From IMG/VR virus record IMGVR_UViG_2660237930_000004: a stretch of DNA of 18,569 nt, one strand, 5' to 3'. The translations under genes and the position numbers were made by a program. Of this stretch, positions 1 through 18,569 are shown piece by piece. Within the stretch, counting starts at the first letter, position 1; the number at the start of each line of letters is the position of its first letter. Source of the DNA: a virus. Lineage: Duplodnaviria; Heunggongvirae; Uroviricota; Caudoviricetes. The notes beneath the pieces are model-generated. The model made no database searches. It was not told the origin of the DNA and saw nothing but the letters and a program-made list of their open reading frames with translations.

Positions 1-351
1 CACAACATCCGAGGGCAGCATCGTCCGCTGGCCCACAGAAGTCCGGAAAGTCATGGAAGGTCGTTGTTGGGAGGAGGTACAAATTCTCTCATGCAAAAAA
101 TACGTAAAATCGATAATAGCTGGAAATAATTCAATACATGCACTCTCGAAAGTGCATCAGCCAACCGCAGAACGTTATTGCATACAACGTTTCTGCGGCA
201 TAATCCCAATGATTACTCCCTGACAGGGTTCGTAGGCCACTCAATATCAGGTGCAGTTGATGTATCAACACGGTTCAGCAGCATCCGATACTTTTTCCAG
301 GCTTCCAGCAACGGGGTTTCTTCCTCCGTTGCATATACAGCTCACCTTTTT

Positions 352-651
352 TCACCCACGATTAACCAACAGCCAGACCAGCAGACACGCCACCACCGGC
401 ACAGCAAAATCCATCAGGCTTGCCACATCCCATGCACGTGTATCAAAACCGCCCCACCACGGCATATTCATTCGCTTGCCATGCCCGAACATTTCGATCC
501 AGCGATATTCTGCCTGGGTGTGTTCACGCGCAATGAAGAACGTACAACCGGCTATCGCCCCGTAAGCCCAGTTCCCGGTAAAAAGACCAATCAGTAGCTG
601 CGCAGCCACAGCACAAAGCGCATGAAGGAAAGGTGTTATATCCATTTTCAT
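352..651 (-). CDS. Small hypothetical membrane protein (about 97-99 aa, 2-3 predicted hydrophobic helices); possible accessory (moron) gene
   Basis: ORF 352..660 (track start is TTG); in-frame ATGs at 651 and 645, the latter with AGGA about 6 nt upstream. Hydrophobic stretches FLHALCAVAAQLLIGLF and VASLMDFAVPVVACLLVWLLV. The overlapping plus-strand ORF 178..597 has no protein-like features. Start uncertain; family not recognised. Confidence 0.45.
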   Translation of the reverse strand: MKMDITPFLHALCAVAAQLLIGLFTGNWAYGAIAGCTFFIAREHTQAEYRWIEMFGHGKRMNMPWWGGFDTRAWDVASLMDFAVPVVACLLVWLLVNRG

Positions 652-660
652 CCTACCCAA

Positions 661-681
661 TAAAACGGGGCGCTCGGCCCC
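661..681 (-). terminator. Putative intrinsic terminator-like hairpin after the 346-aa gene
   Basis: Minus strand reads GGGGC-CGAGC-GCCCC followed by GTTTTA (5-bp GC stem, short T-rich tail), directly after the stop at 688..690. Confidence 0.35.
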
Positions 682-687
682 TTAATA

Positions 688-1728
688 TTATTTAGACGCA
701 AGCGCCGCCTCAATTGCAGATAATCTTTGTCTTAATTCTGCGTTTTCTTCTTCCAGTGCTGTTATTCTGTCGTCTGACTCTCTGGCTACCTGAACAAGCA
801 AGCCAGTAACACCAGAATAATCTACTGTGTAATAACGTTCACCTTCTTCACCTTCCGATCCGCTCGCACCGTCCTGATATTTCATTGCGGAACCTACAAC
901 TTCTGGGATTGCTTCCAGAGCTTCCTGTGCAATGACACCAGCATAGGGCATACCGTTTTCTTTAAGCGTGTATGTATAGCCGTTCATTTTACGGATGCGG
1001 TCGGTTGCATTATCGATCACCTGAATGTTGTCTTTCAGATCCCGGTCGGAATGCTGGTTAAATGCGGTGGCATGACATGCACCATTAACGCTTAACATAT
1101 AGGTGTTATCGGTATTTTTCTGCGCATAGAACATATAAGCGCCACCATCAACACCGACTTCATAAACAACAGGACGGCTGGAGTTGCCCCACAATTGAGC
1201 AGTAACACCAGCATAAGCGGTTCCCTGTGTGTTTAATGTCATGGTTGACCCATGATTGGCATATTTGATCTGTAATGTGTCGGTGTAATCAAATTTAATA
1301 AGCGCGTTACTTCCACGCTTGCTGTATGACATAAGGCAGTTACCCATTTTGAGGTATCCGCTGTCACCGGGAAAAATCATCGTACCGCCATAAAGGTTGG
1401 TAAAGTCCCAGCAAATGTTTGTCCCGTTATCGTTCAGGTTAAGGCGCGCCATTGCGTTACCTGGACTGTCTATCCATTTTTTGAGGTATAGTTCGCAATA
1501 CGCATCCTCAACACCTGCCGTCCTGTGAGTTGAGCGGAGTTTTCTCCCAAATATAGCTCCGCTAGTTGGCAATACCTGCTGATACCATGAAGCAGACCAG
1601 TCACCAACGATTTCATCTTTGCTGTCTACATATAATTTTGTTGCGTAGCTTCCTTGATCGTTTTTTAATTTGCTAACGTCGGATTTTAGCGTTTTGATGT
1701 CATCAGGAATTACTGTCGATGTAGCCAT
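688..1728 (-). CDS. Tail-fibre/tailspike-like protein (346 aa) with C-terminal intramolecular chaperone (peptidase S74-like) domain
   Basis: GAGGA RBS 5 nt upstream of ATG. C-terminal about 110 aa carries ...NQH-SDRDLKDNI...GYTY... then a heptad-rich coiled coil (RITALEEENAELRQRLSAIEAALASK), matching the Ser/Lys autocleavage signature of phage fibre chaperone domains. The N-terminal about 237 aa looks beta-rich. More AT-rich than the tail backbone. Confidence 0.6.
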   Translation of the reverse strand: MATSTVIPDDIKTLKSDVSKLKNDQGSYATKLYVDSKDEIVGDWSASWYQQVLPTSGAIFGRKLRSTHRTAGVEDAYCELYLKKWIDSPGNAMARLNLNDNGTNICWDFTNLYGGTMIFPGDSGYLKMGNCLMSYSKRGSNALIKFDYTDTLQIKYANHGSTMTLNTQGTAYAGVTAQLWGNSSRPVVYEVGVDGGAYMFYAQKNTDNTYMLSVNGACHATAFNQHSDRDLKDNIQVIDNATDRIRKMNGYTYTLKENGMPYAGVIAQEALEAIPEVVGSAMKYQDGASGSEGEEGERYYTVDYSGVTGLLVQVARESDDRITALEEENAELRQRLSAIEAALASK

Positions 1729-1737
1729 TTTTCTTCC

Positions 1738-2019
1738 TCACATCCAGCCACGAAGTTGATGCTCAACAGCAACCACGTATTCATCGAATAATGACGATAT
1801 TTGCGAATCATTAATGATGCGCACGTTTACAAAATATCCGTCTTCCTTAACACATACCGGTTCGCCATCTTCAGTCAGTTCTCCGGTTTCTTTGTACACG
1901 TTACCTATCACGTCGATAAGAATATCATCCTGCATCGACTCGTCATCATAATAGCCAATACTCTCCATAAAGGCCGAAAAGTCGGCCCTGTCTTCAAATT
2001 TGAGTGTTAAATCTTTCAT
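1738..2019 (-). CDS. Small acidic hypothetical protein (93 aa)
   Basis: ORF start overlaps the stf stop (TAATG, translational coupling); its TGA stop overlaps the RBS of the 346-aa gene. Strongly acidic (D/E-rich). No family recognised. Confidence 0.5.
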   Translation of the reverse strand: MKDLTLKFEDRADFSAFMESIGYYDDESMQDDILIDVIGNVYKETGELTEDGEPVCVKEDGYFVNVRIINDSQISSLFDEYVVAVEHQLRGWM

Positions 2020-4418
2020 TAGATTGACTCCCCCATTTGTGCCTCAGTTAATTCTTTATGCCAAATGCGTAAATTTTTCACATGACCGAACAGGTGTCTG
2101 TTGCCACTGGATGATTGTCCACCGATATTAATATTACCGGCAGTATAACGTTGCAATGTATGCAGAGACGGGGAGCTGCCACCTAAAATTCCATCAACAA
2201 CAACCTGCAACTGTTTATCTTCTGTAAACTTAAAGCCAGTAACAAATTTCCTTTTCTCTCTATTCCCATATGCTTTATATTCTGTTTTTGTTCCTTTGCC
2301 ATTGGTGATAATTAGCCTTTTACCACGAGTGGTAAAACCAAAATACATATAACTTTCATCAGAAACTTCAGTCGTCGCCCCTGTAATTGAGATATTAAGC
2401 AAACGCGCAGAGCCTTCTAAATTAGGCATTTCAGAATCCCAATTAACATTAACTTCCATGAGAACACTAACTGGTGGAGTTGCCCAATTGAAAGGTATAG
2501 GTATGATTACCTGGTCACTTGCTCTCGTGGCACCGACCTCTGTTGTGATGATAAAAGATGACGCGTTTAGTCCCTTTTCGAATTGAGGGGTTGTTAACAT
2601 TAATTTATCGCCAGACTTGATTGATCGTTGATGTGCTCCAAACTCAAAACGCCCATACATATTTTTTGCTTCTGGTGATTTGTAGGTAAACTCAACACGA
2701 ATCCATCCATTAGACTCTCTGAATATGTTATAAGTTGCCGCCTCACCTCCAGAATAACTCAACATATCGCCAGTCTCGCAATCAATATATGCGCCAGCGG
2801 TCAGTGTGTTACTTGAGCCATCGTCGTTAACATATGATATTCTTGGACGCAACGTGATAATACCATCCCCACTTACTTTTTTAACTCTGCAGGATAAAGT
2901 AACTGATTCATTTGCCGAAACTGAAATAACCCTGGTATATCCAGTAGAAATTAATGTCGCCCTTTCAGTTGTGGATGTTTCTTTAACGCCAAACAAACCA
3001 TAACTGAAACCATACTCATCAACTCCCGTGGTAATAGTTAAGTTAGCAGTGTCATAGTTCCACGATACTGGTGTATTCGTATAAGAAAAAGTATTCGTTC
3101 TCTGACCTTCAATGAGCAGACCATCTTTTTCAAAACGTGGTTCATTTATCGCTGATTCAGCAAAACACCCAGACTTATCTATATACGTTGCAGTTGACGC
3201 CCTGGTAAATGAAACAACCTTTTCAGACGGCAATGCAATAACATCGTCACCAACTGTGATGCTCTTATATCCAGGAGCAAACCCGGTAATCATATCCAGT
3301 GAATCGTTAAACGGTATCCACACCTCAGGTAACGGCTGTAAGACATATTTATACGGCTCCGCAGCCTGGCTTGCGTACTCTCTGGCTGCATCTTCGCTTG
3401 CTTTAGCTGCCGTCTGGCTTGCTGCCGATGCTTTCGCTGAGTTCGCAGCCGCTGTTTCGCTCGCCTTTGCGTTGGTTTCACTGGTTTTTGCTGCTTTTTG
3501 ACTGTTAGCTGATGCAGTGGCAGAAGCAGCCGCCGCACTTGCAGAACCAGCTGCAGCACTCTCGCTTTCAGCTGCTGCAGCCTGACTACTTTTCGCCGCA
3601 GTTTCACTGGCTTTGGCATTCGTTTCGCTGGTCTTCGCTGCTGTCTGGCTGGACTTTGCGTTAGTTTCACTCGTCTTCGCAGCTTTCTGGCTGTTAGCCG
3701 CAGCAGTTGCTGATCCGGCTGCTGAAGTCGCAGAACCGGCCGCCGCACTCTCGCTGTCAGCTGCTGCATCCTGACTGCTTTTCGCCGCAGTTTCACTGGC
3801 TCTGGCATTCGTTTCGCTGGTTTTCGCTGCCGTCTGGCTGGACTTCGCGTTGGTTTCGCTCGTCTTTGCGGCTGTCTCACTGTTTTTCGCGTTGGTTTCT
3901 GATTTTTTGGCTGCAGTCGCGGAGTTTGCCGATGCAGTCTGTGAGGCCGCTGCCGCCTGTGCGCTGTTAGCTGCGTTCGTTTCTGAGGTTTTCGCCGCGT
4001 TCTTCGATGATGCCGCTGCTGTTTCGGATTTCTTTGCCGCCGCTGCGCTCTGAGAGGCGGCTTCAGCGTTGCGTGCCGCTTCTTCCACCATTTCCTCAAA
4101 ACGACGCAATGCCTCCGGCATGACATCATCTTCCGTCATGGCACCGAGAAAATCATTCAGCGTCCCCGGCTTAGAATCTTCATACACGGTGATGGTCCCG
4201 GCATGTGAAGGCGGAAAACCTTCAACCAGCAGGATAACGCTGTACTGGCCATACTCAACATCCATGCTGTAACGCCCGGCTTCATCCGGATTTTCAGAGG
4301 CCACCGTGTTCACCAGTACCGTGGTGCTGTTACGCTTTGCCTTCAGTTGAATAGTGCAGTTCTGTATTGGTTTTCCCGCACCATCTTTCAGCACACCTGA
4401 GATTTTTACTGCTGCCAT
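2019..4418 (-). CDS. stf: Side tail fibre protein: lambda Stf-like N-terminus, Ala/Ser/Thr-rich repeat shaft, non-lambda C-terminal domain with LamG/ConA-like lectin signature
   Basis: N-terminus MAAVKISGVLKDGAGKPIQNCTIQLKAKRNSTT... matches lambda Stf from memory. Likely start is ATG at 4416..4418 (GGAG RBS) rather than the GTG at 4424 used by the track. C-terminus ends ...GNRHLFGHVKNLRIWHKELTEAQM, typical of LamG_3/ConA-like jelly-roll domains. Sequence below about 3300 is visibly more AT-rich. Confidence 0.8.
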   Translation of the reverse strand: MAAVKISGVLKDGAGKPIQNCTIQLKAKRNSTTVLVNTVASENPDEAGRYSMDVEYGQYSVILLVEGFPPSHAGTITVYEDSKPGTLNDFLGAMTEDDVMPEALRRFEEMVEEAARNAEAASQSAAAAKKSETAAASSKNAAKTSETNAANSAQAAAASQTASANSATAAKKSETNAKNSETAAKTSETNAKSSQTAAKTSETNARASETAAKSSQDAAADSESAAAGSATSAAGSATAAANSQKAAKTSETNAKSSQTAAKTSETNAKASETAAKSSQAAAAESESAAAGSASAAAASATASANSQKAAKTSETNAKASETAAANSAKASAASQTAAKASEDAAREYASQAAEPYKYVLQPLPEVWIPFNDSLDMITGFAPGYKSITVGDDVIALPSEKVVSFTRASTATYIDKSGCFAESAINEPRFEKDGLLIEGQRTNTFSYTNTPVSWNYDTANLTITTGVDEYGFSYGLFGVKETSTTERATLISTGYTRVISVSANESVTLSCRVKKVSGDGIITLRPRISYVNDDGSSNTLTAGAYIDCETGDMLSYSGGEAATYNIFRESNGWIRVEFTYKSPEAKNMYGRFEFGAHQRSIKSGDKLMLTTPQFEKGLNASSFIITTEVGATRASDQVIIPIPFNWATPPVSVLMEVNVNWDSEMPNLEGSARLLNISITGATTEVSDESYMYFGFTTRGKRLIITNGKGTKTEYKAYGNREKRKFVTGFKFTEDKQLQVVVDGILGGSSPSLHTLQRYTAGNINIGGQSSSGNRHLFGHVKNLRIWHKELTEAQMGESI
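3430..3970 (-). repeat. Tandem repeats of about 189 bp (63 aa) within stf, with nested KTSETNA-type 21-bp sub-repeats
   Basis: Protein segment KAAKTSETNAKSSQTAAKTSETNA[RK]ASETAAKSSQ...SESAAAGSA...NSQ occurs twice in tandem plus partial copies. At DNA level ctgactactt/ttcgccgcag at 3582..3600 recurs at 3771..3790 (offset 189). Boundaries approximate. Confidence 0.7.
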
Positions 4419-4429
4419 ATCCACTCCAC

Positions 4430-4455
4430 AAAAAAGCCCGCCTGAACCGGCGGGC
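4430..4455 (-). terminator. Intrinsic terminator downstream of lom, immediately upstream of stf start
   Basis: Minus strand reads GCCCGCC-GGTTCA-GGCGGGC followed by TTTTTT (7-bp GC stem plus U-tract), 28 nt after the lom stop. Confidence 0.6.
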
Positions 4456-4482
4456 TGTCATAACACTGTGTTACCTGGCTAA

Positions 4483-5082
4483 TCAGAACTTATAACCGAC
4501 ACCCACGATGAAACCGTCAGTGCGCCAGTCACCACTGCCGGAGCCTTCATAAGCAATATCAATGGCCACGGATTCGGTCGGGTTAAACTGCACGCCAGCT
4601 CCCCACGCCAGAGACGTGTTGCTGTGGCGACCGTCATCACTTCCGGTCAGCACATCGTGCGTTTTCCCCTTGTTGTCAGTTACGCGGAGGTAATCCCCGG
4701 AAAAAGTCGAAACACGGCTGTAAGCCATACCCGCCATCGCATACGCGCTGAACCATTCATTCACGCGCACAGACGGCCCCGCCATCACGCTGAACCAGCG
4801 GTTACGCACGGAATCTTTATGCCAGCGGGTATCGCTGTAACGGGTCAGCTGACGATTCTTGTATCCTGCATAACTGAATGACGTCACCAGCCCCAGCGTG
4901 TCCGTAAATTCATAACGGTATTTCACGTTAATGCCCTTCAGGTCATCACTGCCTGGCATATCAGTATGGGTCTGAAGATACCCGGCGCTTAGTGTGGACT
5001 GATGCTCTGCTGCGCTCGCTGGCGTACCAGCGGCAACCAGCCAGACTACTGCGGACAGAATAACAGCACATAATTTACGCAT
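4483..5082 (-). CDS. lom: Lom outer-membrane protein (Ail/Lom/OmpX family beta-barrel), 199 aa
   Basis: Signal peptide MRKLCAVILSAVVWLVAAGTPASA; body recognised as lambda Lom from memory; C-terminal aromatic residue (…GVGYKF) typical of OM beta-barrels; GAGAGG RBS. Confidence 0.9.
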   Translation of the reverse strand: MRKLCAVILSAVVWLVAAGTPASAAEHQSTLSAGYLQTHTDMPGSDDLKGINVKYRYEFTDTLGLVTSFSYAGYKNRQLTRYSDTRWHKDSVRNRWFSVMAGPSVRVNEWFSAYAMAGMAYSRVSTFSGDYLRVTDNKGKTHDVLTGSDDGRHSNTSLAWGAGVQFNPTESVAIDIAYEGSGSGDWRTDGFIVGVGYKF

Positions 5083-5104
5083 AATTACCTCTCGCTTTTC
5101 TGCA

Positions 5105-5130
5105 ATAAAAAAGGCGTCATTTCTGACGCC
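5105..5130 (-). terminator. Intrinsic terminator downstream of J (tJ-like)
   Basis: Minus strand reads GGCGTCA-GAAA-TGACGCC followed by TTTTTTATT, between the J stop (5150) and the lom start (5082). Confidence 0.65.
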
Positions 5131-6044
5131 CGTATTGGGGTTATAAAATTCAGCTGATACTGATGCCTGCAGTGGCTTTCTTCATCACAACAACCAGCAA
5201 ATCGCTGATACTTGCTGTGGGATACCAACCATTTACCCACCATGCTGATACAGAAAACTCCAGTGTCATTACACCACTGCCTGCAGGCATATCAATAACA
5301 CCCGTGTAAATCAGAGTATTATCCAGAGCCGTTCGGTTATAAATTTCAGCCCCGTTTTTCTTCACTATCAGGCGGCATGACGAATAAGTATCGCTATTCT
5401 CCCGCTCATGTCTGGCACCGCAGAAAGCCACCGCTGGAATAACAATTTGCCGGTCAAACGACTGATCGTCATAAACCCTGACGGTAATAGTCCCTGATGG
5501 CCACCGCTCCGGTGCACGGGAGTCCCGGGGGAAAGCTTTGCCCACTGTTTTAACGAGATCGCCTTCAATCTGGTTCGCGGACAGTTTTCCCAGAACCCGA
5601 CAGTTCTCGTTAATCGTGACATTATTGAGCGTCCCGGAGTTCGCATTCACGTTACCGCTGATATCGGCATTTTTCGCCGTCAGCCGCCCGTCCGGTGTCA
5701 GGGAAAATACCGGAGGATTGCCGCCACTGGTAATGGTGGGAGCCGTCAGATACTTCAGGAACACTTCGTTCATGAATATCTGGTTGCCCTGCGCCACAAA
5801 CATCGGCGTTTCATTCCCGTTTGCCGGGTCAATAAACGCGATACGGTTAGCGGCAACCAGGAACTGGCTCAGTTTGCCTTCCTCCGTATCCTCCATACTA
5901 AGGCCAAGCCCCGCGACATAATGCCTGCCGTCTTCGGTCTGCTCAATTTTGACGCCCCACATGGCATTCCATTTATCGTTGGCGTCCTTCCACTCTTTCG
6001 AAAACTCCTCCAGTTTGCTGGCGTTATCCTCCGTCAGCTCGACT

Positions 6045-6121
6045 TTTTCCAGCAGCTCCTTGCCGAGATGGGACTTTTTCGCCAGCAGCTCCTTTTCCAG
6101 CAGCTCCTTGCCGAGATGGGA
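6045..6121. repeat. 29-bp exact direct repeat with 48-bp period inside J (in-frame repeated [10 protein letters not shown] peptide)
   Basis: Positions 6045..6073 and 6093..6121 are identical; protein reads [35 protein letters not shown]. Confidence 0.7.
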
Positions 6122-6245
6122 TTCGGTTATCTGGCCTTTGAAAAAATCCAGGTAACCTTCCGCATCATCGCTCGGCTGACCAACAGCCTCCACGAATGCC
6201 GATTTGCCAACGGTGTTCACACTGCGGATATAAAAGTAATAATCA

Positions 6246-8624
<2,379 letters not shown>

Positions 8625-8681
8625 TCACGCTCCAGAAACGACAAAACCGCCCTGAGGCGGTTTCACACAAAACATTCTGCA

Positions 8682-9331
8682 TCAACGACCAATCACCACA
8701 ACCTGACCACCATCTCCTTCATCTGCCGTGCTGATCTCCTGCGAAATCACCCGTGACCCCACGCGCATTTCACCGTACAGAACCGGCAGAACATTGCCCT
8801 GGGCAACCATGTTATCCAGTGAGGAGAAATAGGTGTTCTGTTTGCCGTTATCCGTTGTCTGTGTACGGGGAGTTCTGGCTTTCGGTGCCAGCATCTGCGC
8901 CACACCACCGAGCACCATACTGGCCCCCGCACCATACATTCCTGTAATTGCGGCAGCCCCCAACCAACCTGCAGGGTTCCACCATGCCACCGCAATCAGC
9001 GCCGCCCCCAGCACAGCCGAGAAAAAGCACCGCCACTTTTGGCTCCCGCCAGACGCGGCACAATGTGGATCACGGCACCATTTGCCAGCGGTTCATTAAG
9101 ACGGGCTGATAATTCAGTTTCACCTGCATCACGCCCGGCAATACGTACCTGATACCAGCCGTCGCTCAGTTTCTGACGAAACGCCGGAAGCTGTGTGGTC
9201 AGCGCCCGGACTGCTTCGGCCCCCGTTTTCACACGCAGGTCGATGCGGCGGCCAAATCGTTGTAAATCCCCGTAAAGGCAGATTCGCGCCATGCCCGGTG
9301 ACGCCAGAGGGAGTGTGTGCGTTGCTGCCAT
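8682..9331 (-). pseudogene. I: Tail tip assembly protein I, interrupted by a frameshift (true pseudogene or homopolymer sequencing error)
   Basis: ORF 8996..9331 encodes the I N-terminus (MAATHTLPLASPGMARICLYGD...) and stops at ...SGGAFSRLCWGRR*. ORF 8682..9014 in the -1 frame encodes the I C-terminus (...LGGVAQMLAPKARTPRTQTTDNGKQNTYFSSLDNMVAQGNVLPVLYGEMRVGSRV...VVIGR). Frame switch maps to about 9004..9030, containing an A5 run (plus strand 9022..9026). Confidence 0.8.
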
Positions 9332-9972
9332 TTGTCGGTATACCTCTCTCGTTTACTCAGTTGTTCAGGAATATGGTGCAGCAGCTCGCCGTCACCACAG
9401 TAAATGGCGGCATGATTCGGCACCGATGAACCAAAACAGCACAGCAGCACATCACCCGGTTGTGCTGATGACAACGGCACCTGATACAGCCCTGTGGCCT
9501 CCAGATTATCCAGATAGAGATTCTGGCCGTTACGCCACCAGTCATCCTCACGATGAAAATCCGGCATCTCAATCCCCGCCAGATGGTAAGCGTCCCGGAA
9601 CAGCGTGTAACAATCCGTCACCCCGTGCTCAAAGCGCCGCCCGGTAAGATGCGGCACACAGCGGAATTTATGAATCGCCCCCCGGCAGACCAGCCACCAT
9701 GGCAAATCACTCTGCACCTGCAGCCGCCGGTCAGCCTCACTCAGCCAGGGCAGGCCACCGGGGTGGCTGTGGACCAGCGCCACAATCTCACCCTGCATCT
9801 CTGCCCGCAGCCAGTCCTCCGGCGACATCCGGAAATAATCCTCCGGCTCACCGGAGATATTCACGCAGGGAAAATATCTTTCCCCTTCCGACGTTCTCAC
9901 CACGAAGCCGCACGACTCCGCTGGCGCACATCGCCGGGCGTGCGCCAGAATCGCTGATTCTGTCTCTGTCAT
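9229..9972 (-). CDS. K: Tail tip assembly protein K (MPN/JAMM domain plus NlpC/P60 domain)
   Basis: Recognised as lambda K from memory. JAMM motif H-S-H-x7-S-x2-D (HSHPGGLPWLSEAD) is intact; C-terminal half has Cys/His typical of NlpC/P60. Start 5 nt after the L stop; the true start could be an internal Met. Confidence 0.85.
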   Translation of the reverse strand: MTETESAILAHARRCAPAESCGFVVRTSEGERYFPCVNISGEPEDYFRMSPEDWLRAEMQGEIVALVHSHPGGLPWLSEADRRLQVQSDLPWWLVCRGAIHKFRCVPHLTGRRFEHGVTDCYTLFRDAYHLAGIEMPDFHREDDWWRNGQNLYLDNLEATGLYQVPLSSAQPGDVLLCCFGSSVPNHAAIYCGDGELLHHIPEQLSKRERYTDKWQQRTHSLWRHRAWRESAFTGIYNDLAAASTCV

Positions 9973-9977
9973 GGGAT

Positions 9978-10676
9978 TTACTGCGAAAGTTTGTTAATGG
10001 AAAGGAAGCCGCCAAAGTTGCCGACATTATTGCGGAACTTACAGCCACTCAGGCATTTGCTGCATTTATCCTTCGTGATTTCGGATGTCGGCTGGTCATA
10101 TTCATCCGCGACCGCCGGACCGTGATAACCGCACTCATCACCGCGATAGGTCCAGGTGCAGGTATTAGCAAGCATGATGCGCCCCGGAAAAACGGCACCA
10201 TCCGTTTCCGTCGGCGTGGACAGTACAAAAGAGGCACTGACCGCGCTCAGTTCGCTGCACTGCTCGATGCGCCAGCGGCTGATCACCTCCTGCTCCGGAT
10301 CGGCGTCGCTGTTTCCGTTGACGAAGTTCACCGCATCCAGAAAACGGGCATAAACCTTACGCCTGACCACCGTTCCGCCGACCAGACTCTGCAGGTCTTC
10401 CGCCATCCCGGTGACCATACCGTACAGGTTAGAAACCGTCAGCGTGGGGCGCGTACTGGTGCCTTTGCCATTCAGTTCAAAACCACTCCCCTGAATGGGA
10501 TACGGCTGATACTGTCGCCCCTGCCAGGTGACCGGCTCACCTTTTTCGTTCTGCTCATTACAGAAAAAATAACGTTCTCCACCGACCTCTGTCAGGTCGA
10601 TTTCCCAGAGCACCACGCTGGCCGACTGCTCCGCACGGGTGCATTCATTCAGTGTTTCCTGCCGGATATCCTGCAT
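9978..10676 (-). CDS. L: Tail tip protein L
   Basis: 232 aa, recognised as lambda L from memory (MQDIRQETLNECTRAEQSASVVLWEIDL...); C-terminal Cys cluster; start overlaps the M stop. Confidence 0.9.
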   Translation of the reverse strand: MQDIRQETLNECTRAEQSASVVLWEIDLTEVGGERYFFCNEQNEKGEPVTWQGRQYQPYPIQGSGFELNGKGTSTRPTLTVSNLYGMVTGMAEDLQSLVGGTVVRRKVYARFLDAVNFVNGNSDADPEQEVISRWRIEQCSELSAVSASFVLSTPTETDGAVFPGRIMLANTCTWTYRGDECGYHGPAVADEYDQPTSEITKDKCSKCLSGCKFRNNVGNFGGFLSINKLSQ

Positions 10677-11005
10677 CAGTTCACCACCTGTTCAAACTCT
10701 GCGCTGAACTCAACACGCAGCATACTGACCCGCGACGACCATTTTGCGCAGGTCACCTTTATCTGCCGCCACTCATAAGGCGGCGTCCACAGAAAGGCTT
10801 TCCAGCCCCCGTGCTCTTCCAGAAACGACTCCAGCGCCGCGGCCTCCCAACGGGGAACAGAAAGCGTCACGCTGTACGTTTTCAGGTTGGCATTCAGCCC
10901 GGCAGGCGCTCGCTGGGAATAGCCATCACCAAAGCGCACCTTTCTTACAGAAGGGGCCGAAGCCACATCCATACCGGGTTTCACTTTCCAGCGGAAGGTT
11001 TTCAT
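10676..11005 (-). CDS. M: Tail tip protein M
   Basis: 109 aa, recognised as lambda M from memory (MKTFRWKVKPGMDVAS...); 4-nt overlap with the H stop. Confidence 0.9.
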   Translation of the reverse strand: MKTFRWKVKPGMDVASAPSVRKVRFGDGYSQRAPAGLNANLKTYSVTLSVPRWEAAALESFLEEHGGWKAFLWTPPYEWRQIKVTCAKWSSRVSMLRVEFSAEFEQVVN

Positions 11006-13569
11006 CGTCCACCTCCGGAGAACAGACCACCATCACGCATCTGCCCGGTCACAACATCCATTGCCGCCTTACGGGCTACGTCATAAACAGCCTTCAGCGC
11101 CTGTGGCCCTATCTGACCGTTCGTGCCGTCGTTGTTAATCACCACATGGTTATTCTGCTCAAACGTCCCGGACGCCTGCGACCGACTGTCCGCCATGCTG
11201 CCCGGTGTACCGACATAACCGCCGGTGGCATAGCCGCGCATAAGCCGGTAAAGATTCCCCACGCCAATCCGGCTGGTTGCCTCCTTCGTGAAGACAAATT
11301 CACCACGGTGAACAATCCCCGCTGGCTCATATTTGCCGCCGGTTCCCGTAAATCCTCCGGTCGCAAAATGGAATTTCGCCGCAGATGCCTGAATGGCTGT
11401 ACCGCCTGACGCTGATGCACCGCCAATGACACTGCCGACACTCCCGACGATCCCCACCATTGCCTGCTTAAGCAGAATTTCTGTCATCATGGACAGCACG
11501 GAACGGGTGAAGCTGCGCCAGTTCTGTTCACTGCCGGTCAGCATCGCCGCCATATTCTGTGCAATACCATCAAAGGTCTGCGTGGCTGCACTTTTTACCT
11601 GCGACATACTGTCCGTGGCGCTCTCTTCCCACTCACTCCAGCCGGACTTCAGGCCTGCCATCCAGTTCCCGCGAAGCTGGTCTTCAGCCGCCCAGGTCTT
11701 TTTCTGCTCTGACATGACGTTATTCAGCGCCAGCGGATTATCGCCATACTGTTCCTTCAGGCGCTGTTCCGTGGCGTCCCGCGCTGCCTGCCGGTCAGTC
11801 AGCCCCCGGTTTTTCGCCTCAATGGCTGCCCGTTTTGCCCGTTGCTGCTGTGCGAATTTATCCGCCTGCTGCGCCAGCGCGTTCAGGTGCTCCTGATACG
11901 TGACCTTATCGCCAAGTGCAGCCAGCTGGCGTTTGTACTCCAGCGTCTCATCTTTATGCGCCAGCAGGGATTTCTCCTGTGCGGACAGCTGGCGACGTTG
12001 CGCCGCCTCCTCCAGTACCGCGAACTGACTTTCCGCCTTCCACAAATCCCGGCGCTGCTGGCTGATTTTCTCATTCGCTCCGGCATGCTTCTCCAGTGTC
12101 CGGAGTTCTGCCTGAAGCGTCAGCAGGGCAGCATGAGCACTGTCTTCCTGACGATCGCCCGCAGACACTTTCACGCCGGACTGCTTCGGCTTTTTCAGCG
12201 TCGCTTCATAGTCCTTTTTCGCCGCCGCCATCAGCGTGTTGTAATCTGCCTGCAGGATTTTTCCGTCTTTCAGTGCCTTATTCAGTTCCTCCTGGCGGGC
12301 GGTATATTTCTCCAGCGGTGTCTGCAGGCGTTCGTAAGCCTTCTGCGCCTCTTCGGTATATTTCAGCCGTGATGCCTCAGACTCGGCCCGATCTTTTGCT
12401 GCCATCTCACTGGCCTTTTCAAGATCTGCCTGCAACGTGGCGGCTGAAAGCCCAAGTCGCGCATTCTCTCTCTTCTCCCATGCCCCCCGGAGATTGGCAA
12501 GAAATGCTGACGTTTTACCGCGCCGGGGGCTTCGGCTCTGATACCACTGCCATTTTTTATCCGCTTCATCAAAAGCAAGCTTTTCAGCTTTGGCGAGCAT
12601 ATCTGCAGAGGAGTCCGGGCGACCAATATCCAGCACCGCATCCCACATGGATTTGAATGCCTGTGCAGTCTTGTCTGCCCAGGTCTCCAGCGTACCCATG
12701 TTATCTTTCAGTTTACGGGTCTGGTCATCAAACCCTTTCGTTGCGGCCTCGTTCGCCGCCTGCAATGCCCCGGCCCCATCGCCGGAACGCTGCAACTGAG
12801 CAACATACGCAATCTGTTCCGCCGTCACGTTATGGAACTGGCGCGCCATCGCCGTCAACCCAGACGTCGGGTCAGTGGTCAGCTTCCCGAAGGCTTCAGC
12901 GACCTTGTCCACCTCCACGCCGGATGCAGAGGAGAAACGCGCCACACTCTGGCTGATTGCCTCAAACTGCTCACCACCACGCACACCGGCATTCACCAGC
13001 GCCGTCAGTGACTCGCTGGTCTGGTTAAACGTCAGCCCTGCCGCCTGCCCGGATCTGGACAGGGCCAGCATACGATCTGCCGTCAGTCCCGCCTGATTAC
13101 CGGAAAGGACCAGCGTTTTATTGAAATTGGACAGGGTTGAGTCACCCTGATACCAGGCATACGCCAGCGCACCGGTCGCCACCGCCAGCGAAGTGATACC
13201 AACCATCGGCAGGGTGATCGCACCGGCAAGCCCCCTGAACATGGGGATCATCCCGCCGAAGGAGTCCTTCACCTGACCACCCTGTTGCAGCAGGATGAGC
13301 CACGGATTCGGCCCCCCTGCAAGCTGCGTGGCCACGTCGGTGAACTGCGCAGGCAGCATACGCATGGCAGCTTTATACTGCCCGACGGAAATCCCCGCTT
13401 TCTGTGCAGCCAGCGCCTGCCGGTTCATTGACTGTTCAACGACTGCCGCTGTTTTTTTCGCATCACTTTCCGTACCGGAAAAATGACGCCTGACTCTGGC
13501 CATCTGCTCGTCAAATCTGGCCGCATCCAGACTTAAATCAACGACCAGATCGCCTACCGGTTCAGCCAT
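11002..13569 (-). CDS. H: Tail tape measure protein H
   Basis: 855 aa, recognised as lambda H from memory (MAEPVGDLVVDLSLDAARFDEQMARVRR...); long coiled-coil middle and Gly-rich C-terminus typical of tape measure proteins. Confidence 0.9.
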   Translation of the reverse strand: MAEPVGDLVVDLSLDAARFDEQMARVRRHFSGTESDAKKTAAVVEQSMNRQALAAQKAGISVGQYKAAMRMLPAQFTDVATQLAGGPNPWLILLQQGGQVKDSFGGMIPMFRGLAGAITLPMVGITSLAVATGALAYAWYQGDSTLSNFNKTLVLSGNQAGLTADRMLALSRSGQAAGLTFNQTSESLTALVNAGVRGGEQFEAISQSVARFSSASGVEVDKVAEAFGKLTTDPTSGLTAMARQFHNVTAEQIAYVAQLQRSGDGAGALQAANEAATKGFDDQTRKLKDNMGTLETWADKTAQAFKSMWDAVLDIGRPDSSADMLAKAEKLAFDEADKKWQWYQSRSPRRGKTSAFLANLRGAWEKRENARLGLSAATLQADLEKASEMAAKDRAESEASRLKYTEEAQKAYERLQTPLEKYTARQEELNKALKDGKILQADYNTLMAAAKKDYEATLKKPKQSGVKVSAGDRQEDSAHAALLTLQAELRTLEKHAGANEKISQQRRDLWKAESQFAVLEEAAQRRQLSAQEKSLLAHKDETLEYKRQLAALGDKVTYQEHLNALAQQADKFAQQQRAKRAAIEAKNRGLTDRQAARDATEQRLKEQYGDNPLALNNVMSEQKKTWAAEDQLRGNWMAGLKSGWSEWEESATDSMSQVKSAATQTFDGIAQNMAAMLTGSEQNWRSFTRSVLSMMTEILLKQAMVGIVGSVGSVIGGASASGGTAIQASAAKFHFATGGFTGTGGKYEPAGIVHRGEFVFTKEATSRIGVGNLYRLMRGYATGGYVGTPGSMADSRSQASGTFEQNNHVVINNDGTNGQIGPQALKAVYDVARKAAMDVVTGQMRDGGLFSGGGR

Positions 13570-14400
13570 ACCGGACTCCTCCTGCGATCCCTTCTGATAC
13601 TGTCATCAGCATTACGTCATCCTCCATCATGTCCGCCACATACGGGGAAGCGGGGATAACTTCATTCCCGTCCGGGCCAAAACGAACGCCTCCGGCAAGC
13701 CCTGCCGCTTTCTGCATCAGCACATCATCTTCAGGCTCTTCGTCAGCCTCGCGCCGGTTAAGCAGACTGAAATCCAGCGGATGCATATCCGGATCGCTGA
13801 AAAACAGGCTGAGCACGGTGTACGTCAGCCCGGAAAAGTGCATATCCAGCAGAACATCATGAAAATAATGGGTACTGTAAAAGCGGTGCCAGTCGGCATA
13901 CTCCGTGGATGACATCCCGGCAAGCATGGCGCGCCAGTCGGGTCGCCCCATCTCACGCGCCAGTTTCAGGGCAAAACTCAGCTCACCGACGAACACTTTC
14001 CCGCAGAAACAGGCTCTGCAGGCCCGGCGTCATCTGCCTGTTCAGGGGAATTATTCACCACAAACTCAGACATTCCGGACAGACGTAACACCACGTTTTC
14101 AGCCTGAGCAATTGCCTCCGTGGGCCAGGTGGTAAGCACTTCCTGCTCAATCTGCGTAATGGCTTCATTCATGGACGGCAGCTTTGTCTTCTGCGGATGG
14201 TTATGCCACAGAGACATCGCCACCAGAAACGCCCCGCCTCTGATAAGATCCTCTACAGACACCTGCAGGTTGCCGCTGGATTCAGCCTTTTTTTCCTGCT
14301 CTTTCAACCAGGCAAGATGCTCAATACGCTGCAGGGCTGACAGTTCAGAAAGCGTGACGGTCACGCCGTTATGTTCAAATGATTCTGTTTTCAGGAACAT
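13562..14400 (-). CDS. G-T: Tail assembly chaperone G-T fusion, made by programmed -1 ribosomal frameshift
   Basis: G frame (13978..14400) and T frame (13562..13996) overlap at the slippery heptamer G GGA AAG. After a -1 slip the reading continues GKVFVGELSFALKLAREM..., matching the T-frame ORF. T has no independent start. Confidence 0.75.
13978..14400 (-). CDS. G: Tail assembly chaperone G
   Basis: 140 aa, recognised as lambda G from memory (MFLKTESFEHNGVTVTLSELSALQRIEHL...); ends ...VSAGKCSSVS. Confidence 0.9.
   Translation of the reverse strand: MFLKTESFEHNGVTVTLSELSALQRIEHLAWLKEQEKKAESSGNLQVSVEDLIRGGAFLVAMSLWHNHPQKTKLPSMNEAITQIEQEVLTTWPTEAIAQAENVVLRLSGMSEFVVNNSPEQADDAGPAEPVSAGKCSSVS
13996..14002 (-). 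other. Programmed -1 frameshift slippery heptamer GGGAAAG (G/G-T)
   Basis: Plus-strand ctttccc = minus-strand GGGAAAG, positioned in the G frame as G GGA AAG, 5-6 codons before the G stop. Confidence 0.75.
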
Positions 14401-14415
14401 CGCTGACTCTCCGGA

Positions 14416-15156
14416 TTAACTGGCGGTGACGGTGATTTCTGCAACCGCAGCAAACTCACCATTACCGGATACAACCGGAATGTTGACCTTGCCTGCAGCA
14501 ACGCCGTTCACGGTGATGGTCATACCACTGACCGACACGGTGGCTTTTGTTTTATCCGCTGACACCGCACGGAAGCTCTTGTCGGTTGCGCCTTCCGGCT
14601 GGAATGCCACGGTCAGCGTCGTGCTCTGCCCTTTCACTACGGAAGCACTGGCTGGCGTTACCGTCATGCCGGTGGCCGCTGTTACCGTGCTGCGATCTTC
14701 TGCCATCGACGGGCGTCCCACATTGGTGACCTTCACCGTGCGGGTGATCACTTCCTTCGCCGTCACCGCTTTACCGATACTGCTGACCCAGCCACGGAAC
14801 ACATCGACCGTGCCGTTCGGGAAGCGGATTTTATAGGCACGGGTATCACCTTCATTAAACCACGCCAGCAGCGCCTGCTGCCCCTGCTCTCCGGGCATCC
14901 ACGCCAGCGTGAAGCTGGTATCTCCGGCTGATTTCTGCCCCTGCCCGGTCGCAGTCCAGTCCGCATCCTCATCATCGAGATAACTGTCGTCATAGGACTC
15001 AGCGGTCAGTTCGCCGGGCGTCAGGTCTTTAACTTTTGCCAGACGCGACCAGTCAACGTCTGAAAGCGGGGTCGCATAAGGGTCACCGTTCCCCTTATAA
15101 ACCCATAGTGTGGTCCCGGCCCCTTTCACCGGCATTGTAGGATTTGGTACAGGCAT
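14416..15156 (-). CDS. V: Major tail tube protein V
   Basis: 246 aa from the ATG at 15154..15156 ([22 protein letters not shown]...) with a GAGGA RBS. The track ORF starts 10 codons upstream, judged a spurious extension. The C-terminal part resembles an Ig-like domain region as in lambda V. Confidence 0.9.
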
Positions 15157-15163
15157 ATCGTCC

Positions 15164-15586
15164 TCACATTTCATAGGTAATGACATACGTCAGATCGGCT
15201 GAACTCCACAGGCCCGCATCATCGTCGCGTCGGTAGTCATAGCCACTGGCCACCATACTGGTGATCAAATCTGACAGTGCCGGAATATCGCTCATCACCG
15301 GATAAATCCGGGACTCCATCCACGAATCCAGCTCTGAATCCGGCACCTGAGCAGGCAGCTCTGAATCCGGCACCTGAGCAGGCAGGAAAACTTCAATATG
15401 CAGCTCCGCCTGCCAGGTATCGCTGTCCAGCTCTTCGCCCGTGTATTCAGCGCCGGTGAGATAAACGGCAATTGCCGGAAAATCCGCCTCATCAAAAACA
15501 GCGGGGCGACCATCAAAAAGCGTCGCCCCGGTGTCATGCTTCTCCAGTGCATCCAGTACGGCTGCACGGAGTTCAGTATGTTTCAT
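15164..15586 (-). CDS. U: Tail terminator protein U, with a 9-aa in-frame duplication
   Basis: 140 aa ([36 protein letters not shown]...); contains [19 protein letters not shown] from the 27-bp tandem duplication. Lambda U is 131 aa by my recollection. Confidence 0.9.
15331..15384. repeat. Perfect 27-bp tandem duplication (2 copies) inside U
   Basis: gctctgaatccggcacctgagcaggca at 15331..15357 is repeated exactly at 15358..15384; in frame. Confidence 0.95.
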
Positions 15587-16161
15587 CGCTTTATTACCAT
15601 TCTCAGTTGATGCTGCAGCGCATAGCCCAGCTCTTTCGGAAGACGCTCACGCCGTATCCGTTCAATATTCTGTTTAAACGCCGTGGTCAGTGGCACCGCC
15701 ATCGGGATTTTCACCACATCAATGGGGTAACGGTTTTTCCCGGCCACACGCTGCATAACATGCCAGCGGCCATTTTTCAGTTGCTGAATAAACGCGCCGG
15801 GAATACGACGGTTTCCCACCACAAGCACGCTGCCGCCACCTTTCAGGGCTGAACGCTGCCCCTTTTTACGACGCCTGCGTCGGGACAGGACAATCCGCGC
15901 GTTACCCAGCTTTATTACGGGCAAATCCCCCCGGTTAACCTTGATTCTGGCCTGCGGATTTTTAACCGTGGCCCTTTTCAGCCTGGCCCTTTCCTTTACC
16001 AGTTTCCGGCGTACCTTTGTCTCACGGGCAACCTGTGACGCCGACTGCGATATCGCGGATGAAGCAACGCGGTTAATGGCCATTGCGGCGGCACCAGGCA
16101 CCGCCGTTTTGCTGATACGGCTGAGGTTTTCAACGGCCTGCTCAAGACCTTTTATGGCCAT
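15583..16161 (-). CDS. Z: Tail completion protein Z
   Basis: 192 aa, recognised as lambda Z from memory (MAIKGLEQAVENLSRISKTAVPGAAAMAINR...); 4-nt overlap with the U start. Confidence 0.9.
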   Translation of the reverse strand: MAIKGLEQAVENLSRISKTAVPGAAAMAINRVASSAISQSASQVARETKVRRKLVKERARLKRATVKNPQARIKVNRGDLPVIKLGNARIVLSRRRRRKKGQRSALKGGGSVLVVGNRRIPGAFIQQLKNGRWHVMQRVAGKNRYPIDVVKIPMAVPLTTAFKQNIERIRRERLPKELGYALQHQLRMVIKR

Positions 16162-16172
16162 ACATCCCCCTT

Positions 16173-16526
16173 TCAGCGGCGACGGTTAACGGCAGGCGGT
16201 ACGCCCCGTCCAAGCCAGAGATGACAGCTTCCGCCATCATCCGGCGAAACACGATCTATCCAGAAGTTTTCCTCACCGATGGTCAGCGTGTCTCCACGCC
16301 GCAGTTGCCGCACATCATCAGTCCGGACAAACAGGGACGGGCTGGAGCCTTCAACGCGCACGCCCTGTCCGGCATAGCTGATATTTTCAGGGTCATCAAA
16401 AACACCACGTATTACTGCGCCGGACTGCTCACCGGATGTCATGGTGGCTGACGTTCCCATGTACCCGCGTATCGTTTCATCGGTGCGGGCAATGGCAGCA
16501 TCGAACAGGTTATCGAAATCAGCCAC
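16173..16526 (-). CDS. FII: Head-tail joining protein FII
   Basis: 117 aa, recognised as near-identical to lambda FII from memory (MADFDNLFDAAIARTDETIRGYMGTSATMTSGEQSGAVIRGVFDDPENISYAGQGVRVEGSSPSLFVRTDDVRQLRRGDTLTIGEENFWIDRVSPDDGGSCHLWLGRGVPPAVNRRR). Confidence 0.92.
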   Translation of the reverse strand: MADFDNLFDAAIARTDETIRGYMGTSATMTSGEQSGAVIRGVFDDPENISYAGQGVRVEGSSPSLFVRTDDVRQLRRGDTLTIGEENFWIDRVSPDDGGSCHLWLGRGVPPAVNRRR

Positions 16527-16537
16527 AGCGCCTCCCG

Positions 16538-16936
16538 TTATTGCATTCTGGCCAGGCCGCGCTCTGTCATTTCAGCTGCCACACCGGCAGAGACACGGAA
16601 CGCCGTTCCCGGCAGCACAAATGCCACAGGTTCATCCCGCGTGGCGTGAAGTGCATCAGTATGCAGCGTCACCAGTGCCACGACCGTGACCAGTTCAGCC
16701 GTATCCTGAATCACGGTATCCGGCTGCGCTGATACCACCTCATGTTCATGCCCGGTCAGCACATTTTCCGGGCTGAGAGGGGTATCCTGACCGGCAGTGT
16801 CGCCCGTGTCATCAAGCTCCTCTTCCAGCTCTGCCACACGGAGCGCCAGTTCTTCTTTCGTCCCCGTCAGACTGACATCACGGTTCAGTTGTTCACCCAG
16901 CGAGCGGAGACGGGCAATCAGTTCATCTTTCGTCAT
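16538..16936 (-). CDS. FI: DNA packaging/head completion protein FI
   Basis: 132 aa from the ATG at 16934..16936 (MTKDELIARLRSLGEQLNRDVSLTG...) with a GGAGGA RBS; the track ORF has a 13-codon upstream extension, judged spurious. Confidence 0.85.
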   Translation of the reverse strand: MTKDELIARLRSLGEQLNRDVSLTGTKEELALRVAELEEELDDTGDTAGQDTPLSPENVLTGHEHEVVSAQPDTVIQDTAELVTVVALVTLHTDALHATRDEPVAFVLPGTAFRVSAGVAAEMTERGLARMQ

Positions 16937-16977
16937 GGACTCCTCCACAGAGAGAAAATGGCCCCGAAGGGCCACGA

Positions 16978-18003
16978 TTACGCCAGTTGTACGGACACGA
17001 ACTCATCAGGGTCAGCCAGCAGCATCAGCGGTGCTGACTGAATCATGGTGAACTCACGCGCCGGATCGCCGGTGGTCACCCAGTTTTTCGGGTAACGGGC
17101 AGAGGCGTTAATGCCTTCGCGCTGTGCGTCCGCATCCTGAATACAGCCATAGGTACGCAGACCGCGTGCCTGAGTGTTCCCCAGCACCATCGTGTTGTCC
17201 GGCAGGAAGTTCTTTTTGACGCCGTTTTCCACGTACTGTCCGGAATACACGACGATGGCAACATCGCCATACATCCCCTTATAGGACACCGCTTTACCCA
17301 GGTCTTTCACCGCTGTCTCCAGCTCGGAATTAGAGCCACGACGGGTATCCAGCTTCTCCTTGACGGCTTTGAAGGAACGGAACAGCGCCCAGCCTTTCGG
17401 ATCAAACACGATGATATTCACCACACCGCTGGCGTTCAGCGCGTAGGCTTCGATATCGTCGGTCGGGTCATACGTGGACTTGTCACGCTTGCTCCACTCC
17501 GTGCCGCCGGACTGCGTGATGTTATTCGCCGCACTGCGGCCCATATCCACCTCAACCGGATCGAAGGCTTCACCGGTCATGGTGTATTTGCCCTTAAGCA
17601 CGGCAGAAACGGCCTGCATCTCTTCGACCTGAGCAATGGCCAGCTCTTCGTCACGCATGTTCTGCATGATGATGCGACGGCGGCGGTAAGCCGGGTCCGC
17701 CAGATTCTGCGGATCTTCATCCGGCAGGCGACGCAGGGTCATCTGCGGATTCACCTCATGCTTCGGCTTGACATATCCCGGCGTAAATTCAGAGGTGGAT
17801 CCGCCACGGGAACGGATAACCTCACCGGAAACAATCGGCGAAACGTACAGCGCCATGTTTACCAGTCCCGGAATTTGTGAGAGATAGACTTTCTCCGTGG
17901 TGAAGGGATAGCTCTCACGGAAAAAGAGACGCAGAAACAGCGGATCAAACTTAAATTTCTGCTCATTTGCCGCCAGCAGCTGGGCGGTTGTGTACATCGA
18001 CAT
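16978..18003 (-). CDS. E: Major capsid protein E (HK97-fold)
   Basis: 341 aa, recognised as lambda E from memory (MSMYTTAQLLAANEQKFKFDPLFLRLFFRESYPFTTEKVYLSQIPGLVNMALYVSPIVSGEVIRSRGG...). Confidence 0.95.
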   Translation of the reverse strand: MSMYTTAQLLAANEQKFKFDPLFLRLFFRESYPFTTEKVYLSQIPGLVNMALYVSPIVSGEVIRSRGGSTSEFTPGYVKPKHEVNPQMTLRRLPDEDPQNLADPAYRRRRIIMQNMRDEELAIAQVEEMQAVSAVLKGKYTMTGEAFDPVEVDMGRSAANNITQSGGTEWSKRDKSTYDPTDDIEAYALNASGVVNIIVFDPKGWALFRSFKAVKEKLDTRRGSNSELETAVKDLGKAVSYKGMYGDVAIVVYSGQYVENGVKKNFLPDNTMVLGNTQARGLRTYGCIQDADAQREGINASARYPKNWVTTGDPAREFTMIQSAPLMLLADPDEFVSVQLA

Positions 18004-18017
18004 AAAAAAAATCCCGT

Positions 18018-18042
18018 AAAAAAAGCCGCACAGGCGGCCTTT
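18018..18042 (-). terminator. Terminator/attenuator-like hairpin in the D-E intergenic region
   Basis: Minus strand reads AAAGGCCGC-CUGU-GCGGCUUUUUUU (GC core plus A-U/G-U extension) followed by ACGGGAUUUUUUUU, just upstream of the E ATG. Function not established. Confidence 0.35.
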
Positions 18043-18059
18043 AGTGATGAAGGGTAAAG

Positions 18060-18392
18060 TTAAACGATGCTGATTGCCGTTCCGGCAAACGCGGTCCGTT
18101 TTTTCGTCTCGTCGCTGGCAGCCTCCGGCCAGAGCACATCCTCATAACGGAACGTGCCGGACTTGTAGAACGTCAGTGTGGTGCTGGTCTGGTCAGCAGC
18201 AACTGCAAGAATGCCAACGGCAGCACCGTCGGTGGTGCCATCCCACGCAACCAGCTTACGGGTGGAGGTGTCCAGCATCAGCGGGGTCATTGCAGGCGCT
18301 TTCGCACTCAATCCGCCGGGCGCGGTTGCGGTATGAGCCGGGTCACTGTTGCCCAGCGGCTGGTAATGGGTAAAGGTTTCTTTGCTCGTCAT
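18060..18392 (-). CDS. D: Head decoration protein D
   Basis: 110 aa from the ATG at 18390..18392 ([41 protein letters not shown]...) with an AGGGA RBS; the track ORF has a 2-codon upstream extension. Confidence 0.9.
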
Positions 18393-18401
18393 AAACATCC
18401 C

Positions 18402-18569
18402 TTACACTGGTGTGTTCAGCAAATCGTTAACGGCATCAGATGCCGGGTTACCTGCAGCCAGCGGTGCCGGTGCCCCCTGCATCAGACGATCCAGCGCAGT
18501 GTCACTGCGCGCCTGTGCACTCTGTGGTGCTGCGGCCAGAATACGGCGGGCCGTTTCCACGGTCATACC
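18402..18569 (-). CDS. C/Nu3: 3' end of capsid assembly protease/scaffold gene (C/Nu3 shared C-terminus); partial, continues beyond the right edge
   Basis: Minus-strand translation from the window edge: GMTVETARRILAAAPQSAQARSDTALDRLMQGAPAPLAAGNPASDAVNDLLNTPV*, stop at 18402..18404; directly upstream of D as in lambda. Confidence 0.75.
   Translation of the reverse strand, partial: GMTVETARRILAAAPQSAQARSDTALDRLMQGAPAPLAAGNPASDAVNDLLNTPV

Follow-up and report, generated by a model that had tools for sequence, protein, structure and literature searches.

PHROG 1443: a conserved gene for a predicted small membrane protein at the end of receptor-binding cassettes, in an Escherichia coli prophage of phage 21 type

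The closest described systems are small phage proteins that act in the bacterial envelope. HK97 gp15 and T4 Imm are inner-membrane proteins that block DNA entry; gp15 is encoded inside the tail gene region, where a terminator follows its gene, and its annotation calls it the product of a moron. The receptor-blocking genes cor (phi80, N15, HK022) and llp (T5) adjoin receptor-binding genes, and their products are outer-membrane lipoproteins specific for FhuA. Phages epsilon15 and D3 encode small membrane inhibitors of O-antigen polymerase after their tailspike genes. The lysis modules of phages contribute the class I holins, with three transmembrane domains, among them lambda S with its dual start; a long invariant loop is unusual for holins. 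The SieA protein of phage P22 blocks DNA transfer across the inner membrane and is expressed from the prophage.

Here we describe a gene of 97 codons at the distal end of the tail operon of an E. coli prophage. Like SieA, HK97 gp15 and Imm, its product is, by prediction, a small phage inner-membrane protein acting alone, and its gene lies inside the tail gene region as that of gp15 does. Unlike these systems, it shares no PHROG or PADLOC family with SieA, gp15 or Imm, and the searches for a link to exclusion by homology gave no PADLOC match and no BLASTP alignment with HK97 gp15. Whereas gp15 has its terminator and SieA its expression from the prophage, neither a promoter nor a terminator downstream was detected for the present gene, which is coupled to late genes. 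It resembles cor and llp as a small envelope protein gene beside a receptor-binding gene. Unlike Cor and Llp, the product is predicted to be a polytopic inner-membrane protein and does not co-vary with fibre type. Its N-terminus, MDITPFLHALC, has no L-[AS]-[GA]-C lipobox; C11 falls within helix 1 and lacks conservation, its position being Ile in 45% of family members.

The gene and its place in the prophage

The window, meaning the whole stretch of 18,569 nucleotides analysed (IMG/VR record IMGVR_UViG_2660237930_000004), is an E. coli prophage of phage 21 type, located at icd; the sitABCD operon ends immediately before position 1. The distal genes of the tail operon, all on the minus strand, come in the order J, lom, Stf, a 93-aa gene, an S74 fibre gene and the small ORF. 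The relevant features are as follows.

4483-5082, minus strand: lom
2019-4424, minus strand: side tail fibre Stf, 801 aa (Pfam PF08400, E 1.6e-68)
1738-2019, minus strand: 93-aa acidic protein of the fibre cassette, PHROG 1361, annotated function unknown (ORF list, PHROG match)
688-1728, minus strand: 346-aa short tail fibre with a C-terminal Peptidase_S74 chaperone domain (PF13884, E 4.8e-14)
657-681, minus strand: terminator-like hairpin GGGGC-CGAGC-GCCCC with a GTTTTATTGG tail (pattern scan)
651-655, minus strand: Shine-Dalgarno-like TAGGA, 5 nt upstream of the ATG at 645 (read from the sequence)
352-645, minus strand: coding sequence of the predicted 97-aa membrane protein, stop codon at 352-354 (ORF list, PHROG 1443, pN/pS, AlphaFold2)
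213-332, minus strand: remnant of tfa (tail-fibre assembly), last 39 codons (a pseudogene in UPEC132; translation)

Stf bears a prophage tail fibre N-terminal domain and Ala/Ser/Thr-rich repeats, with tandem repeats at 3451-3899, and the 346-aa fibre matches PHROG 4563, 'tail fiber protein', at E 1e-220. The small ORF lies 42 nt downstream of the stop codon of this fibre gene, and the tfa remnant follows 19 nt downstream of its own stop codon. Since the remnant is directly downstream, a fibre cassette has replaced the resident stf/tfa end; the truncated tfa is the recombination scar, and the small ORF is the last gene of the swapped-in cassette. The cassette consists of the C-terminal part of Stf, the 93-aa gene, the S74 fibre gene and the small ORF, and the same four elements are carried by a 106-kb E. 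coli phage-plasmid. An earlier note on this DNA, which was made without database searches, had placed the gene just beyond the fibre genes of a lambdoid prophage, and this is where it lies.

The longest form of the ORF spans 352-660 and reads 102 aa from a TTG (ORF list). The ATG at 651 gives 99 aa, starting MKMD, and corresponds to the protein of about 100 aa that the earlier note had read at 352-651. The ATG at 645 gives 97 aa and is the likelier start, because TAGGA stands 5 nt upstream of it, because both RefSeq (WP_000355602.1, 97 aa) and the phage 21 annotation start at its equivalent, and because D2 is invariant in close relatives, in which N-terminal extensions are variable. Other upstream junctions of the gene carry AGGAGG at the same place as TAGGA.

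The small ORF is a genuine and strongly conserved gene. This follows from three lines of evidence. Substitutions relative to 40 distinct close alleles cluster at the third codon position of the minus frame, and the phage 21 allele differs from that of the window at 3, 1 and 10 sites of codon positions 1, 2 and 3. The pN/pS ratio is about 0.1-0.2, with values of 0.05-0.3 for close alleles and about 0.35-0.4 at 60% DNA identity. Lastly, the protein is conserved to about 30% identity across hundreds of clusters.

Two ORFs of the plus strand, 178-597 and 251-565, were considered as the real gene and are excluded by the third-position bias of the minus frame. The earlier note had foreseen an opposite-strand gene, or a want of expression and of conserved homologues, as grounds for giving up its reading; the substitutions fit the minus frame, and profile search yields about 2,450 relatives.

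The same note could assign no family to the protein, and this is now superseded. The protein matches the PHROG 1443 profile at E 3e-58 (195 bits) over its full length, residues 3-98 of the 99-aa form aligning with positions 1-96 of 97. Its PHROG matches are limited to PHROG 1443 and PHROG 34165, both annotated function unknown, and searches of Pfam, NCBIfam, PADLOC and the PDB gave no match. A tblastn search of 50,697 phage records had no hits outside the family, and the members it retrieved were annotated as hypothetical or left without annotation. Single-sequence search retrieved 453 relatives and profile search 2,452, and an exhaustive HMMER scan placed the family in 427 clusters at 50% identity. 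The relatives are all stand-alone proteins of about 90-140 aa, named only as hypothetical where named. They are seen essentially only in Proteobacteria, with Escherichia, Salmonella, Leclercia, Aeromonas, Comamonas, Sphingomonas and Halomonas as hosts. At the megablast level, 1,900 of 5,426 complete E. coli genomes carry the gene, with a median of 2 and a maximum of 7 copies per genome, and 57 of the places are on plasmids. Thus the gene is common and already catalogued in phages, yet uncharacterised: roughly one in three complete E. coli genomes has it, often in several copies, and the databases all call its product hypothetical.

Upstream junctions, late genes and receptor-binding partners

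The upstream hairpin sits past the stop codon at the 3' end of the S74 fibre gene and ahead of the small ORF. Its stem and loop occupy 681-667 and are followed by GTTTTATT, giving a 5-bp GC stem with a T-run. The predicted fold has an energy of -17.1 kcal/mol in a 55-nt context (z -1.64), and 13 of 200 shuffled sequences were as stable; within 2.1 kb, 4 terminator-like sites were found against 1.7 +/- 1.4 expected. On its own, the hairpin is weak evidence for a terminator. We surveyed the junction in 84 close E. coli-type loci, which fall into three upstream types.

Hairpin junction, as in the window: 37 of 84 loci
Gap of 10-12 nt with AGGAGG, after a 234-aa variant of the S74 fibre: 39 of 84 loci
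Phage 21-type junction, directly after a 92-aa gene: 8 of 84 loci

The hairpin is present in every checked locus with a fibre of the 346-aa type, and also in phage vB_EcoP-611R6, beside a 37-aa fibre remnant. It is absent from 47 of the 84 loci, in which an AGGAGG precedes the ORF and only 10-12 nt separate its start from the upstream gene of the fibre module. In phage 21 itself, a 92-aa homologue of the 93-aa gene directly precedes the ORF, and the 12-nt gap has only a ribosome-binding site annotated. The hairpin is therefore a feature of a single fibre-gene variant, at its 3' end. The terminator-like hairpin of the earlier note is there as described, but it is statistically weak and tied to that variant. 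Additionally, Q-modified polymerase of lambdoid phages reads through terminators, so the hairpin junction would not stop late expression.

Similar coupling to the preceding gene is found well beyond the lambdoid phages. In the P22-like phage JEP4, the ORF begins 4 nt before the end of the tailspike gene, with int next; in the P22-like vB_EcoP-611R6, the order is tailspike, OafA O-acetylase, fibre remnant, PHROG 1443 gene and int. In Halomonas phage phiHAP-1, the gene overlaps tfa by 4 nt and is followed directly by the sheath gene, and an Aeromonas P2-like prophage has it in a 4-nt overlap with a PF12571 fibre gene. Overlaps of 4 nt with the preceding tail gene also occur in Chelativorans and Acidovorax. 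In Comamonas and enterobacterial prophages, the gene comes after GpJ and fibre genes, and in Comamonas nitrativorans and Pigmentiphaga it is flanked by a tail protein on one side and, on the other, by bAvd, which is part of a diversity-generating retroelement. A contig of a putative Dehalococcoidia MAG has it just before a pectate-lyase tailspike. Among freshwater and other environmental viral contigs, a co-directional upstream ORF lies within 60 nt in 58 of 76 loci, the ORF directly upstream is at least 380 aa long in 51 of 76, and the scanned examples of such ORFs are tailspikes (pectate-lyase). At least five phage architectures thus have PHROG 1443 as the gene that closes a receptor-binding cassette. 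Proteins of 55-68% identity follow structurally unrelated receptor-binding proteins, and the 346-aa and 234-aa fibre variants are followed by an identical allele.

There are exceptions to this linkage. Jumbo virulent Aeromonas phages have intact copies beside a helicase/terminase gene, away from tail genes, and another Aeromonas phage copy is found within an operon of small unknown genes. Single copies also occur among housekeeping genes (ligA, pnp, CFA synthase, prmA) of alphaproteobacterial and related genomes. The upstream partners of the family make up 39 unrelated clusters, which indicates that there is no obligate partner.

These settings bear on the reading of the gene as a candidate moron, proposed in the earlier note from its place in the prophage. 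A moron would be an autonomous unit with its own promoter, expressed from the repressed prophage for lysogenic conversion or exclusion. The place of the gene at the far end of the tail operon, with the cargo genes sitABCD adjoining, would suit this, as would the hairpin upstream of it, the orphan copies in bacterial chromosomes, and a GC content of 53%, unlike the 41-47% of the adjacent fibre genes. However, 53% is about equal to the window mean of 54%, and the gene is not separated from late genes in relatives, where 10-12-nt gaps (in the 47 loci lacking the hairpin) or 4-nt overlaps with the preceding late gene (in five other lineages) are found. A consensus scan of the minus strand at 646-1008 detected no sigma-70 promoter-like site, weak and non-sigma-70 promoters being beyond such a scan; the nearest sigma-70-like site, a 9/12 match at 1038-1009, falls within the fibre gene, ahead of the hairpin. 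A pattern scan of positions 1-351 gave no terminator-like site on either strand. Intact copies in virulent phages likewise do not agree with a lysogenic cargo. The moron status is consequently not upheld, and we regard it as quite improbable.

The slots themselves are familiar. In phiHAP-1, the position of the gene, flanked by tfa and the sheath gene, corresponds to the G-to-FI slot of P2, as at the P2 fun(Z) locus, and in JEP4 and 611R6 the gene occupies the tailspike-to-int conversion slot of P22-like phages. Both slots hold unrelated cargo expressed in lysogens, whereas the PHROG 1443 gene begins 4 nt before the preceding late gene ends. The very short gaps or 4-nt overlaps seen in most lineages, the scans that found neither promoter nor terminator, the variant-specific nature of the hairpin and the copies in virulent phages all point to a member of the late tail operon that is co-expressed with the fibre genes. 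Low-level expression from the prophage may occur as well.

The tight translational coupling to receptor-binding genes in many lineages also raises the question of fibre assembly. The protein might fold, mature or attach the receptor-binding protein, or be carried in the virion to the inner membrane of the recipient cell. It moves with fibre cassettes between unrelated phages, and it occupies the usual place of the tfa chaperone, the tfa of the window being truncated. Yet the same allele serves with different fibre variants and proteins of 55-68% identity with unrelated receptor-binding proteins, while known fibre chaperones are specific and soluble. Moreover, S74 fibres carry their own chaperone domain, phiHAP-1 has the gene in addition to tfa, and the orphan chromosomal copies have no fibre nearby. 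In the virulent siphophage HC6, a decayed copy lies 4 nt after an 859-aa S74-type fibre gene, so that the fibre is kept while the PHROG 1443 copy has decayed. A role in fibre assembly is accordingly very unlikely.

The predicted protein and its conserved site

The earlier note had seen two or three hydrophobic helices in the protein, and both hydropathy and structure prediction agree with it. Hydrophobic stretches cover residues of about 4-38 and 74-96, and AlphaFold2, from a 24-sequence alignment, confidently models a three-helix bundle with helices at 4-23, 26-52 and 74-96 (mean pLDDT 90, pTM 0.72). TMHMM in the phage 21 annotation also predicts transmembrane segments, namely two domains with both termini inside. 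The product is, by these predictions, a three-helix integral membrane protein. The Hessa-scale sum for the helices is marginal, +2 to +4 kcal/mol as a crude estimate, and comparison of the AlphaFold2 model with known folds gave no informative match. Conservation of H8 and Q16 speaks against helix 1 being a signal peptide that is cleaved off.

Conservation was scored over 97 diverse family members. R40, E41, W72 and P83 are invariant; H8, Q44, A45 and E46 are at least 96% conserved, D79 is 90% conserved, and R48 and R58 are 88% each. The core motif of the family is GRE[HVI][AT]QAEYRWIE..G.G.RANMPWWGGFD.R.W. The conserved residues are located in the loop of residues 44-73 or at the helix ends that adjoin it, which suggests one site at one face of the membrane. 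The conserved loop contains 4.4 K+R residues on average, against 0.11 in the turn between helices 1 and 2, and would be cytoplasmic by the positive-inside rule; the topology noted for phage 21 by TMHMM would make it periplasmic.

In size and predicted helix count, the protein is like the class I holins, three transmembrane helices being predicted in about 97 aa, and a lysis accessory is the main rival to the entry block preferred below. In this case, a holin-like or antiholin-like protein, or a small ion or proton channel, would tune the timing of lysis together with the holin. The invariant polar residues lie within or at the edge of the helices, which would suit such a role, and the MKM start of the window resembles the dual start of lambda S. 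The freshwater contigs show an overlap of 4-13 nt between the PHROG 1443 gene and either a 160-aa holin-like gene, whose UniRef name is 'Holin of 3TMs, for gene-transfer release', or a gene for a 55-aa membrane protein; beyond these come genes for small transmembrane proteins and an endolysin-like gene. A related phage has this holin-like gene in a cassette with a GH108 endolysin.

Against this, the holin-like adjacency is found only in the freshwater phages, in which the tail module borders the lysis module. In genomes of the lambda/phage 21, P22 and P2 types, where the two modules lie apart, the gene keeps company with the fibre or tailspike gene. No lysis gene is annotated beside it in the stretches examined from lambdoid and P22-like phages, phiHAP-1 and the phage-plasmid, and the neighbours in Comamonas, enterobacterial and Aeromonas prophages include no endolysin or holin family. 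Unlike class I holins, the protein has no charged C-terminal tail, the average tail being 4.6 residues with 0.66 K+R, and the dual start is not conserved, since the MKM start is confined to the hairpin junction type among the 84 loci. A Phage_holin_8 match is weak (E 0.0036) and occurs in just 2 of the 97 members, and the long invariant loop is not what holins usually have. A function in lysis is therefore unlikely, though it is the alternative we take most seriously.

The cell surface offers another target. The protein could inhibit or redirect a host enzyme of undecaprenyl-phosphate-linked O-antigen, capsule or LPS synthesis and so change the receptor. The purpose would be lysogenic conversion, or sparing progeny phages from being trapped on debris. 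The near-confinement of the family to Proteobacteria, and its typical partners, which are polysaccharide-directed P22-like tailspikes, S74 fibres and pectate-lyase tailspikes, favour such a modulator. So does the tailspike-to-int slot of the P22-like phages, which in vB_EcoP-611R6 also holds the OafA O-acetylase, and so do the O-antigen polymerase inhibitors of epsilon15 and D3 behind their tailspike genes. However, searches of Pfam, PHROG and other profiles gave no homology to any conversion protein, the gene also follows fibres of the protein-receptor type such as GpJ, and the jumbo virulent phages have it away from tail genes. By the positive-inside count the loop would face the cytoplasm, whereas the polymerase and ligase steps are periplasmic, and the consensus scan found no promoter for expression in the lysogen. 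We consider this role improbable; like fibre assembly, a role in O-antigen or LPS modification is less likely than those that act on entry or lysis.

A proposed entry block at the inner membrane

We tentatively prefer a reading in which PHROG 1443 encodes a late-made, self-sufficient inner-membrane protein that trails receptor-binding genes and blocks a step of phage entry. It is a real possibility rather than a probable outcome, and the mechanism within it is offered with low confidence. The small protein would be made during lytic growth and act at the envelope, inserting into the inner membrane and working without a dedicated partner. The conserved H8, R40-E41, Q44-A45-E46, W72, D79 and P83, clustered at one membrane face, would form its site of action. 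Through that site, an inner-membrane step of phage entry would be altered in the infected cell. The outcome would be superinfection exclusion or self-protection, independent of the outer receptor recognised by the fibre.

Self-sufficiency is suggested by the single copies among housekeeping genes and by the 39 unrelated upstream clusters. Independence from fibre type is suggested by the identical allele behind the 346-aa and the 234-aa fibres. SieA, HK97 gp15 and Imm provide a precedent for stopping DNA entry at the inner membrane, and cor and llp one for a location beside receptor-binding genes. The decayed gene beside the retained fibre gene of HC6 indicates that the protein is dispensable in at least one virulent phage. 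The median of 2 and maximum of 7 copies per E. coli genome argue against a prophage-expressed block directed at phages with the same gene: a resident copy either fails to exclude such phages or is silent in lysogens. Any reading of the family has to explain one interfacial site, occurrence essentially only in Proteobacteria, and co-inheritance with receptor-binding genes yet indifference to their type.

A broader version of the entry block holds that the family is an unrecognised class of inner-membrane effectors, shared by lambdoid, P22-like, P2-like, phage-plasmid and freshwater phages. In it, the invariant His/Arg-Glu/Gln-Ala-Glu/Trp/Asp/Pro network, lying inside the membrane or at its interface, would gate or block a conserved step such as DNA entry or ion flux, whatever the outer receptor. 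This is conceivable, if doubtful.

Further observations touch on the entry-block reading. Besides the multiple copies, the absence of homology to known exclusion proteins in the PADLOC and BLASTP searches counts against it. In the related icd prophage NC-SV, an sRNA alone reproduced the protection against a virulent phage, which counts against an entry block by the small protein. The freshwater overlap with the holin-like gene fits a lysis role equally well.

The gene travels with receptor-binding genes, so that exchanges of host range, engineered or natural, will probably take it with them. If it blocks entry or tunes lysis, it bears on the design of phage therapy, on the competition of prophages in gut and urinary E. 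coli, and on the annotation of thousands of genomes. The linkage to receptor-binding genes and the invariant site make it a reasonable experimental target, though by itself not a surprising one. If the gene proves dispensable, it would still be a useful marker of the right-hand boundary of the fibre cassette.

The fibre cassette on a phage-plasmid, and a family remnant in a virulent phage

The entire fibre cassette is also carried by a phage-plasmid, a 106-kb E. coli plasmid (L147, NZ_OZ369461.1; 1726-5285), with the following members:
C-terminal part of the side tail fibre (Stf)
93-aa gene
346-aa S74 fibre
small membrane-protein gene

The presence of the complete cassette on this replicon therefore shows that it travels between unrelated phages as one unit. 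The virulent siphophage Escherichia phage HC6 bears, without annotation, a frame-disrupted remnant of PHROG 1443, the family of the small membrane protein (3965-4120; ...RRRANIPWWGGFDWRAWDLPSLLD), lying 4 nt past an 859-aa S74-type fibre.

Members and probable right edge of the cassette in the window

Within and beside the cassette, the window holds these features:
213-332, minus strand: remnant of a tail-fibre assembly gene, tfa, reduced to its final 39 codons
1738-2019: 93-aa acidic protein of PHROG 1361, function unknown, between Stf and the S74 fibre
3451-3899: tandem repeats of 189 nt and 42 nt inside the side tail fibre gene

The tfa remnant, which starts 19 nt past the stop codon of the small membrane-protein gene, looks like a recombination scar at the right edge of the swapped-in fibre cassette. 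The Rfam model IS009, an sRNA candidate, matched 256-354 at 62.8 bits, under its gathering score of 117, and we presume that this match arises because the model spans homologous prophage sequence. An inverted repeat, CCGCAGAACGTT...AACGTTTCTGCGG (about 166-200), occupies part of the stretch that separates the sitD end from the tfa remnant; it lacks a T-run, and the terminator scan did not flag it.

At the start of the small membrane-protein gene stands an in-frame ATG-AAA-ATG (MKM; 643-651), similar to the dual start of lambda S107/S105. This start is found only at junctions with a terminator-like hairpin between the S74 fibre gene and the small gene, and because of that confinement the resemblance is probably a coincidence.

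The 93-aa protein is kept in phage 21 and in many E. coli prophages. Metagenome gene callers that translate TGA to Trp run it together with the membrane protein into single "proteins" of 190-194 aa (e.g. P0266). The side tail fibre repeats encode Ala/Ser/Thr-rich protein repeats of the "AAKTSETNA" type.

The tail-tip gene J

A perfect 28-bp tandem duplication (6269-6324) within J shifts its frame and breaks it into two ORFs:
5150-6220, minus strand: J ORF after the split
6243-8621, minus strand: J ORF after the split

The tail of this prophage may be defective, or else the change may be an assembly artefact. A second change in the J region is a 48-nt in-frame insertion relative to UPEC132 (about 6045-6092).

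The PHROG 1443 family at other junctions

In freshwater viral contigs (L152-L229 generally; L231, 5723-7608), the family gene overlaps either the gene of a 55-aa "PSTWRG" membrane protein or a 160-aa gene with the UniRef name "Holin of 3TMs, for gene-transfer release". Downstream come genes for small transmembrane proteins and one that is endolysin-like. The family gene sits at the exact boundary of the tail and lysis modules in these phages.

In Comamonas nitrativorans (L033) and Pigmentiphaga humi (L035), at about 6785-8690, the family gene has a tail protein on one side and bAvd on the other, which places it within a diversity-generating-retroelement locus, directly behind the likely variable receptor-binding gene.

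Follow-up and report, generated by a model that had tools for sequence, protein, structure and literature searches.

The side tail fibre of phage lambda, Stf, combines a PF08400 N-terminal domain with a repetitive shaft, and its gene lies after J and lom with a small gene, tfa, directly downstream. In Klebsiella and G7C-like anchor-branch systems, a second receptor-binding protein docks on the first by a short conserved N-terminal peptide, which makes the binding domains exchangeable plug-in units. These proteins, mostly enzymatic tailspikes with a T4gp10-like docking domain, are unrelated to those described here but follow the same logic, and we know of no small acidic partner in these systems. 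S74 domains with a Ser-x4-Lys pair and a coiled-coil tail after it occur in K1F endosialidase, T5 pb1 and S16 gp37. The branched lateral fibres LtfA and LtfB of the T5-like phages DT57C and DT571/2 are encoded by two consecutive genes, the second fibre being attached via the first, and they provide two receptor specificities and carry S74 chaperone domains (PMC4728585, PMC10713586). For the T5-like phage IrisVonRoten (Bas32), AlphaFold-Multimer predicted a distal fibre carried by a proximal fibre whose tip is galectin-like (Humolli et al., 2025, PMC11990801), and in virions of SIA3lw both fibre proteins were detected by mass spectrometry (PMC12752171). A capsule-polysaccharide-binding module on a flexible stalk is known from Rcc01080 (GhsB) of the Rhodobacter gene transfer agent (RcGTA), for which binding of capsular polysaccharide was demonstrated experimentally (PMC10218006).

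Here, the end of the tail operon of a lambda-like prophage was analysed in a window of 18,569 nucleotides, the whole stretch of DNA available. The region is a common mobile cassette, in which the lambda fibre tip and its helper are swapped for a putative sugar-binding head, a small acidic protein and a second short fibre. Three intact, tightly packed genes on the minus strand were confirmed by the ORF check at the coordinates given by a first-pass annotation made from the sequence alone: stf (801 aa, 2019-4424), a 93-aa ORF (1738-2019) and a 346-aa fibre gene (688-1728), and each of the three products matches a PHROG family over its whole length. The translational coupling proposed earlier is borne out by the overlap of the stf stop with the 93-aa start (TAATG); between the 93-aa stop and the 346-aa start lie 9 nt containing GAGGAAG. 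Two terminator-like hairpins bound the unit on the minus strand, one closing it at 667-681 (GGGGCCGAGCGCCCC then GTTTTATT) and one in the lom/stf gap at 4435-4456 (stem of 8 bp, 7 of them GC, then TTTTTT). The AT-rich switch below about position 3300 is real, with GC falling from 0.546 at 3301-4424 to 0.40 at 2019-3300, and the cassette (688-3300) has a GC content of 0.42 against 0.567 for the remainder of the prophage. In related genomes, true cargo (sitABCD) adjoins the position of the cassette.

A non-lambda receptor-binding cassette stands in place of the lambda-type Stf tip and tfa, as the first-pass annotation had stated, and a tfa scar is left downstream. Its claim that tfa is missing is right for an intact gene only. 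The last 36 codons of the tail fibre assembly gene persist at 213-326 on the minus strand (Caudo_TAP, E = 2.4e-16, profile positions 95-130 of 131), a RefSeq pseudogene in KC-Dl-1, and this relic is the scar of the displaced lambda-type tip/tfa module. As in lambda, the stf of the window lies after J and lom and has a small gene immediately behind it; the differences are a foreign tip that begins at about residue 366, the reduction of tfa to a 36-residue relic and the presence of a second fibre gene.

The stf gene (2019-4424, minus strand) is 801 codons long from the GTG at 4424; translation more probably begins at the ATG at 4418, which is preceded by GGAG at a distance of 8 nt. Its product, the proximal fibre, matches phrog_1419 over the full length and is 65% identical to Stf of Tritos. 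Residues 5-134 (4023-4412) form the lambda-type tail-attachment domain (PF08400, phage_tail_N, E = 1.6e-68, positions 2-131 of 134). The shaft that follows (about 135-365; 3330-4022) is repetitive and rich in Ala, Ser and Thr (A83 S43 T26 over 231 residues), has a GC content of 0.55 and is common to many lambdoid phages at the DNA level. GC drops at the shaft-to-tip junction (366-436; 3117-3329; PLPEVWIPFNDSLDMITGF...), the upstream constant flank of the cassette, whose mean pairwise identity is 0.8-0.99 over 46 distinct alleles with nearly invariant alignment columns. Residues 437-635 (2520-3116) are hypervariable (0.35-0.7 among alleles) and putatively glycan-binding; they match NCBIfam NF048003 (GTA_spike_fiber) at 66.1 bits against a cut-off of 36, and a profile match to Rcc01080 (6tb9) spans about 405-650 (E = 5.7e-19). 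The LamG/ConA-like signature noticed earlier at the end of Stf was recovered as a Pfam Laminin_G_3 match at about 690-796 (2037-2357; E = 4.8e-6, 27.2 bits, 0.4 under the GA of 27.6), and 15 of 30 Stf homologues match it too. The body of this lectin-like domain is variable, and the last 35 residues are conserved, with the terminal motif HLFGHVKNLRIWHKELT kept in all lineages.

By profile similarity, the Stf tip is newly recognised here as containing a domain homologous to the GTA capsule-binding head-spike fibre, followed by a LamG-like domain. Its most likely ligand is a polysaccharide of the cell surface, for instance O-antigen or capsule. Rcc01080 itself is a single-subunit fibre on the capsid, not the tail, and is without a LamG domain; only its residues 2-10 are resolved structurally, so the cryo-EM structure does not include the part homologous to Stf (PMC7296036). 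Recombinant Rcc01080 made alone in E. coli is active (PMC10218006), which indicates that the GTA-like domain needs no partner. The structure model of the Stf tip (pLDDT 46) was unusable, so that the tip fold and the docking of the distal fibre rest on homology and on the prediction of another group.

The 346-aa protein (688-1728, minus strand) matches phrog_4563 over the full length, is 68% identical to a 351-aa protein of JenP1, and resembles P2 gpH-type fibres at residues 110-208. The fibre with an autoproteolytic chaperone motif described by the first-pass annotation was confirmed: a Peptidase_S74 match (PF13884, E = 4.8e-14) lies at residues 227-278 with Ser227 and Lys232, within a chaperone and C-terminal coiled-coil region at 227-346 (691-1050) that is similar to the C-terminal region of phage S16 gp37 (6f45). 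The S74 part is predicted to be cleaved off. Compared with K1F endosialidase, pb1 and gp37, the mature distal part is very short, at 226 aa or, for an alternative 234-aa allele, about 115 aa, and a docking peptide takes the place of the long shaft. This peptide, residues 1-25 (1654-1728; MATSTVIPDDIKTLK...), is common to IrisVonRoten Gp24, JenP1 and KarlJaspers and present in both E. coli distal types, with an identity of 0.95 for residues 1-15. It is a separable module, absent from homologous fibres that attach differently. That the distal fibres have a common N-terminal docking motif is a new observation.

The 93-aa protein (phrog_1361; 1738-2019, minus strand), the conserved partner of the LamG-type tip, is acidic as reported earlier (pI 4.05, 22 D/E versus 7 K/R). 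With a dN/dS of about 0.2 over 37 alleles, its gene is under purifying selection. The AF2 model (pLDDT 81.5) consists of a compact, confidently predicted domain and an invariant disordered C-terminal R..W tail. The protein resembles no known fibre chaperone by sequence or fold; a fold search gave no meaningful match, and profile searches found it unrelated to Caudo_TAP, the family of lambda Tfa. About 18% of complete E. coli genomes carry the gene (about 985 of 5,426). Tip and partner occur together in 78 of 80 window-type loci, in about 45 of 50 phage-21-type loci and, in a species-level scan, in all 10 gammaproteobacterial loci, among which the Aeromonas relative was found through a bridging profile (E ~1e-15). 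Their linkage is also seen in phage records (217 versus 181, with a matching taxon breakdown) and in a Noviherbaspirillum MAG (E = 8.5e-8). Another new finding is that this family follows a LamG-type tip in every one of the gammaproteobacterial loci examined, with or without a distal fibre; none is encoded in the phage 21 class, rV5-like phages, or the Aeromonas and Buttiauxella loci.

Such a layout had been called unusual for a lambdoid tail and possibly undescribed; neither holds. Besides the E. coli prophages, cultured lambdoid phages (Tritos, 2G7b, HannyBb and several PhiR phages) share the layout, as do lytic phages of the T5-like, Nonagvirus and Drexlerviridae groups. The three-gene order with each part homologous was observed in Tritos, JenP1, IrisVonRoten, KarlJaspers and SIA3lw (ORF42-44). 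A galectin-like proximal tip with a docking distal fibre was already predicted for IrisVonRoten (PMC11990801), whose Gp22-Gp23-Gp24 locus is the counterpart of the cassette. Gp22 is 41% identical to the window Stf over 770 aa, its C-terminal ~435 residues being homologous to the tip with the same end motif; a 92-aa acidic ORF (39% identity) overlaps the proximal-fibre stop, and the distal fibre starts with the same N-terminal motif and ends in an S74 chaperone. The two loci differ in the anchor, T5-type and LtfC-dependent in IrisVonRoten, and in the distal fibre, which there is a 574-aa "T-shaped" dual-domain protein with no detectable similarity to the body of the 346-aa protein. The 92-aa protein is not discussed in that study (PMC11990801). 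In DT57C both proteins end in S74 and no small intervening gene is described, whereas the window has the 93-aa gene between its fibre genes and a proximal fibre ending in lectin-like domains without S74. The first-pass annotation had named, as evidence that would speak against it, a common stf/tfa variant with the 93-aa protein as a known chaperone; the arrangement is indeed common, but the protein is not such a chaperone.

We put the probability at about 0.65 that, taken as a whole, the region encodes the distal half, responsible for host recognition, of a modular side tail fibre made of two components. Stf retains the lambda-type anchor and the Ala/Ser/Thr-rich shaft and bears a different tip from about residue 366, running from the conserved junction through the GTA head-spike-like domain to the LamG/ConA-like lectin domain. 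The 346-aa protein would be a short trimeric fibre, folded by its S74 domain (Ser227/Lys232), which would then be cleaved off. Its N-terminal ~25 residues would dock onto the proximal fibre, as synteny, motif conservation and the published AlphaFold-Multimer model of the T5-like homologue suggest, and each side fibre would carry two binding specificities. The most likely outcome, as the first-pass annotation proposed, is a virion that has two different binding proteins; both fibre homologues were detected in SIA3lw virions. As the dedicated partner of this tip type, the 93-aa protein would fill the genomic and functional place of tfa, most likely by helping the LamG-type tip or junction to assemble or by stabilising it. 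The cassette evolves by swapping, with two constant flanks allowing independent exchange of tip and distal fibre. One flank is the shaft-tip junction; the other is an island that comprises Stf 767-801, the 93-aa gene and distal residues 1-25. It is also new that in E. coli prophages the 93-aa protein stays constant, as an island flanked by two variable modules that are swapped independently, and one 93-aa protein is paired with several tip alleles and both distal bodies. The strict linkage of tip and partner and the constancy of the island could in part arise because these sequences serve as an anchor for recombination, and not from physical contact.

The 93-aa protein had been called an adaptor, and a structural role in the virion is a possible, though clearly less probable, reading: it would form a socket on the C-terminal end of Stf for the distal N-terminus, in a junction role like that of T4 gp35/gp36 and not as a transient chaperone. 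The constant island unites exactly these three parts, a single protein serves several tips and both distal bodies, every docking-motif gene examined starts 9 nt downstream of a 93-aa gene, and the invariant R..W tail of the compact domain could act as a peg. However, the family is conserved to the same degree in loci that lack a distal fibre gene (phage 21 class, rV5-like, Aeromonas, Buttiauxella). No such small protein was reported among the SIA3lw virion proteins, from a gel unable to resolve 11 kDa, and the AnnaHegner distal fibre is described as attaching to the proximal one, the consecutive numbers Gp9 and Gp10 suggesting that no gene lies between them (PMC11990801). It is quite improbable that the 346-aa protein sits independently on the tail tip, giving two separate fibre sets; it is complete, with its own chaperone domain and RBS, and some related fibres such as ManiWeber Gp114 have their own baseplate anchor (PMC11990801), but it has no recognisable anchor domain and its first ~25 residues are the motif that occurs solely after this tip type and a 93-aa gene. 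The same distal gene serves lambdoid, T5-like and Nonagvirus tails with differing tips, which points to the shared Stf tip as the attachment site, and in phrog_6578 and phrog_5668 the same distal body is fused onto long-fibre ends.

Slightly less improbable, yet still unlikely, is a non-functional leftover in a defective element, in which the 346-aa ORF would be just the end left behind by an older fibre gene. The J frame is shifted by a 28-bp tandem duplication and I looks truncated, so this copy may never enter a virion; the tfa relic records an earlier rearrangement, and the KC-Dl-1 stf, otherwise 99.7% identical, is annotated as three pseudogene pieces. Against this, an assembly error is another possible source of the J duplication, and the window has intact ORFs for all three cassette genes. 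Purifying selection acts on the 93-aa gene across alleles, hundreds of genomes as well as plaque-forming phages carry an intact 346-aa gene, and a defect of this copy is uninformative on the nature of the module. The earlier suggestion of an anti-defence moron was rejected on context, and non-virion cargo of any kind, lysogenic-conversion genes included, is very improbable. Low GC (0.42), the late-operon end and adjoining sitABCD in related genomes would fit it, but all three proteins sit in tail-fibre loci of strictly lytic as well as temperate phages, the genes overlap or lie 9 nt apart between two terminator-like hairpins, and homologues of both fibres were detected in SIA3lw virions (PMC12752171).

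Next to the cassette, a gene at 352-645 on the minus strand encodes a 97-aa membrane protein with two transmembrane segments (phrog_1443), without a match in a Pfam search, that is probably not part of the fibre. Phage 21 gp24 shares 95% identity with it; in lambdoid prophages its gene borders the cassette, and in phage-21-type loci it comes directly after the 92-aa gene.

The cassette at 688-3300 (minus strand) is a two-component, swappable fibre module of an already known kind, and its domain content, gene order and coupling, cross-lineage homology, linkage statistics and modular assortment were all observed directly here. The first-pass annotation is confirmed in its observations and partly supported in its interpretation. 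The window covers the tail operon of a lambda-like prophage, carried on the minus strand and running from the head and tail genes through J and lom to stf. Two ORFs represent J (6243-8621 and 5150-6220), followed on the same strand by lom (4483-5082), a stf-like gene for an 801-aa protein (2019-4424), a 93-aa ORF (1738-2019) and a 346-aa ORF (688-1728). The drop in GC content from 0.546 to 0.40 near ~3300 was reproduced, as was the proposed translational coupling: the start codon of the 93-aa ORF overlaps the stf stop codon (TAATG), and the 346-aa gene starts 9 nt past the 93-aa stop codon and is preceded by GAGGAAG. All three proteins are matched end to end by PHROG families (phrog_1419, phrog_1361 of unknown function, and phrog_4563). 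No known RNA families were found in window 1-5200, and promoter-like sites showed no excess over the shuffled expectation. Two long ORFs, at 3290-4129 (minus strand, alternative frame) and 3112-3501 (plus strand), overlap the Ala/Ser/Thr-rich repetitive shaft of stf, and one of the shaft-overlapping ORFs would encode an extremely basic protein of 279 aa; they were rejected as genes and regarded as by-products of repeat composition.

The N-terminus of Stf is a prophage tail fibre domain (PF08400, residues 5-134, E = 1.6e-68). The protein shares this anchor with lambda Stf, but is without an intact Tfa gene and without a gp37-like tip: the lambda/T4 gp37-like C-terminal tip was not found on Stf, which instead matches GTA_spike_fiber and Laminin_G_3, and DNA homology with other lambdoid stf genes stops near 3240-3290. 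The gene directly downstream of stf has no Caudo_TAP similarity. The absence of tfa noted in the first pass thus holds for an intact gene, but not entirely, because the last 36 codons (Caudo_TAP, E = 2.4e-16) persist at 213-326 on the minus strand. This scar indicates that a lambda-type tip together with its tfa was replaced. In L144, a comparison locus of the phage-21 type, the same relic is found after the membrane-protein gene.

Residues 437-635 of Stf form a GTA head-spike-fibre domain (NF048003, 66.1 bits against an NCBIfam cut-off of 36), and a tip profile built from six lineages matches Rcc01080 of RcGTA (E = 5.7e-19). Rcc01080 was reported to be a fibre of one subunit with binding activity for capsular polysaccharide (PMC7296036, PMC10218006); the resolved part of its structure is limited to residues 2-10 (PMC7296036), so that the homology informs function and not fold. 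Residues ~690-796 match Laminin_G_3 with E = 4.8e-6 and 27.2 bits, 0.4 below the Pfam gathering score of 27.6, and such matches were obtained in 15 of 30 tip homologues at E <= 0.01, with a precomputed Laminin_G_3 hit for P0274. The AlphaFold2 model of the tip, made from a 30-sequence alignment, has a pLDDT of 46, too low to support the LamG fold, and the tip assignment is based on profile methods rather than on a fold search. Judged from these profile matches, the most likely function of the Stf tip is that of a head that binds glycans. [quoted passage not shown]

In the locus of phage 4A7 (L142, 3376-5792), the LamG part of the tip is interrupted by an IS element that has three transposase ORFs, and such an insertion parts the tip from the 92-aa gene in phages 4A7, D2 and 3W; a different architecture in phage 4A7 was rejected in favour of IS insertion. 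The locus from Buttiauxella izardii (L147, 3280-7473) encodes a 469-aa LamG-tipped protein and a 93-aa partner between large ORFs, with no distal fibre after them. Judged by their N-terminal sequences, the flanking large ORFs look like tail or baseplate genes of a Mu-like myovirus and not like genes that close the tail operon of a siphovirus.

The chaperone motif ascribed to the 346-aa protein was verified as a Peptidase_S74 domain (E = 4.8e-14, 52.8 bits against a Pfam cut-off of 22). Its catalytic pair, Ser227 and Lys232 in HSDRDLKDNI, has the five-residue spacing of the catalytic Ser and Lys in endosialidase S74 domains, and autocleavage at Ser227 would release the chaperone. Full-length matches to the N-terminal 208 residues are confined to phages with the 93-aa gene; similarity to P2 gpH-type fibres was seen for residues 110-208, and the tail region is similar to the chaperone region in gp37 of phage S16. 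An alternative distal gene in E. coli prophages encodes a 234-aa protein that starts with the same ~15 residues and has a coiled coil as well as an S74 domain, and the 225-aa "putative chaperone" of phage KarlJaspers is of the same kind. The S74 domain is present in all distal types, and an N-terminal motif recurs among them (MATSTVIPDDIKTLK compared with MVTKTVIPTDITKLK). Gordonclarkvirinae and SU10-like phages have homologues of IrisVonRoten Gp24 whose similarity starts only at residue 49; in Dhillonvirus fibres it starts only at residue 28. The N-terminal peptide thus constitutes an attachment module that is separable and peculiar to this context. The distal fibre would be expected to dock through its N-terminus.

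The first-pass annotation had considered this arrangement unusual for lambdoid tails, a view that the distribution contradicts. Fifteen complete E. coli chromosomes match window 600-3400 at 100% identity; the window-type 93-aa gene was detected in ~985 of the 5,426 complete genomes of E. coli, where it can number up to five in one genome, and the 346-aa gene in ~431. The same layout is found in the cultured lambdoid phages Tritos, 2G7b, HannyBb, PhiR46_1, PhiR47_1, PhiR63_1 and PhiR11_1, as well as in lytic phages with different tails, including Nonagvirus JenP1, the T5-like IrisVonRoten and SIA3lw, and the Drexlerviridae phage KarlJaspers; rV5-like myoviruses carry the tip and the small ORF. 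Local BLAST comparisons revealed that the C-terminal ~435 residues of the window Stf are common to every upstream fibre compared and end in HLFGH(I/V)(R/K)N(F/L)RIWHK.LT, that the small proteins share 38-54% identity and are without exception acidic (pI 4.05-4.25), and that the downstream fibres start with M(A/V)T.T.IP.DI..LK. The tip of this cassette is among the fibre tips most often found in E. coli prophages and also occurs in lytic phages of therapy collections. Several records named "Campylobacter phage" or "Listeria phage" (H92, H101, H169-H171, H86 and H93 among the phage-collection matches) carry sequences up to 100% identical to rV5-like coliphage fibre loci and ~38-40% identical to T5-like ones, and their host labels look doubtful.

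Among the closest published systems is the lateral fibre of IrisVonRoten, for which a model was proposed in which a galectin-like domain protrudes C-terminally from the proximal Gp22 and the distal Gp24, equipped with an intramolecular chaperone, attaches to it; the 92-aa Gp23 was left undiscussed (Humolli et al., 2025; PMC11990801). Gp22 is 41% identical to the window Stf over 770 aa and has the same end motif. Gp24 shares the N-terminal motif and the C-terminal S74 domain with the 346-aa fibre, but its T-shaped dual receptor-binding body (Gp12-like and T5-like) has no BLAST similarity to the 346-aa body, which resembles P2 gpH-type fibres instead. Both fibre proteins were demonstrated in virions of one homologous phage, SIA3lw, in which ORF42 and ORF44 were found by SDS-PAGE and MS (PMC12752171); these are the proximal and distal fibres and flank the 91-aa ORF43, and the gel range of 19-132 kDa means that an 11 kDa protein would not be visible (PMC12752171). 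The support for a putative physical attachment of the distal to the proximal fibre consists of the structural prediction for IrisVonRoten (PMC11990801) and the virion MS of both SIA3lw proteins. A branched LtfA/LtfB fibre was inferred genetically in phage DT57C, with both proteins ending in S74 domains (PMC4728585, PMC10713586), and a preprint from Eligo on Stf engineering described a lambda-P2 chimera and did not mention this tip type.

The components of the cassette assort independently in E. coli prophages. Proteins 94-100% identical to one another in the 93-aa family adjoin tips that are only 45-54% identical to that of the window, and near-identical 93-aa proteins adjoin either distal type, in all combinations. 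Per-position conservation delimits a constant flank from Stf 332 to ~440, a variable stretch at Stf ~452-766 that includes both lectin-like domains (identity 0.35-0.7), and a constant island composed of Stf 767-801, the whole 93-aa protein and distal residues 1-15 to 25 (identity 0.8-0.98), with the distal fibre body as a second variable stretch. At the level of sequence, this pattern is the signature of two receptor-binding modules exchanged independently around fixed junctions; the island may serve physically as a junction, as an anchor for recombination, or in both capacities. The O-antigen or capsule types that a phage can overcome are determined by its side and lateral fibres, which are the parts exchanged when phages or phage-derived particles are engineered for new hosts; the exact boundaries (the Stf 366-436 junction, and the island of Stf 767-801, the 93-aa protein and distal residues 1-25) provide practical rules for chimeric fibres.

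The 93-aa protein is acidic, as first described (pI 4.05), and belongs to a small, conserved and uncharacterised family. It has no sequence match in Pfam, NCBIfam or PDB and no sequence or fold similarity to the known fibre chaperones (Tfa/Caudo_TAP, gp38 and gp57A), and an exhaustive profile search among 1.84 billion representatives yielded only 82 clusters. Candidate domain fusions (395-1,677 aa long, each matched in 3-7 stretches) were rejected, since they are PKD-repeat, TPR or low-complexity repeat proteins whose matches reflect summed weak similarity to acidic repeats. The AlphaFold2 model is a confident, compact alpha/beta domain (pLDDT 81.5), for which Foldseek returned no meaningful neighbour in PDB (best E = 0.011) and only uncharacterised small phage proteins in BFVD. 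The dN/dS of ~0.2 among 37 alleles indicates that the gene is conserved as a protein.

Across lineages the gene occupies a chaperone-like position, directly 3' of the fibre gene with overlapping stop and start codons, and co-occurs strictly with the tip type. It follows the tip in 78 of 80 window-type viral loci and in ~45 of 50 phage-21-type loci, which encode no distal fibre and in which a membrane-protein gene comes directly after the small gene. The tip was found in 217 records of the phage collection and the small gene in 181, with a matching taxon breakdown. A scan of one genome per species detected a family member (93-104 aa, pI 4.1-4.9) after 10 of 10 gammaproteobacterial tips, in Escherichia ruysiae, a mis-binned "Collinsella" contig, Silvania, Buttiauxella, Leclercia and Aeromonas. 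Small ORFs of Aeromonas reached E = 0.005 in direct comparison with the E. coli-centred profile and E ~1e-15 through a bridging profile, as the sole matches among 258 ORFs. A member directly downstream of the tip gene was also identified in a betaproteobacterial MAG (E = 8.5e-8), and no family member was found at two alphaproteobacterial tip loci. The "Collinsella" contig (L145, 2.8 kb, from a MAG labelled as the actinobacterial Collinsella sp.) carries an E. coli-type stf tip and the 93-aa gene, and is probably a binning contamination.

This linkage, which includes loci without a distal fibre, ties the 93-aa protein to the tip rather than the distal fibre, and suggests that the small gene should be co-expressed when such a tip is transplanted. 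We infer that the protein helps to assemble or stabilise the tip. Recombinant Rcc01080 is active alone (PMC10218006) and is without a LamG domain, which makes the LamG part or the trimer context the likelier client of the 93-aa protein. An alternative is that the protein serves as an adaptor for the distal fibre; it lies within the constant island next to the conserved distal N-terminus, but it persists where no distal fibre exists, and for this reason a role as pure adaptor is considered less likely and the assembly or tip-partner role is favoured. A more far-reaching proposal is that phrog_1361 represents a new class of tail-fibre junction protein, obligatory for every LamG-tipped phage fibre, with a fold unlike those of Tfa, gp38 and gp57A, retained in the virion, capping the lectin tip and acting as a universal socket for exchangeable distal fibres. 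If true, the constant island would be a plug-and-play host-range hub across lambdoid, T5-like, Drexlerviridae, Nonagvirus and rV5-like phages. The phage rV5 itself is without this allele, and its virion proteome is thus no test of virion presence. Taken as a whole, we consider this proposal doubtful, and assistance to the tip remains the preferred role. A moron or anti-defence function of the cassette, also raised in the first pass, was rejected on grounds of genomic context.

Beyond the cassette, a terminator-like hairpin (667-681) precedes a small gene (352-645, minus strand) for a 97-aa, two-TM membrane protein (phrog_1443, no Pfam family). The protein is 95% identical to phage 21 gp24, and its gene is found in both lambdoid locus classes and not in the lytic phages with the cassette; it may be a lysogen-expressed moron.

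The tail genes upstream carry apparent lesions in this prophage copy. J contains a perfect 28-bp tandem duplication (6269-6296 = 6297-6324, minus strand), which shifts the frame relative to the otherwise similar, intact J of the prophage in E. coli strain KC-Dl-1 with one copy of this stretch, and the Ig_J_second domain is split across the two J ORFs. Gene I (8682-9331, minus strand) looks truncated or split: a 111-aa ORF (8996-9331) contains the whole Lambda_tail_I domain and is overlapped by a 110-aa ORF (8682-9014) with no Pfam hit, and no counterpart of window 8918-9135 was seen in the KC-Dl-1 prophage. Barring assembly errors, the tail tip can probably not be built from this copy. The KC-Dl-1 element (L001, locus 872-5401 and 7420-9819) adjoins sitABCD and a partial icd, like phage 21. 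Its stf is 99.7% identical to that of the window with no gaps, yet is annotated as three pseudogene pieces, whereas the window stf is one intact ORF.

Follow-up and report, generated by a model that had tools for sequence, protein, structure and literature searches.

The 346-residue protein encoded on the minus strand at positions 688–1728 of an 18,569-nucleotide Caudoviricetes sequence (IMG/VR record IMGVR_UViG_2660237930_000004, referred to here at its full length as the window) is probably the distal receptor-binding subunit of a two-protein side tail fiber, in which it would be carried as a self-cleaved trimer docked on the side tail fiber protein Stf. It is a short allele of a known type of distal lateral-fiber subunit and not a new system, and its family is already catalogued (PHROG 4563; 'tail fiber domain-containing protein' in RefSeq). 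The features of the window used in this analysis are as follows.

667–681, minus strand: terminator-like GC-rich hairpin followed by a T-run, directly 3′ of the stop codon (consensus scan and sequence; a pattern match only).
688–1728, minus strand: 346-aa ORF, third gene of the fiber cassette, proposed distal S74-capped lateral tail-fiber subunit (ORF list and translation).
691–1050, minus strand: intramolecular chaperone (IMC, Peptidase_S74), residues 227–346, with a long terminal helix (Pfam, profile match, and model).
1024–1053, minus strand: HSDRDLKDNI, residues 226–235, with the predicted autocleavage site His226^Ser227 and the Ser227/Lys232 pair (alignment to S16 gp37).
1051–1353, minus strand: distal tip module preceding the cleavage site, residues 126–226 (recurrence in fibers, T4 gp34 repeat match, dN/dS of 0.06–0.26).
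1354–1617, minus strand: exchangeable β-rich module limited to the short family, residues 38–125 (dN with saturated dS, recurrence).
1618–1704, minus strand: short helical or coiled-coil stalk, residues 9–37 (AF2 helix 9–26 at low confidence; length-variable repeats in alignment A1).
1678–1728, minus strand: N-terminal motif M-[AV]-T-x-T-x-I-P-x-D-I-x-x-L-K, residues 1–17, proposed docking peptide (alignment A1 and IrisVonRoten Gp24).
1738–2019, minus strand: 93-aa second gene of the cassette (phrog_1361), 9 nt separating its stop codon from the start of the 346-aa gene.
2019–4424, minus strand: Stf, 801-aa side tail fiber that would carry the 346-aa subunit; it comprises phage_tail_N, an Ala/Ser/Thr-rich repeat shaft, and a lectin-like C-terminus.

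The ORF runs uninterrupted for 346 codons from an ATG at 1728 to a stop codon at 688–690. A GAGGA Shine–Dalgarno sequence lies 7–11 nt 5′ of the start, sharing nucleotides with the stop codon of the ORF before it. The stand-alone protein described at these positions in an earlier note on this DNA is therefore borne out, and its strand, which that note did not state, is minus. Its anticipated place among tail-fiber families is equally clear, with phrog_4563 ('tail fiber protein') matching end to end (E about 1e-220) and all PHROG matches being tail fiber proteins. An NCBIfam search gave no match for the 346-aa, 93-aa, or 102-aa proteins, and the literature on lambdoid side-fiber IMC proteins yielded nothing specific to this family.

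Profile matches identify the C-terminus as a true Peptidase_S74/IMC domain, far beyond chance. Pfam PF13884 matches residues 227–278 (E = 4.8e-14) with a score of 52.8 bits against a cut-off of 22 bits. A family profile of 22 members (alignment A1) aligns residues 215–339 to the IMC of Salmonella phage S16 gp37 (PDB entry 6F45, E = 2.5e-8), the alignment reaching the end of that domain; the MYRF domain 7DC3 is also matched, more weakly. The AF2 monomer model, computed from the 22-sequence alignment, is poor (mean pLDDT 53, with the IMC region below 50); it predicts a C-terminal helix at residues 305–345. The domain occupies the extreme C-terminus, and its 120 residues fall within the usual length of about 110–150 aa. 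All three elements on which an S74-like C-terminus had been proposed, HSDRDLKDNI, GYTY (residues 250–253), and the terminal helix, were located, and the assignment stands.

The start of the domain carries the features of a self-cleaving chaperone. Ser227, Asp228, Arg229, Asp230, Leu231, and Lys232 are almost invariant across the 22 members, with the Ser-x4-Lys spacing present as S227-D-R-D-L-K232. HSDRDLKDNI aligns with SSDRRIKKDI of S16 gp37, for which cleavage has been reported as DLNVS^SDRRIKK (PMC7917993). Alignment of FNQH^SDRDLKD with this site gives a mature part of 226 residues and a chaperone of 120 residues, correcting the earlier estimate of about 237 aa for the mature part. By analogy with S16 gp37, we infer that the protein undergoes autocleavage between His226 and Ser227; trimerization is likewise to be expected.

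The mature part is modular. Members of alignment A1 have a variable number of additional heptad-like repeats inserted at the stalk, and the homolog from phage HMD-P4 gives coiled-coil Pfam matches at noise level. Residues 1–106 recur only in proteins of roughly 330–350 aa. Residues 107–225 (approximately) correspond to a module that immediately precedes the IMC in the C-terminal region of many fiber proteins of 450–1350 aa, and residues 175–225 match the T4 gp34 fiber repeat in a profile search (PDB entries 4UXE and 5NXF, E about 3e-6). When compared with Escherichia coli alleles that have the same IMC down to the DNA sequence, residues 38–125 have a dN of about 0.53 with saturated dS; judged from these values, the allele differences in this region are a recombination mosaic. 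Among E. coli alleles with measurable dS, dN/dS of the gene is mostly 0.06–0.26. On this comparison of alleles the gene is both under purifying selection and mosaic, a pattern that fits a functional, recombining receptor-binding protein and not a decaying remnant. With 226 mature residues the protein is short for one capped by an S74 domain, but it is not unusual: even shorter alleles exist, with full lengths of 221–234 aa against 346 aa here.

The gene comes last in a cassette of three genes that share one orientation and lie downstream of J and lom. The first encodes Stf, which is matched by Pfam phage_tail_N (E = 1.6e-68) and, over residues 437–635, by the NCBIfam GTA_spike_fiber domain. 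Laminin_G_3 matches fall under the Pfam cut-off in the proximal fibers of KarlJaspers and phage 21. The 93-aa product of the second gene occurs in 181 phage records; its AF2 model is confident, and a search of solved and predicted structures with this model gave no informative fold match. The order of fiber, approximately 92-aa protein, and S74 protein is kept, together with the spacing, in Tritos, JenP1, ESCO3, HMD-P4, IrisVonRoten, KarlJaspers, and SLUR29. These hosts of the cassette belong to four unrelated siphovirus groups: lambdoid phages (Tritos), Nonagvirus, Tequintavirus/T5-like phages, and Drexlerviridae (KarlJaspers, SLUR29). A scan of IMG/VR with the 93-aa alignment recovered 80 loci, in which the cassette order is present wherever the contig is long enough; all are close E. 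coli prophage relatives (94–100% identical), and the scan accordingly describes allele variation, not distant diversity.

Comparison of the window with the virulent phage ESCO3 reveals a 1340-nt block of 92% identity that spans approximately the last 70 nt of stf together with the 93-aa gene and codons 1–326 of the 346-aa gene, while stf outside the block is much more diverged. The parts within the block thus travel as a unit. In phage 21, Stf and the 93-aa gene are present, the third gene is absent, and a gene for a small membrane protein comes next. The third gene is thus optional and its product dispensable, and the 93-aa protein, which must serve Stf in some way, cannot be an adaptor for the third subunit alone.

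The surroundings of the cassette offer some further observations. In the window, the ORF that follows the 346-aa gene encodes a small membrane protein, as also found in phage 21. A 3′ remnant of tfa lies downstream in the near-identical (99.9%) locus of the UPEC132 prophage. Relative to that prophage (otherwise 99.3–99.9% identical), the J and I-like genes of the window have frameshifting insertions. The copy of the 346-aa gene in the window may therefore reside in a defective prophage and never reach an infectious virion; alternatively, the insertions may be assembly errors.

Elsewhere the gene is widespread. Many E. coli chromosomes carry its DNA with 100% identity, and 771 of 5426 complete E. 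coli genomes contain a match, which in 512 covers at least 80% of the gene. It is frequent in UPEC and AIEC genomes. A 99.7% identical copy of the protein is encoded by Tritos, a plaque-forming prophage of LF82 with siphovirus morphology in published images (PMC9928086). Full-length relatives are found in the virulent Nonagvirus phages ESCO3 (92%) and JenP1 (68%), and in the T5-like Salmonella phage HMD-P4 (41%).

The 346-aa protein had been described as having no obvious virion-attachment N-terminus. This holds insofar as Pfam and NCBIfam searches detected neither a phage_tail_N nor a T5 Ltf-type domain there, but the description overlooked a strongly conserved motif of 15–17 residues followed by a coiled coil. 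Met1, Thr5, Ile7, Asp10, Thr13, and Lys15 are invariant or nearly so in alignment A1. The motif starts every third-gene allele examined (574, 351, 346, 333, 245, 234, 227, and 221 aa), including short alleles of 221–245 aa in Drexlerviridae and 227–234 aa in E. coli prophages, and is followed in these alleles by a coiled coil with a variable number of repeats. PF13884 is at or above its cut-off in all six alleles scanned (574, 351, 346, 333, 234, and 221 aa). From the N-terminal motif to the IMC, third-gene alleles can be unalignable. The proximal fibers attach differently: in a Pfam scan, phage_tail_N was detected in those of lambdoid phages and Nonagvirus, but not in those of T5-like phages or Drexlerviridae. 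The occurrence of the motif thus follows the cassette, not the type of tail, which favors docking on Stf or the 93-aa protein over docking on the tail. Of the two arrangements originally offered for the protein, a tip docked on Stf and an independent short fiber, the former is favored by the constancy of the cassette, the homology with IrisVonRoten, and the association of the motif with the cassette; by these comparisons, and by analogy with related phages, the protein probably docks on Stf.

In the proposed mechanism, the 120-residue C-terminal chaperone would set three chains in register and, once the trimer has folded, would release itself by cleavage between His226 and Ser227 by means of the Ser227/Lys232 pair. 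A mature trimer of 226-residue chains would remain, with its distal tip freshly exposed. The N-terminal peptide (MATSTVIPDDIKTLK) and the short coiled coil would then dock this trimer at the far end of the 801-aa Stf, whose own attachment to the tail would be through phage_tail_N. The 93-aa protein may assist in this step. The finished fiber would display two binding activities, one provided by the lectin-like C-terminal domain of Stf and the other by the tip of the 346-aa protein. Both would likely recognize variable glycans of the cell surface, for example O-antigen or LPS.

It is tempting to generalize this arrangement, although the following proposal is tentative and we would stop short of favoring it. 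The MxTxTxIPxDIxxLK motif, the approximately 92-aa protein, and the final residues of the lectin-ended proximal fiber may form a universal plug and socket of lambda-, T1-, T5-, and 9g-like siphoviruses, by which minimal self-chaperoning tips (about 105–226 aa when mature) are swapped, also between temperate and virulent phages, and by which lambdoid side fibers gain an optional second specificity. In that case the approximately 92-aa protein would represent a novel type of fiber connector or assembly factor, structurally unlike any known one.

Four other explanations of the protein were weighed against docking on Stf. It is unlikely to be an independent short fiber, whose mature trimer would be attached directly to the tail tip or baseplate (for instance to J) instead of to Stf. 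Such an arrangement would suit a protein with a separate gene and its own ribosome-binding site, weak density near the tail tip of DT57C has been assigned to LtfB (PMC10713586), and the placement on Stf is based on sequence comparison. However, the N-terminal motif is shared by phages with unrelated tail tips (lambda-, T5-, T1-, and 9g-like), it is accompanied by a lectin-ended proximal fiber and an approximately 92-aa gene in all cases examined, and no tail-tip gene lies in the block shared with ESCO3, which does hold the 3′ end of stf as well as the 93-aa gene. It is also quite unlikely that the S74-like domain stays in place, either capping the distal end permanently or offering a platform on which another protein docks. 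The near-invariance of Ser227, Lys232, and the SDRDLK sequence would be expected only if catalysis matters, and S16 gp37, the nearest relative with a solved structure, reportedly undergoes cleavage at the corresponding position. While cleavage in the subfamily of the 346-aa protein is deduced by analogy, and the end of S16 gp37 exposed by cleavage docks gp38, so that fiber ends can be platforms (PMC7917993), no candidate partner gene comes next; the membrane-protein ORF that does is shared with phage 21.

The annotations 'putative lateral tail fiber chaperone' and 'endosialidase chaperone' given to the relatives in KurtStettler, KarlJaspers, HMD-P4, and ESCO3 would suggest a non-structural protein that acts in trans as an assembly chaperone for Stf. 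The Pfam title 'Chaperone of endosialidase' is the most likely origin of these names, and such a function is improbable: Pfam and NCBIfam searches gave no match to any tail-fiber-assembly (Tfa-type) family, residues 107–225 (approximately) are a module of the distal ends of long fiber proteins, ChristophMerian has the whole unit fused in cis to a fiber shaft, and phage 21 assembles an Stf of this type with no protein of the 346-aa kind. Least probable of all, and barely credible, is a non-functional recombination leftover, that is, the 3′ end of a longer fiber gene with a chance start codon. At least 512 E. coli genomes retain the ORF at full length, and so do viable phages, both temperate and virulent. 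Its dN/dS lies well under 1, its N-terminal sequence is conserved, and the gap of 9 nt to the upstream gene does not vary. These features outweigh those that speak for a leftover: the tfa remnant downstream in the UPEC132 locus, the resemblance of residues 107–346 to the ends of long fibers, and the damaged tail genes of the prophage in the window.

If the 346-aa trimer does dock on Stf, the cassette would be a compact and naturally portable host-range module, in which the carrier fiber stays fixed and a tip gene no longer than about 1 kb, needing no separate chaperone, sets an extra specificity. This would help in reading prophage host range from UPEC and AIEC genomes, and would open tip swapping to the engineering of lambda-type or T5-type phages. 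The gene extends, and does not overturn, existing descriptions of T5-like branched and T-shaped fibers. Related genes, already described, occur frequently in E. coli phages; it is an ordinary, if neatly modular, prophage gene.

The closest described system is the 'T-shaped tail fibre complex' of IrisVonRoten (Bas32, Tequintavirus), modelled with AlphaFold-Multimer by Humolli et al. 2025 (PMC11990801). The Gp22-Gp23-Gp24 genes have the same order and spacing as those of the window. Stf is 41% identical to Gp22 over the shaft and the C-terminal lectin/galectin-like domain (E = 3e-124), and the 93-aa protein is 39% identical to Gp23 (E = 7e-26). In contrast, the 346-aa protein and Gp24 are alike only in the first 17 residues, of which 10 of 17 are identical (MATSTVIPDDIKTLKSD here and MVTKTVIPTDITKLKNE in Gp24), and in the IMC. 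Their centers are unalignable, and the distal subunit is 228 aa shorter here (346 aa compared with 574 aa). Attachment to the virion also differs, with a lambda-type phage_tail_N domain in Stf and a T5 Ltf-type N-terminus in the proximal fiber of IrisVonRoten. Gp24 is described as a distal, IMC-capped receptor-binding protein on the proximal fiber, with the galectin-like domain protruding from the proximal C-terminus; its carrier is named inconsistently in the same paper, once as Gp22 and elsewhere as Gp23 (PMC11990801). The published docking model is a prediction made for Gp24, with which the 346-aa protein shares just about 17 N-terminal residues and the IMC.

Two labels suggested by these relatives do not carry over. 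Neither a Gp12-like RBD1 nor a T5-like RBD2 was found in the 346-aa protein, as no match to T4 gp12 or T5 pb1 was obtained in a PDB profile search and with hhalign, both at the level of sequence only, and the description 'T-shaped, dual-RBD' is accordingly not supported. Sequence does not support a 'T5-like tip' either, since the family profile, compared by hhalign with the C-terminal 500 residues of T5 pb1, matched at the cleavage motif alone, and non-significantly.

The branched L-shaped fibers of DT57C and DT571/2 provide a second parallel, as LtfB is likewise a second fiber protein capped by an S74 domain and devoid of a virion-attachment domain. LtfB is carried on LtfA and adds a second specificity, with a genetic precedent in DT57C (Golomidova 2016, PMC4728585; Ayala 2023, PMC10713586). 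By analogy, LtfA-LtfB of DT57C is the best genetic evidence for an architecture in which a second fiber is carried on the first. The two systems differ in that LtfA ends in an IMC and Stf in a lectin-like domain, and the ltf locus has been described as two genes, with no mention of a small gene between them (PMC4728585). The N-terminus of LtfB resembles phiEco32 gp15, which was considered as a source of the docking motif and rejected on comparison of the N-termini; the start of gp15 (MARELMPKSGIMMPHVV) is unrelated to that of the 346-aa protein (MATSTVIPDDIK).

The IMCs of endosialidases, T5 pb1, and S16 gp37 belong to the same domain family (PF13884) and share the C-terminal position and the terminal helix. 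These proteins are, however, long and have their own N-terminal attachment to the virion or to gp36, whereas the mature 346-aa protein has 226 residues. The distal unit is also known in single-chain form. The C-terminal half of gp21 of ChristophMerian (Bas19; 634 aa) aligns to residues 7–339 with 37.5% identity, and the unit is fused there in cis behind phage_tail_N and a repeat shaft. Both this protein and the side tail fiber of mEp460, which are single chains, are without the lectin-like domain, the 92-aa gene, and the MxTxTVIP start. The fusion in ChristophMerian of a homolog of residues 7–339 indicates that the unit forms the end of a fiber in either arrangement, whether continuous with its shaft or encoded by a gene of its own.

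The fibre cassette is poorer in GC (stf, 46.8%; 93-aa gene, 41.5%; 346-aa gene, 44.6%; window 688-4424) than the adjoining, less AT-rich J gene (52–59%; 5150-8621), and has 1340 nt in common with the virulent Nonagvirus phage ESCO3, at 92% identity. The low GC of the cassette fits its acquisition from lower-GC virulent phages.

The region downstream contains the following features, the second placed according to the UPEC132 annotation (L001 is the locus of that near-identical prophage):

Window 352-660, minus strand: 102-aa small membrane protein, phrog_1443, whose phage 21 counterpart is annotated with two TMDs.
Window about 210-335, minus strand (L001 10397-10516): 3′ remnant of tfa (tail fibre assembly).

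The membrane-protein gene lies directly downstream of the cassette and is conserved in lambdoid phages, including phage 21, which keeps it though lacking the 346-aa gene. Probably this gene is a moron, or one related to superinfection, rather than part of the fibre. The UPEC132 annotation places the tfa remnant between this gene and sitD, suggesting that the present cassette replaced an older Stf-Tfa module. The sitABCD operon follows just past the window end, an arrangement also found in phage 21 and LF82 Perceval.

The stf DNA (window 2019-4424) is 99.9% identical to that of UPEC132, gap-free, and forms a single open 801-aa ORF in the window, whereas the RefSeq annotation of UPEC132 (L001 6311-8710) gives a pseudogene and two fragments. 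That call may be due either to one of the few substitutions or to the treatment of the repeat-rich shaft by the annotation pipeline. Comparison with UPEC132 also reveals two genes that are divided in the window:

8996..9331 and 8682..9014, minus strand: gpI-like tail assembly gene, two overlapping ORFs.
6243..8621 and 5150..6220, minus strand: first and second parts of gpJ, one J gene that is intact in UPEC132.

Single-base insertions at 9020 and 9028 cut the gpI-like gene in two, while a 28-nt tandem duplication at 6297-6324 causes the frameshift that breaks J. A second gpJ insertion (about 6045-6121; 48 nt, in-frame) is a partial duplication that repeats the peptide HLGKELLEK. The gpJ insertions point either to a prophage that is defective or to an artefact of assembly.

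Shorter alleles of the third gene, encoding 221–245 aa, occur at four other compared loci:

L058 5292-5996
L073 5215-5898
L089 4270-4947
L090 4292-5029

These share the N-terminal motif of the 346-aa protein and have a divergent S74 domain (SS-x-RYK); their predicted mature part is only about 105–115 residues, largely coiled coil. Common in E. coli prophages and Drexlerviridae, they are among the smallest IMC-capped fibre proteins in this analysis.

Follow-up and report, generated by a model that had tools for sequence, protein, structure and literature searches.

ORF93, a small acidic protein encoded directly behind a lectin-tipped side tail fibre, as a candidate partner of the fibre tip in six phage lineages

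The small gene ORF93 lies between two fibre genes of an E. coli prophage, and on balance we lean slightly towards the view that its product is a dedicated trans-acting partner of the Stf-type fibre-tip module encoded immediately upstream, likely as an assembly or trimerisation helper. The DNA analysed here, hereafter the window, is a stretch of 18,569 nucleotides representing the lambda-like late operon of the prophage, and the 3.9 kb surrounding ORF93 match several complete E. coli chromosomes at 99.9% identity. The reading as an assembly helper draws on the position of the gene after a fibre gene, its translational coupling, its linkage with the tip cassette, its persistence where the second fibre is missing, the lack of a Peptidase_S74 domain in Stf and the complementary charge of the putative partners. 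Assembly proteins are classically encoded directly 3' of their fibre genes, examples being lambda stf-tfa, T4 37-38 and Mu S-U. A helper gene at this place is therefore an expected pattern, and ORF93 is a solid lead that is unsurprising in principle.

ORF93 is a real gene under purifying selection. Its product (MKDLTLKF...EHQLRGWM) contains 22 Asp and Glu residues versus 7 Lys and Arg residues, has a pI of 4.05 and a net charge of -15.4, and is the most acidic product per residue among the window genes. The first-pass annotation had described a strongly acidic 93-aa ORF, sandwiched between two fibre genes and translationally coupled to both, and each of these points was borne out: the start codon of ORF93 overlaps the stf stop codon by one base, its TGA lies inside the ribosome-binding site of the next gene, whose ATG follows 9 nt past the ORF93 stop, and both neighbours match fibre families (Table 1). 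The 145 related loci that we sampled comprise phage records, IMG/VR prophages, one metagenomic contig and the window; the ORF93 homologues (85–110 aa) are intact in 143 out of 143 cases. Additionally, 40 distinct alleles of the 93-aa type give a dN/dS of 0.21, with 19, 17 and 37 variable sites at the first, second and third codon positions, respectively. The intact frames, the low dN/dS and the third-position bias show that ORF93 is not a random reading frame. Distant members keep the MKDLTLKF N-terminus, and this establishes the start codon. The GC content is 41.5% for ORF93, 46.8% for stf and 44.6% for the 346-aa fibre gene, versus 54.2% for the whole window, and the AT-rich fibre cassette (688-4424) fits a horizontally exchanged module.

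Table 1. Features of the ORF93 region, in window coordinates.
Feature	Position	Strand	Remarks
97-aa predicted membrane protein	352..645	-	phrog_1443; last gene of the cassette; likely start ATG at 645
Second fibre, 346 aa	688..1728	-	Peptidase_S74 (895-1050), E 4.8e-14; PHROG phrog_4563 tail fibre family
Second-fibre N-terminal module (MATSTVIPDDIKTLK...)	1651..1728	-	seen only directly after ORF93 homologues
Ribosome-binding site GAGGAAG of the 346-aa gene	1733..1739	-	read from the sequence; overlaps the ORF93 TGA
ORF93	1738..2019	-	93 aa, acidic; member of phrog_1361
Stop/start overlap TAATG, Stf/ORF93	2017..2021	-	one base common to the ORF93 ATG (2019) and the Stf TAA
Shine-Dalgarno GGGGGAG of ORF93	2028..2034	-	read from the sequence; within the 3' end of stf; ends 8 nt upstream of the ATG
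Stf side tail fibre, 801 aa	2019..4424	-	Pfam phage_tail_N at residues 5-134, E 1.6e-68; phrog_1419 over its full length
Stf C-terminal module, aa 365-801	2022..3332	-	constant upstream partner; homologous in every upstream fibre examined
Terminal LamG/ConA-like lectin domain, Stf aa 642-801	2022..2501	-	Pfam Laminin_G_3, 29.2 bits, cut-off 27.6

The synteny around ORF93 is kept in six phage lineages and strongly supports a fibre-associated role, which the first-pass annotation had favoured on the basis of gene position. Among 50,697 phage records, tblastn detects the ORF93 family in 181-211; the C-terminal 200 residues of Stf match 202, with a near-identical breakdown by genus. The lineages are lambdoid phages (phage 21, mEp460, 2G7b), Drexlerviridae, Dhillonvirus, Queuovirinae (Seuratvirus), T5-like Markadamsvirinae and rV5-like Vequintavirinae. 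A tail-fibre gene lies directly 5' of the ORF93 homologue in all annotated examples. Specifically, 139 of the 143 homologues stand directly after a fibre ORF that bears the Stf C-terminal module, and in 137 of these 139 loci the two genes overlap, by 4 nt (ATGA) in 80 and by 1 nt (TAATG) in 57. The four exceptions are one stf disrupted by an IS (Lambda_4C10) and loci whose fetched stretch does not include a complete fibre ORF upstream. Even a metagenomic member with 38% identity overlaps the stop codon of a 585-aa protein that ends in the Stf C-terminal module. The linkage to the upstream fibre is thus near-invariant, but it is not symmetrical as the earlier description had implied: the constant partner is the C-terminal module of the upstream fibre, whereas the downstream fibre is optional.

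Several individual loci illustrate this arrangement. In Lambda_4C10 (locus L008, 2417-4833), three genes annotated as 'mobile element protein' interrupt stf right upstream of an intact ORF93 homologue, and phages D2 and 1W have a comparable 3-kb gap between an stf fragment and the small gene. Phage rV5 carries a different gp41 allele and lacks any annotated gene here, whereas rV5_ev146 has both the C-terminal module and the small gene, a contrast which indicates that module and small gene travel as a cassette. The Dhillonvirus homologue (Ioannina, locus L007, 5001-6072) is shorter, at 85 aa, and has a deletion within the acidic loop, and the Dhillonvirus loci encode a 242-247-aa 'putative tail fiber' 70-85 nt further on, which shows neither the TVIPxDIxxLK start nor a detectable S74 match.

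These data also bear on the suggestion that ORF93 is an anti-defence factor or a DNA mimic of the Ocr/ArdA kind which happens to lie in the fibre region. We consider this highly improbable. Acidity is the one property of the protein that speaks for it (a small product with pI 4.05 and charge -15), but the translational coupling within a late structural operon for the tail fibre, the one-to-one link with a fibre-tip module in temperate and virulent phages of six lineages and the small globular α/β fold predicted for the product all point the other way. Furthermore, no copy of ORF93 away from a fibre gene was found among the sampled loci, and ORF93 has neither Ocr/ArdA-type sequence or structural similarity nor an early or leading-region position.

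The protein itself belongs to a narrow family. Pfam and NCBIfam contain no family matching ORF93 at E<=1, in line with the earlier statement that the product matches no family; this statement does not extend to PHROG, in which ORF93 residues 1-93 align to positions 1-92 of the 92-position profile phrog_1361 (function unknown) with an E-value of 2.5e-46. A weaker PHROG match, to phrog_18574 (E 5.2e-08), corresponds to the rV5-like branch. An exhaustive HMMER search of 1.84 billion representative proteins gave only 51 ORF93 clusters at E<=0.001, and in 49 of them the protein is small, with 150 aa or fewer; the remaining two hits, of 1,797 and 2,928 aa, align repeatedly over only a short stretch of 26-30 residues, and no natural fusion of ORF93 to a fibre is present among the 51 representative clusters. 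Close relatives are limited to Escherichia in one-genome-per-species data. A 2.8-kb contig of a metagenome-assembled genome binned as Collinsella encodes a homologue with 91% identity, and this contig is in all likelihood a piece of an Escherichia prophage placed in the wrong bin.

A confident AlphaFold2 model of ORF93, built from a 24-sequence alignment, has a pLDDT of 85 and a pTM of 0.71. It predicts a compact α/β fold of the order beta-alpha-alpha-beta4, comprised of five strands and two main helices, with a conserved P-x-R-x-W motif on the less confident C-terminal tail. The model has no informative relative among solved structures, and a sequence search of the PDB using the family profile stayed at chance level (E 0.2). 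The remote homology search and structure prediction that the first-pass annotation had proposed therefore led to phrog_1361, apart from the weaker match above, and to the α/β model; the clear homology to a characterised fibre assembly protein that would have spoken against its proposal did not appear in Pfam or NCBIfam at E<=1. With no Pfam or NCBIfam match and a differing predicted fold, ORF93 falls outside every described family of fibre chaperones. This is also a point against a helper role, since ORF93 has no likeness to any known fibre chaperone in sequence (Pfam, NCBIfam) or in fold. No literature on the ORF93 protein was found, and the BASEL papers do not discuss its homologue.

The ~430-aa C-terminal modules of the upstream fibres are 27-53% identical to Stf 365-801, with homology reaching the last residue, and the N-terminal and shaft regions of these fibres differ. 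Within the module, Stf residues 437-635 correspond to the NCBIfam 'phage head spike fiber domain', giving a GTA-head-spike-fibre-like domain ahead of the lectin domain, and the last 160 residues match Laminin_G_3 at a score barely over the threshold. The lectin domain combines a hypervariable core with conserved edges. Conserved blocks of the module are PLPDVWIPFNDSLDMITGF, EPRFE-DGLLIEGQRTN and ATPQVE-G-ASSFIIT-TRASD, followed by the C-terminal block RIGGQT-G-RHLFGH-RN-RIWHK-LTD-Q (RHLFGHxRNxRIWHKxLTDxQ). The homologous end of IrisVonRoten gp22 has been described by the BASEL authors as a protruding galectin-like domain (PMC11990801). Fibres with such a lectin tip form a class represented in many E. 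coli prophages as well as in more than 200 sequenced phages of E. coli and Salmonella. The Stf shaft contains long repeats rich in Ala, Ser, Thr and Glu (AAKTSETNAKSSQT...), which give rise to long artefactual ORFs in the remaining frames and on the opposite strand, such as one of 279 aa at 3290-4129.

Pfam detects no Peptidase_S74 domain in Stf. In virions of phage AKFV33, peptides of the Stf homologue ORF137 were recovered up to residue 781 of 784 (PMC3326045, Table S2), so the mature fibre retains its C-terminal module, which is no self-cleaving chaperone domain. Taken together, the lack of S74 and the retained C-terminus indicate that the Stf-type fibre is not matured by a self-cleaving domain. 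The lectin domain is basic, with a pI of 9.2 in Stf, 9.1-9.6 in 9 of 11 lineages and 7.9 and 8.3 in the remaining two. The ORF93 homologues have the opposite character (pI 4.05-4.5), and the fibre as a whole is acidic.

We therefore favour the following sequence of events, in which binding, chaperone activity and the later fate of ORF93 are what we infer. Through coupled translation right after Stf, ORF93 would be made beside its partner and in step with it. Its acidic globular domain and PxRxW tail may bind the conserved basic edges of the lectin domain, and this binding could keep the three C-termini soluble and in register, such that the fibre trimerises from its C-terminal end. Such a role would parallel that of lambda Tfa and T4 gp38 on other tips and that of Peptidase_S74 within the 346-aa fibre. 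Afterwards ORF93 might be released or kept on the tip; if kept, it may form part of a seat for the optional second fibre. The virion proteome of AKFV33 was obtained from four bands excised from a 10% gel, in which a 10-kDa protein lies beyond detection (PMC3326045).

ConA-like lectin domains often fold by themselves and so have no evident need of a chaperone, which counts against a helper. The same habit of unaided folding fits another reading, in which ORF93 is not needed for folding and instead regulates or masks the tip, either by covering its basic glycan-binding face in the cytoplasm or by holding the fibres retracted until release. This proposal shares with a folding partner the linkage and the charge complementarity, and present data do not separate it from a chaperone; there is, however, no precedent to point to in this fibre class, and we rate it as improbable.

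Comparison of closely related loci reveals how the cassette is reshuffled. The window and phage 2G7b share 98-99% identity in ORF93 (98%) and in the 346-aa fibre, but only 39% in the Stf tips; G3B1 shows the reverse pattern, with a Stf tip identity of 72% and an ORF93 identity of 53%. Comparison of the lectin domain (2022-2501 in the window) with its counterparts in 2G7b, PhiR46_1 and G3B1 shows that the core has been swapped independently of both ORF93 and the second fibre, the tip identity ranging from 39 to 74% and that of ORF93 from 53 to 98%. The variable core is flanked by the SSFIIT..TRASD and RIGGQT..RHLFGH motifs, which resemble recombination anchors. As judged from these alignments, the lectin core is exchanged by recombination between the conserved flanks, leaving ORF93 untouched. 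ORF93 does not co-vary with the core, and any contact would thus be made on the conserved edges or with loose specificity. Co-variation was also considered as a test for the partner of ORF93 and was rejected: ORF93 tracks the downstream gene over the Stf tip, but this signal is confounded by linkage and by breakpoints inside Stf.

The gene downstream of ORF93 is variable. Of the sampled loci, 80 have a second fibre with an S74 domain after ORF93 and 6 more have a truncated copy (~60%); the second fibre is absent in 46-48 of 143 loci, in which the 97-aa membrane protein gene is found instead, these proportions being indicative only since the sample is biased to relatives of the window and phage 21. 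The window and phage 21 types of ORF93 share 54% identity. In phage 21 and PhiR40_1, the gene for the 97-aa protein directly follows the ORF93 homologue; the annotators of phage 21 predicted two transmembrane segments for this protein. In rV5-like phages, a baseplate or tail gene comes after the homologue without an adjacent second fibre, and the downstream genes are unrelated between lineages. In loci that lack the second fibre, ORF93 still shows a dN/dS of 0.31, with 27, 28 and 66 variable sites by codon position. This persistence of selection indicates that ORF93 has a function independent of the second fibre.

The second fibres are unrelated to each other except for a common N-terminal module, M-x-T-x-TVIP-x-DI-x-x-LK. 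The module was found in 59 phage records, and in each of the 19 records amenable to cross-checking its start lies 9-20 nt past an ORF93 homologue. The N-terminal module of the second fibre thus depends on the placement of ORF93, and not vice versa. Phages without the cassette can also carry the body of the T5-like distal fibre; in them the match does not start until query residues 27-49, and other attachment modes have been described for their distal fibres by the BASEL authors.

This pattern raises the possibility that ORF93 is a structural joint retained on the Stf tip, a socket into which the N-terminal peptide of the second fibre plugs to yield a branched fibre. Besides the regular spacing of the MxTxTVIPxDIxxLK module behind ORF93, the location of the gene between both fibre genes agrees with such a joint, as does an ORF93 identity that follows the downstream N-terminus more closely than the Stf tip, although this latter trend is explicable by DNA linkage and by breakpoints inside the Stf lectin domain. 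The homologue in IrisVonRoten, gp23, bears the annotation 'tail fiber protein', which is no evidence of function, and gp24 of this phage has been modelled onto the proximal fibre gp22 (PMC11990801). As the sole role of ORF93, however, a joint is hard to reconcile with phage 21 and the other loci that have an intact ORF93 under selection and no second fibre, or with the rV5-like loci described above, and we regard it as unlikely. It can be combined with a helper function. Similarly tentative is the wider idea that ORF93 on the lectin tip is a universal socket, such that unrelated distal fibres with the MxTxTVIPxDIxxLK plug could be swapped onto the proximal fibre; if true, it would amount to a plug-and-socket system of branched fibres common to lambdoid, T1-like, T5-like, Dhillonvirus and Seuratvirus phages.

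The proposed folding partner can be set beside several known systems. Lambda Tfa, T4 gp38, Mu gpU and P2 gpG (Caudo_TAP, PF02413) resemble ORF93 in that their genes lie immediately 3' of a fibre gene, are coupled to it and form a cassette with a particular type of fibre tip; by analogy, ORF93 may likewise act in the folding or trimerisation of its tip. In contrast, Caudo_TAP proteins have ~175-195 aa, so ORF93 (93 aa) is half their size, the predicted fold differs, and Caudo_TAP serves a gp37-type needle tip rather than a LamG-like lectin module; PF02413 and the corresponding NCBIfam models do not match ORF93 at E<=1. T4 gp57A is, like ORF93, a small acidic protein thought to act in fibre assembly. 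It is an all-helical oligomer that is unlinked to any single fibre gene and serves several fibres, whereas ORF93 is predicted to be α/β, has no all-helical coiled coil and is tied to a single fibre module. The Peptidase_S74 domain (PF13884) of T5 pb1, K1F endosialidase and the 346-aa fibre tackles the same step as that proposed for ORF93, namely the start of trimer folding at the C-terminus, but it acts in cis and cleaves itself off, while ORF93 is a separate polypeptide; PF13884 has no match in ORF93, and the domain sits in the neighbouring 346-aa protein. ORF93 thus looks like a new and unrelated version of a familiar type of fibre-helper gene.

Direct homologues in the same order are found in IrisVonRoten (BASEL Bas32; gp22-gp23-gp24) and AKFV33 (ORF137-136-135). 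These loci encode a proximal fibre with a 'galectin-like' C-terminal domain, a 92-aa or 88-aa protein, respectively, and a distal S74 fibre (PMC11990801; PMC3326045). The AKFV33 paper names only ORFs 135 and 137 as fibre proteins and assigns no role to ORF136 (PMC3326045). The BASEL paper places gp24 on the proximal fibre and leaves the small protein undiscussed, and one of its passages labels the proximal fibre Gp23, not Gp22 (PMC11990801). The growth of IrisVonRoten on K-12 with restored O16 antigen is ascribed in the BASEL papers to recognition through the lateral fibres (PMC8594841). The branched LtfA/LtfB of the T5-like phage DT57C is likewise a lateral fibre from two genes, the second hung on the first; as a model for the present locus it was rejected, because both of its proteins carry S74 and neither paper reports a small gene in between. 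This difference in architecture suggests a separate solution to branching.

In AKFV33 (locus L147, 1869-4490), ORF136 starts with GTG and lies in frame with ORF137, with one TAA between them. The gel mass of ORF137 (95.8 kDa) exceeds the calculated value of 83.1 kDa, and ORF136 would contribute another 10.1 kDa (PMC3326045). The excess is probably anomalous migration of an acidic protein, and readthrough from ORF137 into ORF136 may be an alternative source.

Fibre swapping is the main route to phage re-targeting, and without the cognate helper a fibre often does not assemble. If this widespread class of lectin-tipped fibres requires ORF93, the gene must move with the fibre tip in such engineering. 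If the proposed role is correct, ORF93 would add a structurally unrelated family to the few fibre assembly or accessory proteins, and hundreds of entries now named 'hypothetical protein', together with at least one 'tail fiber protein', could gain a consistent label.

Elsewhere in the window, the gene for the central tail fibre J (5150-8621, minus strand) is split into a 792-aa ORF at 6243-8621 and a 356-aa ORF at 5150-6220, which match consecutive parts of the PHROG J profile (263-1030 and 1046-1315, respectively). The split implies a frameshift or stop codon around 6220-6243, which may reflect a defective prophage or an assembly error at this point.

Follow-up and report, generated by a model that had tools for sequence, protein, structure and literature searches.

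A compound lesion that splits tail-tip gene I of a lambda-like prophage is probably an artefact of the draft sequence

We analysed a stretch of 18,569 nucleotides (hereafter the window) that carries the late operon of a lambda-like prophage, in which the tail-tip gene I is divided between two reading frames by a small compound lesion flanking an unchanged A5 run. The lesion is different in each of the four assemblies in which this I allele is broken, and the contig to which the window belongs carries many other private insertions, also in chromosomal genes outside the prophage. In our view, the split of I probably stems from a fault of sequencing or assembly, in a low-quality draft record and at a site that repeatedly gives trouble, and does not reflect the prophage itself, a reading for which we infer a technical cause from the pattern of events described below.

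Gene I and the anatomy of its lesion

The window occurs exactly in contig AOQL01000047.1 of the draft assembly GCA_000397425.1, where the chromosomal sitABCD locus adjoins the prophage late operon. The operon lies on the minus strand in the lambda-type order E, FI, FII, Z, U, V, G/T, H, M, L, K, I, J, lom and tail-fibre genes, and I is placed between K, with its JAB and NlpC/P60 domains, and J. This K-I-J order is common to lambda and the window, and in both the start of I overlaps the end of K. The initial annotation had described I as split into two overlapping ORFs in different frames, which is indeed the arrangement found (Table 1), the two ORFs overlapping by 19 nt. The N-terminal ORF, of 111 aa when read from the lambda-like ATG and of 78 aa from the start chosen by the gene caller of the record, contains the whole of the ubiquitin-like Pfam domain Lambda_tail_I (PF06805, E 1.5e-24, residues 14-97) and retains the conserved K-S-G-G, after which it continues into an out-of-frame tail, AFSRLCWGRR, so that its C-terminus reads ...PRLAGAKSGGAFSRLCWGRR before the stop codon. 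The C-terminal ORF comprises a hydrophobic Gly/Ala segment and the conserved C-terminal domain.

The same elements are found in lambda gpI, namely the ubiquitin-like N-domain, K-S-G-G, the Gly/Ala-rich hydrophobic stretch and the conserved C-terminal domain, whereas in the window a +2 lesion breaks the reading frame of the gene right after GG. In lambda, residues ~134-223 of gpI form a trimeric plug in the lumen of the tail tip, as seen by cryo-EM, which binds gpJ and holds the C-terminus of gpH, while the N-terminal part was not resolved (PMC10721106, PMC12617516). The C-terminal ORF of the window corresponds to these plug residues, the structural role being that described for lambda (PMC10721106, PMC12617516). 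The GG[ILV]FQ..LGA junction and the C-terminal domain do not lie in a single frame in the window I, where AFS and the frameshift replace [ILV]FQ; once repaired, the I protein aligns end to end with its homologues.

Two further forms of the gene were observed elsewhere. Other E. coli genomes contain a shortened I of 100 aa (MAARICRLGAAAITG...), which lacks the first hydrophobic stretch and the greater part of the ubiquitin-like domain, and in several records K and I are fused into proteins of 335-377 aa that combine NlpC/P60 with Lambda_tail_I.

Table 1. Coordinates of the features of the window, private events of the contig and lesions at the I junction (positions are those of the window)
Feature	Position	Strand	Description
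I N-terminal ORF	8996..9331	minus	111 aa from lambda-like ATG, MAATHTL...AGAKSGGAFSRLCWGRR, then stop
I C-terminal ORF	8682..9014	minus	-1 frame; 110 aa from GTG 9014, VLGAALIAVAWW...GGQVVVIGR, then stop
Gene K	9229..9972	minus	JAB and NlpC/P60 domains; upstream of I; intact; 3' end overlaps I start
J N-terminal fragment	6243..8621	minus	792 aa, truncated by the 28-bp duplication
J C-terminal fragment	5150..6220	minus	356 aa, receptor-binding domain included
G/T programmed frameshift site	13996-14002	minus	GGGAAAG, in the overlap of ORFs 13978..14400 and 13562..13996
A5 run (T5 on coding strand)	9022..9026	plus	Same length in intact relatives; not the site of length change
I lesion	9019..9028	plus	CC[T>GA]GAAAAAG[+C]ACC; T>GA at 9019-9020, +C at 9028
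Six private T>G	12527, 7527/7530, 13310, 15071, 3756	plus	A>C on coding strand; mostly after a C
J 28-bp tandem duplication	6269..6324		Perfect, 2 x GGCAGCTATCCAGTACAGCGCCGTACCA; private event at 6269-6296; frameshifts J
J 48-bp duplication	6045..6092		Imperfect; private; in frame
H (tape-measure gene) +3 insertion	12577..12579		Private; private T>G 50 nt away at 12527
U 27-bp tandem duplication	15329..15382		Perfect (15329-15355); private; in frame; 140 aa vs 131 aa in relatives
Chromosomal flank, bluR, ycgX, sitA			Private insertions of 24 bp, 34 bp and 33 bp, respectively
Chromosomal flank, sitB, sitC, sitD			Private insertions: 9-bp net scramble; 18 bp; 27 bp and 3 bp, respectively
I junction, AOQL (window)			+G and A>TC, flanking the T5 run
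I junction, AOQN			GGCGG[T>GAG]CTTTTT, +2
I junction, AOQJ			CAGGC[+AG]TGTG, +2
I junction, CATKVN			T5>T4

The frame switch lies inside 9004..9030, beside the A5 run, as had been proposed. On the coding strand, GGT CTTTTTCA GGC of the relatives becomes GGT GCTTTTTCTC GGC in the window, a net gain of 2 nt that results from a G inserted 5' of the T5 run and from the replacement of A by TC on its 3' side, that is, two single-base insertions and one substitution that flank the run and shift the frame directly after the conserved GG. Over the whole junction, the GN02350-type sequence reads GGTCTTTTTCAGGC and its counterpart in the window reads GGTGCTTTTTCTCGGC. A megablast search with 8640..9340 against 5,426 complete E. 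coli genomes retrieved 44 records with at least 99% identity, and the 39 top matches listed (99.0-99.6% identity) all span 699 nt, versus 701 nt in the window, and in their annotation the tail assembly protein is intact. The alignment with UPEC132 over the I region is identical except for the single lesion patch, and four complete genomes that match the window at all of the remaining ~690 nt have an intact I with the A5 run, encoding the peptide ...AGAKSGG-LFQ-AVLGAALIA.... The lesion itself appears to be private to one record, as 28-mers across it are found in none of the 5,426 complete E. coli genomes, its exact sequence was not found in IMG/VR or in JGI metagenome contigs, and the N-terminal product, in the 78-aa form called in the record, is on record for AOQL01000047 only.

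These comparisons bear directly on the explanation that had been favoured initially, in which the A-run has lost one base, by homopolymer-length error or mutation, and intact I would have A6. The position of the frame switch beside the A5 run would suit such an explanation, and a -1 change in the very same run (T5>T4) does occur in another assembly, CATKVN010000001. However, the A5 run has the same length in the intact relatives, so that the change in length must lie elsewhere; intact I also has A5, but between different flanks, and the window differs from it by two extra bases outside the run and a substitution. Adding one base to the run does restore the frame, as the initial annotation stated, but the product, SGGAFFSAVLG, is not the ancestral SGGLFQAVLG: all but one (119) of the 120 best homologue clusters contain GG[ILV]FQ, and not a single one contains AFFS. 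Alignment with intact I places the indel within the expected interval, on either side of the A5 run and not inside it. We therefore regard a miscounted or mutated homopolymer as very improbable.

A programmed origin of the split was also considered, in which I would be expressed by -1 slippage on U5 (GCU UUU U), or would be deliberately split, with separate re-initiation of the plug domain from GTG 9014 or from GTG 8990, beside the UGA at 8996-8998. Low-level slippage of a P-site tRNA-Phe on U UUU U could in principle yield GAFFSAVLG in the C-terminal frame, an in-frame GTG lies 5 nt past the stop of the N-terminal ORF, and the ubiquitin-like domain with its GG ends exactly at the break. Against this, there is no X XXY YYZ heptamer in the zero frame, which reads GCU UUU UCU at the switch, in agreement with the initial annotation; and the two-ORF layout is not conserved, as every close relative encodes I in one ORF, and in 1,422 of 1,740 phage records at least 80% of I is spanned by a match in a single frame. 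The predicted RNA fold of 8950-9060 (minus strand) is no better than that of shuffled controls (z -0.55).

A true programmed site is present in the same operon and looks quite different: GGGAAAG, at the G/T junction, is the only canonical heptamer at an ORF junction in the window, and, judging from the sequence, the tail chaperone genes G/T keep their known programmed frameshift intact. The lambda G/T -1 frameshift and the I split have in common overlapping tail-gene ORFs in frames 0 and -1, but the I split has no slippery heptamer, is conserved in no relative and derives from an insertion relative to intact alleles. Nothing was found in support of the use of either the U5 slippage or a re-initiation GTG. 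We consider programmed frameshifting excluded, and the probability that we would leave to recoding or a deliberate split is minimal.

Private events in the contig and in other assemblies

The window was compared with five close complete genomes (UPEC132, MS20658, GN02350, 1410D004 and Z0117EC0117), and it agrees with GN02350 at every site that is polymorphic among these five relatives, except for 15 events private to the window. The four closest complete genomes originate from four countries, and no more than a handful of sites vary among them. Over 26.3 kb of the contig we counted 21 private events relative to GN02350, accession CP095518.1, about one per 1.3 kb, and outside these events the sequence is identical to that of strains from other continents. 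The 12 indels are all insertions, mostly tandem duplications of 18-48 bp, with no deletions, and nine of the 12 are multiples of three (p about 0.004). Seven A>C changes, in the sense of the coding strand, all fall on the same strand: six are in the window (Table 1) and one further T>G, on the plus strand of the window and tallied as A>C, is in the chromosomal flank of the contig. The only transitions are three, all in the repeat-rich tail-fibre gene.

The events affect both sides of the prophage boundary. In the late operon they include insertions in U and H and two duplications in J, and the chromosomal genes bluR, ycgX, sitA, sitB, sitC and sitD carry private insertions as well. The scramble in sitB, which looks copied from sequence 25-50 nt downstream, changes the ABC-ATPase H-loop VSTHNLGSVTT to VTTLRDNHGSWSKT, so that the H-loop is destroyed. 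The initial annotation was correct in listing J as also split, the gene being present as two fragments, but its suggestion that I is a second tail-tip defect alongside J, in a decaying prophage, is weakened by the equally odd private insertions in the chromosomal genes of the same contig, and also by the sibling drafts of the same submission batch, which have different lesions at the same spot.

Downstream in the operon, the side tail-fibre-like gene (2019-4424, minus strand) is one continuous ORF of about 800 aa, with 4 SNPs relative to its counterparts, a region for which the RefSeq annotation of relatives gives two or three pieces and pseudogenes. It contains internal repeats, 3432-3695 giving an 83% self-match to a segment located ~260 nt beyond it.

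The exact 110-aa product of the I C-terminal ORF is on record in four assemblies, AOQL, AOQN, AOQJ and CATKVN. AOQN01000031 (GCA_000397465.1) and AOQJ01000313 (GCA_000397385.1) belong to sibling drafts with accession numbers adjacent to that of AOQL, and the fourth, CATKVN010000001 (GCA_949813115.1), is a nanopore-type assembly. In the alignment, the I lesion is different in each of the four, and all lie within 17 nt (Table 1). In CATKVN, 20 kb of sequence hold 22 one-base deletions and a single deletion of two bases, most of them within base runs, together with two substitution patches, a pattern typical of uncorrected nanopore data. This assembly breaks the same I allele as the window, at the same run, but the window lesion is of the insertion type and outside the run, and its companions are duplications of 18-48 bp and not 1-nt deletions.

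In AOQJ, seven events were found in 5.2 kb (duplications of 22, 6, 27 and 21 bp, a +1, a +2 and one A>C), the indels being all insertions. In 20 kb of the AOQN contig there are five events and no duplications: besides the I lesion, lom has GGG>GGGGG, and three other sites together carry four base substitutions. Beyond the I junction there is only one coincidence of position, as the 21-bp J duplication of AOQJ ends where the 28-bp J duplication of AOQL begins. By simulation, the probability that all three drafts have by chance an event within 20 nt of each other is about 0.003, and that of the two AOQL/AOQJ coincidences is about 0.03. Taking the three drafts together, 20 of 20 indels are insertions (sign test, p 2e-6), all eight A>C changes share a strand and mostly have C as the preceding base, and 12 of the 20 indels are multiples of three (p 0.013).

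The AOQN I lesion recreates an upstream 10-mer, TGGCGGGAGC, and both this lesion and the sitB patch look copied from 17-50 nt away via 3-nt microhomologies, in which they resemble, at the level of sequence, the products of polymerase template switching. In AOQJ01000313 (5262-5802), the prophage runs past lom straight into an adh/tet(D) resistance region, which elsewhere is found on plasmids and some chromosomes of other strains; this junction suggests a chimeric join, a real insertion being the alternative.

Technical or in vivo origin

We propose that the three drafts share one sequencing or assembly procedure, whose faults would be errors of the insertion type, A>C miscalls and, at internal joins, short tandem duplications, and that the I junction may be a place where this procedure fails repeatedly. 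The presence of different +2 lesions at one spot in sibling drafts fits a recurrent procedural error, not mutation by descent. A mutation inherited in the lineage can be rejected, since the lesion would be expected to be identical in related isolates and is instead different in each assembly, and decay confined to the prophage does not fit, since sitABCD is also affected. The complexity of the I lesion, which flanks an unchanged homopolymer, further supports the artefact, and a rate of about one event per 1.3 kb, without deletions, is hard to credit in a clinical isolate. The initial annotation was right in posing the choice between a real inactivating mutation and a sequencing error, although the lesion is not a homopolymer miscount.

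Some observations do not sit easily with a technical cause. A blind error process would ignore the reading frame, and the in-frame excess of insertions speaks against it; this excess could reflect selection in vivo, or a check at the time of submission that fixed only frameshifts. The AOQN contig is otherwise fairly clean and still has the I lesion. The templated look of the sitB patch and of the AOQN I lesion is a further point of this kind. Moreover, the closest complete genomes have only one I-like locus, so confusion between prophage paralogues offers no ready explanation for the hot spot. The in-frame insertion bias and the recurrence at one I site are small residues that the artefact leaves unexplained.

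Several of these observations are arguments for the opposite interpretation, in which the lesion is real and was produced by an unusual process giving insertions, short tandem duplications, template-switch patches and A:T>C:G changes, with the I junction as a hot spot, and in which I and J are truly inactivated and the prophage cannot build tail tips. Nine of the 12 contig indels being in frame is as expected if selection purged frameshifts, and the out-of-frame events are confined to dispensable genes (I and J of the prophage, and ycgX). The sitB and AOQN I lesions look templated from nearby sequence, three independent lesions within 17 nt could mark a mutational hot spot, and the AOQN contig is otherwise clean. 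However, about one event per 1.3 kb, when extrapolated, would affect most genes of a 5-Mb genome; sitA, sitB, sitC and sitD would each have acquired insertions of 6-16 residues; and the in-frame insertions that destroy the H-loop of sitB show that function was not preserved. Deletions are entirely lacking, the three transitions in the repeat-rich tail-fibre gene are the only ordinary ones, and the occurrence of eight out of eight A>C changes on one strand is unlike mutT-type mutagenesis. The pattern is found only in drafts of one accession series, and every complete genome with the allele has it intact. On balance, we consider a mutation in vivo unlikely.

A more specific form of the in vivo interpretation is that the 17-nt stretch after the ubiquitin-like domain (GGCGGTCTTTTTCAGGCTG) is a hot spot for small templated insertions, at which each of three sibling isolates gained a different +2 lesion, caused by an unusual state of the strain, prone to insertions and duplications, or by selection for uncoupling of the domains. 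If true, the ubiquitin-like domain would be separated from the plug domain exactly at the conserved Gly-Gly. To this proposal we give only a small probability, both as regards the hot spot itself and as regards the independent gains and their causes.

Several other candidates were tried and set aside. An inherited pseudogene would have a shared lesion, and here four assemblies have four different lesions, that of the window being on record once. Perfection of a quasi-palindrome by template switching was judged by eye, and none of the three lesions improves the inverted repeat AGCCAAAAG...CTTTTTCAGGCT. Mixing of paralogous I alleles, of the V-type (GGTGTGTTTCAGG) and the I-type (GGTATTTTTCAGGCAGTG), is not supported, as only fragments of the lesions resemble them. 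The stf gene of laboratory lambda offers a known case in which a small indel disrupts one tail gene while the rest of the late operon is intact (PMC10721106), as with I in the window, but the stf frameshift is identical in all descendants and experimentally verified, whereas the I lesion is private to one record.

Consequences for the tail tip and for annotation

Taken at face value, the window sequence would lead to production of the ubiquitin-like N-domain with a 10-residue nonsense tail, and the plug domain would not be made. By analogy with lambda, the missing plug together with a truncated J would be expected to abolish assembly of the tail tip. If the lesion is real, this is a lambda-like prophage without the gpI plug and without full-length gpJ, which would yield no infectious particles, and the repeated appearance of different lesions at the Gly-Gly boundary would suggest a mutational process specific to this site. 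Whether artefact or real, the lesion has no bearing on how gpI works. If the split is an artefact, as we consider probable, the prophage would be mistaken for a tail-defective one in the AOQL record as well as in AOQJ and AOQN. The lesson would then be one for annotation and for calls of prophage completeness, in that the split I and J genes would not represent prophage decay.

Follow-up and report, generated by a model that had tools for sequence, protein, structure and literature searches.

The tail terminator of phage lambda, gpU, which hexamerises on the tail tube and stops the polymerisation of V, is a protein of 131 residues that is represented in the PDB by 1Z1Z, 3FZB and cryo-EM entries. 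In the in situ structure of lambda, it consists of a five-stranded sheet flanked by two helices, and two of its loops have been assigned a partner: the O-loop (residues 25-37) binds gpFII, while the E-loop (residues 45-58) binds gpV (PMC10721106). The canonical architecture of the family comprises 130-133 residues, with an uninterrupted junction between strand beta3 and helix alpha2 and with a single occurrence of the motif PAQVPDSEL, which corresponds to residues 69-77 of lambda gpU. This segment includes Asp74, the residue that has been replaced in the engineered protein gpU-D74A (PDB 3FZ2, with the substitution named in the entry title and PAQVPASELD in the chain sequence). Edmonds and co-workers reportedly found in 2007 that acidic residues near helix alpha2 are required for both the Mg-induced hexamerisation and the activity of the protein.

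The window, that is, the whole stretch of 18,569 nt that was analysed, forms the last 18.6 kb of contig AOQL01000047.1 (31,990 nt) of the E. coli assembly GCA_000397425.1. It comprises the late region of a lambdoid prophage adjoining sitABCD in a B2-like E. coli. The U reading frame matches Pfam family PF06141 with 203 bits (cut-off 25), in two stretches that are split by an insertion, and its product is 97% identical to lambda gpU with a single gap of nine residues (E=1e-79 and 3 substitutions with respect to 1Z1Z/3FZB). According to gene calls and Pfam, the gene order on the contig is Z-U-V-G-T-H, with U located between Z and V and upstream of G, T and H. On the grounds of the family match, the identity to 1Z1Z/3FZB and this synteny, the assignment as a lambda-type tail terminator U, made in the initial annotation, is confirmed. 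The likeness to lambda gpU extends over all 131 residues, the gene order and the subunit fold, whereas the difference consists of nine extra residues between strand beta3 and helix alpha2. With a length of 140 residues and a doubled motif, the protein departs from the canonical architecture at this junction, and in every other respect that was tested it conforms to the gpU family (Table 1).

Table 1. Gene U, its neighbours and the insertions found in the window (positions are those of the window)
Feature	Position	Strand	Remarks
Gene J, complex in-frame insertion of 48 nt	6074..6121	-	Private to the assembly; 19-nt partial copy + 2-nt filler + 27-nt copy
Gene J, perfect tandem duplication, 28 nt x 2	6269..6324	-	Private to the assembly; frameshift, resulting in ORFs of 792 and 356 aa
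Gene I, patch of +2 nt	9019..9028	-	Private to the assembly; frameshift, 78 + 110 aa versus 182 aa in relatives
Gene H (tape measure), +3 nt (AAG)	12577..12579	-	Private to the assembly; 855 versus 854 aa
Gene V, major tail tube protein, 246 aa	14416..15156	-	Rare allele, in three sibling assemblies only
Gene U, lambda-type tail terminator	15164..15586	-	140 aa here versus 131 aa in every relative
Copy 1 in plus-strand order, unit CAGCTCTGAATCCGGCACCTGAGCAGG	15329..15355	-	On the coding strand the second PAQVPDSEL, residues 78-86
Copy 2 of the 27-nt unit	15356..15382	-	On the coding strand the first PAQVPDSEL, residues 69-77
CAG microhomology, 3 nt	15383..15385	-	Continuation of the repeat run over 3 nt; codon of L68 on the coding strand
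Gene Z, tail completion protein (PF06763)	15583..16161	-	Upstream neighbour of U

Tandem Repeats Finder detects a repeat with a period of 27 at 15329-15385 (2.1 copies, 100% matches, 0 indels), and a repeat search of the window returned the two copies in U as 100% identical. The junction between copy 1 and copy 2 reads ...GAGCAGG/CAGCTCTG.... As the run of matches continues into CAG, the boundaries of the duplication are ambiguous by 3 nt. The placement at 15331-15384 that had been given at first is equivalent, its 54-nt register lying 2 nt further on than 15329-15382. Its description as a perfect in-frame 27-bp tandem duplication is borne out by both the repeat detection and the translation of the reading frame, and the insertion amounts to exactly nine in-frame residues, seen as one 9-residue gap when the 140-residue product is aligned with its 131-residue counterpart. 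What is doubled in frame is the PAQVPDSEL segment of lambda gpU. The number of perfect 27-nt tandem duplications expected by chance in 18.6 kb is about 1e-12, and a chance repeat was therefore rejected as origin.

Perfect head-to-tail copies in combination with a flanking short direct repeat are the signature of replication slippage, and this signature is present in U: two copies of 27 nt, 100% identity, no filler and the 3 nt of CAG microhomology. It could be imagined, therefore, that the duplication is an isolated, real slippage event in the U gene of a decaying (cryptic) prophage, which would be neutral since J and I are broken, and that the other oddities of the contig are unrelated assembly errors. 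A clean and perfect copy between CAG and CAG is what slipped-strand mispairing predicts, and at face value J and I are indeed frameshifted in the same window. Moreover, U genes with an internal duplication do occur in databases, as exemplified by the homologue P0046 discussed below.

When mapped on the gpU structure, the insertion falls at the junction of beta3 and alpha2, where Asp74 is located. The 140-residue protein, as modelled by AlphaFold (mean pLDDT 77), keeps the gpU fold, with TM-scores of 0.84-0.90 to 3FZ2, 3FZB and 8IYD. In this model, strand beta3 is formed by residues 57-68, followed by a 16-residue loop (69-84) and by a helix that begins at residue 85, and the extra nonapeptide is predicted to reside in an enlarged beta3-alpha2 loop, the pLDDT of which is below 50 at residues 72-77. 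In an alignment with 27 homologues (67-98% identity), no other stretch proved as conserved as the duplicated peptide, which includes Asp74: L68, Q71, D74, S75, L77 and D78 are invariant in all 27. None of these homologues has an insertion at the beta3-alpha2 junction, and each has the motif in single copy. The suggestion that the nine residues might be neutral in a surface loop is not sustained by this location, in the family's most conserved stretch and including the very residue that is mutated in 3FZ2. The same conserved PAQVPDSEL segment is affected in gpU-D74A, although that protein has a point substitution made in the laboratory, while here the whole nonapeptide, Asp74 included, is present twice. 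If the insertion is real, impaired ring formation or head joining would be more likely than neutrality.

The duplication was not encountered in any other source that was searched. All 91 megablast matches in phages span 574 nt of the 601-nt query, and the same holds for the best 60 places listed in complete E. coli genomes (574 of 601 nt). Among 3,542 matching E. coli genomes, none exceeds about 95.5% identity, the value expected without the 27 nt, and the best of these matches are identical to the query except for a 27-nt gap. Neither 185,579 species-representative genomes nor IMG/VR nor the JGI metagenomes contain the exact 54-mer. A codon-degenerate pattern for the DSEL/PAQV junction had 0 matches in the viral and genome collections; its 6 matches in metagenomes are due to chance, lying outside U genes in unrelated, stop-filled contexts that lack an ORF. 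Among about 15 billion proteins, the exact 140-residue protein was found on a single contig, AOQL01000047.1 itself, and the Logan read-derived assemblies do not contain it. A variant common to other phages or prophages was thus rejected, with megablast, 54-mer scans, the degenerate pattern and the homologue alignment all being negative. Comparison with U homologues and related phages (27 and 91, respectively) gave the duplication in none. The initial annotation had called the event recent; this holds in the sense of a private event, as no other genome, phage, metagenome contig, homologue or sibling assembly has the duplication. Independent support for slippage was found neither in sibling assemblies, nor in other genomes, nor in read-derived assemblies.

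One homologue of U deserves separate mention. P0046, an E. coli protein of 185 residues in NCBI that is found on 2 contigs, has an internal tandem duplication of 54 residues (A70-D122), which starts at the same AQVPDSEL motif. It is the sole high-scoring homologue of odd length, and its 54-residue duplication is a different one; a natural variable-number tandem repeat in U was rejected on this basis. The remaining long U homologues are N-terminal extensions or frameshift fusions.

The duplication in U is not the only one of its kind. The whole contig was rebuilt and then compared with near-identical genomes, and this revealed about 20 private short tandem duplications or insertion patches on its 32 kb, a density of about 0.6 per kb, with lengths of 7-48 nt and in some cases 1-6 nt of filler. 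With respect to the near-identical prophage of UPEC132, the window has 11 substitutions, 5 insertion events and 0 deletions. The 28-nt duplication in J has no flanking microhomology and was found neither in the siblings nor in any of the E. coli genomes examined, while the 48-nt insertion in the same gene derives from adjacent sequence containing CAGCAGCTCCTT. The exact 855-residue H protein exists on AOQL01000047.1 only.

The chromosomal part of the contig (contig positions 1-13420) is affected in the same manner. Perfect duplications of 27 nt (sitD), 18 nt (sitC), 34 nt (ycgX, with a shift of frame), 24 nt and 17 nt are found here, next to less regular events: a 33-nt insertion in sitA composed of a 32-nt copy and 1 filler base, a 33-nt insertion in ymgI composed of a 27-nt copy and 6 filler bases, and a scrambled +9 patch in sitB. 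In non-coding DNA (contig 1738-1946), five duplications (23, 23, 14, 7 and 25 nt) are crowded into 250 nt, and as a result 501 nt here have 409 nt as their counterpart in 3,226 genomes. The flanking chromosome also has two larger deletions. When one copy is taken out, the sequence again matches reference genomes exactly, and the duplication-bearing SitD and SitA proteins are, again, found on AOQL01000047.1 only. The initial annotation took the duplication in U for an isolated biological event, but the contig has about 20 such private events, several of which lie in host chromosomal genes. Such a number of look-alikes, host genes included, points to a cause at the level of the assembly and not to tail biology.

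Not every repeat in the window is of this nature. In the gene for a side-tail-fibre/head-spike fibre, positions 3451-3884 consist of a 189-nt unit in 2.3 copies with 83% identity, in which periods of 42 nt and 21 nt are nested. This repeat is natural, since it is gap-free in near-identical reference genomes.

The spectrum of the private events is odd for natural slippage. Nearly all are insertions, with lengths concentrated at 14-34 nt and four instances of 27 nt, and several junctions have little microhomology or carry 1-6 nt of filler. About half of the junctions have 0-1 nt of microhomology, while some have 5, 5 and 3 nt, which is above chance. A fixed-k de Bruijn overlap as sole cause is not supported, as the lengths vary from 7 to 48 nt, even though 27 nt recurs. 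Furthermore, lengths that are multiples of 3 are found in 9 of the 12 private insertions in genes, compared to 1 of the 7 in non-genic DNA (binomial p=0.004, Fisher p=0.017). The messy events, in which copy and filler sum to 33 or 48 nt, are part of this in-frame excess. Neither a model of artefact nor one of real mutation accounts for it.

The rare allele of V has been instrumental in finding the sibling assemblies. It exists on three contigs only, AOQK01000083.1, AOQL01000047.1 and AOQM01000036.1, which have consecutive accessions. In the AOQK and AOQM siblings, which have this prophage as well, the products of U, H, I and J measure 131, 854, 182 and 1131 residues, and indels of the kind seen in AOQL are absent from both when they are compared with UPEC132 over 20.7 kb and 11.7 kb; the sole gap is one of 1 nt at the end of the AOQM contig. 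As the sibling sequences are clean, none of the insertions in the window is shared within the lineage, and all are private to AOQL. In a control with four further assemblies of the locus, these were found to differ from one another by 1-4 SNPs with 0 gaps over 10-21 kb. The events are therefore confined to one assembly, in which they are numerous, similar to each other and extend to conserved host genes, as expected for an artefact.

The siblings share a peculiarity of another type. In the prophage, the private SNPs of AOQK, AOQL and AOQM are nearly all A:T>C:G, and it is always the T that lies on the plus strand of the window (positions 7527, 7530, 12527, 13310 and 15071). This pattern could be due to a mutT-like mutator with strand bias or to systematic T>G errors in the consensus.

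For an isolated slippage event in U, these comparisons are unfavorable. The siblings carry a single-copy U, and the lesions in J and I, invoked to render the duplication neutral, belong to this private class of events and are missing in the siblings, so that the decay of the prophage is itself doubtful. In addition, this explanation singles out one of about 20 look-alikes as real, with nothing to distinguish it from the others. In spite of its clean CAG-flanked copies, we consider it highly improbable.

A further indication comes from elsewhere in the same assembly. The 16S rRNA gene of E. coli usually has a length of about 1.54 kb. The sequence AOQL01000076.469.2061, from GCA_000397425.1, measures 1,593 nt. 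In a preprint on 16S sequence space, it is the sole one among 948 E. coli 16S sequences that lies beyond the 99th percentile (10.1101/2025.09.04.674223). The 16S gene of this assembly thus appears to carry similar insertions, and it is very unlikely that these would be real in an essential multi-copy gene.

Taken together, the 27-bp duplication in U is probably an artefact of assembly or gap closure in a single draft E. coli assembly of low quality from 2013. This reading is based on the private nature of the event, the many similar events on the contig including those in host genes, and the clean state of the siblings and near-identical genomes. It is also based on the frequency of the events (about 0.6 per kb) in combination with almost no SNPs, the nearly insertion-only spectrum with its fourfold recurrence of 27 nt, the presence of filler or of no more than 0-1 nt of microhomology at several junctions, the crowding of five events into 250 nt and the aberrant 16S sequence. 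As to the mechanism, short overlapping pieces may have been abutted during contig joining or gap closure with the overlap left in and, in some cases, a few junk bases inserted, which would produce head-to-tail copies of 7-48 nt. In that case, the strain would in truth have an ordinary U gene of 131 codons, as in the sibling assemblies.

The events resemble the duplications that gap closure causes in short-read drafts, in that they occur in one assembly, in coding and non-coding DNA regardless of function, with lengths typical of k-mer or read overlaps (7-48 nt), with junk filler at some junctions and with clean siblings. A literature search for documented artefacts of this type gave nothing directly citable. 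They differ from such duplications by the excess of in-frame lengths in genes, which is unexpected for errors of this kind and is not predicted by the artefact. Some other observations also argue against it. The siblings, presumably from the same submitter, are clean, and a pure pipeline artefact would consequently have to be specific to this sample, for example through lower coverage or more gap filling. At some junctions, the microhomology (5, 5 and 3 nt) exceeds the chance expectation. Finally, the duplication in U is, taken by itself, indistinguishable from a genuine slippage event.

A different thought is that a real, genome-wide burst has taken place. A duplication-prone replication defect in the AOQL isolate would have produced hundreds to thousands of tandem duplications of 7-48 nt, of which the in-frame ones would preferentially survive in genes, and the duplication in U would be one of many. 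Candidate defects are a loss of flap processing, as in yeast rad27/FEN1 or with the 5'-nuclease of E. coli Pol I, or a mutator allele of Pol III alpha. The absence of all events from the siblings, indicating a cause specific to the AOQL sample, fits such a burst, as do the enrichment of in-frame lengths in genes compared to non-genic DNA and the 3-5 nt of microhomology at some junctions. The duplications of the rad27 type have a similar size range to the 14-34 nt observed here, and the one-stranded A:T>C:G bias in the private SNPs of all three siblings has the look of a mutT-type defect.

With a flap-processing mutator, the events share the dominance of insertions, the tandem duplications of tens of nucleotides and, in part, the flanking repeats. 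They differ from it in that many junctions are devoid of flanking repeats and some have filler; with about half of the junctions at 0-1 nt of microhomology and several untemplated fillers, they are unlike flap-type duplications. Moreover, the density is far too high in relation to the SNPs: about 0.6 events per kb would correspond to about 3,000 per genome beside very few SNPs, which is hard to reconcile with viability. All four sit genes and, apparently, the 16S rRNA gene have been hit, and five events are concentrated in 250 nt. Nor is the in-frame bias explained, as selection cannot purge frameshifts in dispensable genes at near-zero SNP divergence. Finally, not a single duplication-carrying protein is encoded by any of the Logan read-derived assemblies. 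A genome-wide burst therefore seems rather unlikely. Its most explicit form, in which AOQL is a true tandem-duplication hypermutator within a mutT-like (A:T>C:G) lineage, with thousands of duplications of 7-48 nt over the genome, the in-frame ones kept in genes, and with a real expansion of U by nine residues at the Asp74 junction, is quite improbable.

An artefact of the assembly has consequences for how the gene and the genome are to be read. Most likely, the doubled beta3-alpha2 junction does not exist in the organism. The duplication then has little bearing on phage biology, as U is an ordinary lambda-type tail terminator with an insertion that is unsupported beyond one draft assembly. Were the sequence taken at face value, the frameshifts in J and I would still leave the prophage tail-defective, and the change in U would therefore be without phenotype. 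The assembly GCA_000397425.1 itself is a warning case, with dense short tandem duplications that extend to sitABCD and, apparently, to the 16S rRNA gene, and any scan that makes use of it will yield spurious "novel alleles" and pseudogenes as well as outlier sequences. If, on the other hand, the events are real, the interest would pass from U to the strain, which would be a hypermutator of the duplication type with an unexplained in-frame bias.
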